A DNA stretch of 64,000 nucleotides from Eledone cirrhosa (lineage: Eukaryota). The notes beneath the pieces were generated by a model that saw nothing but the letters and a program-made list of their open reading frames with translations, made no database searches and was not told the DNA's origin. Of the stretch, positions 1-64,000 are shown one piece after another. The position numbers and the translations under genes were made by a program. Position 1 is the stretch's first letter. Every line of letters starts with the position of its first letter. The stretch covers positions 33,356,001 to 33,420,000 of the forward strand of contig OZ024741.1 in NCBI GenBank assembly GCA_964016885.1. Direction: 5' to 3'.

Positions 1-70
1 AGTCTTTTTCTCTCTGTCTCTGTGTATGTGTGTGTGTATGTATCCCTCTCTGTATGTATGAGTGTGTCTG

Positions 71-108
<38 letters not shown>

Positions 109-402
109 AAATCCTCGCGTAAAGAAAGAGCTATTACTGATGTCAACCGGACGGCAAGAGATTGTAACAGTATAGATACAGGCGAGGGCTACAGTAAGCT
201 TTTTTAAATTTTTAAATCAAGGCAACCACACACACAGAGACCCACACTCACAGACCCCCCCCCCCACACACACACGCACACACAGACCCCCCCACACACA
301 CACGCACACACAGACCCACACACACACACGGAGAAACAGTCACACATACATATACACACTCATATACATACAGTAGGCATTAAGATAAGTAATTACTAGA
401 GT

Positions 403-435
<33 letters not shown>

Positions 436-589
436 AGAGCAACAACAGCAGCAGTAGTAGTATTAGTGAACGAGTCACATCACGTAGGAACCGACTAGGT
501 GAGGTAGGTTTTGTTCGAGATATTCTGTCCTCTGGGGACCACAAGACAGAGTAACCCTTAAATGAGAGTAAAGTTTAGTGTCAATTTGT

Positions 590-1135
590 ATAAATAACAT
601 TACAAATATTGGTGGAAATATGAAAGAAAAAAAGGATAAAAGCAAGCAACGAACTGAGGGTGAAGGGGTTAAGAAGGGCGGACCCGACTGTGTAGGAAAG
701 TAGGAGAAAGGGCTATAGATGTTATAAATGCTATAATTGAGAGGAAACGGACGGAAAAAGCCAAGACTATAAGGCGACGGAAGAAAGGGAGAGGAAGGGA
801 GAGAGTGATACGTTCTATGCCTAGGGTGGGGTGGTGTTTAGGCTGCGCGCCACCGACAATGGCCAGCGACACCCACTGCAACAGTGACCCTACCTCGCGG
901 GGATCTTTCTTCAGACGGGCTGCTGACGATCCAATTTTACGGAGGTCAGCTGTCCAGGGCCTGAAGAAGCCTAAGGTCTCGACAGCGACCAGGGCGAAGA
1001 GGAAGCAGATGGACAGACTCCAGTATTTTCTTGTCTTCCTGTCCTCTGCATTGCGGGCCACAGTACCGTGGTTTGTGGCCGTAGCGACTAAATTGAGATG
1101 GTGACAAATTCTCTCGCCTATCTACGCCACATAAA
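590..1135 (-). mobile_element. CRE-like non-LTR retrotransposon 3' fragment (restriction-like endonuclease C-terminus + 3' UTR)
   Basis: ORF 669..1061 reads ARNAEDRKTRKY..VAVETLG..KDPREVGSLLQWVSLAI, matching the AE..K..KY / AVET.G / QR.S.A pattern of CRE-clade RLE domains. A related copy lies at about 34905-35112. Confidence 0.75.
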
Positions 1136-1446
1136 CGGTAACATCCAACGAACCGTCTTGTGTGTAGCACTGTAACTTATTACACTTAAGCTGCTAAAGC
1201 AATATGAGATGGTTAGGGTGATGGCCGATAAGAGATGCTAGCCTTGCTAGAAATAGCAGCCAAATTCTTCCCTAAATTGAACCTTATACGTCTAAGCAAA
1301 AAAAAAAAAAAGGTAGGGTACCACAAAGTCTGACTCGTCATGAACTGACATTGAGTTAACTGCAACAGCAACCAGAACGACAACACTAAAATATCTGTGG
1401 AAAATGTCCGGCTCTTTGCAATTCCGATCACAAATCTCACCAAACC

Positions 1447-1640
1447 CAACTTTGCCTTTCGTCCTTCAGGAATCAGTAAAATGAATTGCCTGTAATAATT
1501 GTTTCTACTTTTGGCACAAGGCCAGCAATTAACCAGTGCATTACTGGTACTTTATTTTATCGACCTCGGCGGGATTTGAACTCACAATGGGTAGGGCCGT
1601 AACTCTATGCGTCAAAGCATGGCATCCGACCCTCTAATGG
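1447..1640 (-). mobile_element. tRNA-derived SINE family A (degenerate copy)
   Basis: Reverse complement of GAGTTCAAATCCCGCCGAGGTCGATAAAATAAAGTACCAG...GCTGGCCTTGTGCCAAAAGTAGAAAC. Confidence 0.8.
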
Positions 1641-1715
1641 AGTGGAAAATCGAGCCTACAACTTGATTACTGTTGCTACCATTGCTGCTGAGGAATCTAC
1701 TAACGCATATCTTAA

Positions 1716-2164
1716 CCCTTCCATCAGTGCATTTCTAATGAAATACACTCTATTTTAATTAATTAATGAAGAATTTCGAGGGATTTACTAAAATTATTAA
1801 TTATGTCATTACTTAGATAGTAACTTAATGAGCTGGCCTGCCGCAGATGTGAGCCTCGCGAGCTGGAATGGCTTTTCCAGCGCGTCTCCCTTGCCGTCCT
1901 CTGGGAAACACCTTCTCCATTCTGTCCGCCGGGGCTGTGGGGAGGCCACCGATATGATTGACTGACTTGTCATTTTATCAGTCAGATACTCATCCACTAT
2001 TGTGCGCTTGTAGAGTCAGAACTATAGCAACTAAAGAACACTTAATGTAAGGTTCTCATATAAATTAGCGTTGGAAGGTTTTAATTTCAATTGGGAACCT
2101 TTAAAATGGGGGATTTTATATCATAGAACCAGAGCTGGTTTGGGCCGGATTGGTAATTAAAGGG
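1716..2164. mobile_element. piggyBac-like MITE interrupted by a CRE-like LINE fragment (about 1850-1960)
   Basis: TTAA-CCCTT at 1712-1720 and AAGGG-TTAA at 2160-2168. The internal GTGAGCCTCGCGAGCTGGAATGGC segment is shared with the CRE fragments. Confidence 0.65.
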
Positions 2165-2349
2165 TTAAGTCAAACATTTTAAGGCTTTTGTTCGTCTGAA
2201 TCTTGCATTACCGTTTGTAGGTTTTCGCAGTCATCAGACTTGCGTGTATAAATGTAGTTACTTTGATTGTTACTGGGCTTTTGTACCTATAAAAGAAATA
2301 TTTGTCAAAAATATAGAATACGAATAGGAAACACACACACGCACACCCA

Positions 2350-2384
<35 letters not shown>

Positions 2385-2580
2385 CCATTCTCACACATAT
2401 ATATTCAGATAGATAGATAGAGATATAAAGAAAGAGTGTAGGCCGGTTCTAAATGAGGAACAGTGTAGTGTTGTCTGCGTGTAGTCAGTTGTCGTTTAAA
2501 CGTACATAATACATAAATATATACACATATACACATATATTATATATGCAATCACATACACACACGTATATATATATATA

Positions 2581-2614
<34 letters not shown>

Positions 2615-3360
2615 TTGTGTGTGTGTGTAGTGTTAAACATGAAATTTAATACAATCTACTATCAGTTCTGTATTCAGTGCTTTCATCTTTGTTTGTACAA
2701 GCTAAATACGGTAAAGAACTACTACATACATACATGTATATATACATACATAATTACATACATACATATATATATATACAGACACACATACATATATTCA
2801 TACATTTATACATACATACTTACATACATATATACATATATACATATATACATATATACATACATACATACATTCATACATACACATAAATATATACATA
2901 TATACACATAAATATAAACATATATACATATATACATACATTCATACATAATACTTACATATACATGCATATACATACATAAGCATACATACATACATAT
3001 ATACAAATATACATACATCTGTATATGTTCGTATGTTTGTGTATATCCCTTAATAGGTGTGTTTGTGTAAAATATAACCCAACCTCCCTAAACCAGTAAC
3101 CTAAAGCCGACAACTGAGTTATCTGCTCTAACCACTCTAATGAACCCTTTTTTATCCATAAATGTATTTGTACAAGTTTTAGTTATTGTTTTTTAATATT
3201 TTCCTCATGACCGGATTAAGAAAATGGACTTAATAGAAGCTAACAGCATTACACAAGCTCCACTTGATTCTTAACTATCCCGCCTAGAAATTGAACCTAG
3301 ATCAGGAAAGAGTAAATAAATAAAGAGTTTAATGCCCACAGAAAAATATATAAATATACC

Positions 3361-3720
3361 TACGAGAGTCGGCTGAAAAGTCTACAGTCTACGAACCAAC
3401 AAACTTTTAGCCTAACAGAGAAACCTTATTTGGGTAACTCTAGTGGATAGAAATGATAAAAAAAATATGTCCCCCAAACTTCATTTTTAAATAGTTGACT
3501 TGATTCGAGCTCATAGAGATCAATATATTAATGAAAAACAACAGCAGACTTCTGTCAAGCAGTACGAGATTATTTCTTATCGTTGTTATTTAACACCAGA
3601 TAAACCTTGAAAATATATTCAACGAGGGTTGGTTGAAAGGTTTATTGGCTGTAAACTTAACAGGCTGACCACGATACACTCATGGAATGACCAAATGAGG
3701 TGTGTTTTTCAACATAGTCC
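3361..3720 (+). mobile_element. mariner-type TIR remnants
   Basis: TACGAGAGTCGGCTGAAAAGT (3361) and ACGAGGGTTGGTTGAAAGGTT (3622) resemble the TA-CGAGGG..TGAAAAGTT termini at 35941/35958. Confidence 0.45.
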
Positions 3721-3768
3721 CTGGACAGAAAAAAATGCAGTTATTAATAAGAGGAGTTGAAATTAATG

Positions 3769-3917
3769 CAGGCGTGGGCAACCTTTTTCGAACACCGGGC
3801 CGCGTAGGATGTGGCTCTTCGTAAGGTATGCCGCAATACTAACAAAATTCAAGGCAATTTTGAAATTGAGCGAAGTGAATTCAGGAAAGGAAACGGACCG
3901 CAGTTTACACATGACTG
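3769..3917. mobile_element. hAT (Charlie-like) MITE remnant
   Basis: CAGGCGTGGGCAACCT start and an imperfect inverted end CAGTTTACACATGACTG. No 8-bp TSD is visible. Confidence 0.45.
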
Positions 3918-3944
3918 GTCGGAACTCTGTGGTTAACACAGGAG

Positions 3945-4200
3945 GCTCCTCGTGCCGTTGCTTATCCCGGTTTATTAGCGTAAAGCGACTGAAAGTACAA
4001 GACTTTCCCCTGAACAGGACGCTAATCCATCGCAGGCTTAAAACCTCAGCTATTGCTGGTAATCATTTTCAGCTAAGTATACTGGAACAACGTGAAATGA
4101 AGTGTCTTGCTCAAGAACACAACAGACATCCCAACACAGTAATCGAACCCACCACATTATGATCGTAAGTCCAACACGCTTACAACTAGGCCACCCGTCT
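3945..4200 (-). mobile_element. tRNA-derived SINE family B
   Basis: Reverse strand has A box TGGCCTAGTTG, B box GGTTCGATT and core GTTCTTGAGCAAGACACTTCATTTCACGTTG. Confidence 0.8.
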
Positions 4201-4461
4201 CTACAATTGAATATTAGTAATAACTGTTTCTACTTTAGGCACAAGGCCAGCAATTACCCAGTGCATTACTGGTACTTTATTTTATCGACCCCGTAAGGAT
4301 GAATATTAGTAATAACACAATCAAGTGAATAGCGAGTATGATAATGTTGAGCTGAATAGAAGAATTCTTGTGCAATTTATTTCAATTTCGTGGTTTAGCA
4401 ACATTTCATTTTAAGTGCAGCATTTTATACTTCTTGTAGGAAAAATATGACCAGTAAAGCA

Positions 4462-4554
<93 letters not shown>

Positions 4555-4570
4555 ATTTATGTATATAAAT

Positions 4571-4606
<36 letters not shown>

Positions 4607-4627
4607 GATAATAGTGTGTGTGTGTGA

Positions 4628-4660
<33 letters not shown>

Positions 4661-4936
4661 GGAGAGAGAGAGAGAGAGAGAGCATTCAGTATTGCTGTTT
4701 GTTTGAATCATTGCGAAGTGTGTAGAAATCAGTTTAGTTTTGTTTTAATATAGAAAGCTATAGCAATGCAAATCGAACATAGATATATAAAAATGTAATA
4801 GTCACAAACCTGGTCTGGCTGTAGAAATGGGAAACTGTTACATTTAGCTTGGGGCATTACCAAATGCTTCAAGCATTATTCGCGAAATATTTAATTTTTC
4901 GATCTGCACTACTATATTCTTCTTACATAAAAAATA

Positions 4937-5089
<153 letters not shown>

Positions 5090-5132
5090 TATATACACAC
5101 ACACACATATATATATACACACACACACACAT

Positions 5133-5186
<54 letters not shown>

Positions 5187-5318
5187 ATGTGAATGTATGT
5201 ATGTTTATGTGTGTTTATGTGTGGGCGTATGTATATGTTTGTGTTTGTGTGTACATTTATATATATATATATGGAAAAATGGAACGGGAACAAAACAGAG
5301 AGGCAGTACGAACAAAGG

Positions 5319-5423
<105 letters not shown>

Positions 5424-5594
5424 GTGTATATATATAACCAGGTTGGTGTTGCTTCTTTTGACAAGCATGTATTTGATTTGATTCGTCAACCTCTCTATTT
5501 TTGACAGGGATATATTTCTGTTCCGACTACTTAACGAGGAAATAATCTTATTTATCAAAGAAATATATACATATCTATATATCTATCTATAATG

Positions 5595-5720
<126 letters not shown>

Positions 5721-6133
5721 TGTGTGTGTGTGTGTGGATTGAGAGGGGCGAGGCTGCGTGGTTACTGATAACGAGTGTTAGAAAGTTAAGAGAACTCAAA
5801 CAAGAGATAGACATTTTCCCTTCATCAGTTGTCTACTACGGCTCACGGATGTTTCAGCGCATTATAGATAATACATCTATCCGAAGCGCGTCCATAACTT
5901 ATTATCAACAAGTTATGAGGGAGAGAAAAGACGAAAAAGAGGCGATAGCGAAGAGAGAGAAAGAAAGAAAAAAGAGAAAAAAAGAAAAAAAGAAAAAACA
6001 TACCAATAGAAGGGGGAAACACAGGACAATGGTACATGTAAATAAGTAACCGAGGGGAGAGAGAGGACGAAGTTAAAAAAAAGGCAGTCACTACAATGAC
6101 TGAATCTTAACCAGGGTATGTCATGCATCATCT

Positions 6134-6200
6134 TATTTTATCTGATGAGGACGTACTGTTGAAGATAGCTCAGTACCTCTGAAATGTGTATAATAAAATA
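6134..6200 (+). ncRNA. minimal type I hammerhead ribozyme motif
   Basis: TATTTTAT-CTGATGA-(stem II GTACTG/CAGTAC)-GAAA-TGTGTA-TA-ATAAAATA. Stem I is 8 bp. Predicted cleavage is after 6192. Confidence 0.75.
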
Positions 6201-6259
6201 TACTTGATCACACGAATGTCTATTTTTGTTAATATTTTGAATTAATATATATATATATA

Positions 6260-6466
6260 TAGGAAAATGTTCAAGACCCCGACGGCAGAGCTCAAGCCGT
6301 TTCGACGGCTATTTCTGGACTGAAATGCGTCCAGAAATAGCCGTCGAAACGGCTTGAGCTCTGCCGTCAGGGTCTTAAACATTTTCCTATTACCCACTCT
6401 ACTACCCTAAGTATTGAGTACTCTGGTGCGTTATGGTCCACCTGGTTCCTTACCACAGTTCCTTCG

Positions 6467-6469
<3 letters not shown>
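6260..6469 (+). mobile_element. hairpin-plus-tail element (family H) in (TA)n
   Basis: Inverted arms span 6260-6389 and are followed by an unpaired 80-nt tail ending CCTTCGTTA. Six copies occur in the window. Confidence 0.85.
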
Positions 6470-6972
<503 letters not shown>

Positions 6973-7911
6973 TGATATGAAATCGTGTGTTGAAACAAAT
7001 ACTGTTATATTTGGGGAGGATTATATTGTTATAATATTGCCAGAAATAATAATAAAACACACTAACTGTTTGGTTTGGATTGGTTTTGGCTTCTGTATCT
7101 TTTACATCTCCATAGTTTATTTATCTGGCAATCAATGTTTCTCATTGATCATCAGTGGTACTATTATGTTTCCTCCCGTTGTATTGAAATGTACAAAGAG
7201 AACATTCGGGCAGACAATAAAAACAAGAAATACCCAGGGAAAATTCGTTTACCTGGACCGTCGGCAGTTTCTGCTGCACTTGGCTATATATATATATATG
7301 TGGTTAAAAGCATAACACACATTTACAGCAATTGCGTACACATGTGGATCTTATAGGTATTCATCAGTAGATATCTTTTTAGAATTGTATGGTTTTGCGG
7401 AGTATGTGTGATCGACCGCTTTCCAGATGAGTTTAGTAGAATTGTCAACTCGTGTTGCTTTTTCACAACGACGACATCGATAAATTTCTATTATACTCAC
7501 CCCTAACTTTTTAATTTCTCTTAGTCTAGTGCGGAAGCACGAAGCCAACTTTAGCTTTTTAGACCTTAGAAGCTGTATAGAATTCACTGGTAGGCTTACT
7601 ACTAAGTAGCCACGTAACAACAGGAACTGCCAAACTAATGTGTCAGAAGTGGTCATTCTCACAGACTCCGCAAAACCTCTAAAACGATATTATTCGCTGA
7701 TGAAACCCAATCAAATCCACTAGCTTAGAGCATTGAACTCACAGTTATAATGTTGTGGACAGCATCTAATGTTCGCAAGCGGAATACTATTTCACGTTGC
7801 TCCTTCTGCCACGAGTTGCAAATAGCTGATTATAGTAGCAGTGAAAAAAACAATAGAAACAGTTTTTTCTTGGTCTCATTTGACGATCGACGCCATTCCT
7901 TTTCCTTGCGT

Positions 7912-7954
<43 letters not shown>

Positions 7955-9050
7955 ATGTGAGCAACCCCGTTTCAATACGGTTACAACGGTACATACATAA
8001 ATAAACAAATATCGACACGATGCATAATACTTATAACTCGCATCTCTTCAGGAAAAAGTGAGAAATAATAAAGTTTACTCATTTCAAATGTTTCCAAGAT
8101 ACACAACATATCAAAACATTGAGCTTAGAGCGAGAAATTAGATTCAAGAGACATATTTTCTATATAGAGTTTCTTGACAGTGCAAAGTTATTGGTTACAG
8201 TATAATTCTTATGTCATTACTATTTACCATGTTATTAGTTATTTTTCTTATACAGTTAGGAATGGAAAGTATCCAATAGATAGCAGTAAGCAAGTTTATA
8301 TGAAAAGCATATCTATTATTTATAATGTTATATTATTTATATGGGTGGTTTTCTGCTAGCATTTGTAGTGTGTATATTGATATTATACGCAAGTATACAT
8401 GCATGTAGATATGATACATCAGAGAAATCGTAATTGACAATATAGACAGAAATTGAACGAACACTGCGTTACACTCTCTTATGTAATCAGTAACGAAATC
8501 CATGATACATTAAAAAAAGACGATATTATATATAATTAGGAGAAAATTAGTGACGGAAATATATGAAGGTTTATTTAAGCGATCGCTAACCGGAAGTGTT
8601 GACATTTGAAAATTTTAAAGAAGTGAATCTTTAAATAAGCAATAAAATATATTTAATCTACGAAATTTTGTATATAAATTATGTAATATTCATTCATTAT
8701 TTATTCAAAGTAATCCAACCTATTTTACAAACGGGATAAAAAATTATATTCTGGATGCAGTCCCGCACTCCTTTCTTTATTATAGTTAAGATATGTTATA
8801 TTATTTATATATGTTGTTATTAAGTTTCGTTATATAGTTAGAATAAAAATAATTTTTAGATGTTTAGGAGTGGAAATGCTTTTTAAAAGGCTGTAGCGAG
8901 CGAACGTAAGGGGACATCATTACATAAGCAACGAATATATACACATAGAAAGTGCACACATTTGTATCAATCCGGTTCCAATATATAACATTTGACTCGA
9001 GTTGAATTGACCTTGTTCATATCACTCTGTTTATCACTTCCATTATACAA

Positions 9051-9247
9051 GGCGGTGGATTGGCAGTATCGGTAGAGGGTCGGACACCATGCCTTGCAGC
9101 ATACAGTTACGGCCCTTTAAGATCTGAGTCCAAATCCCGTCGAGGTTAACTTTGCCTTTCATCCTTATGGGGTCGATAAAATAAAGTACCAGTCACGCAC
9201 TGGGGTCGATTTAATTACTGGCCGTGTGCCTATATAAGAAACATTAT
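9051..9247 (+). mobile_element. tRNA-derived SINE family A
   Basis: GGCGGTGGATTGGCAGTATCGGTAG head, B-box-like GAGTCCAAATCC and core AACTTTGCCTTTCATCCTT..GGGGTCGATAAAATAAAGTACCAG (resembles the Nin/Sauria-type central domain). Confidence 0.85.
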
Positions 9248-9712
9248 ACAGGAATCGAGATATCTGTCTTTACGTTGTTTATTTATTCTTAGTCAAGTCT
9301 TTGTAGTCTGGCGGTGTTGATTCAGTTAATGTCATCTGTTAATTAATTTTCCTTATCTACATTGTGCCTAATCATTTTTACAATTTTGTAGATAATCAAT
9401 GGACAAAGTACGGTTCGATTTGTTTGTTTCGGATTATGTTTATCACCGTAGTATTCTGATACTAGTTTTAAGAAGTTTTAATTATTATTATTATTTCATC
9501 CTTACGGGGTCGATAAAATAAAGTACCAGTAATGTACTGAGTAATTGCTGGCCTTGTGCCAAAAGTAGAATTATTATTTTTATTAGGGAGTATCGTGAAA
9601 GTTAATTAATGTTCTGTATTAATTTATGTATGCTTGCACATATAGATCCATATTCATGCGCTTATATACAAATATATCCACACTTAAACATATACACACT
9701 TTTATATATATA

Positions 9713-9762
<50 letters not shown>

Positions 9763-10354
9763 TGAGAAGAATTGAGTGCTGCATGGTTGCACATGGGTTA
9801 CATATGAATAAAATTAGTCCTTCATCAGTGATTTTCCAACTTTCATTGGTATTTCATCGCTTTAAAAATCATATACTTCTAGTTGGTGCGAGCAATAGCT
9901 AAATAAAGTTATTGGGACAAGTAAAATAGGGTGAAACGAGCGAAACAAGTAAACAAACAAACATGGTATTGCAACGGAAAGATAGGAAGAAATAAGCACA
10001 TGATATCTGTAAGCTTAATCTGGGTGAATTTCATGGGCGAGAGAGACATACAGACCATCCGACATGGGTGAGGTGTGAGTGAGAAAGGACCCCACACAGG
10101 CCAAACGGGAGGAAGTGAGAGGGGGAGAAGCAGAGAGTGAGTGAGTGGAAGTGCGAGGAAGAGGCCAGGCGAGAGAAAGTGTGACTGACAGAGGGGGCAA
10201 AAGAAGGTGAGAGATACAGAGAGAGGGGGAAGTAGTAAGAAAGAAACAGACAAACGCAGCTGAGAAAAAAAAATATATATATATATAAATATGAGAAGAA
10301 TTGAATGCTGCGTGGTTGCACATGGGTTACATATGAATAAAATTAGTCCTTATT

Positions 10355-10409
<55 letters not shown>

Positions 10410-10782
10410 ATATGATGTGTCTTCACCTTCTCGTCAATATTCGCCCGTTCTTATGTTCGAAATGAATTATTGACTTGATTTTTTCATTTTTTCCTCTCTT
10501 TACGTTGCCTCACCATTCGTGTTTCTTTACCTGTCTCTCTTTCCCCACCCAACTCTTGTTATCCCAATAACTTATTGTAGTTACTGTATTGCCCTAGCTG
10601 GAGGTATATTGTCTGTAATGCGAAGAAATACCTATGATGGCTAGTAGACAACTGATGATGGATATTCCTAACTTCTATTTCTAATTCTTCATTTATTATA
10701 CTTAACTGCAACAACACAGCTCGCCATGTTTTATATATATATATATATATGTGTGTGTGGGGGGGGGGGGTATAATATATAT

Positions 10783-12370
10783 AGGCACCCAACGCCTGCC
10801 GCCCCAACGCTGTAGCCTTTTTCTCAAGGTACGTGGACGATATCCTCATCCTCACATCTTCCCAAGACACGGCGAACAGAATCTATGAGACGTTCAACAA
10901 CACGGACGAGAACATTGACTTCAGTGTTGAACACCCCAACGGAGACGGGTCACTTGCCCTCCTCGACTTCCGAATCAACACCACGGAACAGGGAAGGATC
11001 CACTGCAACTTCTACCGAAAGGCAGCCTGCAGGGACCTGTTCGTTCACTACAAGTCCGCCCTCCCTAACAGTGCCAAAAGAGGATACATCACGAACGAGA
11101 TCGCGCGAATCAAAAACAGATGCAGCGATCCGCGAGTGGTGTCACTCATACCAAGCGATTCCTCGAGGTGCTGGAGACGAACGGGTACCCTACCTCGATC
11201 ACAGACAGAATAGGAGACACCAGACACAAGAGACAGAGAGGCACCCAAGGCAAGTGCTTCCTTAAAATTCCACATCTGGGCGAGAATACCACCAACGCTA
11301 TCCGCAAGGCTATACGGAGGGAGGGCCTCGATATCCACCTGGCCCACTCGGGCCCCTCCCTGCGAAGATGCCTCTCCAAGAAACCCGGGAAATCTACTGA
11401 CGCATGCTCCCTCAGAGACTGCCCGATACGCCATGCGAAATGTTGCCTACGCACATACGTCGTGTATAAGATAGAATGTGACAGGTGCAACCAATATTAC
11501 ATAGGTAGCACAATCCGACCTTTGCACATCCGGATCAAGGAACACACTAAAACCAGGGCCTCGTCTTTCCGGAAACACATAGACAAATGCGGAAACAAAG
11601 ACGGAAGGCCCATTGTCACAATTCTAGCGACTGAAAGAAACGTCGGCACGTTACGTATCAAGGAAGCACTTTTTATCAAACGCCTGCAACCGAAAATAAA
11701 CAACCGATTAGAGAGAAGCGAAATGAGATGGCTGGTTTAAGTTAACAAACGATGTAGCAACACACAACACACGCACACACAAACGAGACAACTACACACA
11801 CACACACACACACACAGTAACATTCCACCATACGAACATACTACACTGCCAATACAGAGGAACAAGGCAACTACACACGCGCACACACACACACTCAAGC
11901 GAGACAACAACACACGCACACACAGTAACATTTAACAAATAGGCAGAGAATGGACTGACAGCTAGCGCCACCCCACTCCCTCATTCGGCCGCTGACCTCT
12001 ACTCGACCCACCCCATTTCACGCGCACGCGCGCTCTGCCGAATACCTCAGATATTCAAAACAACAAACAGCGGAGGACGCGTTTCGCACCTGTCCGACAG
12101 ACAACCTTTACCCCGGAAAAAAACCCCAGTTGATGGATGTGAATCCGAAATATATAGGGACTATTAAATCTCTCCCAAGGTAACTCTCTCTTGTGTTGTT
12201 ATTTTTAATTTTATCCTTTATACTCTTCCCTTCTTTCTTCTACACATTTACACATCTTTACACACCACGCATCTCAACGTACACCAACTTACATCTCTCT
12301 CTCCACCACCGGATCTTGTTACCCGGAGATTTACCCATTTGCATTGTCGAGGCTTCCAAACGATTTAAAG
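10783..12370 (+). mobile_element. Penelope-like element, 5'-truncated (RT C-terminus + GIY-YIG + 3' UTR)
   Basis: FFSRYVDDIL, F.VE...GSLALLDFRI..G....FYRK, then a frameshift into VVYKIECDRCNQYYIGSTIRPLHIRIKEH..LRIKEALFI..LQPKIN. Bounded by TA repeats. Confidence 0.95.
11120..11740 (+). CDS. GIY-YIG endonuclease portion of the Penelope-like ORF (frameshifted from the RT part 10833..11213)
   Basis: VVY..YIG motif, conserved R..EH, E and N, and a Cys-rich linker CSLRDCPIRHAKCC. Confidence 0.85.
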   Translation: MQRSASGVTHTKRFLEVLETNGYPTSITDRIGDTRHKRQRGTQGKCFLKIPHLGENTTNAIRKAIRREGLDIHLAHSGPSLRRCLSKKPGKSTDACSLRDCPIRHAKCCLRTYVVYKIECDRCNQYYIGSTIRPLHIRIKEHTKTRASSFRKHIDKCGNKDGRPIVTILATERNVGTLRIKEALFIKRLQPKINNRLERSEMRWLV

Positions 12371-12371
12371 A

Positions 12372-12435
<64 letters not shown>

Positions 12436-12444
12436 ATATATATA

Positions 12445-12732
<288 letters not shown>

Positions 12733-12934
12733 GGTTCTTTTTTAACCCCAGTACACCCTCGCCGAAACTGATTGGCGCTGCATTTGGGTTTAGACCTTTC
12801 TGGATAACCCTGAGCCAATGTTCAACGAAAGGTTAATACACAATAAAAAAAGAAATACATGTAAAGGAAACTCTGCCTGTGCATTGAGTATTTGTTTTGG
12901 TAACTCTTCTAGTAATCCACTAAATCACATACAT

Positions 12935-13033
<99 letters not shown>

Positions 13034-13545
13034 TAGAATTGGTGCTCTGAAATAGCTATATATATATATATGAATGTATATATAGTGTATTTTGCAATAC
13101 ACTGTATGCTTAATTAAAAGCATTTCGAAGACCTTATGCTATTGTTTTAGAGTAGTGACAGACTCATTTACTTTAATTTTCAGCAAACAGGGGAGATAAA
13201 GCTGACAAGGCCCTGTTTCGCATTTATTGATGCTTATCAAAGCCAACTACTCCTCCTGTTTGCTGAAATCATGGATGTTTGGTTCTTATAGAATTCTAGT
13301 AAATAATCAGGAACTGATTATACAGAGCGGTTGCCGGTCAAGCATGCTGAAAATTAAAGTAAGTGAGTCTGTCACTACTCTAAAACAATAGCATAAGGTC
13401 TTCGAAGTGCTTTTAATTAAGCATACAATGTATTGCAAAATACACTATATATACATTCATATATATATAGCTATTTCAGAGCACCAATTCTAATTTTCAA
13501 TTTCTGCTTGATCGACAACCGCTCTGTATAATCAGTTCCTGGATA
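13034..13545. mobile_element. fold-back element (family F), complex copy
   Basis: Arms 13034-13185 / 13346-13492, plus extra inversions 13177-13195 vs 13250-13269 and 13307-13345 vs 13505-13543. Confidence 0.85.
13200..13244 (-). ncRNA. type I hammerhead motif, U3-A8 core variant
   Basis: Minus strand GGCT-TTGATAA-GCAT caataa ATGC-GAAA-CAGGGCCTTG-TC-AGCT. Confidence 0.72.
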
Positions 13546-13587
13546 TCCAGTGAATTTCCAACCGATAAGGTATGATTTTCATGGGTA

Positions 13588-13652
13588 TATTTTATCTGAT
13601 GAAAGCATACCAATGTTGTCTTGGTTGCCCTTGAAATATATATAATAAAATA
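13588..13652 (+). ncRNA. minimal type I hammerhead ribozyme motif
   Basis: TATTTTAT-CTGATGA-(AAGCATACCAA..TTGGTTGCCCTT)-GAAA-TATATA-TA-ATAAAATA. Same stem I as 6134-6200. Confidence 0.75.
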
Positions 13653-14084
13653 AATATGGTTTTATAAATATAGTTTCCATTTATTTAATATCATTGAATA
13701 TTTACTCCAGTAAACTGTTGAGTGCTCTAAATCAGTTATAAACATTTATGTTTGTTGGACTTCCAACAAATTTAATACAACTGTCTATGCATTTCAGGCT
13801 TAACTGGCCTCCTGGCCTTCGCCAGGACGGTCTCTCCCACCACTTGCGACTGCTGGACTAGAAGACAGCTGAGAATATATACTTCTCTCGTCTGTGTAAA
13901 TGAGGTGATTAATCTCATTCATATGAAGCTGCATAAGTTGGCTCAACTTATAATAAAAAAGAAATAGGATTTCGCTTCAAGCATAGCTTTATACAATATG
14001 TATAAATATTTCGTAAAGGAATTTACTTCTGCCTTAGGCTGAAATGGTATTAGTGACTTGTGTACTAAATATCTGGTACTAACG

Positions 14085-14420
14085 ACAGCAACAGTTGACT
14101 GATAAAATGACAAGTCGGTCAATCATATTGATGGCCTCCCCACAGCCCCGGCGGACAGAATGGAGAAGGCAAGGGAGACGCGCTGGAAAAGCCATTCCAA
14201 TTCGCGAGGCTCACACCTGCGGCTGGACAGCTCGGCGCCTATGGTGGTGAGTAGGGAGGTAGCCCCTGGGCCGAAGACACCAGAAGTCTCCACTGCCAAG
14301 GGTACAACCGCAAACCTGTCGGAGAGTGACCGGTATTTGGAGAGTTTGGCCTCCTCAGCCCGACGTGCAGCAGAACCTGGGTTAGTCGCAGACTGCACCA
14401 GGTTGCGGCTGGAGAAAGTA
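14085..14420 (-). mobile_element. CRE-like LINE 3' fragment
   Basis: ORF 14123..14398 reads SAARRAEEAKLSKYRSL..VVPLAVETSGVFG..EPRELEWLFQRVSLA. Confidence 0.85.
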
Positions 14421-14547
14421 AAGGCAAGAGTAACACACTTGCATTGTTATCGGGAGATATTCAGTTCAATTCTCTGTAGGCACCTCTTAACACTTTTTGC
14501 GCTTTTAGATGCATTTTACTCGAATCTCCCAGTATTTTTTTATAACT

Positions 14548-14690
14548 GTGTGAGCCTCGCGAGTTGGAATGGCTCTTCCAGCGTATCTCCCTTACCCCAC
14601 CCCAAGGAAACGCTTTCTCCATCCTGTGCGTCGGGGCTGTGGGGAGGCCAGCAAGTGGGACCCCATTTGCTCACCATAGACGATTAATAG
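14548..14690 (+). mobile_element. CRE-like LINE 3' fragment, inverted relative to 14085-14420
   Basis: GTGTGAGCCTCGCGAGTTGGAATGGCTCTTCCAGCG...GGGGCTGTGGGGAGGCCA. Confidence 0.8.
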
Positions 14691-14741
14691 GCAAAGTTAT
14701 AAACTATTGTAAATAAACCTATTTAATTCAAAAATTACATT

Positions 14742-14802
<61 letters not shown>

Positions 14803-15099
14803 CTATCGAGACTGTTATTACAGTTGTATATAATTGTTGGACGAAGCTTGGCAAATAGAATGGACGCAGCTTCGGTTGTTTCCTAACTCACTCAATGATA
14901 TAAATACATGTATTTTTATTCCATACCCCCCCCCCCCCCCATATATATATATATATATATATATAAATATCCCTGTATCTATATGATGGTTGAATAGGAA
15001 GTTAATTATATGTCCAAAACAAAAGTTTGGAAGAAACGATTGTCAGCAATAAAATGATTTGAACATAGTTTTGATTATTTTGCAATTTATAATTTATAA

Positions 15100-15172
<73 letters not shown>

Positions 15173-15176
<4 letters not shown>

Positions 15177-15305
15177 AAAAGACTCATGACCCCGATGGCT
15201 GAGCCCCGGTCGTTTCGACAGCTAGGTCTATTACCCACTCTACTACCCTAAGTATCGAGTACTCTGGTGCGTTATGGTCCACCTGGTTCCTTACCACGCT
15301 TCTTT
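15173..15305 (+). mobile_element. family H element with second arm deleted
   Basis: Inverted arm 15173-15225 is joined directly to the tail CTATTACCCACTC...CCTTACCAC. Confidence 0.8.
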
Positions 15306-15307
15306 AG

Positions 15308-15359
<52 letters not shown>

Positions 15360-15446
15360 ATTCAAGGAGACAACAAACAGAGGTAAAAATATCTTATTAG
15401 ATTCACGCTCTATATTGGAAAGAGGAAAGAAAGTTCGGCGTATGGG

Positions 15447-15552
<106 letters not shown>

Positions 15553-16063
15553 CGTGCGTGCGTGTGTCTGTGTGTGTGCGTGTGTGTGTGTGTGTTTTTT
15601 GTACAAAGTAAAACCCTACAAAATTTCATAGGCACAAAAGCGTGTGCTTAATCGATAAGATGTCTGCTATGACTCGATGGGGACACTTGAACGATTAGAA
15701 ATATGCTTTCCTACCCTGCCTCTGAAATTCTGTGTAATGGCCGTATGAATCACCATATTCCCACTTACTCGCACTCATACACACAGACCGACATACACAC
15801 GGATACACACACATTTATATATAGCATTTGCTCATAATCTAATACTGTAAATGCATAGAATCTCGTATATGTTAATTTATGTGGATTAAGGTGGGAATAT
15901 TACCCCATACCCACACGACCGTCACCCTTTAGACTTATTCTCTCTTCGTTATTTTATTTGCAAACTCACTGACCCGCACGGTTGACCGTAGCACTGTTGT
16001 TTTGATGTGTAATCCATGTTTGTTTAACGTAAATTAACCCGCCCACGCACACATATACTCATT

Positions 16064-16143
<80 letters not shown>

Positions 16144-16340
16144 CATTCTTGAATGCTACTGGATAACATGTTGTTACCAAATGTAACCCGTTGCATGGTC
16201 GGATTGTCGGCGATAAAACCAGCAACCCCACCTAGACAGCCTGGTGTGTAGGATGACTTTTGGACACCCCGCAGGCTAAAAAGCAAAAACCCGTGATAAA
16301 ACGGATCAACTCAAGAAAACAACGACCATTAATTTACGTT

Positions 16341-16525
16341 GGTTTGGCAGTATCGATAGAGGGTCGGACGCCATGCTTTGCAGCAAAGAGTTACGGTTCT
16401 TTATGGTCTGAGTTCAAATTCCGCCGAGGTTAACTTTGCCTTTCATCCTTACGGGGTCGATAAAATAAAGTACCATTAATACACTGGGATAATAGCTGGC
16501 TTTGTGCCAAAAGTAGAAACAATTA
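16341..16525 (+). mobile_element. SINE family A
   Basis: Same head, B box GAGTTCAAAT and core as 9051. Confidence 0.85.
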
Positions 16526-16732
16526 ATTTACGTTATAAGTAGGTATATGCAAGAAGACAGACAGTTCTGGTTTGGTGCTCGAGCATGTAATTAGCCTATC
16601 ATGATTGATAGGACTCTACGCCGTGGAAAAGGCAACTAACCTAAGAGACAGAGATAAGGAAAGCTTGAAGTAGGTTATACATAGAGTGACGAATATTTGC
16701 ATCAGCCTTCTACTATCAGCATTTTCAAAACC

Positions 16733-18292
16733 TGTGGCTAGTCGTACACAAGTCTTTACCACTGAAATCAAATAATCTGTGTGGCTAGTTATACACAAGT
16801 CTTTACCACTGAAATCAAATAATCTGTGTGGCTAGTCGTACACAAGTCTTTATCACTGAAATCAAATAATCTGTGTGGCTAGTTATACACAAGTCTTTAC
16901 CACTGAAATTAAATAATTTGTGTGGTTAGTTATACACAAGTCTTTACCACTGAAATCAAATAATTTGTGTGGCTAGTTATACACAAGTCTTTACCACTGA
17001 AATTAAATAATTTGTGTGGTTAGTTATACACAAGTCTTTACCACTGAAATCAAATAATTTGTGTGGCTAGTTATACACAAGTCTTTACCACTGAAAATAA
17101 ATAATTTGTGTGGTTAGTTATACACAAGTCTTTACCACTGAAATCAAATAATTTGTGTGGCTAGTTATACACAAGTCTTTACCACTGAAATCAAATAATC
17201 TGTGTGGTTAGTTATACACAAGTCTTTACCACTGAAATCAAATAATCTGTGTGGTTAGTTATACACAAGTCTTTACCACTGAAATCAAATAATTTGTGTG
17301 GTTAGTTATACACAAGTCTTTACCACTGAAATCAAATAATTTGTGTGGTTAGTTATACACAAGTCTTTACCACTGAAATCAAATAATTTGTGTGGCTAGT
17401 TATACACAAGTCTTTACCACTGAAATTAAATAATCTGTGTGGCTAGTTATACACAAGTTTTTACCACTGAAATCAATAATCTGTGTGGCTAGTTATACAC
17501 AAGTCTTAACCGCTGAAATTAAATAATCTGTGTGGCTAGTTATACACAAGTCTTTACCACTGAAATTAAATAATCTGTGTGGTTAGTTATACACAAGTCT
17601 TTACCACTGAAATTAAATAATTTGTGTGGTTAGTTAAACACAAGTCTTTACCACTGAAATCAAATAATTTGTGTGGCTAGTTATACACAAGTCTTTACCA
17701 CTGAAATTAAATAATCTGTGTGGCTAGTTATACACAAGTCTTTACCACTGAAATCAAATAATCTGTGTGGCTAGTTATACACAAGTCTTTACCACTGAAA
17801 TCAAATAATCTGTGTGGCTAGTTATACACAAGTCTTTACCACTGAAATCAAATAATCTGTGTGGTTAGTTATACACAAGTCTTAACCGCTGAAATTAAAT
17901 AATCTGTGTGGCTAGTTATACACAAGTCTTTACCACTGAAATCAAATAATCTGTGTGGTTAGTTATACACAAGTCTTTACCACTGAAATTAAATAATTTG
18001 TGTGGTTAGTTATACACAAGTCTTTACCACTGAAATCAAATAATTTGTGTGGCTAGTTATACACAAGTCTTTACCACTGAAATTAAATAATCTGTGTGGC
18101 TAGTTATACACAAGTCTTTACCACTGAAATCAAATAATCTGTGTGGTTAGTTATACACAAGTCTTTACCACTGAAATCAAATAATCTGTGTGGTTAGTTA
18201 TACACAAGTCTTTACCACTGAAATCAAATAATCTGTGTGGTTAGTTATACACAAGTCTTTACCACTGAAATCAAATAATCTGTGTGGCTAGT
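16733..18292. repeat. 47-bp tandem satellite, about 33 copies
   Basis: Unit GTGGYTAGTTATACACAAGTCTTTACCACTGAAATYAAATAATYTGT, with no unique spacers. Confidence 0.97.
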
Positions 18293-18321
18293 CTAACAAC
18301 TTCATATTTTATTGATATATA

Positions 18322-18510
18322 CGGTGGATTGGCAGTATCGGTAGAGGTGGCGGACGCCATGCTGTGTAGCATAGAGTTACGGCTCTTTATTGTCTGAGTT
18401 CAAATCCTGTCGAGGTTCACTTTGCCTTTCATCCTTTCGGGGTCGATAAAATAAAGTACCAGTAATGTATCGGGATAATTGCTGGCCTTGTGTCAAAAGT
18501 AGAAATAATT
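18322..18510 (+). mobile_element. SINE family A
   Basis: Head, B box and core as above. Confidence 0.85.
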
Positions 18511-18559
18511 TTATTGATATATACAATGGGTCATGTACTAATATTTATAAATATACACG

Positions 18560-18823
18560 TAACATGTGGCACGGTAAATAAACATATACATAGACACCAG
18601 GTCCGAACATAAAAGAACCAAACTCCCATTGTTGCTGCCTCAGTCTCTCCCACCCGCCCCTGGCGGACAGAATAGAGGTCTTTCCCAAGAGGATGGTGAG
18701 GGAGACACGCTGGAAGAGCCATTCCAGCTCTCAAGGCTCACACCTACGGGTAGCCAACTCTGTGCGATGGTGGTGAGTAGGGAGGTGGTCCTTGGGCCAA
18801 GGACACCAGAAGTTTCCACTGCT
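18560..18823 (-). mobile_element. CRE-like LINE 3' fragment
   Basis: Homologous to 14145-14297. The flanking GGTCCGAACAT segment is also seen at 38628. Confidence 0.75.
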
Positions 18824-19077
18824 AATAACTATAATATTATTTCTGTAATTCCACCTCCATTCACTATTCCACCGAAAGCAAACAAACATGTCTACTGGTG
18901 AGCTACTTAAGGCGAGAGGAACAAGAAAAATGTATTACTCGCGGTCTCTTGCTAGAGTTCAACAGAGTGGCGGCCATTTTATGACGGCCGTGTACTCCAG
19001 TGGTACCAAAGCAGGTCTACTTAGTTACACCATTGTTTTCTCTATGCCAGCGATGGCATGATAAAAGGAGTCCTAAC

Positions 19078-19283
19078 ATATTGGTTTCTAATTTAGGCAA
19101 AAGGCCAGGGTGGGAGAAATCGATTAAATTGACCCCAGAGCATTACTGGTACTTTATTTTATCGACCCCCGTAAGGATGAAAGGCAAAGCTAACCTCGGC
19201 AGGATTTAAAATCAGATCGTAAAGAGCCGTAACTCTATGCCTAAAGCATGTTGTCCGACGCTCAACCGATACTGTCGACCCAG
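19078..19283 (-). mobile_element. SINE family A
   Basis: Reverse complement of the family consensus. Confidence 0.8.
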
Positions 19284-19508
19284 ATATATTGCTTATTCAT
19301 ATCTCTAACGTGGCAGTCCGCTCCAGTTGTTTGGTTATCCAATACTGGAGTTCAAAATACATAAAAAAATTAAACCTTGACTCTGGAATTATCCGAACAC
19401 TCCAAAATAACAATTCCACCCAGAATGGAAAACGACAAAATTGTTCTGCATACATATAACATTGACATTTTTACACGAAGTAAAACTCGTCTTGCAGGTA
19501 GTTCTCAC

Positions 19509-19631
19509 CTGGAAGTGGTTGGTGGAGGATACCTTTTCTTCTGGATCAGTAGAAGTGAAGACTCCGTGTCTATCTGCCACCAAATCTCAACTACCGAATT
19601 CCCTAACTCTGAAAGTGTTGGGTTTATAAAC
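19509..19631 (-). CDS. candidate internal coding exon of an unknown gene (123 nt, phase 2-2)
   Basis: Minus strand CTAAT branch-like motif, CTTGCAG acceptor and CAG/GTGAG donor. One open frame: FINPTLSELGNSVVEIWWQIDTESSLLLIQKKRYPPPTTS. No homolog recognised. Confidence 0.35.
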
Positions 19632-20126
19632 CTGCAAGTGGGGTTATTAGTAAAGTCAGATTTGTGGTCCTTAAGGGTAATGGTCCGTGGCTAAAAATTC
19701 TAATTTATCATTTACACTAAGGAAGATGGTTATGTTCTTAGCTGCATTATTGAAGTTGTTGTAAGTTTAATGATCTGCTTTTTATCTTTAGAAATAATAG
19801 TCTTATATGTAAAGTGATTGCATGTAGTTTGGTCTAGCTTATATAAGTTATTAACTTTGTCAGACAGAACAAAGATCTTTTTAGAGGGCCTTATTTTTTT
19901 ATATTATTTTTGACAGGGTACGTTCTAGATTTAAAGTTGAAAATGTCGGCTGATCCAGTTGCCTCCATTTCAAACGCTTGACGACGTCCTCTGATTTTTT
20001 TTTTAATAAGAGCTAAGAATAAGTGAGGGTGGAAAGGATGGGAAGGTTCTTCAAATAATAGTCCATGTAGATCTATTCCAGATAGACGAAACACATCTAT
20101 ATGTATATATGTTTATATAGTGTATG

Positions 20127-20174
<48 letters not shown>

Positions 20175-20224
20175 TACATACACATACACACACACACGCA
20201 CACGCACACACACACTCACACACA

Positions 20225-20327
<103 letters not shown>

Positions 20328-20466
20328 GTTGACGGACCCAGCATATTTATCAATGCCAGGACTGGTTGTATCTCAGCGCACTCCATGGGCAATGTTAGAT
20401 ACATTACCAGAGTTTGCACAAAGTTATTTGCTTCAACACAACACACGTAAAACGGGTGCCTATAAG

Positions 20467-20580
<114 letters not shown>

Positions 20581-20659
20581 GTGAATGAGTGAAGAATAAC
20601 ACGGCCGGCTGTACAAAAATGGTTTTATTTACAGTATTAACAATTCTTTCATTGATCAG

Positions 20660-20697
<38 letters not shown>

Positions 20698-20703
<6 letters not shown>

Positions 20704-20871
20704 CAGAAAAAGAGAATCAGTGTTGCGACGAAAGAAATTTATTGGACATATTACAATTGTTTCTCGAGGCACGATCGATAAGGTGATCAAACCTGACTCT
20801 GAAATCGCGCGGTCCTCGGATACGTCTCGATTCTACGAAGCAGATTTTCCTATTTGAATATAAATATATAC

Positions 20872-20944
<73 letters not shown>

Positions 20945-21236
20945 TGTGTATATGTGTGTGTGTGTATATGTGTGTGTGTGTATATTTATGAATAGGAAAA
21001 TCTGCTTCGTAGAATCGAGACGTATCCGAGGACCGTACGATTTCAGAGTCAGGTTCGATCCTCACATCGATCGTGCCTCGAAGTGGTCGCTCGAGAAACA
21101 ATTGTAATATGTCCAATAAATTCCATTCGTCGCAACACTGATTCTCTTTTTTTTCTGTGATATCATACTCTGCTCTACGAGGGCATCGAGTGCTCATACG
21201 GCCTACCGCTTACGGACGCTTTAAGCATCCAACACC

Positions 21237-21240
<4 letters not shown>
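20698..21240. mobile_element. fold-back element with microsatellite spacer, hammerhead 3' half and tail
   Basis: Arms 20698-20854 / 20991-21163. GAAAC-AATT-GTA at 21095, AATAAA at 21115, unpaired tail 21164-21240, (TA)n on both sides. Confidence 0.85.
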
Positions 21241-21304
<64 letters not shown>

Positions 21305-21371
21305 AAATAACAGGAGGTAGAATGACCAGTTCTATCCACTGACAACCACCAAACTAAAATGAATATATATA

Positions 21372-21464
<93 letters not shown>

Positions 21465-21466
<2 letters not shown>

Positions 21467-21648
21467 CCCGGGTTCAATCTTACTGCAGTTAGTAAGCTAC
21501 TCAATACATTAGTAGAATGTAAACATCAAGTTTAATAAAGGAATTGCTTCTTTTGAATGAAACAGTTCTAGTCCTATAGAAGCCATTTCTATATTAAATT
21601 TTTGTATATATTCTACTTACTGTGGTTACCCCCGATTTAACCCGGGAC
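21465..21648. mobile_element. fold-back element (family G)
   Basis: GTCCCGGGTTCAATC...GATTTAACCCGGGAC termini. The internal GAAACAGTTCTAGTCCTATAGAAGCCATTTCTATATTAAA is shared with 54620-54750 and 55717-55886. Confidence 0.7.
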
Positions 21649-21668
21649 ACACACACACACACACACAT

Positions 21669-21730
<62 letters not shown>

Positions 21731-22039
21731 GTGTGTGTGTGTATGTATAAATATATATGTTTGTATGTGTATAGTAGTGTGTTTAATACGAACCATTGTG
21801 TGATATGTAATAAAAGACCGACACTGATCTTTTATACGCGTGTGTGTATATATTTAGGTATATATGTATATAGGTATATATGTATATATAGGTATATATG
21901 TATATATCTAGGTGTACGTGAATGTATGTTTACGTGTAGATTTACCATCTTCTATATAGGCCAGCAAAGAACATTATTAGGGGGCCATGTTGCAAAGCTG
22001 AAAGAATCTCTTAGAAAAGTTCCCTTCTTGTTTATATCT

Positions 22040-22371
22040 TATATATCCCCCTCCCCATCTATCTCTTCTTTTACCTTCCCCTTTCCTCTTTGACTTCCTT
22101 GCCATTTTCTATCTTTCTTCAGCGAACCCTTCCTCCCCCCTCCCTCTCTCTTGTTTTCTTTATCTTTCTTTCATTCGCTTTCCTCACCATTTTCGCTTTC
22201 TTTTAGGGTTTTGCCCTCCCTCTCTCCCTGTTCCCATTTCTCTAACTCTTTCGTCCCCTCTCTCCCGTTCTCTCTCTCCCTGTTTTTCTTTCTCCCTCTC
22301 TCCCTCACCTTCTCCCTCTCTCTCCCCCACTTTCTCCCTCTCTCTCCCTCTCTCTTCTTCTCGCTTTCTCC

Positions 22372-22430
<59 letters not shown>

Positions 22431-23400
22431 CGTTCCCCCTGTCCTTTGCTTTTCTTTATTTTAATTCTTCATTCTTCAACATATATCATACTTGCCACCA
22501 TCACCACCACCACCACCACCACCACCACCACCACCACCACCACCACCACCATCACCATCACCACCAACACCACCACCATCACCACCAACACCATCACCAC
22601 CACCACCACCACCACCATCACCACCATCACCATCACCATCACCACCAACACCACCACCACCAACACCACCATCACCACCAACACCATCACCACCACCATC
22701 ACCACCATCATCACCATCACCACCACCATCACCACCACCACCACCATCACCACCACCACCATCACCACCAACACCACCACCATCACCATCACCATCACCA
22801 CCAACACCACCACCATCACCCCCAACACCACCACCACCACCATCACCACCAACACCACCATCACCACCAACACCACCATCATCACCATCACCACCACCAC
22901 CACCATCACCACCACCACCACCACCACCACCACCACCACCACAACCACCAACACCACCACCACCAACACCAACATCAACGCCACCATCACATCTACCGCC
23001 GTATACACCACCACCAATATCACTATCATCTCCACAGATATCCTACACCACATCCAGCACCTCCCCCAATGTAATTAACATCATCCACCACCACCACCAC
23101 CACACCACCACACCACCACACCACCACCACCACCACCAACTCCACTACCACCAGCACCACCACCACCAACCTTACCATCGCCGCCGCCACACCATTATAA
23201 CAAGCGCACCTCTACCGTCCCCATCTCTGCCCTAACAACCCATCATCAACATCAACATCAGCATCACCATTACAAGAACAAAACCCAACAACAGCACCAT
23301 TATCCTCATCAGCAGCACCACCAACACCACCAGCAGCAACAGCAGCAGAAGCAATAGCAGCAACAGCAACAACAGCAGCAGCGACAGTAGCTTCCCTGCT
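22040..23400. repeat. polypyrimidine/(CT)n tract followed by long imperfect (CAC/CAT/CAA)n and (CAG)n triplet repeats
   Basis: Directly visible. It produces spurious poly-H/T/P ORFs. Confidence 0.95.
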
Positions 23401-23421
23401 TACCATTCTTATATGTGTTTT

Positions 23422-24089
23422 TCAGTCGGTGCTTCGTGGGAAGTCGTATGTATTATAACGGCTTTCTACTGAGAGATTAAAAAGAAAGACGGAGAGAGCG
23501 CAAGTGAGGAAAAATAGAGAGAGAAAGAGACGGACTGTGTGAATGAGTGAGTAACAAAAAACAACACTATACTCTACAAGATATTTATGTATAGTATATA
23601 AGAATTTCTTTGTAGTTATATATATTCAATATAGAACATTTTTATAGTAATTTACTAACATACACACATTTTTTTTTTTTTTGGAGAGAGTTATTTTTAT
23701 TTTCTATATCTACATATCTTAAGCTAATTTAACTAAATTTAAATATCTCTTTTATTATTTTTATTATTATTATTATTATTATTTTGTTTTTTCGTTAGTT
23801 CGCCACCGAACTGAATCAACGCAAATACAACTTGAACTCGAATCAGCTGGATTGAATTTTTAATTTTGAACTTGAAAGAGAAAGAAATTTAAAAACATTA
23901 AAAAAAAATAAAAGAAAGGAAGAAAGAATTATTGGAAGAATTTTTTTCTTATTTACATTCATATCATCTGATTCACTCTCGGATCGAACCTGTGTCTACA
24001 ACAACACTTGGAACTATATTTATCTTAATTACTTGGATAACTTGCTGAGTACCTATTTTTTTCACTGATCACTTTAAAAGAATTCTCAT
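23422..24089 (+). other. candidate non-coding (5' UTR-type) exon
   Basis: Non-repetitive stretch starting at TTTTTCAGTC (Inr-like or splice acceptor) and ending at CAT/GTAAGT, a consensus donor at 24090. Confidence 0.3.
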
Positions 24090-24133
24090 GTAAGTAAGCA
24101 TTTTATCAATACATATTTTATAGATTTTAACAG

Positions 24134-24184
<51 letters not shown>

Positions 24185-24186
24185 TA

Positions 24187-24254
<68 letters not shown>

Positions 24255-24292
24255 GGTATATATATATATATTTATATATATATATATATGTT

Positions 24293-24338
<46 letters not shown>

Positions 24339-24372
24339 TATATATGTGTATGTGTTTGTATATATATATAAA

Positions 24373-24405
<33 letters not shown>

Positions 24406-24415
24406 GTATGTACAC

Positions 24416-24502
<87 letters not shown>

Positions 24503-24753
24503 CATACATACATATGTGTGTTTGTATTATATATATATATATACGCGCGAGCGTATGTGTATGTATTTGAGTGCGTGCGTGTATGTTTTTATGTAGTTGC
24601 GGGTGTATATGGATATTTCGGAGTTTGATGTTATAGAAAAAATTAAACGTTAGTTTTGTAGAAATGTATATACACTCTACTGCATGTATGCATGTTTTCA
24701 ACACATCTTTTTTTTTCCTATATTTCATCTTCTCCCTTATATATATATATATA

Positions 24754-24819
24754 TGGCCTAATGGATAAGGCGTCGGCCTCCGGAGCCGAAGATTGTGGGT
24801 TCAAGTCCCACCAGGGTCG
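24754..24819 (+). pseudogene. tRNA-Arg(CCG) lacking the 5' acceptor strand
   Basis: TGGCCTAATGGATAAGGC D arm, TCGGC-CT-CCG-GA-GCCGA anticodon arm (CCG at 24780-24782), GTGGG-TTCAAGT-CCCAC T arm and CAGGGTCG 3' strand. The first 7 nt are replaced by (TA)n. Confidence 0.9.
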
Positions 24820-24910
24820 ATATGCACAAGGTTTAATTTTCCTGACTTCTCCGATACATCATTTCAGATTTATATTATATATATATATAACTATCTATCT
24901 ATCCAGTTCG

Positions 24911-24961
24911 GATCTAGCCGTCGAAACGGCCGGAGCTCAGCCGTCGGGGTCCTTTTCCTAT
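24911..24961 (+). mobile_element. family H single-arm fragment
   Basis: CTAGCCGTCGAAACGGCCGGAGCTCAGCCGTCGGGGTCCTTTTCCTA. Confidence 0.75.
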
Positions 24962-25035
24962 TATCTATCTATCTATTACATAAATGTATACATATATATA
25001 TAATTAATAAGTAGGAGCGAGGTTACAATCCATTA

Positions 25036-25172
<137 letters not shown>

Positions 25173-26489
25173 GTGATCAAGCTGAAATTTCGAAGTCACT
25201 GCCGTTTTGCAATGTTAAATATCTATATGTATGCATGTATATATATTATATATTTTGTTCCGTGAATGAACATAAATAAATAACATATTATACCAGCTGT
25301 CTTGCCAGGTTGAGCACTTTTTTCTCATTCTTTTACACATACACTGATATTTTGCTACACACACACATACACACACATACACACACACATATAACACCTT
25401 GGAAAGATATTTTGCGCGGAACAGGACTATGTTTAGGTATTGGGGTGGGAGTGTTCCTCTCAAAATTGAAGGGGGCTGCTGAAAGTTTTTTTAATTTTTT
25501 ATACAGAGGAAGGGGCGTTATATATTCACGGACTCCTACTGGGCTCCTTGGACACTAGGTACTAACTGAACTCTATCGGACACGAAAGTTTGAAAGGCAA
25601 AAATCGATCCTAGTGTGATTCTGAATGTTTTTTATTTTTCTTCGTTTTCTTTTATTATAATTCCAGTCCCATCTCGGGATGTTTTTCAGAAATATTAAAT
25701 CGTAAATAAAGTTCTTAACTGATTCTTTTATTTATTGAAAACCCCGAGGGGTGAAACAAGGAAATTTGATATGAGCAGGATTTGAACTGTTAGCGTGAAT
25801 AGACGCAAACTAAAACATCAAGTCAGTTTGATGCCACACCCCTGCTGCTGATTCTACCTATGATACTAACATGTTAATTTTAGAATGTTTATATTCATCT
25901 AAAATTCTTCCGTCATAATTTGATATATGAACCTTTGTTAAGTTATATTCCAAATACTAGCCTAATAACAAGAAAATGATATTACTAAATACTTCCAGAT
26001 TGTTTATTAACTAAAATATTTTGTAAAGTTTTGCGATAAAGCTACAATTTCTGAGCGGGAAGTGTCGACGATCTAATGTGGTATGATTTAAAGTCATATA
26101 GCACAGGGACATGATAAAGTAGCGATACCTACCATAGACACAGGGCCAGAAATTTAGAGAGCAAGCAGGGAATAGTCGAAACATATACTTGAGACTGCTA
26201 CCTATTTTATACACCCCGCAAAAGATAAACCATTCTCTATCCACTGGATTTGAACTTACAACCTAAAGATATATACAATATAGTTATTTAACCCCAGGAC
26301 GGCCATGACTTGATCATACCTATAATCAAAGGTATTAGGGATAATATTCATTTTCCTTTTAAAACAGTCAGGTATATGATTTGAGGGAAATTGTGGCTGA
26401 TGTTTCTAGCAGGCCGAATGACCACATAGATAGCCACTTGTACATGCCGAACAATTTTATAAAATATTCGGCTGCTGAAGCCTTTGTGT

Positions 26490-28157
26490 GATTGTTGTGT
26501 ATATGTGTGTTAATGTATGTGTGTGAGTCAATGTGTACGTATGTGTGTCTATATGGGTGTATGTTTGTAATTGATTGAGTGAGTGTGTATGTGTGTGTGT
26601 GACTATATGAACGTATGTTTGTAGTTGACTGATTGAGTGTGTGTGTGTGTATGTGCATGTCTGAATGAGCGTATGTGTGTCTACATGAGCGTATGTTTGT
26701 AATTGACTGAGTGAGTGTGTATGTATGTATGTGTGTGTGCGGGCCTGAATGAGCGTATGTTTGTAGTTGAGTGAGTGAGTACGTATGTGTACGTGTGTAT
26801 GTCTATATGAGCGTGTGTACGTGTGTGTGTCTATATGAGCGTATGTATACGTATGCGTGTCTGTATGAGCGTATGTGTACGTGTCTATATGAGCGTATGT
26901 GTGTCTATATGAGCGTATGTATACGTATGCGTGTCTGTATGAGCGTATGTGTACGTGTGTGTGTCTATATGAGCGTGCGTTTGTAGTTCACTGAGTGAGT
27001 GTGTATGTGTGTATGTGACTCTATGAGCGTATGTTTGTAATCGACTGAGTGAGTGTGTATATGTACGTGTGTGTGTCTATATGAGCTTATGTCTGTAGTT
27101 GAGTGAGTGAGTATGTGCGTGTGTGACTATATGAGCTTATGTTTGCAGTTGGGTGAGTGAATGTGTATGTGTATGTGTGTGAGTGACTATATGAGCGTAT
27201 GTTAGTAGTTGAATGAGTGAGTGTATATGTGTGTGTGCGTCTATAAGAGCGTATGTCTGTAGTTTAATGAGTGTGTATATGTTGTGTATGTTGAGATGTA
27301 GTATGCGTATGTATGTGTCTGTATACATGTCAAGTGTGGAAGTGTCAGTGTGTGTGTTCTGTATGTGATTCAGTGTGTGTGTGTGTGTTACTGTAATTAA
27401 GTGATTATCTTTATGTACGTATGTCTAGTTTGCGTATGTGTACATACATCCATGTGTGTGCCTGCTTCTGTTCTGTATCACTAAGTATATGTATACAAGT
27501 CTACATGAGTGCAGATATGTTTTATTAAATGTTTTTTTTGTGTAAAATATTGATACAAATGTGTATATACAAATGAGTATATACAAATGTATATATATGT
27601 GTATATACAAATGTGTATAAATGTGTATATGTAAATGTGTATATACAAATGTGTATATATAAATGTGTATAAATGTGTATATGTAAATGTGTATATATAA
27701 ATGTGTATGTGTAAATGTTTATATACAAATGTGTATATACAAATGGGTATATACAAATGTGTATATGTAAATGTGTATATGTAAATATGTATATGTAAAT
27801 GTGTATATATAAATGTGTATAAATGTGTATGTGTAAATGTGTATATACAAATGTGTATATACAAATGTGTATATACAAATGGGTATATACAAATATGTAT
27901 ATGTAAATGTGTATATATAAATGTGTATATGTAAATATGTATATATAAATGTGTGTATGTAAATATGTATATATGAATATGTATATGTAAATGTGTATAT
28001 GTGAATGTGTATATGTAAAGAGCGTATATAAATGTGTATATGTATATGTGTTTATATAAATGTGTATATATAAATGCGTATATGTGTATGTATATATATA
28101 AATGTGTATATATAAATGTGTGTATGTGTATGTATATATATAAATGTGTATATATAA

Positions 28158-28170
<13 letters not shown>
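26490..28170. repeat. two compound GT/AT-rich minisatellites
   Basis: GTCTATATGAGCGTATGT-type units (about 26490-27270) and AAATGTGTATATAC-type units (about 27555-28165). Confidence 0.85.
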
Positions 28171-28230
<60 letters not shown>

Positions 28231-28609
28231 GTATATATGTAAGAGTATTAGCAAGTTTGATATATTTCTTAAGATAGAACATAGGAGAAATGGAAGTCCG
28301 TCTGTTTGTGCATCAGTAAGTGTATGTGTGAGTTTGCTATACGATATGTGAGTGTATGTATAAGGATTATATCTATAAGTGTCAGTCTGTATGTATGTGT
28401 TTGTCTGTGAGTACATATATGTATATATATATATATATGCATAACAGTGTGTCTCTAAAAATATGTCTTTCTATATGTATGTATATGATCTGTGCTTGTG
28501 TATATATTACAGTCGCCGTTCATAGTGTACATACTGTATGTATGTATAAATCTATGGATGCGTATATATGTATGCATGCGCATGTATGTTCATGTGTCGT
28601 TATAGAACC

Positions 28610-28885
28610 CCGTTCGGTCAGGAAAATTCCCCTTCAAGGCAAGTCGCCCATGCATACCAGTCACCCATCTCCAACTGGCACCAGTGACCCCTCTCCAACT
28701 GGCACCACCACCCCTCTCCAACTGGCACCAGTGACGTCGCAACTCATTTTTACCGTTGAATAAACTGGAGAAACGGAAAATAAAGTGTCTTGCTCAGGAC
28801 ACAACGCATCACCCAGTCTGAGAATCAAGCTCACAACTTCATGATTGCGGATCAAACTCTATAACAATTGAGCAACGCGCCTTCA
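28610..28885 (-). mobile_element. SINE family B with an internal 21-24 bp tandem triplication
   Basis: Reverse core TGTCCTGAGCAAGACACTTTATTT. CCCTCTCCAACTGGCACCA-type unit repeated three times at 28656-28735. Confidence 0.75.
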
Positions 28886-29018
28886 TGTTTATATATATAT
28901 ATATATATATATTAAAATAACAGATTAATAAATATTTGCTCTACGGTTCTTATATATCTGATATATATTTATCCTTATCGAGCCCTCTTTGGATTTTAGT
29001 CTTAGAATTTATTATTAT

Positions 29019-29078
<60 letters not shown>

Positions 29079-29106
29079 TATAATATATATATAATATATA
29101 TATATA

Positions 29107-29153
<47 letters not shown>

Positions 29154-29177
29154 TAATATATATATATATAATATATA

Positions 29178-29242
<65 letters not shown>

Positions 29243-29335
29243 ATATATATATAATATATATATAATATATATATATATAATATATATATATATTATATAT
29301 ATATATATATATAATATATATATATATAATATATA

Positions 29336-29464
<129 letters not shown>

Positions 29465-29597
29465 AGGATTGGTTAGAGAACTGGATTCGCAATCGTGAGG
29501 TTGTCAGTTCGATTTCCTGGACCGGGTATTAACAATTGGAAAGACCAAGGGAAACATTGTTTCCCCGGTCCGATTTGACGAAAGTCGATCGACAAAA

Positions 29598-29651
<54 letters not shown>

Positions 29652-29701
29652 GTATGTATATATCGTGTGTGCATGTGTGATTATATATCCGTATAATCGT
29701 G

Positions 29702-30025
29702 AAGGCGCTTGGCTTTGTGGTTAGGGTATACAACTCACAATCGCAAGGTCGTGAGTTCGATTCCCGACGGCGCGCTGTGTCCTTGAGCAAGACACTTTAT
29801 TTCCCGTTGCTCCAGTTCACTCAGTTGGCAAAAATGAGTTGTAACTGTAATTTGAATGACCAGACTTGTCACATTCTGTGTCATGCTGAATCTCTCTGAG
29901 AACTACGTTACAGGTATGCGTGTACGTGGAATGCTCAGCCACTTGCACGTTAATTTCACGAGTAGGCTGTTCCATTGATCATATCAACTGGTACACTCGT
30001 CGTCGTAACCGACGGAGCGCCAGTT
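29702..30025 (+). mobile_element. SINE family B
   Basis: AGGCGCTTGGCTTTGTGG A box, GAGTTCGATTCC B box and GTGTCCTTGAGCAAGACACTTTATTTC core. Confidence 0.85.
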
Positions 30026-30151
30026 ATTATATTTATGCATGCCTATGTAGGGAAGAGATTGAGGATAAGATGATGTACCACAGGAGACAGGAATGGGGTT
30101 ATAGAGTTGTCTATGGGTTAGTGGTCTGCTTCAACAGAACCCTCTACTTAC

Positions 30152-30298
30152 AACATTACGTGATGATAGCCAATCAAAGACATGCAAATTTATGTCCCTC
30201 TCTCCTCTTTCTTCTCTGAGGATATATGATATTGCTTCTCTCTGTGATATACTAAGATACACCAACCACATTGTGTAGTAAAGGAGGTGCTGTAGCAT
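30152..30298 (-). CDS. candidate first coding exon with a signal-peptide-like N-terminus
   Basis: ATG at 30298, 49 codons MLQHLLYYTMWLVYLSISQREAISYILREERGERDINLHVFDWLSSRNV, ending exactly at a phase-0 GTAAGT donor. Confidence 0.33.
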
Positions 30299-30532
30299 AC
30301 TTGATAGCTTTCTGGTCGTATTGTTTGTTGTTTTTTTTTTAGTTTTTACTGTGTTACCTCTTATAGTGGAATTTACAAACCAATACTGATTCACTTGTAA
30401 TTTACACTGATTTTACACACGCAAACACATATACATTTATATATACAATATACACATAAATATATACATAGAAATATATATGTACAATTCTATATATGCA
30501 TATATGTGTGTCTGAATATGTATAAGTAAATA

Positions 30533-30603
<71 letters not shown>

Positions 30604-32103
30604 GTATGTATTTGTATATAGTTAGATGTATGTTTGTATATATATATATATATATATACAAACATACATCTAAATATATACAAATACATACAATTATATA
30701 TATGCATGTTTATGTGTGTTTGTGTTTGTATATGCTTGTATATATATATTTATATATATATGTTTGTATGTGTGTGTGTGAGTGAGTGTGTGTGTGTGTA
30801 TCCAACCGTCTCTGTCTATGAAACGAAACACTAATTTTAAGGGTTTTTTATTTCAATTAAAATCTTGTAACTCAATTTTAACTAAACATTTGTTATGTTA
30901 TAAATGTCATCTTAATGTAACAATAATTTCAGTAAATCCTTCCACATTCTTCATTAATTAATCTAAATACCAATTATTTAATTAGAATGACAGAAATGAA
31001 AAGTTTAATACGTCGTCCAGTTTAACACCGCTACATTGTTCTAGTGTGCTTTTCTTGAAAGTCTACTTTGTGAAAAGCATATATCGTACAGGGTTCCTGT
31101 ATGAGAGGTGGGGGGGGGGGGATCCGTTGGTCTGAAACAGGAGAGGCTTGATGCTGTTAAGGTTCCGATTAAACGTTTAACTCAAATCGTTTAAATAAAA
31201 ATTTAAACGTGGGCAACGTCCTCCTCGACAGGACGAACTGGACGTAGGGTAGGGTGTAACAGAACATCAATAATGAGAGAAGAGGCGGCGAGAGAGTCGG
31301 GTGTGTCTGAGTGGAGGTGGCACGAAAGCAGCAAGCTACAAGCAGCAGATACCACTACGGTAGCGGTAGCAATAGAAGATTACTTCCTCTATTTCTACCA
31401 GTAAAAAGGGATCATGCACGCAGCCCTTTCACTTCTGACTAAAGCTATTAAAAAAGGAAATAACGGTATCAAACATGTTCTACTTTGAAACTGTGGTTCA
31501 TTCAAATAACCCTTAACCAATTTAAATTATAGCCGACAAAAGATGAAAATTCATTAGCGTTAATGAAAATTTCTCTCTCAAAAGAAATAAAGAACGGCAA
31601 GCAACAACTATTGAAGAAACTTCAATTGCGCCCCCCCCCCCCCTTCAAAAAAAAATTGAGAGATATTCAAGGGAGTGGGGGAATGAATTCGATCAATTGA
31701 TAAAAGACAATTTTCGGCTCACCATTTTAAGTATAATAGCTAACACTTAACTATAAGTTTAAGATGCAGATGACATCTATGGCAAATTTTCCAGTGTCGT
31801 TATTTCTCATTTACTTAATCAGTGATTCCTTTTAACACAAATAACTATATATATAAGTTGTTCTGAGAGAATGGAGTTGGCTATGCTTCACCAAGGAAGT
31901 CTAATAAGATCATAACAAGACATGATACCTCACCATACCTATCTACTGAAGATGAGACTCGTGTATCGATAACTTATATTGATCGACTGAAATGTTGAAA
32001 TGTCATTAAAGCTAATGACTTTTCTCCTCATTAAGGCCAAAAATTTCAATTCATTAAATATTATTTTCGACCCACAACCTTAAATATAATAGTATGCACC
32101 TAA

Positions 32104-32189
<86 letters not shown>

Positions 32190-32190
<1 letters not shown>

Positions 32191-32720
32191 AAAAGTAAAC
32201 AGAAATAATAACAAAGCAAAGGACATAGCACATTGAAGAAATATATTAGTTTAATGCTTGAAATAGCACGAAAAGAGTATCAACGTTTCGGTCACTAGTC
32301 TATCATCGGAAGATAGTGCTAGAAATAGAAGATAAAATAGAAAGGTAAATAATAAGAAGAGGAAAGAACGGGGAAAGATGAGAAAAAAAAGGGAAAAAAA
32401 CATGTGTGTACTTAGTCAGCCATTTTGTATATATATATGAAGCATAACGGTTGGCTTAAGAAGCATTGGAACATTTGAAAGTTTAAATGTGAACGTCCCA
32501 ACGCAAATGGCCGGATAAAGTATCCCCGGGGCATCGAAAGAAATCGACATAGGTGCCTCTGTCTAGTGGATGAGGTAGATAAATTATGGTGGATAAACAA
32601 GAGAGGAAAGATGAATGAGTCGAGTATGCTTAAGTGAAGGTGGATGAGACTAACCAGATTCTAGAAAGATCACTGTAGCAGCGTTAGACATAGCAGCGAG
32701 AAGACAGTATGACTATGTAC
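32190..32720 (-). mobile_element. probable Penelope-like 3' UTR remnant with degenerate hammerhead
   Basis: Minus strand CCGATGA-TAGACTAGTGACC-GAAACGTT at 32309-32282. Abuts a (TA)n(TG)n tract. Confidence 0.45.
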
Positions 32721-33625
32721 CATATGTTGGTGTGTTTGAGAAGGACTTCAGGCTAAACAGTCGAAGTGACCTTTGATTAGATGCAGTTCACGATGTATGT
32801 ATGCTTAGTATAGCAGCACAGTTCCATATTTGGGAATAGTATTCAATTGTGAGTCTTATCTGAGCTTTGTAAATGACTATTGCTTGATGAGGAGTGAAGT
32901 GTTTTCTGCCTCTCAAGAGGTGGGATAATCTTTGACACGTAATGTTGGCAACACTGAGGCTTTGCATTTGCCAGGATTGATTCTCAGTTTAAATGAAGCT
33001 TCATATCTGATGTGATCACGAGGCTTCTATTTGCAAGCTGTTTGAATATGGGGGAATGGAGGAAGGTGATATCTTTTTATGTGTAATTATTGTCATTGTT
33101 TATGGAAGCAGTGCAGATTTGATGTTATATGTCTAAGTTAGTTGTAAATGAGTCTTATGTGCTGAATATTATGGAGATATTAACTGTGTAAGAGTGGGTG
33201 TAGTTGAAGGTTACGGCAAATAGCTAGTTCGAAGTAACGAGAGAAAAGTTAAAAAACATCAAACAGCTCAGAAAGAACACAATACAGTGATAGGATATTA
33301 GTTTAATGCTTGATATTATTAAAAATTATTTCATTGGTTTTTATTTTCAGAAACTCTTATATAAGTTCGACGCCATTTTTGGTTATATAAATTGTATTGT
33401 AATACTAACTAAAGTGTCTTGTATTACTGTATTAGTAATACTAATAGTAATACAAACTAAATTGTATTGTATTACTGTATCAGTAATACTAACAAACTGC
33501 ATGTTTTTAAACCATGATTTTACTCACCCTCCGTTCCGCATCCCATCGGTGTTACGGGCGTATTGGAGGCAGGGAAGATTTTTTTTTTCTAGATCGATCG
33601 ATAGCTAGCTAGCTAGCTAGCTAGC

Positions 33626-33699
<74 letters not shown>

Positions 33700-33701
<2 letters not shown>

Positions 33702-33980
33702 AGCGGCGACGTGGCCAGAGTGCTAGCGTCGAGAACGGCTTTGAGCCAGTTTTTCGACGCGAAGCACGAAGGCTGCGTTGTCCGAAGTAAAATACGTGCT
33801 CTAGGGAACGAGGGGACCAAAGCTGTTAGCTGGGCCCGCGTGACAGAGGCCAACAGTGGAACTAAATCCACCATCCGGTCTTTGCGAGACCTGGATGGAC
33901 GGGCGATTCTTGAGCCTAAGCAGATGTGTGAGGCCTTTCAAAGGCACTTTGCCCGACTGTTCGGGAGGGGCGGGGAGCCA
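33700..33980 (+). mobile_element. Tx1/L1-clade LINE ORF2 internal fragment within (GATA)n
   Basis: EGCVVRSKIRALGNEG..TIRSLRDLDGRAILEPKQMCEAFQRHFARLF resembles the EN-RT linker of L1/Tx1. Confidence 0.7.
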
Positions 33981-34384
33981 GATAGATAGATAGATAGATA
34001 GATTTTCCATCAATTTCGTCGAATAATGGTTCAAGAACTATGTAGTGTTTTTTAATTCTTTCACGAGACTTTAATCCAGCTAATGATTTGCAGACTAGTA
34101 GTCGTCAGATTGGACCTAATAGACGATTGTTATAGAAAGTGGCTTGCATGTTAGATCGAGACTTTGACTTTGCCCTCAATTCTTTAAGGTGGTCCAGACG
34201 GCTTAATTCGTTGTTTTTTTTTTATTGTTTTCTTTACGGCTTTTTAGGAAAATAACCTCCATTGATTGCAATTCAGTGTATTTTTTTAATGTTTCTGGTG
34301 GAATCTTTGACGCTTTCAGACAAATGTTGATTTTTTCCTTGTACATCAACCACGACTTTCCTACTTTTCTCCTTCAACTGTGAA

Positions 34385-34660
34385 TGAGTGGCGAATTCTT
34401 CGCTTGCAAAGATTAGTGGGAAGAATTGATGTCCTGTTGCGTGCGGTGTCACACCCTGAGGTCCAATCCTGGGCTCGCAGGCTCTGGTGCAGTTGGGGCA
34501 AGTGTGTACTTGGTTAGTTGGTGATTGGGTGGTCGACAGCTTTCTTCTTTGATGTTTGTCTTCAGCTGCCGCCCTGCTCAAAGCTGACTGCAGCTGTTAT
34601 GATGGTCGCTCTCCATTTTTCTCTGTCTTCTGCCAGGTGTTCCCAATTCCCTTTGATCAA
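34385..34660 (-). mobile_element. RTE-clade LINE 3' end
   Basis: WEHLAEDREKW, AEDKHQRRK and CPNCTRACEPRIG zinc-finger-like C-terminus. Confidence 0.75.
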
Positions 34661-34904
34661 TATTGCATGTGGAACTAGATATACTTGAAGATTTTGGAAT
34701 TCTTTTCTCCCTCATTTTGATGACATGACCATTCCAACTTAATCGGGATTTTAAAAGAAAGGATTCAATGCCACCGATTTTACATTTAGAGAATAGGTCA
34801 ATATTTGAAATTGTCAGTTAAGCTGTATCTACAAATCTTGTTCATTTGCAAATTATTTTTAAATTTTGTTTATACTTATTTGATTAAACCTACAGAAAAA
34901 GAAA

Positions 34905-35112
34905 ACGGTTTTAGAAAGGACTATAAATGCCATAAATGATGGGAAAGGGAGGGGAAGAAAAAGGACTATTAGACAAAGGAAGAAAGACAGTGGAAGGATA
35001 GAGTGCCACAGATTCTACACCTAGGCCAGCGCGGTGATTCAGCTGCGCCCCATTGACAAAGTGGCAAAGGCATTTCCGCGGACAATGACCAGCGACACAC
35101 GCTGCAACAGCA
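34905..35112 (-). mobile_element. CRE-like LINE 3' fragment (family of 590-1135)
   Basis: Similar to 700-885, e.g. GCTGCGC.CCA..GACAA..CCAGCGACAC..CTGCAACAG. Confidence 0.6.
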
Positions 35113-35754
35113 ATCTACAAATTGTCCAATTGTCCAAAGACGTCGCTTATGAAAGATATCAAGCTAGTTAATAAGTGATCGATAGTTTTTTTTTTGTTTT
35201 TTTTTGTACCCGATGAGGATGAGAGTGGTAGAGCACTGATGAACTGGTTGTTGTTTTATAGCTCTTACATCGATAACATGCTTGAATAACCTGTTAAATA
35301 TTTCTCCTGCAAGAATTTAACCTTTAATACACTTGAGAGAGATGTTTCATGAATGAATCCTTGTATTCCTGTGGCATAAGCTGAACCCTCCCGATGATCA
35401 AAGAGCTCCAAATACTTTTGCGCCAGTTTGTACGCCATATTTAAAGATTTCGTGTGATATGCCATACCTCTCAGGAGCTTTGTGTGATGACATTTGCTTT
35501 ATGGCATCTTGAATGCATGGTTCAAGTGACAACTTCTGAATGCCTGGTCTTTGGGGAATGGAATCAATTATATTATTACTGATGGCAGAGGGTGGTGGAT
35601 TGGTAGTATCGGTAGAACGTTAGACGACATGTTTTGCAGCATAGAGTTGCGTCCTTTTACGTTTTGAGTTCAAACTCCACCGAGGACGTACTGGAATAGA
35701 TTTAATCGACTTTCATCTTCCCCAAGAATTGCTGGCCTTGTGAAAACATTATTA

Positions 35755-35939
35755 ATGAGGACAGTGTTGCAGTTAAGAACAACTTCAAAATATTTCTTCC
35801 ATCGAGAAAGAATACGATTGTTATCAGACAAAGGAATCTGACCATCATAAAGCAGAACAGATGAATCACATTCTCAAGGGGATCAAACACCTTTTTGACT
35901 CCTTCATAGTCAGCCAATGAACTTTTCAGCCAACCCTCG
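35755..35939 (+). mobile_element. mariner transposon 3' end remnant
   Basis: Ends in GAACTTTTCAGCCAACCCTCG-TA. Preceded by a SINE A copy at about 35588-35752. Confidence 0.55.
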
Positions 35940-35957
35940 TAGGAATATCAGTGATTA

Positions 35958-36574
35958 CGAGGGATTGCTGAAAATTTGCTGGCTTTAAGGGTGTCGCGAA
36001 AGGGTAGAGCTGTTACCTCTATAGGAGAGGTAGGATCGTTGCAATAAATGCGTGAACCTGAGAGGGTAATATGTTGAATAAAATCGTAATTAACTGATCC
36101 TCCAGTATTCTCTTTTAACTGATCCTCCAGTATTGTCTTTTAACTGATCCTCCAGTATTCTCTTTTAACTGATCCTCCAGTATTGTCTTTTAACTGATCC
36201 TCCAGTATTCTCTTTTAACTGATCCTCCAGTATTCTCTTTTAACTGATCCGCCAGTATTCTCTTTTAACTGATCCTCCAGTATTGTCTTTTCACTGATCC
36301 TCCAGTATTCTCTTTTAACTGATCCTCCAGTATTCTCTTATAACTGATCCTCCAGTATTCTCTTTTAACTGATCCTCCAGTATTGTCTTTTCACTGATCC
36401 TCCAGTATTCTCTTTTAACTGATCCTCCAGTATTCTCTTTTAACTGATCCGCCAGTATTCTCTTTTAACTGATCCTCCAGTATTCTCTTTTAACTGATCC
36501 CCCAGTATTCTCTTTTAACTGATCCTTCAGTATTTTCTTTTATCCAAAGGAGGGAACTTTTCAACGACCCTTCG
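35958..36574. mobile_element. mariner-derived MITE containing an expanded minisatellite
   Basis: TA-CGAGGGATTGCTGAAAATT ... AACTTTTCAACGACCCTTCG-TA. Confidence 0.7.
36091..36541. repeat. 25-bp minisatellite, about 18 copies
   Basis: Unit TAACTGATCCTCCAGTATTCTCTTT. Confidence 0.97.
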
Positions 36575-36999
36575 TATACTGTTCAGTTTATTCTACTTTA
36601 TTCTAGACGGTATTGTGAGGTTTAAAGTACATTCGACTGCTATTTCGAGCAAATTAGGGAACCACGTAAAATATTCGTACTTTGTGTTTCATCGACACAG
36701 AAAGAGAGAGAAAGTGTATGTGTGTTTATAAATGTATAGGAGTTGTGTAGGGAGGTTGTGTATATGTATTTAATTTATATTAGGAATGTGTACAGTGTGT
36801 AGAATGGTGTGTATGTGTATGTAAATATAAATGTGTGTTAGAGAGAAAGAGAGGGACAGAGACATGAAAAGAGAGACAATGAGAGACAGAGACATAGAAA
36901 TAGACTGAGAATGTGTGTGAGGCGAGGGAGAGAGAAAGGGTGAATGCGTGTATATAGAAAGTATATGTCAAAATATGTGAATGTCGTGTTTTCTGTCAA

Positions 37000-37614
37000 T
37001 GTGTGTGTGTGGGTGAGTGGTGTGGAGAGAGTGTGGGTGAGTGGTGTGGAGTTTGTGTGGGTGAGTGGTGTGGAGAGAGAGTGTGTGTGTGATTGTGCGT
37101 GTGTGGGTGAATGGTGTGGAGTGTGTGTGGGGGATTTGTGTGTGTGTGTGTGGGTGAGTGGTGTGTGTGTGAGTGTAAGTGAGGGGTGGTGAGAGAGGAG
37201 GGAGGTGTGACATGGTGAGAATTCCAGATGTCAATTTGAAGCAAGTCATTGGACGGTAGAGGTGACGTTCTGGTCGGTGATGGTGGGGGTCGGGATCGTG
37301 GTAGGGTTGTGGTGGTGATGGTGGGGTGGGGGTTATGGGGGTCGTGGCAATGGTTGTGGGGGTGATGGTGATGATGGTGGGGGGATGTGTTGGTAGTGGC
37401 GATGGTTGTGGTGGTGGTGGTGGATGTTATGGTGGTGTCGGCTGGAGGTTGTATCAAATGGTGATGGCGGTGTGGGTAAAGAGGTGATGTGACAGTAGGG
37501 GAGGACTTGGGGAGAGGAAGGTGTCATATAGGGGCTGTGGTGGGGTTAAAGTTGGGTAGTGATCGAGGTTAAGAGGTCATGAAGACAATGGAAGTCGGCT
37601 ATCAATCAGAAGTC

Positions 37615-37658
<44 letters not shown>

Positions 37659-37705
37659 GGTGGTAATGGTGGTGGTAGTATAAGTAGTAGTAGTAGTAGT
37701 AGTAA

Positions 37706-37738
<33 letters not shown>

Positions 37739-37837
37739 CAGTAGTAGTGGTGGTATTAGTAGTAGTAATGGTAGCAGCAGTAGTAGTGGTGGTGGTATTA
37801 GTAGTAGTAGCTGCAGTAATAGTAGTAGCAGCAGCAA

Positions 37838-37895
<58 letters not shown>

Positions 37896-37958
37896 GATAG
37901 CGGTGGTGGTGGTGGTAAAAGTAATAGTAGTAGCAGCAGCAGTGGTAGTAGTGGAGTA
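37000..37958. repeat. GT-rich, (GGT)n and (TAG)n/(CAG)n low-complexity block
   Basis: Directly visible. Confidence 0.9.
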
Positions 37959-38134
37959 AGTGTTTGATTTAGATGATAATATTTATCTATCTTTTATTCA
38001 AAAGGAAAAAAAGGGCGGGGTTGGGGGACAAAAAGGAAAGAAAAGGTGATTATACCTGCTTTTACTAGCATGACGATCAACCACAGTGAGGCTCCATTGA
38101 TGATGGCTGTCTTTTATGAGGACATGGTAATGTT

Positions 38135-39308
38135 TTGACAGTATCGGTAGAGGGTTGGACGCCATGCTTTGACGCATAGAGTTACGGCCCTTTCCATTCT
38201 GAGTTCAAATCCCGCCAAGGTTAACTTTGCCTTTCATCCTTACGGGGTCGATAAAATAAAGTACCAGTAATGCACTGGGATAATTGCTGGCCTTATGCCA
38301 AATGTAGAAACAATTATCGTTAGAGGGTAAGACGCCATGCTTTCTAGCATAGTTACGTCCCTTTACGGTCTGAGTTCAAATCCCGTCGAGGTTAACTTTG
38401 CCTTTCATCCTTACGGGGTCGATAAAATAAAGTACCAATAATGTACTGGGTAATTGCTGGCCTTGTGCCAAAAGTAGAAACAATTATAGGTGTATGAATT
38501 AAACTTTGAAAAAAAAAATTGAAATAATTAAATTGATATAATTATATAGATATAAAAAAGAAAAACCGTCGGGTAGACTATCTTTAAGGTGTTAGTATAT
38601 AGATAATAAACACAACCACAAGGATATGGTCCGAACATCGCCTCCATCTCTCTCATGCTCCCCATCTCTCTGTATGGTGAGCAGATGGGGTCCCACGTGC
38701 TTGGCCTCCCCACAGCCCCGGCGGACAGAATAGTGATAGTGTTACCGCTTGACATGGAGGTGGCGTATGGTTGTTGTTGTTATTGCTATGGAGTTGTTGT
38801 TTAGCCCTCAGATCATGAGTGGTTCAACAGACACCTACAATCAGCGACAATCCATCGGTGGCTGCCCCTTCTTTTGGAAATGTTTAATAATGGTCTTTGA
38901 TTCTGGCTCAAGGCCAGTAATTTTGGGGGAGGAGAAAGTCGATTAAATCGACCCCAGTACATTACTGGTACTTTATTTTATTAACCTCGTAAGGATGAAA
39001 GGCAAAGCTAGCCGCGGTGGGATTTGAACTCAGAATGTAAAGGATTATGACTATGCTGCAAAGCATGGTGTCCGATGCTCTACCGATTCTGCCATTCTGC
39101 CAATCTGCCTCCCTGGAAGTGTTTAATAATTGTTTCTACTTTTGGCACAAGGTCAGCAATTATCCCAGTGTATTACTGGTACTTTATTTTATCGATCTCG
39201 TAAGGATGAAAGGCAAATTTAACCTCGGCAGGATTTGAACTCAGATCATAAAGGGCCGTAACTCTTTCATGCAAAGCATGGCGTCCGACTTTCTACTGAT
39301 ACTGCCAA
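38135..39308. mobile_element. cluster of four SINE A copies (two + at 38135-38487, two - at 38886-39308) around a CRE fragment
   Basis: Family A core in both orientations. CRE 3' fragment at about 38625-38735. Confidence 0.85.
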
Positions 39309-39714
39309 AATGGTAGCAACACAGCAGGATGTGGTGTTATTGGAATTGCTGTTAACCATGATTTACTACACCTACGATCAAAAGCATTCCATCCGTCTTT
39401 TAAAGGGAATGTTATTACCGATATCCAATGTATCTTTCCCTTATTTGGAATGGTAGAAGATGATTTGAGATATATTTCACTGCTATTTCTAGCAGAGCGT
39501 ATGTCTCACTTTGGTGCTAGTTGTATACTGCTTTTATGATAGACAAAGCAGTGTCCATGACCTTAGTAACCCCAGCGGGACCCGTTGGATCAAGACAGTG
39601 AATGTTCCCTTGTTGACTCTAGCAAGACGATTCCAGTTTCAAGAATGATTGACTAGACGTAATTCATGGCGAGTCGACCTGCAGTGTTGAAGGTTTGGTA
39701 ATATGGATGACCAG

Positions 39715-39925
39715 TCGTACTCTTAGCAGTGGAGACTTCTAGTGTCCTCGGCTCTAGGGCTACCTCCTTGCTCACCACCAAGCTGGCCAGGCGCAGGTGT
39801 GAGCCTCGCGAGTTGGAATGGCTCTTCCAGCGCGTCTATGGCTTTTCCAGCGCGTCTCCCTTACCATCCTCAGAGGAAACGCCTTCTCCATTCTGTCCGC
39901 CGGAGCTGTGGGGAGGCCATCATTA
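39715..39925 (+). mobile_element. CRE-like LINE 3' fragment
   Basis: AVETSSVLG..RRCEPRELEWLFQRV, with a small internal tandem duplication. Confidence 0.8.
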
Positions 39926-40054
39926 TGATCATTTAACCCTTTCTGTACCTTATATAGGATTCTTGTAGCAGAGGACATTCAAGTCGGATAAGTAGTACGA
40001 GACCGAGCCATTCTATGGAGCAGAATAGACTGTAGCAGCAGTAGAAAAGTGTAG

Positions 40055-40330
40055 AGGCGTGTGGCCTTGTGGAAAGGGTTTTGGACTTACGATCATAATA
40101 TCGTGAGTTCGATTCCTAGCCTGGGTTGTGTGTTGTGTTCTTGAGCAAAACACTTAATTTCCCGTTGCTCCAGTATACTCAGCTGAAAATGAGTACCAGC
40201 AATAGCTGCAGGTTTAAACCGTGATGGACTTGTGTCCTGTCCAAGGGGAAGTATTGTACTCTCAGTTGCTTAACGCTATGAAACCGGGATAAGCATCGAC
40301 CTTACGAGCCTTCTGGCGTCAGACAGACTT
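40055..40330 (+). mobile_element. SINE family B
   Basis: A box TGGCCTTGTGG, B box GAGTTCGATTCC and core GTGTTCTTGAGCAAAACACTT. Confidence 0.85.
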
Positions 40331-40658
40331 TAGCAGAGAAAGAAGACAACACGTCTGTAGATGAGACGTAAGAGTGTATTACTGAGCAGCTTCATGTCAA
40401 TAAGTCATGTTGGGTTTTTTCTATGGGTAAGCTAAAGTGCCTATATATGTACGGGCAGCACCGTTCCAGCCGTAGGAGCGGTTTCCATTAAGACTTTGTA
40501 GAATGTTAGTAGCTATTGAAGAAATATCTATTTTCTAGTTCTCAAGAGAAGGGCCTGCTCTTGGGGTTGTATCTTTTGCTATGTTAAAGACGTACGTTTA
40601 CCATTGGCATTAAACCGATCTAAAATTTCCCACTTTATATATATTATATATATATAAA

Positions 40659-40800
<142 letters not shown>

Positions 40801-41563
40801 GAGAGAGAGAAAAAGAGCCATATTTCTTTAGAGAAACAAATTATTTTGTTTTATATATATGTATTTTGTACATATATATAAAACATATATTTAGGAATGC
40901 TCTGGACAAACGGTTTAATGCCGGAGGCATAAAAGCCAACACAATTCTGTGATCTTACTTCCAATAAACTGTTCAATAAAAGCTATGCCACGTGGGTGGA
41001 TATATATAGGAAAATTAACAAAGAGAGGAGCAGACAACGAACAAAAACCAAGCAAAGCGAAAAACAATTATTTAAGGTGAAACCTCAACAATTTCTTTTT
41101 TTAAATAAAAATAAAAAAGAAAGACACAGAACTCCAGGGTCATCGACCGTTAAGATGTACCTTGGCAGTTCCGACCTCTACCAACAGTACTGGTAGTCCA
41201 ACCGGGGTCACAGCGTCTGACACAAGCCAAAATGCTGTCCATGGAGTAAGAAACGAGACAAAACAATAATTTATAGCAGTTTTTGCCTTGTTTTCGTTCG
41301 TTGTCCTCGCTTTTTTAAAATGTATCATTACTAACCTGTGATGAACGTGTTCGCATTTGTCCCCATTAACTTCAATGACTCATATATATCAAGAATGTTT
41401 TGAAACAGCGAACAAGTTTGAAATTAGAAATAGAAGCTTTCAACGTATTTTCGACTAAAGAAATTTTAGCCAGTACGTCAATACTCATCTTTTTCCATTT
41501 CTTAGATGGTTCTAAACCTCACTATCAGGCTAAAATTTCTTTAGTCAAAAATACGGCGAAAGC

Positions 41564-42089
<526 letters not shown>

Positions 42090-42470
42090 GCTGCCAACTC
42101 GTTTTCGAGTACGGCCACTACTTTATATCCATGTAGGAGAACCCCTACCGATGCGCTGAACGAGTGTAACTTTTTAGTCCAGCCAGCGACTTGAAAACTC
42201 TGGTACAAACACTACACTTGTGACAATTATTGACACATAGTGCTGGGCCCATGGTACCATGTGACGACAAGTGCAGAGAGATCTCCAGATATAAAGCAAT
42301 GCCTGTGCCGTGAAGCTTTTATAGTGAGCAAAGGCACTGCACAAAGCCAGTCCCACTCTCTTAACCAAGATGATATTTAACAAAAAGAAGAACAAGTCAA
42401 CATCATTGGATTCCATCAGGGTTGCAGGTGTTACATCAGAGTTTTTCTTCTCCTAGAATACTGCCTTGAC
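42090..42470 (+). repeat. dispersed repeat of about 380 bp, near-identical to 49118-49499
   Basis: Direct alignment by eye. Both copies follow a microsatellite and end at CTGCCTTGACA. Confidence 0.9.
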
Positions 42471-42476
42471 ACACAT

Positions 42477-42685
42477 ATAAGGAAAAGAAATCAAAAATGC
42501 AACTGTAGTCTTTTGAAGAATATTTATTTATTTCCTTTACCGTTTCACATTTCTTATGCTTTTCAAAAATAAAATGGAGATGGAGACAAACCACAAACCC
42601 CCCATTTCTGTGAAACTGGCAAAGGAAATAAATAAATATTATTCTTAAAAAGACTCCAGTTGCATTTCCGATTTATTTTCCTTAT
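42477..42685. mobile_element. fold-back element with degenerate U3-A8 hammerhead
   Basis: Arms about 42477-42548 / 42610-42685. Minus strand TTGAAAA-GCAT aagaa ATGT-GAAACGGTA-AA at 42568-42534. Confidence 0.7.
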
Positions 42686-42766
42686 ACTTTCACCTGTGTA
42701 GGACATCTCGTTTTTTTATTTTTCCTTTGTTTTTTTTTTATTTAAGAAAACTCATTTTCTTATATA

Positions 42767-42889
<123 letters not shown>

Positions 42890-42904
42890 TTATGATGACT
42901 GCAA

Positions 42905-43378
42905 ACTCTGCTAAGAGTATGTCAGATTACAGAAAATGGTGCACTTTTATGCTACGGCCAGCCACACGAACTGTAACAGATCCTGAACAAGCAATGCCTC
43001 TCCTTTGAAGGTTTTTAAGTGGGGAAAGGCCTTGCACTCCCACTCTCCGAGCATCGAAAACACTACACGAAAAGGAGAACTGGTCAACACCATCGGATGC
43101 TTCCGAAGCCGCAGGTTTTTTTTAGAGTTTCTCTCTCTTGTGACAAAAACTGGGAGCCTTTCACTCCCAGGTAAAAAAGAAAAAAAAATGTGCATGGCCG
43201 TCAACTCTGCCGAGTTCCTCCACCCTTTGCCGAGTCTTATATTTTATCCCGCGGGGTGTCCAAATATCACCCTCCTTACGAAGCAAGCTTGGAGGGGTTG
43301 CCAGTTTAGTCGCCAACGACCCGACCATGAGACAGGTTGTACTGGGTTACATGTTACCAGCGGCACTCGAGAGTGACC
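42905..43378 (-). mobile_element. 5' end of a repeat family (probable LINE 5' UTR); related copies at 16141(+), 47218(-), 48395-48436(-), 49530-49580(-)
   Basis: Shared GGTCA start, TGGTCGG..TAAAC..GC motif and AAAGGG.GGAGGAACTC..AGAGT..A.GGCCAT block. Confidence 0.55.
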
Positions 43379-43379
43379 T

Positions 43380-43495
<116 letters not shown>

Positions 43496-43624
43496 GATAA
43501 ATCTACCAAAATATACGGTAGTGTCCAATCCGTATGAAGAACTCAATGTAATCCAAATATCATGAAAAGAGAAGATGTATTAAAAAATATTTTCGATGAA
43601 AATCACAGGAAAACAGAGTCAAGA

Positions 43625-43854
43625 TAAATAAATAAAAACAAAGAAACAGTTCCTTATATTAAAACATTTTCAACATTTTACGATCGTTTCTAGGATATAT
43701 ATATGTGTGTTGGTATGTATATCATATAGATCTATGTAAACATTTTACAAACTATCAGAGGGTATATACATACCTACACATATATATGCTGTCTTCGATG
43801 AAAATGTTTTAATATAAGGAACTGTTTCTTTGTTTTTATTCATTGTTTTTATTA

Positions 43855-43858
<4 letters not shown>
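43625..43858. mobile_element. fold-back element with hammerhead 3' half
   Basis: Arms 43630-43671 / 43799-43840, inner arms 43696-43722 / 43764-43787. Minus strand GAAAC-GATC-GTA at 43690-43679. Confidence 0.7.
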
Positions 43859-43937
<79 letters not shown>

Positions 43938-43941
<4 letters not shown>

Positions 43942-44035
43942 GTGTCCCCAAAAATGTATACATACTTTGATTACCTTTACAGGCAATGTTTGTTAAAATG
44001 CTGTTGAAGTGTGTATACATTTTTGGGACATCCTG
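43938..44035. mobile_element. 98-bp Tc1/mariner MITE
   Basis: TA-CAGAGTGTCCCCAAAAATGTATACA ... TGTATACATTTTTGGGACATCCTG-TA. Confidence 0.85.
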
Positions 44036-46667
44036 TATTTATATATGAACTGATCATGTCACTTTGCTGTTGACAGAGACAAGGTTCGCCTAATTGCAAT
44101 TGATGGATGTTTTTGAAGTTCCTGTTCTGTGCAGATTTAGTTTGGGTTTTCTAGGTTGCACGTGGAAGATAACTTTGTGTCGAATTTTAAAGGGAAATGA
44201 CAGGTGATATCATCTTGGTATAATTGGGCGTTGCTGGAGAAGACGGTGTGTAGAAAGAGGGAGGGAGATCAAAACCAGGGGTGATAGAGTGTAGTTGATA
44301 GATTAGCGATAGTGTTGGTGATAATAAAGATGTTCTTTATCAAACCAGATCCTATAGACATCTTATTAAAAGCAATCCAGTCGTAGGTGTGATTTTAGGG
44401 AGATATGGCTGCTATTTCTAGTAGTTTAGTGACTGTGTGGCGGTGCCTCCATTGCTTCAAACATACAGATATAGTCATATGCTTTGAGCAAATCAAATTA
44501 CATAAGCATTGTCTGAAGAAGGAAGGTGATTTATGGTCTTCAATATAACAAGACGCACAATAGAATTCTCATCACGTTCCGCAATAATCTCTCGAGAAGC
44601 GGTCAATTTTGTATATAGAACCACGCTCAATGACTATATAAATATACAATCTTATACACGTGCGTATTGATTCTTTCATCACTACTTCAGCTCGCACAGT
44701 AAAGTTTATGCTTCAATGATAAACTCATAAGACAATAAAAATATTTCCGGAGTTGTCTTCCATGATGAAATAAAATGAAAATAAAAAAAAACTAAGACTC
44801 AAGGCCACACATCTTACGGGGTTGAGAATAGGTGATTGCATCAACTTCAATGTTTGACTGGTATTTATCTTACTGAGACCCAGAAAGATGAACGATAGAG
44901 TTGATCTCAAGTGGTATTTGAACGTAGAACTTAAAAAGAATATAACTAACATACCACGACGTATTTACTGAGACCTTCACATTCGCTATCTTCAGATGGA
45001 ACAAAACTGTTTTGGGGCCATCTCCTCGGCGAGGAGATGGTCTTGTCAAAATTCAAATTCAAAGGAATTTAGTGTTTTTTTTTGGGGGGGGGGGTTAGGT
45101 AGGAGCTTCAGATACTCACAATATCTGGGCTAATGTATCAACGGGCCCCCTTTAAGGCCCTGACCATTATCATATGTACTGTCCCATGAGCTTAATATTT
45201 TATTGTCACCAAATGAATGCCTGATGCGACATGCCATATTGTATAAATAGTTTTAGACAAAGATATTAATTAACTTTGCTTTACTTGATATTGTGCAGTC
45301 AGTTATAGAAATAGAACGCTACTTTTCCAAGTTTTCTATATTAGTTATATATGGACTATAACAGAAACAACTCCTACACAGATAAACGTTGAACATTGCT
45401 CTCTTCTACGATTTACAGTCAGGGTTCAGCTTCGAGAAATATATAATGAACGACTAATTGAAAGAGCACAGAACATGTCAGCTGACAGCAATTTACGTTC
45501 AAAAAGATTAATTTTGATTGAACATGCTTTGAGAAGAATAAATATACTACTAGCCATTCTTTTGATTCACTGAAATAAGATTACAGAAACTTAAGTTCTG
45601 AAACTAATAAGGATCTAGTCAGTTGCAAATTTCGTTTTCTGGAGAAAAAAAAATCCTAAACCGTTAAATAAATAAATATTGTTGCTTCTGATCGAGACGA
45701 AGCGAGAATGTATTTGAATTCATATAAACATGAAATAATTCATCGGTAGAACAGTCGTTAAAACAGCATTTAGCTGTTTTTAATGGCTCATTTTTACATA
45801 AACTGTTAATTGCAAGAACGGAAATTTTCTCAGCATTTTATCGTGTAGGGGGTGAGGGTTAAAGACATATTTATTAAATTTATAAGGATCAAGAGATATT
45901 TAATGTCAGATTTAGGAACATTGATAAAATTGCCATGGATTAGAAATCAGAAGTAAAATAGGATTGACCGGTGTTGAGTGAAAATTATTTTTCTAACTTC
46001 TAATCTTATCATCACGGGAAAAATTATATTTACATGGTTGCACATGCAATTAAATTTTCATCTCAGCCAATTTATTGACTCATTAAAACTTTTTCGTATA
46101 TTTCGTAGATTTCTAATGTGCTTGTCTATTGTGTATATTTGTGTGTGGAATGGAATATATTAAACATATATTTACCTCATAATATTTTATAGGTCAGAAA
46201 ACAAATTTGTCGATGCTAAGTTCTGGTGTTTGTAACATTTTCTTTAAATGACAATATTTGTATTAAAATGTCAAGTGATTTTGACGTGTATTATTAATAG
46301 TGGGAATAATGGTTGTCTTTACATATTTATAATATGTATTATGTGTATGTTAATAAAGCCGAAAGAAAACTTTGTGGGGGGATGTGGGTTGTGTGATTTA
46401 ACATCGCGTATAGATAAATCTGCATGGCTGTTATTTCATACGGAAAGCATAGCAACGAGGAAACAAGCCTCATGATGGATGCAGACTTCGCATAACAAAT
46501 TCTGTTCACAAAGAAATGGTATACAAGAAGCTATGTTAGAAGATACTTGCTCACACTGCCGCACCGAGGGATCGAACTTGGAACCACGTGGTTGTGAAGC
46601 AAGCTTCTAAACTACAGACCGATGTGTGTGCCTGCAATAAAATATTTCTGGTTTTCATGTCAAATTA

Positions 46668-46735
<68 letters not shown>

Positions 46736-46808
46736 ATATCTATCTATCTATCTCTCTCTCTCTCACACACACACACATATATACATACACGCGCAAACAC
46801 ACTCTCAC

Positions 46809-46851
<43 letters not shown>

Positions 46852-47225
46852 CAGTATACACATACATACACACATACAACCCAATCCAATCCATGGCTTT
46901 CTCACTTCGGTTGGAAGATCCTTCCCTGGTTAACTTCGATCACTTTCTGTGTGGTTTTTGGTGATGTCAGGGGTGTAGCTGTACTCACCACGCTTGGCCA
47001 GTTGCGGGCTGGTGAAGCTATGTAACTCATAGTTAAAGTGGATGGCCGTTGACTCTGAGGAGATCATCCACCGTTTTTACAGCTCTTGTTTTTTGTGCTG
47101 CTGGGTTCCCCTTACCCTACCCAACAAACTAGGGTCTGGAAGGGGGGCTGGTTTAATCTCCGACCACACGACTATGAAGCAAATTCTACTGGTACCAGTA
47201 GCAGGAAGAAGCCTGACCTGATATG

Positions 47226-47325
<100 letters not shown>

Positions 47326-47693
47326 ATCGCTTAAATTACCGCCCCATAGTCTGTGAAAACATCACGGAATTGGTGCCTCAATCTGTTCTTGCAGGATTAT
47401 TGTGTCAATAATAGCATCATAACAACTGAGCAAGCAGGGGAAAACTAAGGATATCTGGGTGTGGATAGAATCGCTACTATGAGACAAGAAACAATAACAG
47501 AAGAACCACATGATAGTATACCGCAGTAACTGCTATCAAACGCCCGACAAAGACTTTGTGCACCATGTTGCTTTTTAGAGGTGATAAGAAGAAAATTTAG
47601 TCTAATACCATACACTACTAAAAAGGCATCTTGCAAGATGATAACTTGTCAGTTGTGCTCTTTGTCCTCTTGTTAACTCCATTATCATATCAA

Positions 47694-47870
47694 GGGCGGT
47701 GGATTGGCAGTATCGGTAGAGGGTCGGACGCCATGCTTTGCAGCAAAGAGTTACGGCCCTTTATGGTCTGAGTTCAAATCCCGCCGAGGTTAACTTTGCC
47801 TTTCATCCTTACGGGGTCGATAAAATAAAGTACCGGTAATACACTGAGATAATTGCTGCCCTTGTGCCAA
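47694..47870 (+). mobile_element. SINE family A
   Basis: Close to the family consensus. Confidence 0.88.
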
Positions 47871-48529
47871 CTATCATACCTGCTTACAATGTGATCATAG
47901 AAATTGATCCAGAAGAACCTCCACCTTTTCTTTATCGATGACCTGAAGTCGTATGAGCCAAATATCAATCACATGAAAAAGCTATTAGGCCTTATTACCA
48001 AATTCACCTCAGACATTGGAATGAAATTTGTTTTTATGAATACATGATGGCTGCAACTCGATTCCATGTAATGCCATTGCTTGATACTTAAGCATGAACA
48101 TCATGAATGTGTTTTTTTAGTCCTGCTCGGGACTTACTTATGGCCAGCAATATCATGCATCGCAGAAATTGTCATATCAAGCGATGCCTGTGCTTGGAGC
48201 TTTTTACAGTGCGGAAAGGCCTTGCACGGGGCCAATCCCGCTCTCTGAACATCGAATGCATTTGCTCAAAAGGAAGAACTGGTCTACACCATTGGATGCA
48301 AACGAAGTGGCAGGTTTTATATCAGAGTGACTTTCTCCTGGAGAGATGTCTTAAGGAAGATTAAGAGTCTCTCGCTCTACGGAAAAAAACTTTCTTGGAT
48401 GGCCATTGAATCTCCTGAGTTCCTCCGCCTTTTGACATACATTCATACATACATACATACACACACACACACCTACGTACATACATGCATACATACATAC
48501 ATACATACATACATACATACATACATACA

Positions 48530-48560
<31 letters not shown>

Positions 48561-49030
48561 CAAAGATTAGCGAAAAGGAGAATATTTATGCAGAGCTAAT
48601 GAGAAATCTGCAGATACTCCACCCTGACTATACATTCAGATTTATGCCTGTGATTATTGGTAACTACCTAAATACAAATCTTGAGAAGCTGGGTTTCACA
48701 GGAACAGAAAGAACACAACTAGTTAGGAAATTACAAGTACAATCCTTTAATGGAACAGTAAAAATATGTAAAACATTCCAAAAATTTTGCATCTAGTAAC
48801 TGCATATACACATGTACAGATACAAAGCGTATACACATGGACACATACAACTCAAAACATCCACATCCACACATACAATAACATCCATATCTACACATGC
48901 ATGCATGCAGACATGCATACATATCTACCTAGTTGATGTTGTGTAAATTCCAATGAGAGAGTATTGTGTCTATGTTAGAAACCGACTCTCTCTCTATTGG
49001 CAAAAATTTGTGAAATTATAAAACCAGAAT
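47871..49030 (+). mobile_element. fragments of an R4/Dong-like LINE (RT piece about 47900-48035, RLE C-terminus + 3' UTR 48560-49030)
   Basis: LHLFFIDDLKSY..QFTSDIGMKF and EKENIYAELMRNLQ..FMPVIIG..GTVKICKTF. Confidence 0.7.
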
Positions 49031-49117
49031 AATATACATACATACACACATACATACATACACACACATACATACATACATACATACATACATACATACA
49101 TACATACATACATGGTG

Positions 49118-49499
49118 GCTGCCAACTCGTTTTCGAGTACGGCCACTACTTTATATCCGTGTAGGAGAACCCCTACCGATGCGCTGAACAAGTGTGACTT
49201 TTTAGTCCAGCCAGCGACTTGAAAACTCTGGTACAAACACTACACCTGTGACAATTATTGACACATAGTGCTGGGCCCATGGTACCATGTGATGACAAGT
49301 GCAGAGAGATCTCCAGATACAAAGCAATGCCTGTGCCGTGAAGCTTTTATAGTGAGCAAAGGCACTGCACAAAGCCAGTCCCACTCTCTTAACCAAGATG
49401 ATATTTACCAAAAAGAAGAACAAGTCAACATCATTGGATACCATCAGAGTTGCAGATGTTATTTCAGAGTTTTCCTTCTCCTAGAATTCTGCCTTGACA
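49118..49499 (+). repeat. second copy of the 380-bp dispersed repeat
   Basis: Matches 42090-42470. Confidence 0.9.
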
Positions 49500-49701
49500 A
49501 AGGCTAAGGGGTCATCTCTCCCGGTGATTTTGGATGGCCATTGACTCTTAAGAGCTCCTTTGCCCTTTGACAGGTTTTGTACATACATACACACATACAT
49601 ACATACACATACATACATACATACATACATACATACATACATGCACACATACATACATACACAGATACATACATACATAAATACACACATACATACATAC
49701 A

Positions 49702-49833
<132 letters not shown>

Positions 49834-50321
49834 TAAATACATACATACATATATATATACATACAAACCGTGTTTGTTAGTATGTGGGTGGGTGGATATT
49901 TGTATGTGTCAGTACATATTATTTGAAATGCCAAGAAAATTAAGAAATATATTATAATTAATTCAACTAAATTATTAATGTGTTGAAGTTTTCCTAAGTT
50001 GTGTATTTATATATTAATGAGCGCCATAACACATTTGGTTTTAATAATTAATGTAAGTATAGACTTCCTAATCAGACGACCTCGTACAAAGACAGAAATC
50101 TGTACAGAATATAAACAACACATGTCATTATATTTACACTAATGTTGCTGCTTATAAACGAATTTTGGTTGTCTTTTAAGCTAAATTATAACCTCTTTCA
50201 AACCATTTTATTTCAGACATTTAGTCAAGTTTCTTGACTACTAATCTGGGAAGCAATTTATTTAAAGCAAAATATCGCATTATATATATGTGTGTGTGTA
50301 TATATATAAAGAGAGAGAGAG

Positions 50322-50355
<34 letters not shown>

Positions 50356-51267
50356 GGGTAGCAATAGGAAGTCAGTTTTGCAGCTTGTTATGAAACTTGA
50401 TTGCATATTACAACTGTTTCGATATAGATCAGCTCGTGTTTGATCAGGCCATCGGATCCCGACTCTTAAGCGACACCTCCTCAAATATGCGAGTTTACAT
50501 GGGTGGTCACACTCATGTAAACTCCCATACCTCAAACAAATAAAGTAGTGCATCTCTAGATCTCTTCAGCCACCTTCAGGCATGAAATTTAGCGCATATA
50601 CACCCGTTTATTCTTTTTATCGGTTGGCTTATCGTTTTCAGTGCTTTTCGTTAATTATATTTGTCTGAGTCCTCAGTCTGTTGCTCACCTTATCTAATGG
50701 CTGAGTTTATCTTATGCTACATTCTATTTAAAGCAGATTCTTTTCGTTTGGAAGTAAATAACACAAGCTATGCACACTTCTTTACAAACGCATGCACAAA
50801 TACAGTGACATGTGCAGAAATCTCTCTACCTCCTTCCCTCACTCACTCACTCACTCTCTTTTTCTCTCTCACACCCTGGGTGGATGGGTAGGTAGGTAGA
50901 CAAGGAGGCAGACAGACAGATATATAGAATGGTACGGAAAGAAAGAAAGACTACAGACAAAACGTTGATATTAGAAAGTCGTACTAAGGTGTAGCTGTAA
51001 GTGAAGAAGATCAGTTAAGATAAGATAACATAGGTGGAGGCTGGAGTGATAAGAACGATAAGAAAATATATAAGATAAGGATGAGGTTAGTGGGAATGAA
51101 TGATGGGAGAAGGGGCGATGAAAGATTCTGGAGATAAATAAATAAGTCAGTGTAAAACGAAACTTTGATTACATTTTACATTTAGTCGGGCCATAGATGG
51201 TGCTTTAAATAGTACACTGGCATGGCTGGGTGGAGCTTGTGGTGATGGTCACACGACAGGAATTGGA

Positions 51268-51582
51268 ATGGTTGTCATATTGGACAAAAGTACAATGCCA
51301 CAAGGTGTTGCTGGAATATGTGTATATATATGTATATGTATATACGTATATGTATGTATGTATGTATGTGTATGTATGTGTATGTATGTATGTATGTATT
51401 TATTTATTTATTTATGTATGTATGTAAGTACAGCACATACATACATACATAAATAAATACATACATACATACATACACATACATACACATACATACATAC
51501 ATATACGTATATACATATACATATATATACATATTCCAGCAACACCTTGTGGCATTGTACTTTTGTCCAATATGACAACCAT
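51268..51582. repeat. inverted duplication (arms of about 150 bp) including microsatellite sequence
   Basis: ATGGTTGTCATATTGGACAAAAGTACAATGCCACAAGGTGTTGCTGGAATATG and its exact reverse complement. Centre about 51430. Confidence 0.92.
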
Positions 51583-51730
51583 ATATATATATATATGAAT
51601 GTGTAATAAGCTTATGTTACTGTTGGTTCACCAACTTGAACACTGGATACGTAGGTGAGTCGGTTTAAGTACAGCACATACATACATACATACATACATA
51701 CATACATACATACATACATACATACATACA

Positions 51731-51782
<52 letters not shown>

Positions 51783-51887
51783 CATAGTGGAAGCCAATTC
51801 ATGACCGAGTTACGGCCACTTCTCAGAAAACAAAACAGACAATGGGTAAAACGTGTGGTGTCGGCAGTGACTTGCGTGTCATACCAC

Positions 51888-52270
51888 ACATACATACATA
51901 CATACATTTTTCTAGGGCGGGTAAAATTCCCGAGATCCATGGACGAGTTCTCTCCAACGGTCTCTGTCCCTCATTATCTCTGCCATGTCCTGTGTCTCCA
52001 ACAGACCAGTGTCTGTCCTTAGGGCATCAACATACGTTAACCTTGGTCTCCCTCTTCCACTGTGTCCATGTAGGGGCTCCCACAGGAGCACTGAGTGCAA
52101 TATCAACTATGGATGTCGGTGAGCATGTTCAGCTAACCACAGTCTCCTCTGTGTCACGTTTGAGCTGACTTTTGGGAGGCTCCCATACAGCTGTGAGTTT
52201 TTCATCCTCAGTGTATACTGATTATCAGAGCCATCCTCAGCATTCTCGTGTAGCACCGATAACACCGATA
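51888..52270 (-). mobile_element. RTE-type LINE 3' end with (TATG)n tail
   Basis: YTRMLRMAL, LLWEPLHGHSGRGRPRLTYVDAL..MRDRDRWRELV. Confidence 0.8.
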
Positions 52271-52359
52271 ATTTATACCAAATTGAGAGGAGTACCTACT
52301 ACTAATTATTACTTCATGCTGTTTATTACGGGAGACTGTTCGGTGTGTAACTAATGACA

Positions 52360-53830
52360 TCAATAACGTTGATTTAAAAATCACTTCGGAACTAAACAAA
52401 CCAGGACCGAACTGAACCTTTGGATCCTGTTACTCCTTATTTTACTCTGAAGGATCGCAAACCGATTTTCGATAACAATCCATCTATTCAACTCATTAAA
52501 CTCACTACGTCTGATTTACGTAGGCGTAGTAAATGGATTTTAGATAGAATTATCCCAAAATTAGAAATATGGCCCCTTCAGCCTTGTGGAACAATTTTTT
52601 TCGCAGTGATTGATTGGTTCAAGGAAATGCATTACAAGGGCCACTGCCGCTTTATCCAATTCGACATCAACAACTATTATTCACCTTACTACTCCTTCTA
52701 AGATCTATTAATTTCGGCAAAACGCTTCCGGAAATTAATGATTTCGAAATTGATGTCAACTTAAATACTCGTAAGTCTGCGATAAATCTTTTTGACAACT
52801 CTATTTGGCTAAAAAAATCAAATAGTACCCCTTTCAACGTGAGCATGGGGCGCCAACTATTCGGTGGAGGACACAGACCTCAATTGGTCTATTTTTACTT
52901 TTCTCTCTAGAATGAATTCACCAATATAGTTGGAGGTCTGTACTCTTATGATAGTCTTTTGACTATGATTAAGTGCGAACCACGTGATATTGATAGGTTC
53001 AAGTTGATGCAAACCTGTCTGTTGTAAATTTCCACGATGTGACACTCAATATATCGAATGGCCTGGACTACCCGTATAAAAAGTCCGATGATACGTTAAA
53101 TTACATCAGTAAGCATTCTAACGATCCAGCCAGCATAACTAAAAACCTGGTCAAGAACGTCTCATTTAGGCTTTCCTGTTTATCACCTAACGAGCATATT
53201 TTCACCGATCATTCCACATATTACAATGGAGATCTGGCTCGGGGTGGATTTCTAGATGAGGTAGAATAAACTAAGTACGAACAGAAAACTTTTAAAAAAT
53301 AGATCTAGACGCGTTACATGGTATAAACCACCATTTAATATGGAAGTGGCCACACCAATAGCTAAAGCTTTCTTTATATTAATTAGTACACAAATATTGC
53401 AACATTTTTAAAAGAAACACAGTTTAAATATCATATTCCACAACTGCCAACATCGCACACATCACTGCATCTAACGAAGTTAAATTACCTAGCCGTAGTA
53501 ATATAAACAATCCTGAACATAGTTCTAGTTGTAATTGTATCAATAGGGACTACTGCTCTTGAGCTGGGCAATGCCCTATCAAACAATATAGTTTATAAGT
53601 GTAAGGTTGATACACCCACTACTAGTAAGGCTTACATAGCATTAACTGCCAATAGATTTAAGCAGCGTTTATGCATTCTCATTCATTTCAAAATCATTTA
53701 AGAAGGAATATGATTTCATTTTCGGTCTATATCTGCAGTTTAAAAAACAACAACCGATGTAGCTTACACTGGGAGATCTTAGTTAAAGCTAGATCTTATA
53801 TGGAAATCATTTACGCCAACAAATGTATTT
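52360..53830 (+). mobile_element. degraded Penelope-like element (RT + GIY-YIG)
   Basis: FTLKDRKPIFDNNP, FIQFDINNYY, WLKK..FNVSMG, DVTLNI..PYKK..YISKHSNDP, TWYKPPFN, CNC..C, IVYKC..YI. Many stops and frameshifts. Confidence 0.88.
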
Positions 53831-54396
53831 TTAAAAAATATCTGAGGCTATTTCGGCTTGTAAACATAAACTGTATAAATATTACAGTCCCAAATTATAT
53901 CATAACAGATAGACTGGACAATACGCAGATGATATACGTCATGGTGTGGTAGCTAAGAGCAATCAAACTTAGACTCCGTTTATATATATGTATATGTATA
54001 TGTATGTGTGAATATATATATATATATGTGTACAGATGTACGTACATGTGCGTATGTATGTATATATATATATATGTGTGTGTGTGTGTGACTATGTGTG
54101 CATGTGTGAGTGTGAGAGAGTATGTGTGCATGTGTGTGTGTGTGTTTTTTTCATACTCTATATTTTTCATACATAAGCGAAACTGATTATAAAGCGAAAT
54201 TGATAATCTTCGTTCCAGTAATTCTTTGTTGAAATCGATCTTGGAACGTAGATTGTCAATCGATCACTGCCACAATTGTTATTATAAAGACACTTATAGA
54301 TTAATTTAGAGAGAGGGCGAGTGCAAAAGAAAAAGAGAGAGAGGAAAAAGAGGGTGAAAAAATGTAAGATACTGACAAAAGAAAATTAATGATATG

Positions 54397-54433
<37 letters not shown>

Positions 54434-54442
54434 TTGTATATG

Positions 54443-54475
<33 letters not shown>

Positions 54476-54478
54476 TTG

Positions 54479-54528
<50 letters not shown>

Positions 54529-54534
54529 TATATG

Positions 54535-54576
<42 letters not shown>

Positions 54577-54754
54577 TATATATATATATATGTGTGTGTG
54601 TGTGTTTGTATATGTGAGTTCCGTGTTTAATCGGGGGTGACCACAGGTAGTAACGAACTCAGTATATTAGTAGAGTATAAACATCATGTTTAATATAGAA
54701 ATGGCTTCTACAGGATTAGAACTGTTTCATTCAAAAGAAATCATCAGGAAGAGA

Positions 54755-54785
<31 letters not shown>

Positions 54786-55003
54786 CCTAGTTGAGACAGT
54801 AATTGTGTAAAAGAGAAAGGCAGATACAAAGAGAGCGAGTTCATTTTACTAACAGACCATATACCCAAACATTAAAAGGTATTGTCCCCACCCCACCATT
54901 CCTCCAGTTCCTAATTCCTCTTACGTCTACCTTGTCTTTGTCCCTATCTTACTCTTTCATACAATTTATATACTTGTATAATTTATTGTGTATTTAAATA
55001 AAC

Positions 55004-55031
55004 CCCGTCATTTTTACGGGTATCATGCTAG
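55004..55031 (+). mobile_element. Helitron-like 3' terminus
   Basis: Hairpin CCCGT-CATTTTT-ACGGG followed 7 nt later by CTAG and then T. Confidence 0.4.
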
Positions 55032-55065
55032 TATAAACATACATAAACACATACAAATGTGTATC

Positions 55066-55159
<94 letters not shown>

Positions 55160-55716
55160 TGTATAAGAGTTGTTCGAGTCCCAAATTGAATATTGTGGAA
55201 TTCATCATGGTTTCCGATCTAAGTTCAGGTGAGATGAACTCTCTTCCATCTTTTCAGCGTCGATACATTAGTTAGAAGTCCAATATTAGGATCAATTCAT
55301 CGTTCCACCATCTCTAATTTTCCCACTTCTATTCTTTGGAAGAAATCGGTTGTGGTCAGACATTTTGTGTTATACGACCGTATTTCTATTGAAATAGACT
55401 CATTTCAATTAATTAAAGAAAAATGTTGAGGGATATACTAAACTTGTCTATTATTTTATTATTAAGATAGTAAGTGAAAGGTTTCTTATATAAGATGATG
55501 TTGGAAGATTTTAATTTAAGTAGGAATTCTTCCAAACTGGTGGCTTTCTATATGGGCTCAGAGCCGGTTTTGGCCGGGTTTGTATAAAACGGGTTAAAAT
55601 TCCGGAGTATGACGTCACACTGCAGCTCCGCCAGGAATTGTATACGGAAGGAAGGCTGGATATATGTATGCATCTATATACAAAGCTTCCGTTAGTGTTT
55701 TTGGATTAAGTATATA

Positions 55717-55886
55717 TCCCTGGTTCAATCGGAAGTAACCACAGTAAGGTATTCAATACATAGCAGAGTATAAATATTTAATATAGAAATGGCTTCTATA
55801 GGACTAGAACTGTTTAATTCGGGAGAAGTCATCAGGTAGCACGATGATTTCTCCCGATTGAAACAGTTCTAGTCCTGTAAAAGCCA
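55717..55886. mobile_element. fold-back element (family G)
   Basis: Arms 55790-55833 / 55843-55886. Minus strand CTGATGA at 55835-55829 and plus strand GAAAC at 55860. Ends in (TA)n. Confidence 0.75.
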
Positions 55887-55906
55887 TATATATATATATA
55901 TATATC

Positions 55907-56304
55907 TTAATAAGAGGAATTCCAACTTTGTCTGATTTACTCGTTTTATTTACAATCCTTTAATATTTATAATGGTATTATAATGAAATAGTATGATAGA
56001 ATATTAAATGTTAAATGTTAAGTGTTAATTGAACAAGTACTTTCATGCTTTCGCAATCTTCAGGTTCATAATGTGTGGTGACAGTCAAGTTTGCAATTTT
56101 CAACTGACAGTTGCAAATTGCAAACTTGACTGTCACCACACATTATGAACCCGAAGATTGCGAAAGCATGAAAGTATTTGTTCAATTAACACTTAACATT
56201 TAATATTCTATCATACTATTTCATTATAATACCATATTATATAAATTTTAAAGGATTGTAAATAAAACGAGTAAATCAGACAAAGTTGGAATTCCTCTTA
56301 TTAA
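55907..56304. mobile_element. 398-bp near-perfect palindrome carrying a hammerhead in each arm
   Basis: Centre CAACTG-A-CAGTTG at 56107. Arms end in TTAA, with (TA)n on the left. Confidence 0.92.
56030..56068 (-). ncRNA. minimal type I hammerhead motif (mutated twin on + at 56146-56184)
   Basis: TGAAC-CTGAAGA-T TGC gaaa GCA T-GAAA-GTAC-TT-GTTCA. Confidence 0.72.
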
Positions 56305-56345
56305 TATAATCTTCTATACACAATCATACACACCCGTGTATATTT

Positions 56346-56398
<53 letters not shown>

Positions 56399-56402
<4 letters not shown>

Positions 56403-56593
56403 AACGAGTAGGACTCCGACGGCTGAGCTCAAGCCGTTTCGACGGCTAATTCTGGACGTCCAGAATTAGCCGTCGAAACGGCTTGAGCTCAGCCGTCGGG
56501 GTCCTACTCGTTCCTATTACCCACTCAACTACCTTAAGTATTGAGTACTTTGGTGCGTTATGGTCCACCTGCTTCCTTACCACATTTCCTTCG

Positions 56594-56596
<3 letters not shown>
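56399..56596 (+). mobile_element. hairpin-plus-tail element (family H)
   Basis: Spacer-less palindrome 56399-56516 centred on GGACGTCC, plus the 80-nt tail. (TA)n on both sides. Confidence 0.9.
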
Positions 56597-56645
<49 letters not shown>

Positions 56646-56648
<3 letters not shown>

Positions 56649-56792
56649 TGTTTCTACTTTAGGCACAAGGCCAGCAATTACCCAGTACATTACTGGTATT
56701 TTATTTTATCGACCCCGTAAGGATGAAAGGCAAAGTTAACCTCGGCGGGATTTGAACTCAGACCGTAAATGGACGTAACTGCCAATCCACCG
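56646..56792 (-). mobile_element. SINE family A
   Basis: Reverse consensus with a (TTA)n tail. Confidence 0.8.
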
Positions 56793-56812
56793 ATAATAAT
56801 AATAATAATAAT

Positions 56813-59268
56813 TTCATAATATACATGCCCCATGGATAGACAGACAAATGAAAGATACAGCTCACCTTGAGGAACAAACATGGGAAAATATAACAGTTGA
56901 ACAGTTGCTCTTAGAAAAACCAGCAAATGGAAATCCCCAGGAAAAGACAAAATACCAAATTTTTGGATAAATGCCTTCACAGAGTCTCATGAGCTGTTAG
57001 CCCAACTTTACAATGAAATAGTTAAGAAGCCAGAAAAGATACCATCATGGCTAGTTAACGGCATTACATTCCTACTTCCGAAGAATGATGAGACAAGCAA
57101 TCCCCAAAATTACAGACCGATAACTTGCTTGACCACAATGTATAAAATGTTAACATCAGTCCTAACTGAATATACATATGACCACCTGATAACAAATGAC
57201 CTATTTCCCAATGCGCAGAAAGGGTGAAAACGGGGCTCATATGGCTGTAAAGATCAGCTTTTGGTTAACAAAATGATACTGGAAGATTGTCATAATAGAC
57301 ACAAAAATCTATCAATTGCTTGGATAGATTATAAAAAAGCATTCGATAGTTTGCCACACAGTTGGATTGAAAAAAATGTTTAGAGATTTTCAAAATATCT
57401 CCCGTTGTCAGGAGGTTTTTGTCATTCAGTATGAAGACATGGAAAACGACACTCCTTTTGAATAGTGTAAAAAAATCACTGGAAGCTGGAGAAGTTAATA
57501 TTAATTGTGGAATTTTTTCAGGGTGACTCTTTATCACCGCTTTTATTCTGCATCGCACTTATACCATTAAGTAAAATGCTCAATGAAACAAAACATGGAT
57601 ATAAAATCTATGACAAAACCATTAATCACTTGTTCTACATGGATGACTTGAAACCATTTGCAAAAAAATTATGAACAATTGCAAGGGCTATTATCCACTG
57701 TGAAGCAGTTCAGTGATGACATTAAAATGGAGTTTGGACTAGATAAATGCGCCAAAGCAACGTTCACCAGAGGAAAGCTGCTGAAAAGTTCAGACATTAA
57801 TCTTGATCGGGGGAATGTGATAAGAGAACTTGATCAAGAGGAAACTTACAAATATCTAGGTGTTTGTGAAGGAGACGGAATCAAGGACTCGACAATGAGG
57901 AAAGGATAAGGAAGGAATGTTACCGCAGAGTAAGAGCAATCTTAAGAACGGAATTGAATGCAAGGAATAGGATCGATGCCATAAACACGCTTGCCATACC
58001 AGTAGTAACCTACAATTACAATGTCATCAATTGGTCAAGCACAGAGATCCGTAGGCTCGATACAAAAATTAGAAAATTCTTAACCATGCACAGAATGCAT
58101 CACCCTAAGGCAGATACAGATAGAATATATCTCTCTAGGAAAGAAGGAGGACGTGGGTAAATCCAGTTAGATATTGCGTTGAAAACTGCAACAAGTGGAT
58201 TATGTACATATCTAAGGGAATCACATAATTGGTTGATCAAACTCGTTTTGAAACAAAAGATCATACTCCATTACAAAAGATGCACAAAGATACAGTAATG
58301 GACTACACATTTCAGAAGTTCCATTTACTGCTGAAATGAAAAACACAGAAAAAGCAAAGCAGGTAAAAGTAACTGCAAAGGAAGAACTGCTACAGAAACT
58401 GGCTAAGAAATGGCAAGAAAAGCCTCTGTATGGAAAATACCCAGAAAGAGCTAACAATCCTGATGTTGACAAAACTTTAACCCATTAGTGGTTGGCATCC
58501 TCTGGACTGAAATCGGAGACTGAAGGACTGATTATATCAGCACAAGATCAGTGTCTGCCAACAAAAAATTACCAAGCCAACATAATAAAAAATGGATGCA
58601 ACCCATTATGCCGTGTATGTAAAAAACAACCAGAGACCATTGATCATATAATTTCAATGTGCAGTCCTATAGCTCCAACCGAATACCTAAACAGGCATGA
58701 CAGAGCTGCACAATACATACATTGGATAATGTGTAAGCATTTTGACCTGCCTCATCAAAAGAATTGGTGGGAGCATCAACCACCTCCCATACTTGAAAAA
58801 GATCACATCTCAATCTTGTGGAGCTTTAGCATCCAAACAGACCGAAAAATAGATGCAAATAGACCTGATATAATACTGAAGGACTTAAAAAAGAGGGTAT
58901 GCCTGCTAATTGATATGTCCGTTCCAATAGACAAGAATGTATCTATAAAAACATTTGAAAGATTGAGCAAGTATAAGGACCTGGAGATAGAAATTGGAAA
59001 AATGTGGAAATTGAGAACTAAAACAATACCAGTGGTTGTAGGCGCTCTAGGAATGATACCTAAGGGGTCTAATGATTACTTATCGCAAATTATGTCAATA
59101 TAAGTACATCACAAGTCTAAACACCTAAAGATGCATGTGTGTGTATGTATGTTCTTTCTTGAACATGGCGGACCTTGTTGTCTCTTGAGGTCACTGGTTG
59201 TGACTTGGTGATAACTCGTATGAACATAAAGCAAGATAGATGCAACTGTAATAATAATAAATAATAAT
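56813..59268 (+). mobile_element. R4/Dong-clade non-LTR retrotransposon, 5'-truncated and disabled
   Basis: [50 protein letters not shown] finger CRVC..HIISMC, RHD, NRPD..IDMSVP..KYKDL. (TAA)n at both ends. Confidence 0.95.
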
Positions 59269-59279
59269 ACACATGTAGA

Positions 59280-59337
<58 letters not shown>

Positions 59338-59662
59338 TCTACATGTGTATTATTATTAGCTCACGCTTTGTTATCACTAATACGAGACTTAGAAAGAAAT
59401 TAAAAACATGATCATACTAACATATTTAGAGTCATTAGAAAATCAACAAGTTTCCACTTTATTATTGAGACTTAAGCCCCCAAAGCCTCTTAGCGCTGGA
59501 AGGCTTGATCTATGAGTATAATTGTTTTTATAAAAGTGTATCAGTGAAAGAGAAGGCGATAGAGCAACCCAAACATGTTGAAACATAGTAAAGGGCAAGT
59601 ACGAACTAAAGAGGTGGTCGTTCGACTTTCTAGAAATAACGAGCAAGTCTCCATTGTATTAT

Positions 59663-59792
59663 TGGCAGTATCTAAGTTCAAATCCCGTCGAGGTTAACTT
59701 TGCCTTTCATCCTTGCGGGGTCGATAAAATAAAGCACCAGTCATGTACTGGGTAATTTGCAGGCTTTGTGCCAAAAGTAGAAAGAATTATAT
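59663..59792 (+). mobile_element. SINE family A (internally deleted)
   Basis: B box and core present. Confidence 0.75.
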
Positions 59793-60232
59793 TAAACCGT
59801 ATTGTTTTAAAACGCACGAGGATTAGTGGTTAGAGTATTGGGCTCAGGATCATAAGTTCTAGAAAAGGCTGTGTATTGTGTTCTTGAACAAGGCACTTCA
59901 TTTCACATTGTTTTTCACACTAGAATAAAAAAAAAACTCGAGAAACCTCCTATGATATACAACCTCATAGGTGTGAGCTAAACTCACGTAGGTAGGAGCT
60001 ATAAATTTAACGTTTTAAACGAGTGTCTTAAAAAGAGTAAAGCATATTGCATAATGTGCTTCTATGTTTCTTCATAAACATTGCTCTTAGTAAAAAGACG
60101 AGATGGTCACGGTTAGAACGTCTTTCATTGTAGCTTCTCTGTTGATCAGAGCTGACTGGGGCTTAATCAACAGCAACTAGTGAGCGCAAAGAGAATCACG
60201 CGCTAGTAATTACGTGTATGTGTATGTATGAC

Positions 60233-60321
<89 letters not shown>

Positions 60322-60467
60322 TGTATGTGTGTGTCGTGTGTATGTGTGTGTGGTGTGTGTGAATATGTCTGTGTGTGTGTGTAAATCAAGGAAACAAAAA
60401 ACAAACAAACATGAGGATGCAATAACATGAAGTGTATTAGCTTCACGCTTGGAAGAAGAACGAGTTT

Positions 60468-60513
<46 letters not shown>

Positions 60514-60764
60514 TGCGTGTGTGTGTCTGAATAAGTGTGTGTATCTGTGTGTGTGTATGTGTGTATATGTGTGTGTGTATGTGTGTGTGCATGTGTGTGT
60601 GTGTGTATGTGTATGTGTGTGTTTGTATGTATGATGAGGATTTCAGATTCGGAAATAAGATGTATTTTGAGTTGATTAGTTGATTTAATCCTTGGACTGA
60701 CGAACAGACAGACAAGATAAAGTCTAATGGAAGTATGTAGACAGTCACGTGACTGGCTGTTGAT

Positions 60765-61075
60765 CTTGTTGTTACTGTCTTGTTATTGCTGTTGCTGCTG
60801 CTGATGCTCTTGTTATCTCCATTGCTGCTGTTGCTCTTGTTGTTGTTCGTATTGTTGTTGCTGTTGTTCTTGTTGTTTGTATTGTTGTTTCTGGTGCTGC
60901 TGTTCGTGTTGTTGTTGTTGCTGTTCGTGTTGTTGTTGTTGCTGTTCGTGTTGTTGTTGTTGTTGCTACTGTTCGTGTTGTTGTTGTCGCTGTTCGTGTT
61001 GTTGTTGTTGTTGTTGTTCGTGTTGTTGTTGTTGTTGTTGTTGTTGTTGCTGTTCGTGTTGTTCGTATTGTTGTA
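60765..61075. repeat. imperfect (GTT)n/(GCT)n triplet repeat
   Basis: Directly visible. Confidence 0.93.
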
Positions 61076-62011
61076 CCCGTTCTTTAACTCTATCTTCATC
61101 ATCCCAGATTCACCCGACCTATTATCGAAACCCTTCTAACTCTAACCATCTGGTCTTTATATTTATATAAACCTACACAGTCCAATCTGTCTTACATTAT
61201 ATTTTATTAAGATGTTATGATTTGATTTGAAGGAGATTACACTGTTATACATTTCTCTGCGTAGGCGTTCCGTTATATATTTATATATTCATGTTGTGGA
61301 GATTCATGTATCGTAGTAAATATAGGAGTAGCTCTTTACATAGCGATAGTAAAGGAGACTTTGGCTGGAATCCTAAAATGGTTAGGAACCCAATGGCTAT
61401 TCCCACTTCATTCAACTATTGTCTATCAACCGTTACATTTTTGATGACGAGTGCACCTGCATCGGAGTGGCCCAAAGCCTGGGTCCCTGCTTGTATGATC
61501 CACAGCTATGTATATCACAATGTGAACATATCTGCAATTACATGATTGCTAAGCAAATTTCTTGACCTCAGAGATAATATATCCATGCATATATTGTATA
61601 TTACATACGCACGTATAAAAATACTGAAATGTGTATATTTTTACAGAGCAGTGATTGCGCTTAAAAAAAATAACAGCTTGTATACATGTAACAAAATGGC
61701 TCCCATCCGAGAATTGAAGCCGCTTCACTCTGCAGTTGTTTAGTTTGACTGTTTAAATGACATAGAATTTAAAACTTTAATAAAGAAATACATAAATTAA
61801 TTAATTAAATGCCACTGAGAGAAAATACATTATATAAAATTCATCATCAATAAGGGAAGCCATATCTTCGTAAATCAAGGATTTACATACACGTACACAC
61901 AGGCAGATAGAGATACACATACACACAGGCAACAGATACGCGTACACAAAGACAGACAGTCACACACAAACTTATATATACATTTATATGTGTGTGTGTA
62001 TATATGTACAT

Positions 62012-62094
<83 letters not shown>

Positions 62095-62582
62095 CATATA
62101 TATATACATACATATATCCACATATATATGCATATATATACATATTTATATGCATAACAAGCAAGATTCAAACAATTTTTTAAAATAAATTTAAAAATAT
62201 AATTTAAATATTTACCTATTCCAGTTGCTTTTACCCACGGTTTCACTTCACAAAAGATTGGAGATCCCTAGGGACTTCCAATGGAAAATTTTAGTTCATC
62301 AGAAAGCATTTTCCTTTCCTAGGACTAAAAGTCCCAGGAACGGCAAAATATATTGCCATCTGCCAGCTAGCACAGTATCGAATGGGGCCGAAAATTTGAC
62401 CTGTAGATGAACCAGTCCGTAGTAGAAGCGGAAGTAAACATAGACGTGTTGTCTACCTCACCACTAAAAATAGCAGAGAATATTAAAAGAAGTTAATATG
62501 CCCATAGGTACTAAGTACCCCTGGAAATATATATATATACAGACATATATACACATATATATGTATATATATATGTGTATGT

Positions 62583-62700
<118 letters not shown>

Positions 62701-63280
62701 GTGCGTATGTATATATATACACACATATATATTTTTTCTTTACATCCATAATGGTGTTAATTATTAGAAGAAATACGCTAATGCAGGGTCTGGTCTCCAC
62801 CAATTAAATATAGGATTGCATTAATATTACTCTCCTTTCACCCTTTCTCCTTTTATAAAAATGTCTAATACACCACATAATCATCAATATATAAAGGCTA
62901 ACTAGAACTGTCTCAATTAATTTTCAGATTTATAATTTCTAATTATATTTTACATTTTATATCTTTAGATACTTGTTTTAATATTTTCAGTTTGTTTTAT
63001 TTAAAAAATAATTTTTATTAATTTTTACAATTTTCTTCTTTGTTTGGGTAACATTAAATTTCTTCCCTCTCCCATTTTTCCCACTTCAAAGCAAAGCTGT
63101 TTGATTTGTAGTAATTTTGATATTACTGCTGCTGCTGCTGCTGCTGCTGCTGTTGTTGTTGTTGTTGTCGGTGGTGGTGGTGCTGCTGCTGTTTAAGTTG
63201 TTATAGTACAAGTAATTGAATTCGTAATGTCAAGGGACCGAAATAAAATAAGAATACTTTTATACCTTCGTTATATATAC

Positions 63281-63329
<49 letters not shown>

Positions 63330-63333
<4 letters not shown>

Positions 63334-63523
63334 AAAAAGTATGACCCCGACGGCAGAGCTCAAGCCGTTTCGACGGCTATTTCTGGACAGAAATAGCCGT
63401 TGAAACGGCTTGAGCTCTGCCGTTGGGGTCATACTTTTTCCTATTACCCACTCTACTACCCTAAGTATTGAGTACTCTGGTGCGTTATGGTCCATCTGGT
63501 TCCTTACAACATTTCCTTCGTTA
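63330..63523 (+). mobile_element. hairpin-plus-tail element (family H)
   Basis: Arms 63330-63443 and tail to CCTTCGTTA. (TA)n on the left. Confidence 0.9.
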
Positions 63524-63669
63524 TATATACATGTTAGTCTATTGCGTGTTCCAGCCGAAAGGCTGGGACCATGCTGGGGTCACCACCATTAATATATATC
63601 TATACATATAAAATGTATATTGATTAAGTTTCTCAATAAGGAAAGCTCAATGAACATTAAGCTTGGAGC

Positions 63670-63707
<38 letters not shown>

Positions 63708-63740
63708 AACGATAGGTATGATGTGTTAAAGTATTCTTAT

Positions 63741-63815
<75 letters not shown>

Positions 63816-64000
63816 CGAAAGACATAATGTGTTAAAGTATTCTTATTTTATATATATATATATATCTGTGTGTGTGTGTGTGTGTGTGTACACATATATA
63901 TATATGTGTGTGTGTGTGTGTGTACATAATGCCAAACGTTTGGAAGGAAAAGCAGCACAGGAGAACAATGTAGTACAATTATTATAAGTATTAGTTTAAC

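Follow-up and report, generated by a model that had tools for sequence, protein, structure and literature searches.

Hairpin stubs of a Hydra-clade Penelope-like element in Eledone cirrhosa, likely made by twin priming on one RNA

How does a short repeat come to carry the same arm twice, head to head, with a tail on one side only, and is its hairpin made anew at each insertion? The question is raised by positions 6260..6469 (+) of the window, i.e., the whole stretch of 64,000 nucleotides analysed here, where a whole stub insertion of the repeat that we call Family H sits in a (TA)n target. This insertion is composed of a tail-less inverted arm (6262..6321, −), whose outer end is site 1, at a TA common to the target, and whose inner end falls exactly at +1, the putative transcript start; a 7-nt junction insert that is a partial copy of nearby arm sequence (6322..6328); a direct arm running from +2 to site 1 (6329..6389, +); and an 80-nt tail that stops at site 2 in a TA run (6390..6469, +). 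The direct arm contains the 3′ half of a type I hammerhead ribozyme (6346..6373, +), namely GAAA, stem III with a palindromic loop and the 3′ strand of stem I, with the cleavage triplet at 6366-6368 (+), and a bulged hairpin (hairpin 1; 4+4 bp, 2-nt 3′ bulge) is predicted just downstream of site 1 (6396..6419, +). The fold of the 6260-6390 hairpin reaches −113.7 kcal/mol (z −21).

An earlier note, made from the letters of the window alone, had counted six copies in 64 kb; six family members are indeed present, of which only four are hairpins (6260, 12446, 56399, and 63330). Besides the 6260 copy, these are an older copy of a diverged subfamily, with arms 82% identical (12446..12634, −), a stub in which both arms stop at +2 and are bluntly joined (56399..56596, +), and a stub whose inverted arm reaches +2 and whose direct arm starts at +5/+6 (63330..63523, +). 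The other two members are an inverted arm that lacks a tail of its own and directly abuts a bare tail, without any hairpin (15173..15310, +), and a single tail-less arm with neither partner nor tail (24902..24963, +). The arm pairs quoted in the note at 6260, 56399, 63330, and 12524 read as it gave them, and two of these four (6260 and 12524) differ between arms within the quoted segment. Other repeats surround these copies: a second, unrelated fold-back palindrome with arms of about 140 nt lies between TA runs directly after the 6260 copy (6500-6800); many more fold-back palindromes are present in the window, for example at 13032-13494, 20707-21151, 41758-42016, 42476-42686, 43627-43844, and 55907-56304; canonical hammerhead-like cores of other families are located at 6142-6185 (+), about 80 nt before the 6260 copy, and at 41843 (−); and a tandem array of a 47-nt unit (33 copies, 95% matches) occupies 16733-18292. 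Searched with Rfam, the window returned one tRNA only, a partial tRNA-like match (RF00005, 47 bits) at 24754-24811, just before the 24902 arm, which is probably a tRNA-derived repeat.

The family proved as abundant as the note had supposed: a 20-nt tail pattern has 54,281 exact matches genome-wide (reversed control: 0), a density of about one per 55 kb in a microsatellite-rich genome of 3.0 Gb, and exact two-ended hairpins of the main haplotypes number 16,959. Family H is denser around the window than on average, with 14 per 200 kb in the flank versus 2 per 200 kb elsewhere. The set that we call “unselected” is made of 131 tail records from the window, the first 100 exact tail-pattern matches on contig C1 with by-catch, the 200 kb flanking the window, and twenty 10-kb stretches; 12 records of diverged subfamilies were left out of position counts, leaving 119. 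One should remember that this sample is biased to younger copies and to the first 14 Mb of C1, and that counts of 127, 128, or 133 pairs include loci chosen by similarity or pattern. A (TA)3 is present at both ends in 82 of the 90 elements with an inverted arm.

Long copies led to the parent of these stubs. A close relative in which unique sequence replaces the inverted arm (L013), used as query, gave 40 long matches, and an RT/endonuclease ORF lies upstream of the same arm and tail. Judging by the ORF motifs, the hammerhead, and the (TA)n target, Family H corresponds to the pLTR end of a Penelope-like element (PLE) of the Hydra clade, longer copies of which reach the 3′ UTR and a broken ORF. 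This ORF displays the motifs RWR, DKT, and YRDD, together with a CxCx5C linker and, at its C-terminal end, an IY/YIG endonuclease; RT then IY/YIG segments follow in that order in L151, L152, L165, and L170, and every parent copy seen is broken. RWR and SDKT were found in L152 and L165, which fits the RWK motif of the Hydra clade and its DKT in place of DKG, while the CxCX5C linker, CxxC, and CxH (L033/L156, L039), as well as a single Cys between IY and YIG with no CCHH, were read by eye. The available part of PMC8557442 describes the Hydra clade as C-terminal EN+ PLEs with RW(K/R), DKT, a CxCX5C linker, GIY-YIG, and a hammerhead, and the likeness to the alignment in its supplement was judged by eye; Pfam gave no match for two parent fragments. 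In the tandem L170, the arm-to-arm distance is 3,113 nt, slightly above the range stated for the clade (generally under 3 kb). Other Hydra-type RT ORFs, about 40-45% identical to the parent, adjoin long Family H copies in L165, L168 (a 626-aa open stretch), L160, L169, and L038; several Hydra families nest and have (TA)n targets in common.

Other assignments were considered. A Naiad PLE has an N-terminal endonuclease and no canonical hammerhead, whereas the endonuclease here is C-terminal and a hammerhead is present; non-LTR retrozymes are tandem non-coding monomers with a whole hammerhead each, whereas the stubs are dispersed and hold half a core; a MITE has terminal inverted repeats and a fixed interior, whereas an 80-nt tail is carried here by one arm and the interior differs per copy. 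Identity with Hydra-1_Obim was rejected, as four short Family H motifs are absent from the available part of the PMC8557442 supplement. Family H is new and very abundant; its clade, its element class, and its layout are already known.

The earlier note had found no hammerhead core, which is true of the stubs, with their 3′ half only, because they begin inside loop II; it does not extend to the parent, which holds the whole core. Indeed, long copies display a complete type I arrangement, with stem I, the 7-nt box, a long stem II, GAAA, stem III with its palindromic loop, the triplet, and stem I again. The position 3-8 pair in 29 parsed long copies is U3-A8 in 21, C3-G8 in 5 (copies picked by pattern), C3/A8 in 2, and U3/G8 in 1, U3-A8 being a covariation already reported for PLE ribozymes (Cervera and de la Pena 2014, available part of PMC4209133). 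On the strength of this core, the terminal repeat contains a hammerhead, whose cleavage is predicted; searched with Rfam, six loci that carry long copies gave no hammerhead family, nor was the hammerhead fold obtained by MFE folding.

The outer ends of the insertions are constrained. The inverted arm had been said to stop always 80 nt short of the 3′ end; it does so in 78 of the 83 called cases of the unselected set, which makes it the rule and not a constant. A tail on both arms was seen at four loci (L026, L063, L175, and L212), two of which (L175 and L212) the tally of 83 misses. Among 50 two-ended hairpins listed out of the 16,959, obtained by a search blind to tails, 48 have one tailed and one tail-less flank, the remaining two (L217, L226) are of the same type on inspection, and one of the 50 is a local duplicate. 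This pairing argues against an independent choice of site, because the latter allows at most 50%: there are two fixed insertion ends, with one of each per insertion. In the tandem copies L165, L170, and L212, the tail is continued by a second bulged hairpin and then by the 5′ UTR and the beginning of the ORF; therefore, both insertion ends are internal points of the RNA. Sites 1 and 2 each lie at a TA common to the target, 4-6 nt before a predicted 4+4 bp hairpin with a 2-nt bulge; these two hairpins are weak (−4 to −8 kcal/mol; tail fold z +0.76), and neither of them showed a compensatory double change. An independent SINE-like stub master is disfavoured because the stubs end before hairpin 2. 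Nor do we claim that the tailed cDNA stalls at site 1: about 6 such junctions were found, no more than the background of short arms.

The inner ends are constrained as well. Among 154 paired arm ends, 115 fall at −5..+8, 49 at +1/+2, and 6 further upstream. The motif at +1, TTAGT/TCAGT, is Inr-like and resembles the arthropod initiator. The base beyond +1 (n = 32) is G in 16 cases, C in 14, and A in 2, when long copies have T there in 33/36 and C in 3/36. The G excess is modest (p 0.003 versus background, 0.08 once T is excluded), C is as frequent as G, and cap copying, to which untemplated G in L1 and SVA is attributed in the available part of PMC3287187, gives no account of C. When arms stop at +2, the sense-strand base before is C in 10/19, where the parent has A (window 6328-6329, L011, L026, L190, L228, and L229, for example). 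Long A/T homopolymer runs occur at the junction right at +1 in L176, L051, and G000:C1:18731457-18731599, as might arise when the RT stutters on the U run that lies upstream of +1, or through terminal addition.

A second wall lies at the predicted cut. Very short hairpins number 872; in our own reading of the 50 that were listed, 21 have both arms ending at +42/+43, 23 are collapses on stem III, 4 are ambiguous, and 2 are of other kinds. The 20 fetched out of these 21 all combine a tail and a tail-less arm, and their inserts are A/T at 18/22 sides, plus 6 single A/T and 3 blunt. We infer that +1 would be the start of a capped transcript and +42 the point of ribozyme cleavage; the coupled arm ends described below make it less likely that the wall at +1 is due to stalling at a small hairpin in loop II.

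As for the arms, the earlier note had called the variants that they share private to each copy, and this could not be upheld: 46 of 48 concordant haplotypes recur elsewhere, and the 6260 type is present at 277 loci. In the variable segment next to site 1, 48 of the 74 unselected pairs have identical arms, when permutation gives 8.2 on average and 16 at most, and 68 of the 74 show at most one difference (15.1 by permutation). The arm tree, a check named in the note, joined arms of one locus in only 5 of its 40 cherries and gave no locus-private signal; in 93 pairs, the own partner is the nearest arm outright in 4, is equalled by another arm in 28, and lies farther off than another arm in 61, and the distance within a haplotype is 2.95 to the own arm versus 2.84 to arms at other loci. 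Variants common to both arms are, thus, subfamily haplotypes, and their concordance points to a common source element, not a private one; the main stub haplotypes are present in long copies too. The apices, said to differ in all copies, are distinct within haplotypes in 18/18, 20/23, 11/12, and 10/10 cases, except that one apex of 52-53 nt, the collapse on the palindromic stem III mentioned above, recurs in about 2% of hairpins. Taken with the one-template concordance of the arms, this supports the note’s claim that the hairpin is built per insertion, because apices differ within subfamilies.

We consider it likely that the hairpins are short pLTR insertions, a tailed and a tail-less arm set head to head in (TA)n, in which both cut ends primed on one RNA. 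The endonuclease of the element, of the GIY-YIG type, would cut both strands of (TA)n; one target 3′ end would start cDNA at site 1 and the other at site 2, 80 nt downstream, and both cDNAs would extend toward the RNA 5′ end, where they would run off, the second displacing the first. Where the sites lie near the transcript start (+1), the arms would measure about 57 and 137 nt, i.e., the common stub; on an RNA left downstream once a tandem transcript has cut itself at the hammerhead, both would stop at +42, and on an uncleaved tandem transcript, both would be long. The cDNA ends would then be trimmed and end-joined with 0-6 nt of microhomology or short inserts and, therefore, each apex would be new. 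Stubs lack the second hairpin and would not serve as masters for new tailed copies. By analogy, cutting and priming on both strands are supported by the Poseidon element (available part of PMC11167929).

The main competitor to this scheme, which we regard as unlikely, gives each target end its own RNA to prime on: every RT monomer of a dimer would bring one, and the two RNAs would usually stem from the same master. Sequence is alike for one RNA and for two of one master. The own arm being no closer than others within a haplotype speaks for two RNAs, as do three loci with arms of different haplotypes (L222, L063, and L192) and the four double-tailed loci; at these loci two RNAs or later conversion are sometimes involved. 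Against it, the two arms of a hairpin have their 5′ end class in common. With both-at-cut hairpins at about 2% (21/50 × 872 versus 16,959), mixed pairs would be expected at about 25% from two independent RNAs, but a tailed arm at the cut with a longer inverted arm was seen in only 3-4 of about 80. Long arms, moreover, pair with long arms: the unselected set has 11 loci with a long tailed arm, and a partner, long every time, is visible at 6 (L176, an extra diverged-subfamily case, being counted among them), no partner is within reach at 4, and the stretch covered ends too soon at L089 and L100; selected long loci include about 14 long-long cases, as well as L162, L043, and L166, where a long arm faces a very short tailed arm (by eye). 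The arm ends of L186 are −17/+2. L222 (G000:C1:13297700-13303000) has a tailed arm mixing the variable segment of one subfamily with the tail end of another, and its inverted arm matches the second subfamily, as a template switch or short gene conversion could leave.

We find it harder still to believe that a single cDNA folds back, or that an antisense template primes itself as proposed in PMC3846280, and is copied back to a fixed point. Perfect palindromic apices do exist (56399), and some junction inserts look like snap-back copies, 14/28 of those of at least 6 nt having a 6-mer copy within 30 nt. However, arm lengths are symmetric, the longer arm being the inverted one in 25/77, the direct one in 22/77, and neither by more than 2 nt in 30/77, and a longer inverted arm is impossible for fold-back of the tailed cDNA unless a later deletion occurred. 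Inverted arms with sequence missing from the tailed side are found at 15173, L180, L193, and L201, and both arms can be complete with a non-palindromic insert between them (9 loci with both arms at +1). Overall, arms join with a 0-6 nt overlap in 43/77 and with inserts in 34/77. Palindromes are prone to deletion, so some arm asymmetry may postdate insertion; we looked for a mutation or deletion bias between arms and found none (56 inverted-only versus 47 direct-only). In L004, L024, and L027, the tailed arm is joined to inverted unrelated flanking or other-family sequence, not to its own arm.

Homogenisation in cis after insertion, raised by the earlier note, would account for arm concordance and for a few shared singleton changes, but it is rejected as most improbable because post-insertion mutations are arm-specific: in 127 pairs, substitutions in one arm number 242 versus 33 shared, the latter being mostly subfamily markers (16 at one marker), and CpG changes number 99 in one arm versus 23 shared, 16 of the 23 being one subfamily marker. 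It is just as improbable that the hairpin spreads as a unit, MITE-like or as a hairpin SINE with a fixed apex, as large homogeneous subfamilies and the recurrent 52-53 nt apex could suggest, since apices are distinct within haplotypes, ends are asymmetric, the main stub haplotypes also occur in long copies, and the recurrent apex falls on the element’s own palindrome.

Returning to priming of both target ends on one RNA, a wider reading, to which we give even chances of being right or wrong, is that PLEs use programmed twin priming: two hairpin-marked start sites would lie on one RNA, each target end would take one, and the cDNAs would run to the same 5′ end. The stubs would then be a fossil map of RNA 5′ ends, showing where transcription starts and where the hammerhead cleaves in vivo, and the tail and head-to-head inversion of the whole class would be accounted for.

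How does Family H compare with known elements? With the Hydra clade, including Hydra-1_Obim (Craig et al. 2021, available part of PMC8557442), it has in common CxxC/CxH around conserved E and N, the (TA)n target, and an inverted 5′-truncated copy with a tail at one end; it differs from the clade as described there by its unit of about 3.1 kb (L170), its tail of 80 nt rather than 30-40, its long ribozyme stem II, and the fact that most copies are 190-210 nt stubs. Like the PLE hammerheads and animal non-LTR retrozymes described in the available parts of PMC4209133 and 10.64898/2026.07.22.740005, it has a type I ribozyme in a pLTR with a palindromic loop 3, the U3-A8 covariation, and pairs on opposite strands, but its stubs are dispersed inverted pairs with half a ribozyme and not tandem ribozyme-bearing monomers. 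An inverted PLE copy with a one-sided tail has already been described (PMC3846280 and the available part of PMC8557442), and how such inverted ends and the one-sided tail arise is listed as a question to be solved in the available parts of PMC8557442 and PMC11167929. In the literature covered, which leaves out subscription journals, we found no paper stating twin priming for PLEs, and no description of these hairpins among the octopus-related papers listed.

In the twin priming of L1, two target ends prime on one RNA, and microhomology joins the products into a 5′ inversion; the second end primes wherever it can, and the two arms have no sequence in common. In Family H, by contrast, the position of each site is fixed, and both arms are copies of one RNA segment. 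The closest parallel is Poseidon PAc of Anolis, studied in vitro by Frangieh et al. 2024 (available part of PMC11167929), where both strands are cut and extended at AT-rich DNA, a dimer is predicted, and RT starts inside the RNA at two sites bounding the tail, near the pLTR-ORF junction, with the hammerhead upstream; Family H would likewise have two internal start sites bounding a tail, with a hammerhead upstream. As far as the available part of that paper goes, one site is not tied to each strand per insertion, the inverted arm is not explained, and no reads end at the ribozyme cut, whereas hundreds of Family H insertions end there. About 17,000 natural insertions of Family H, with their end pairing, coupled 5′ ends, and ribozyme-cut stops, bear on the role of PLE hammerheads; they are a useful mechanistic footprint and lead to specific testable predictions, for which an in vitro system for a related element already exists.
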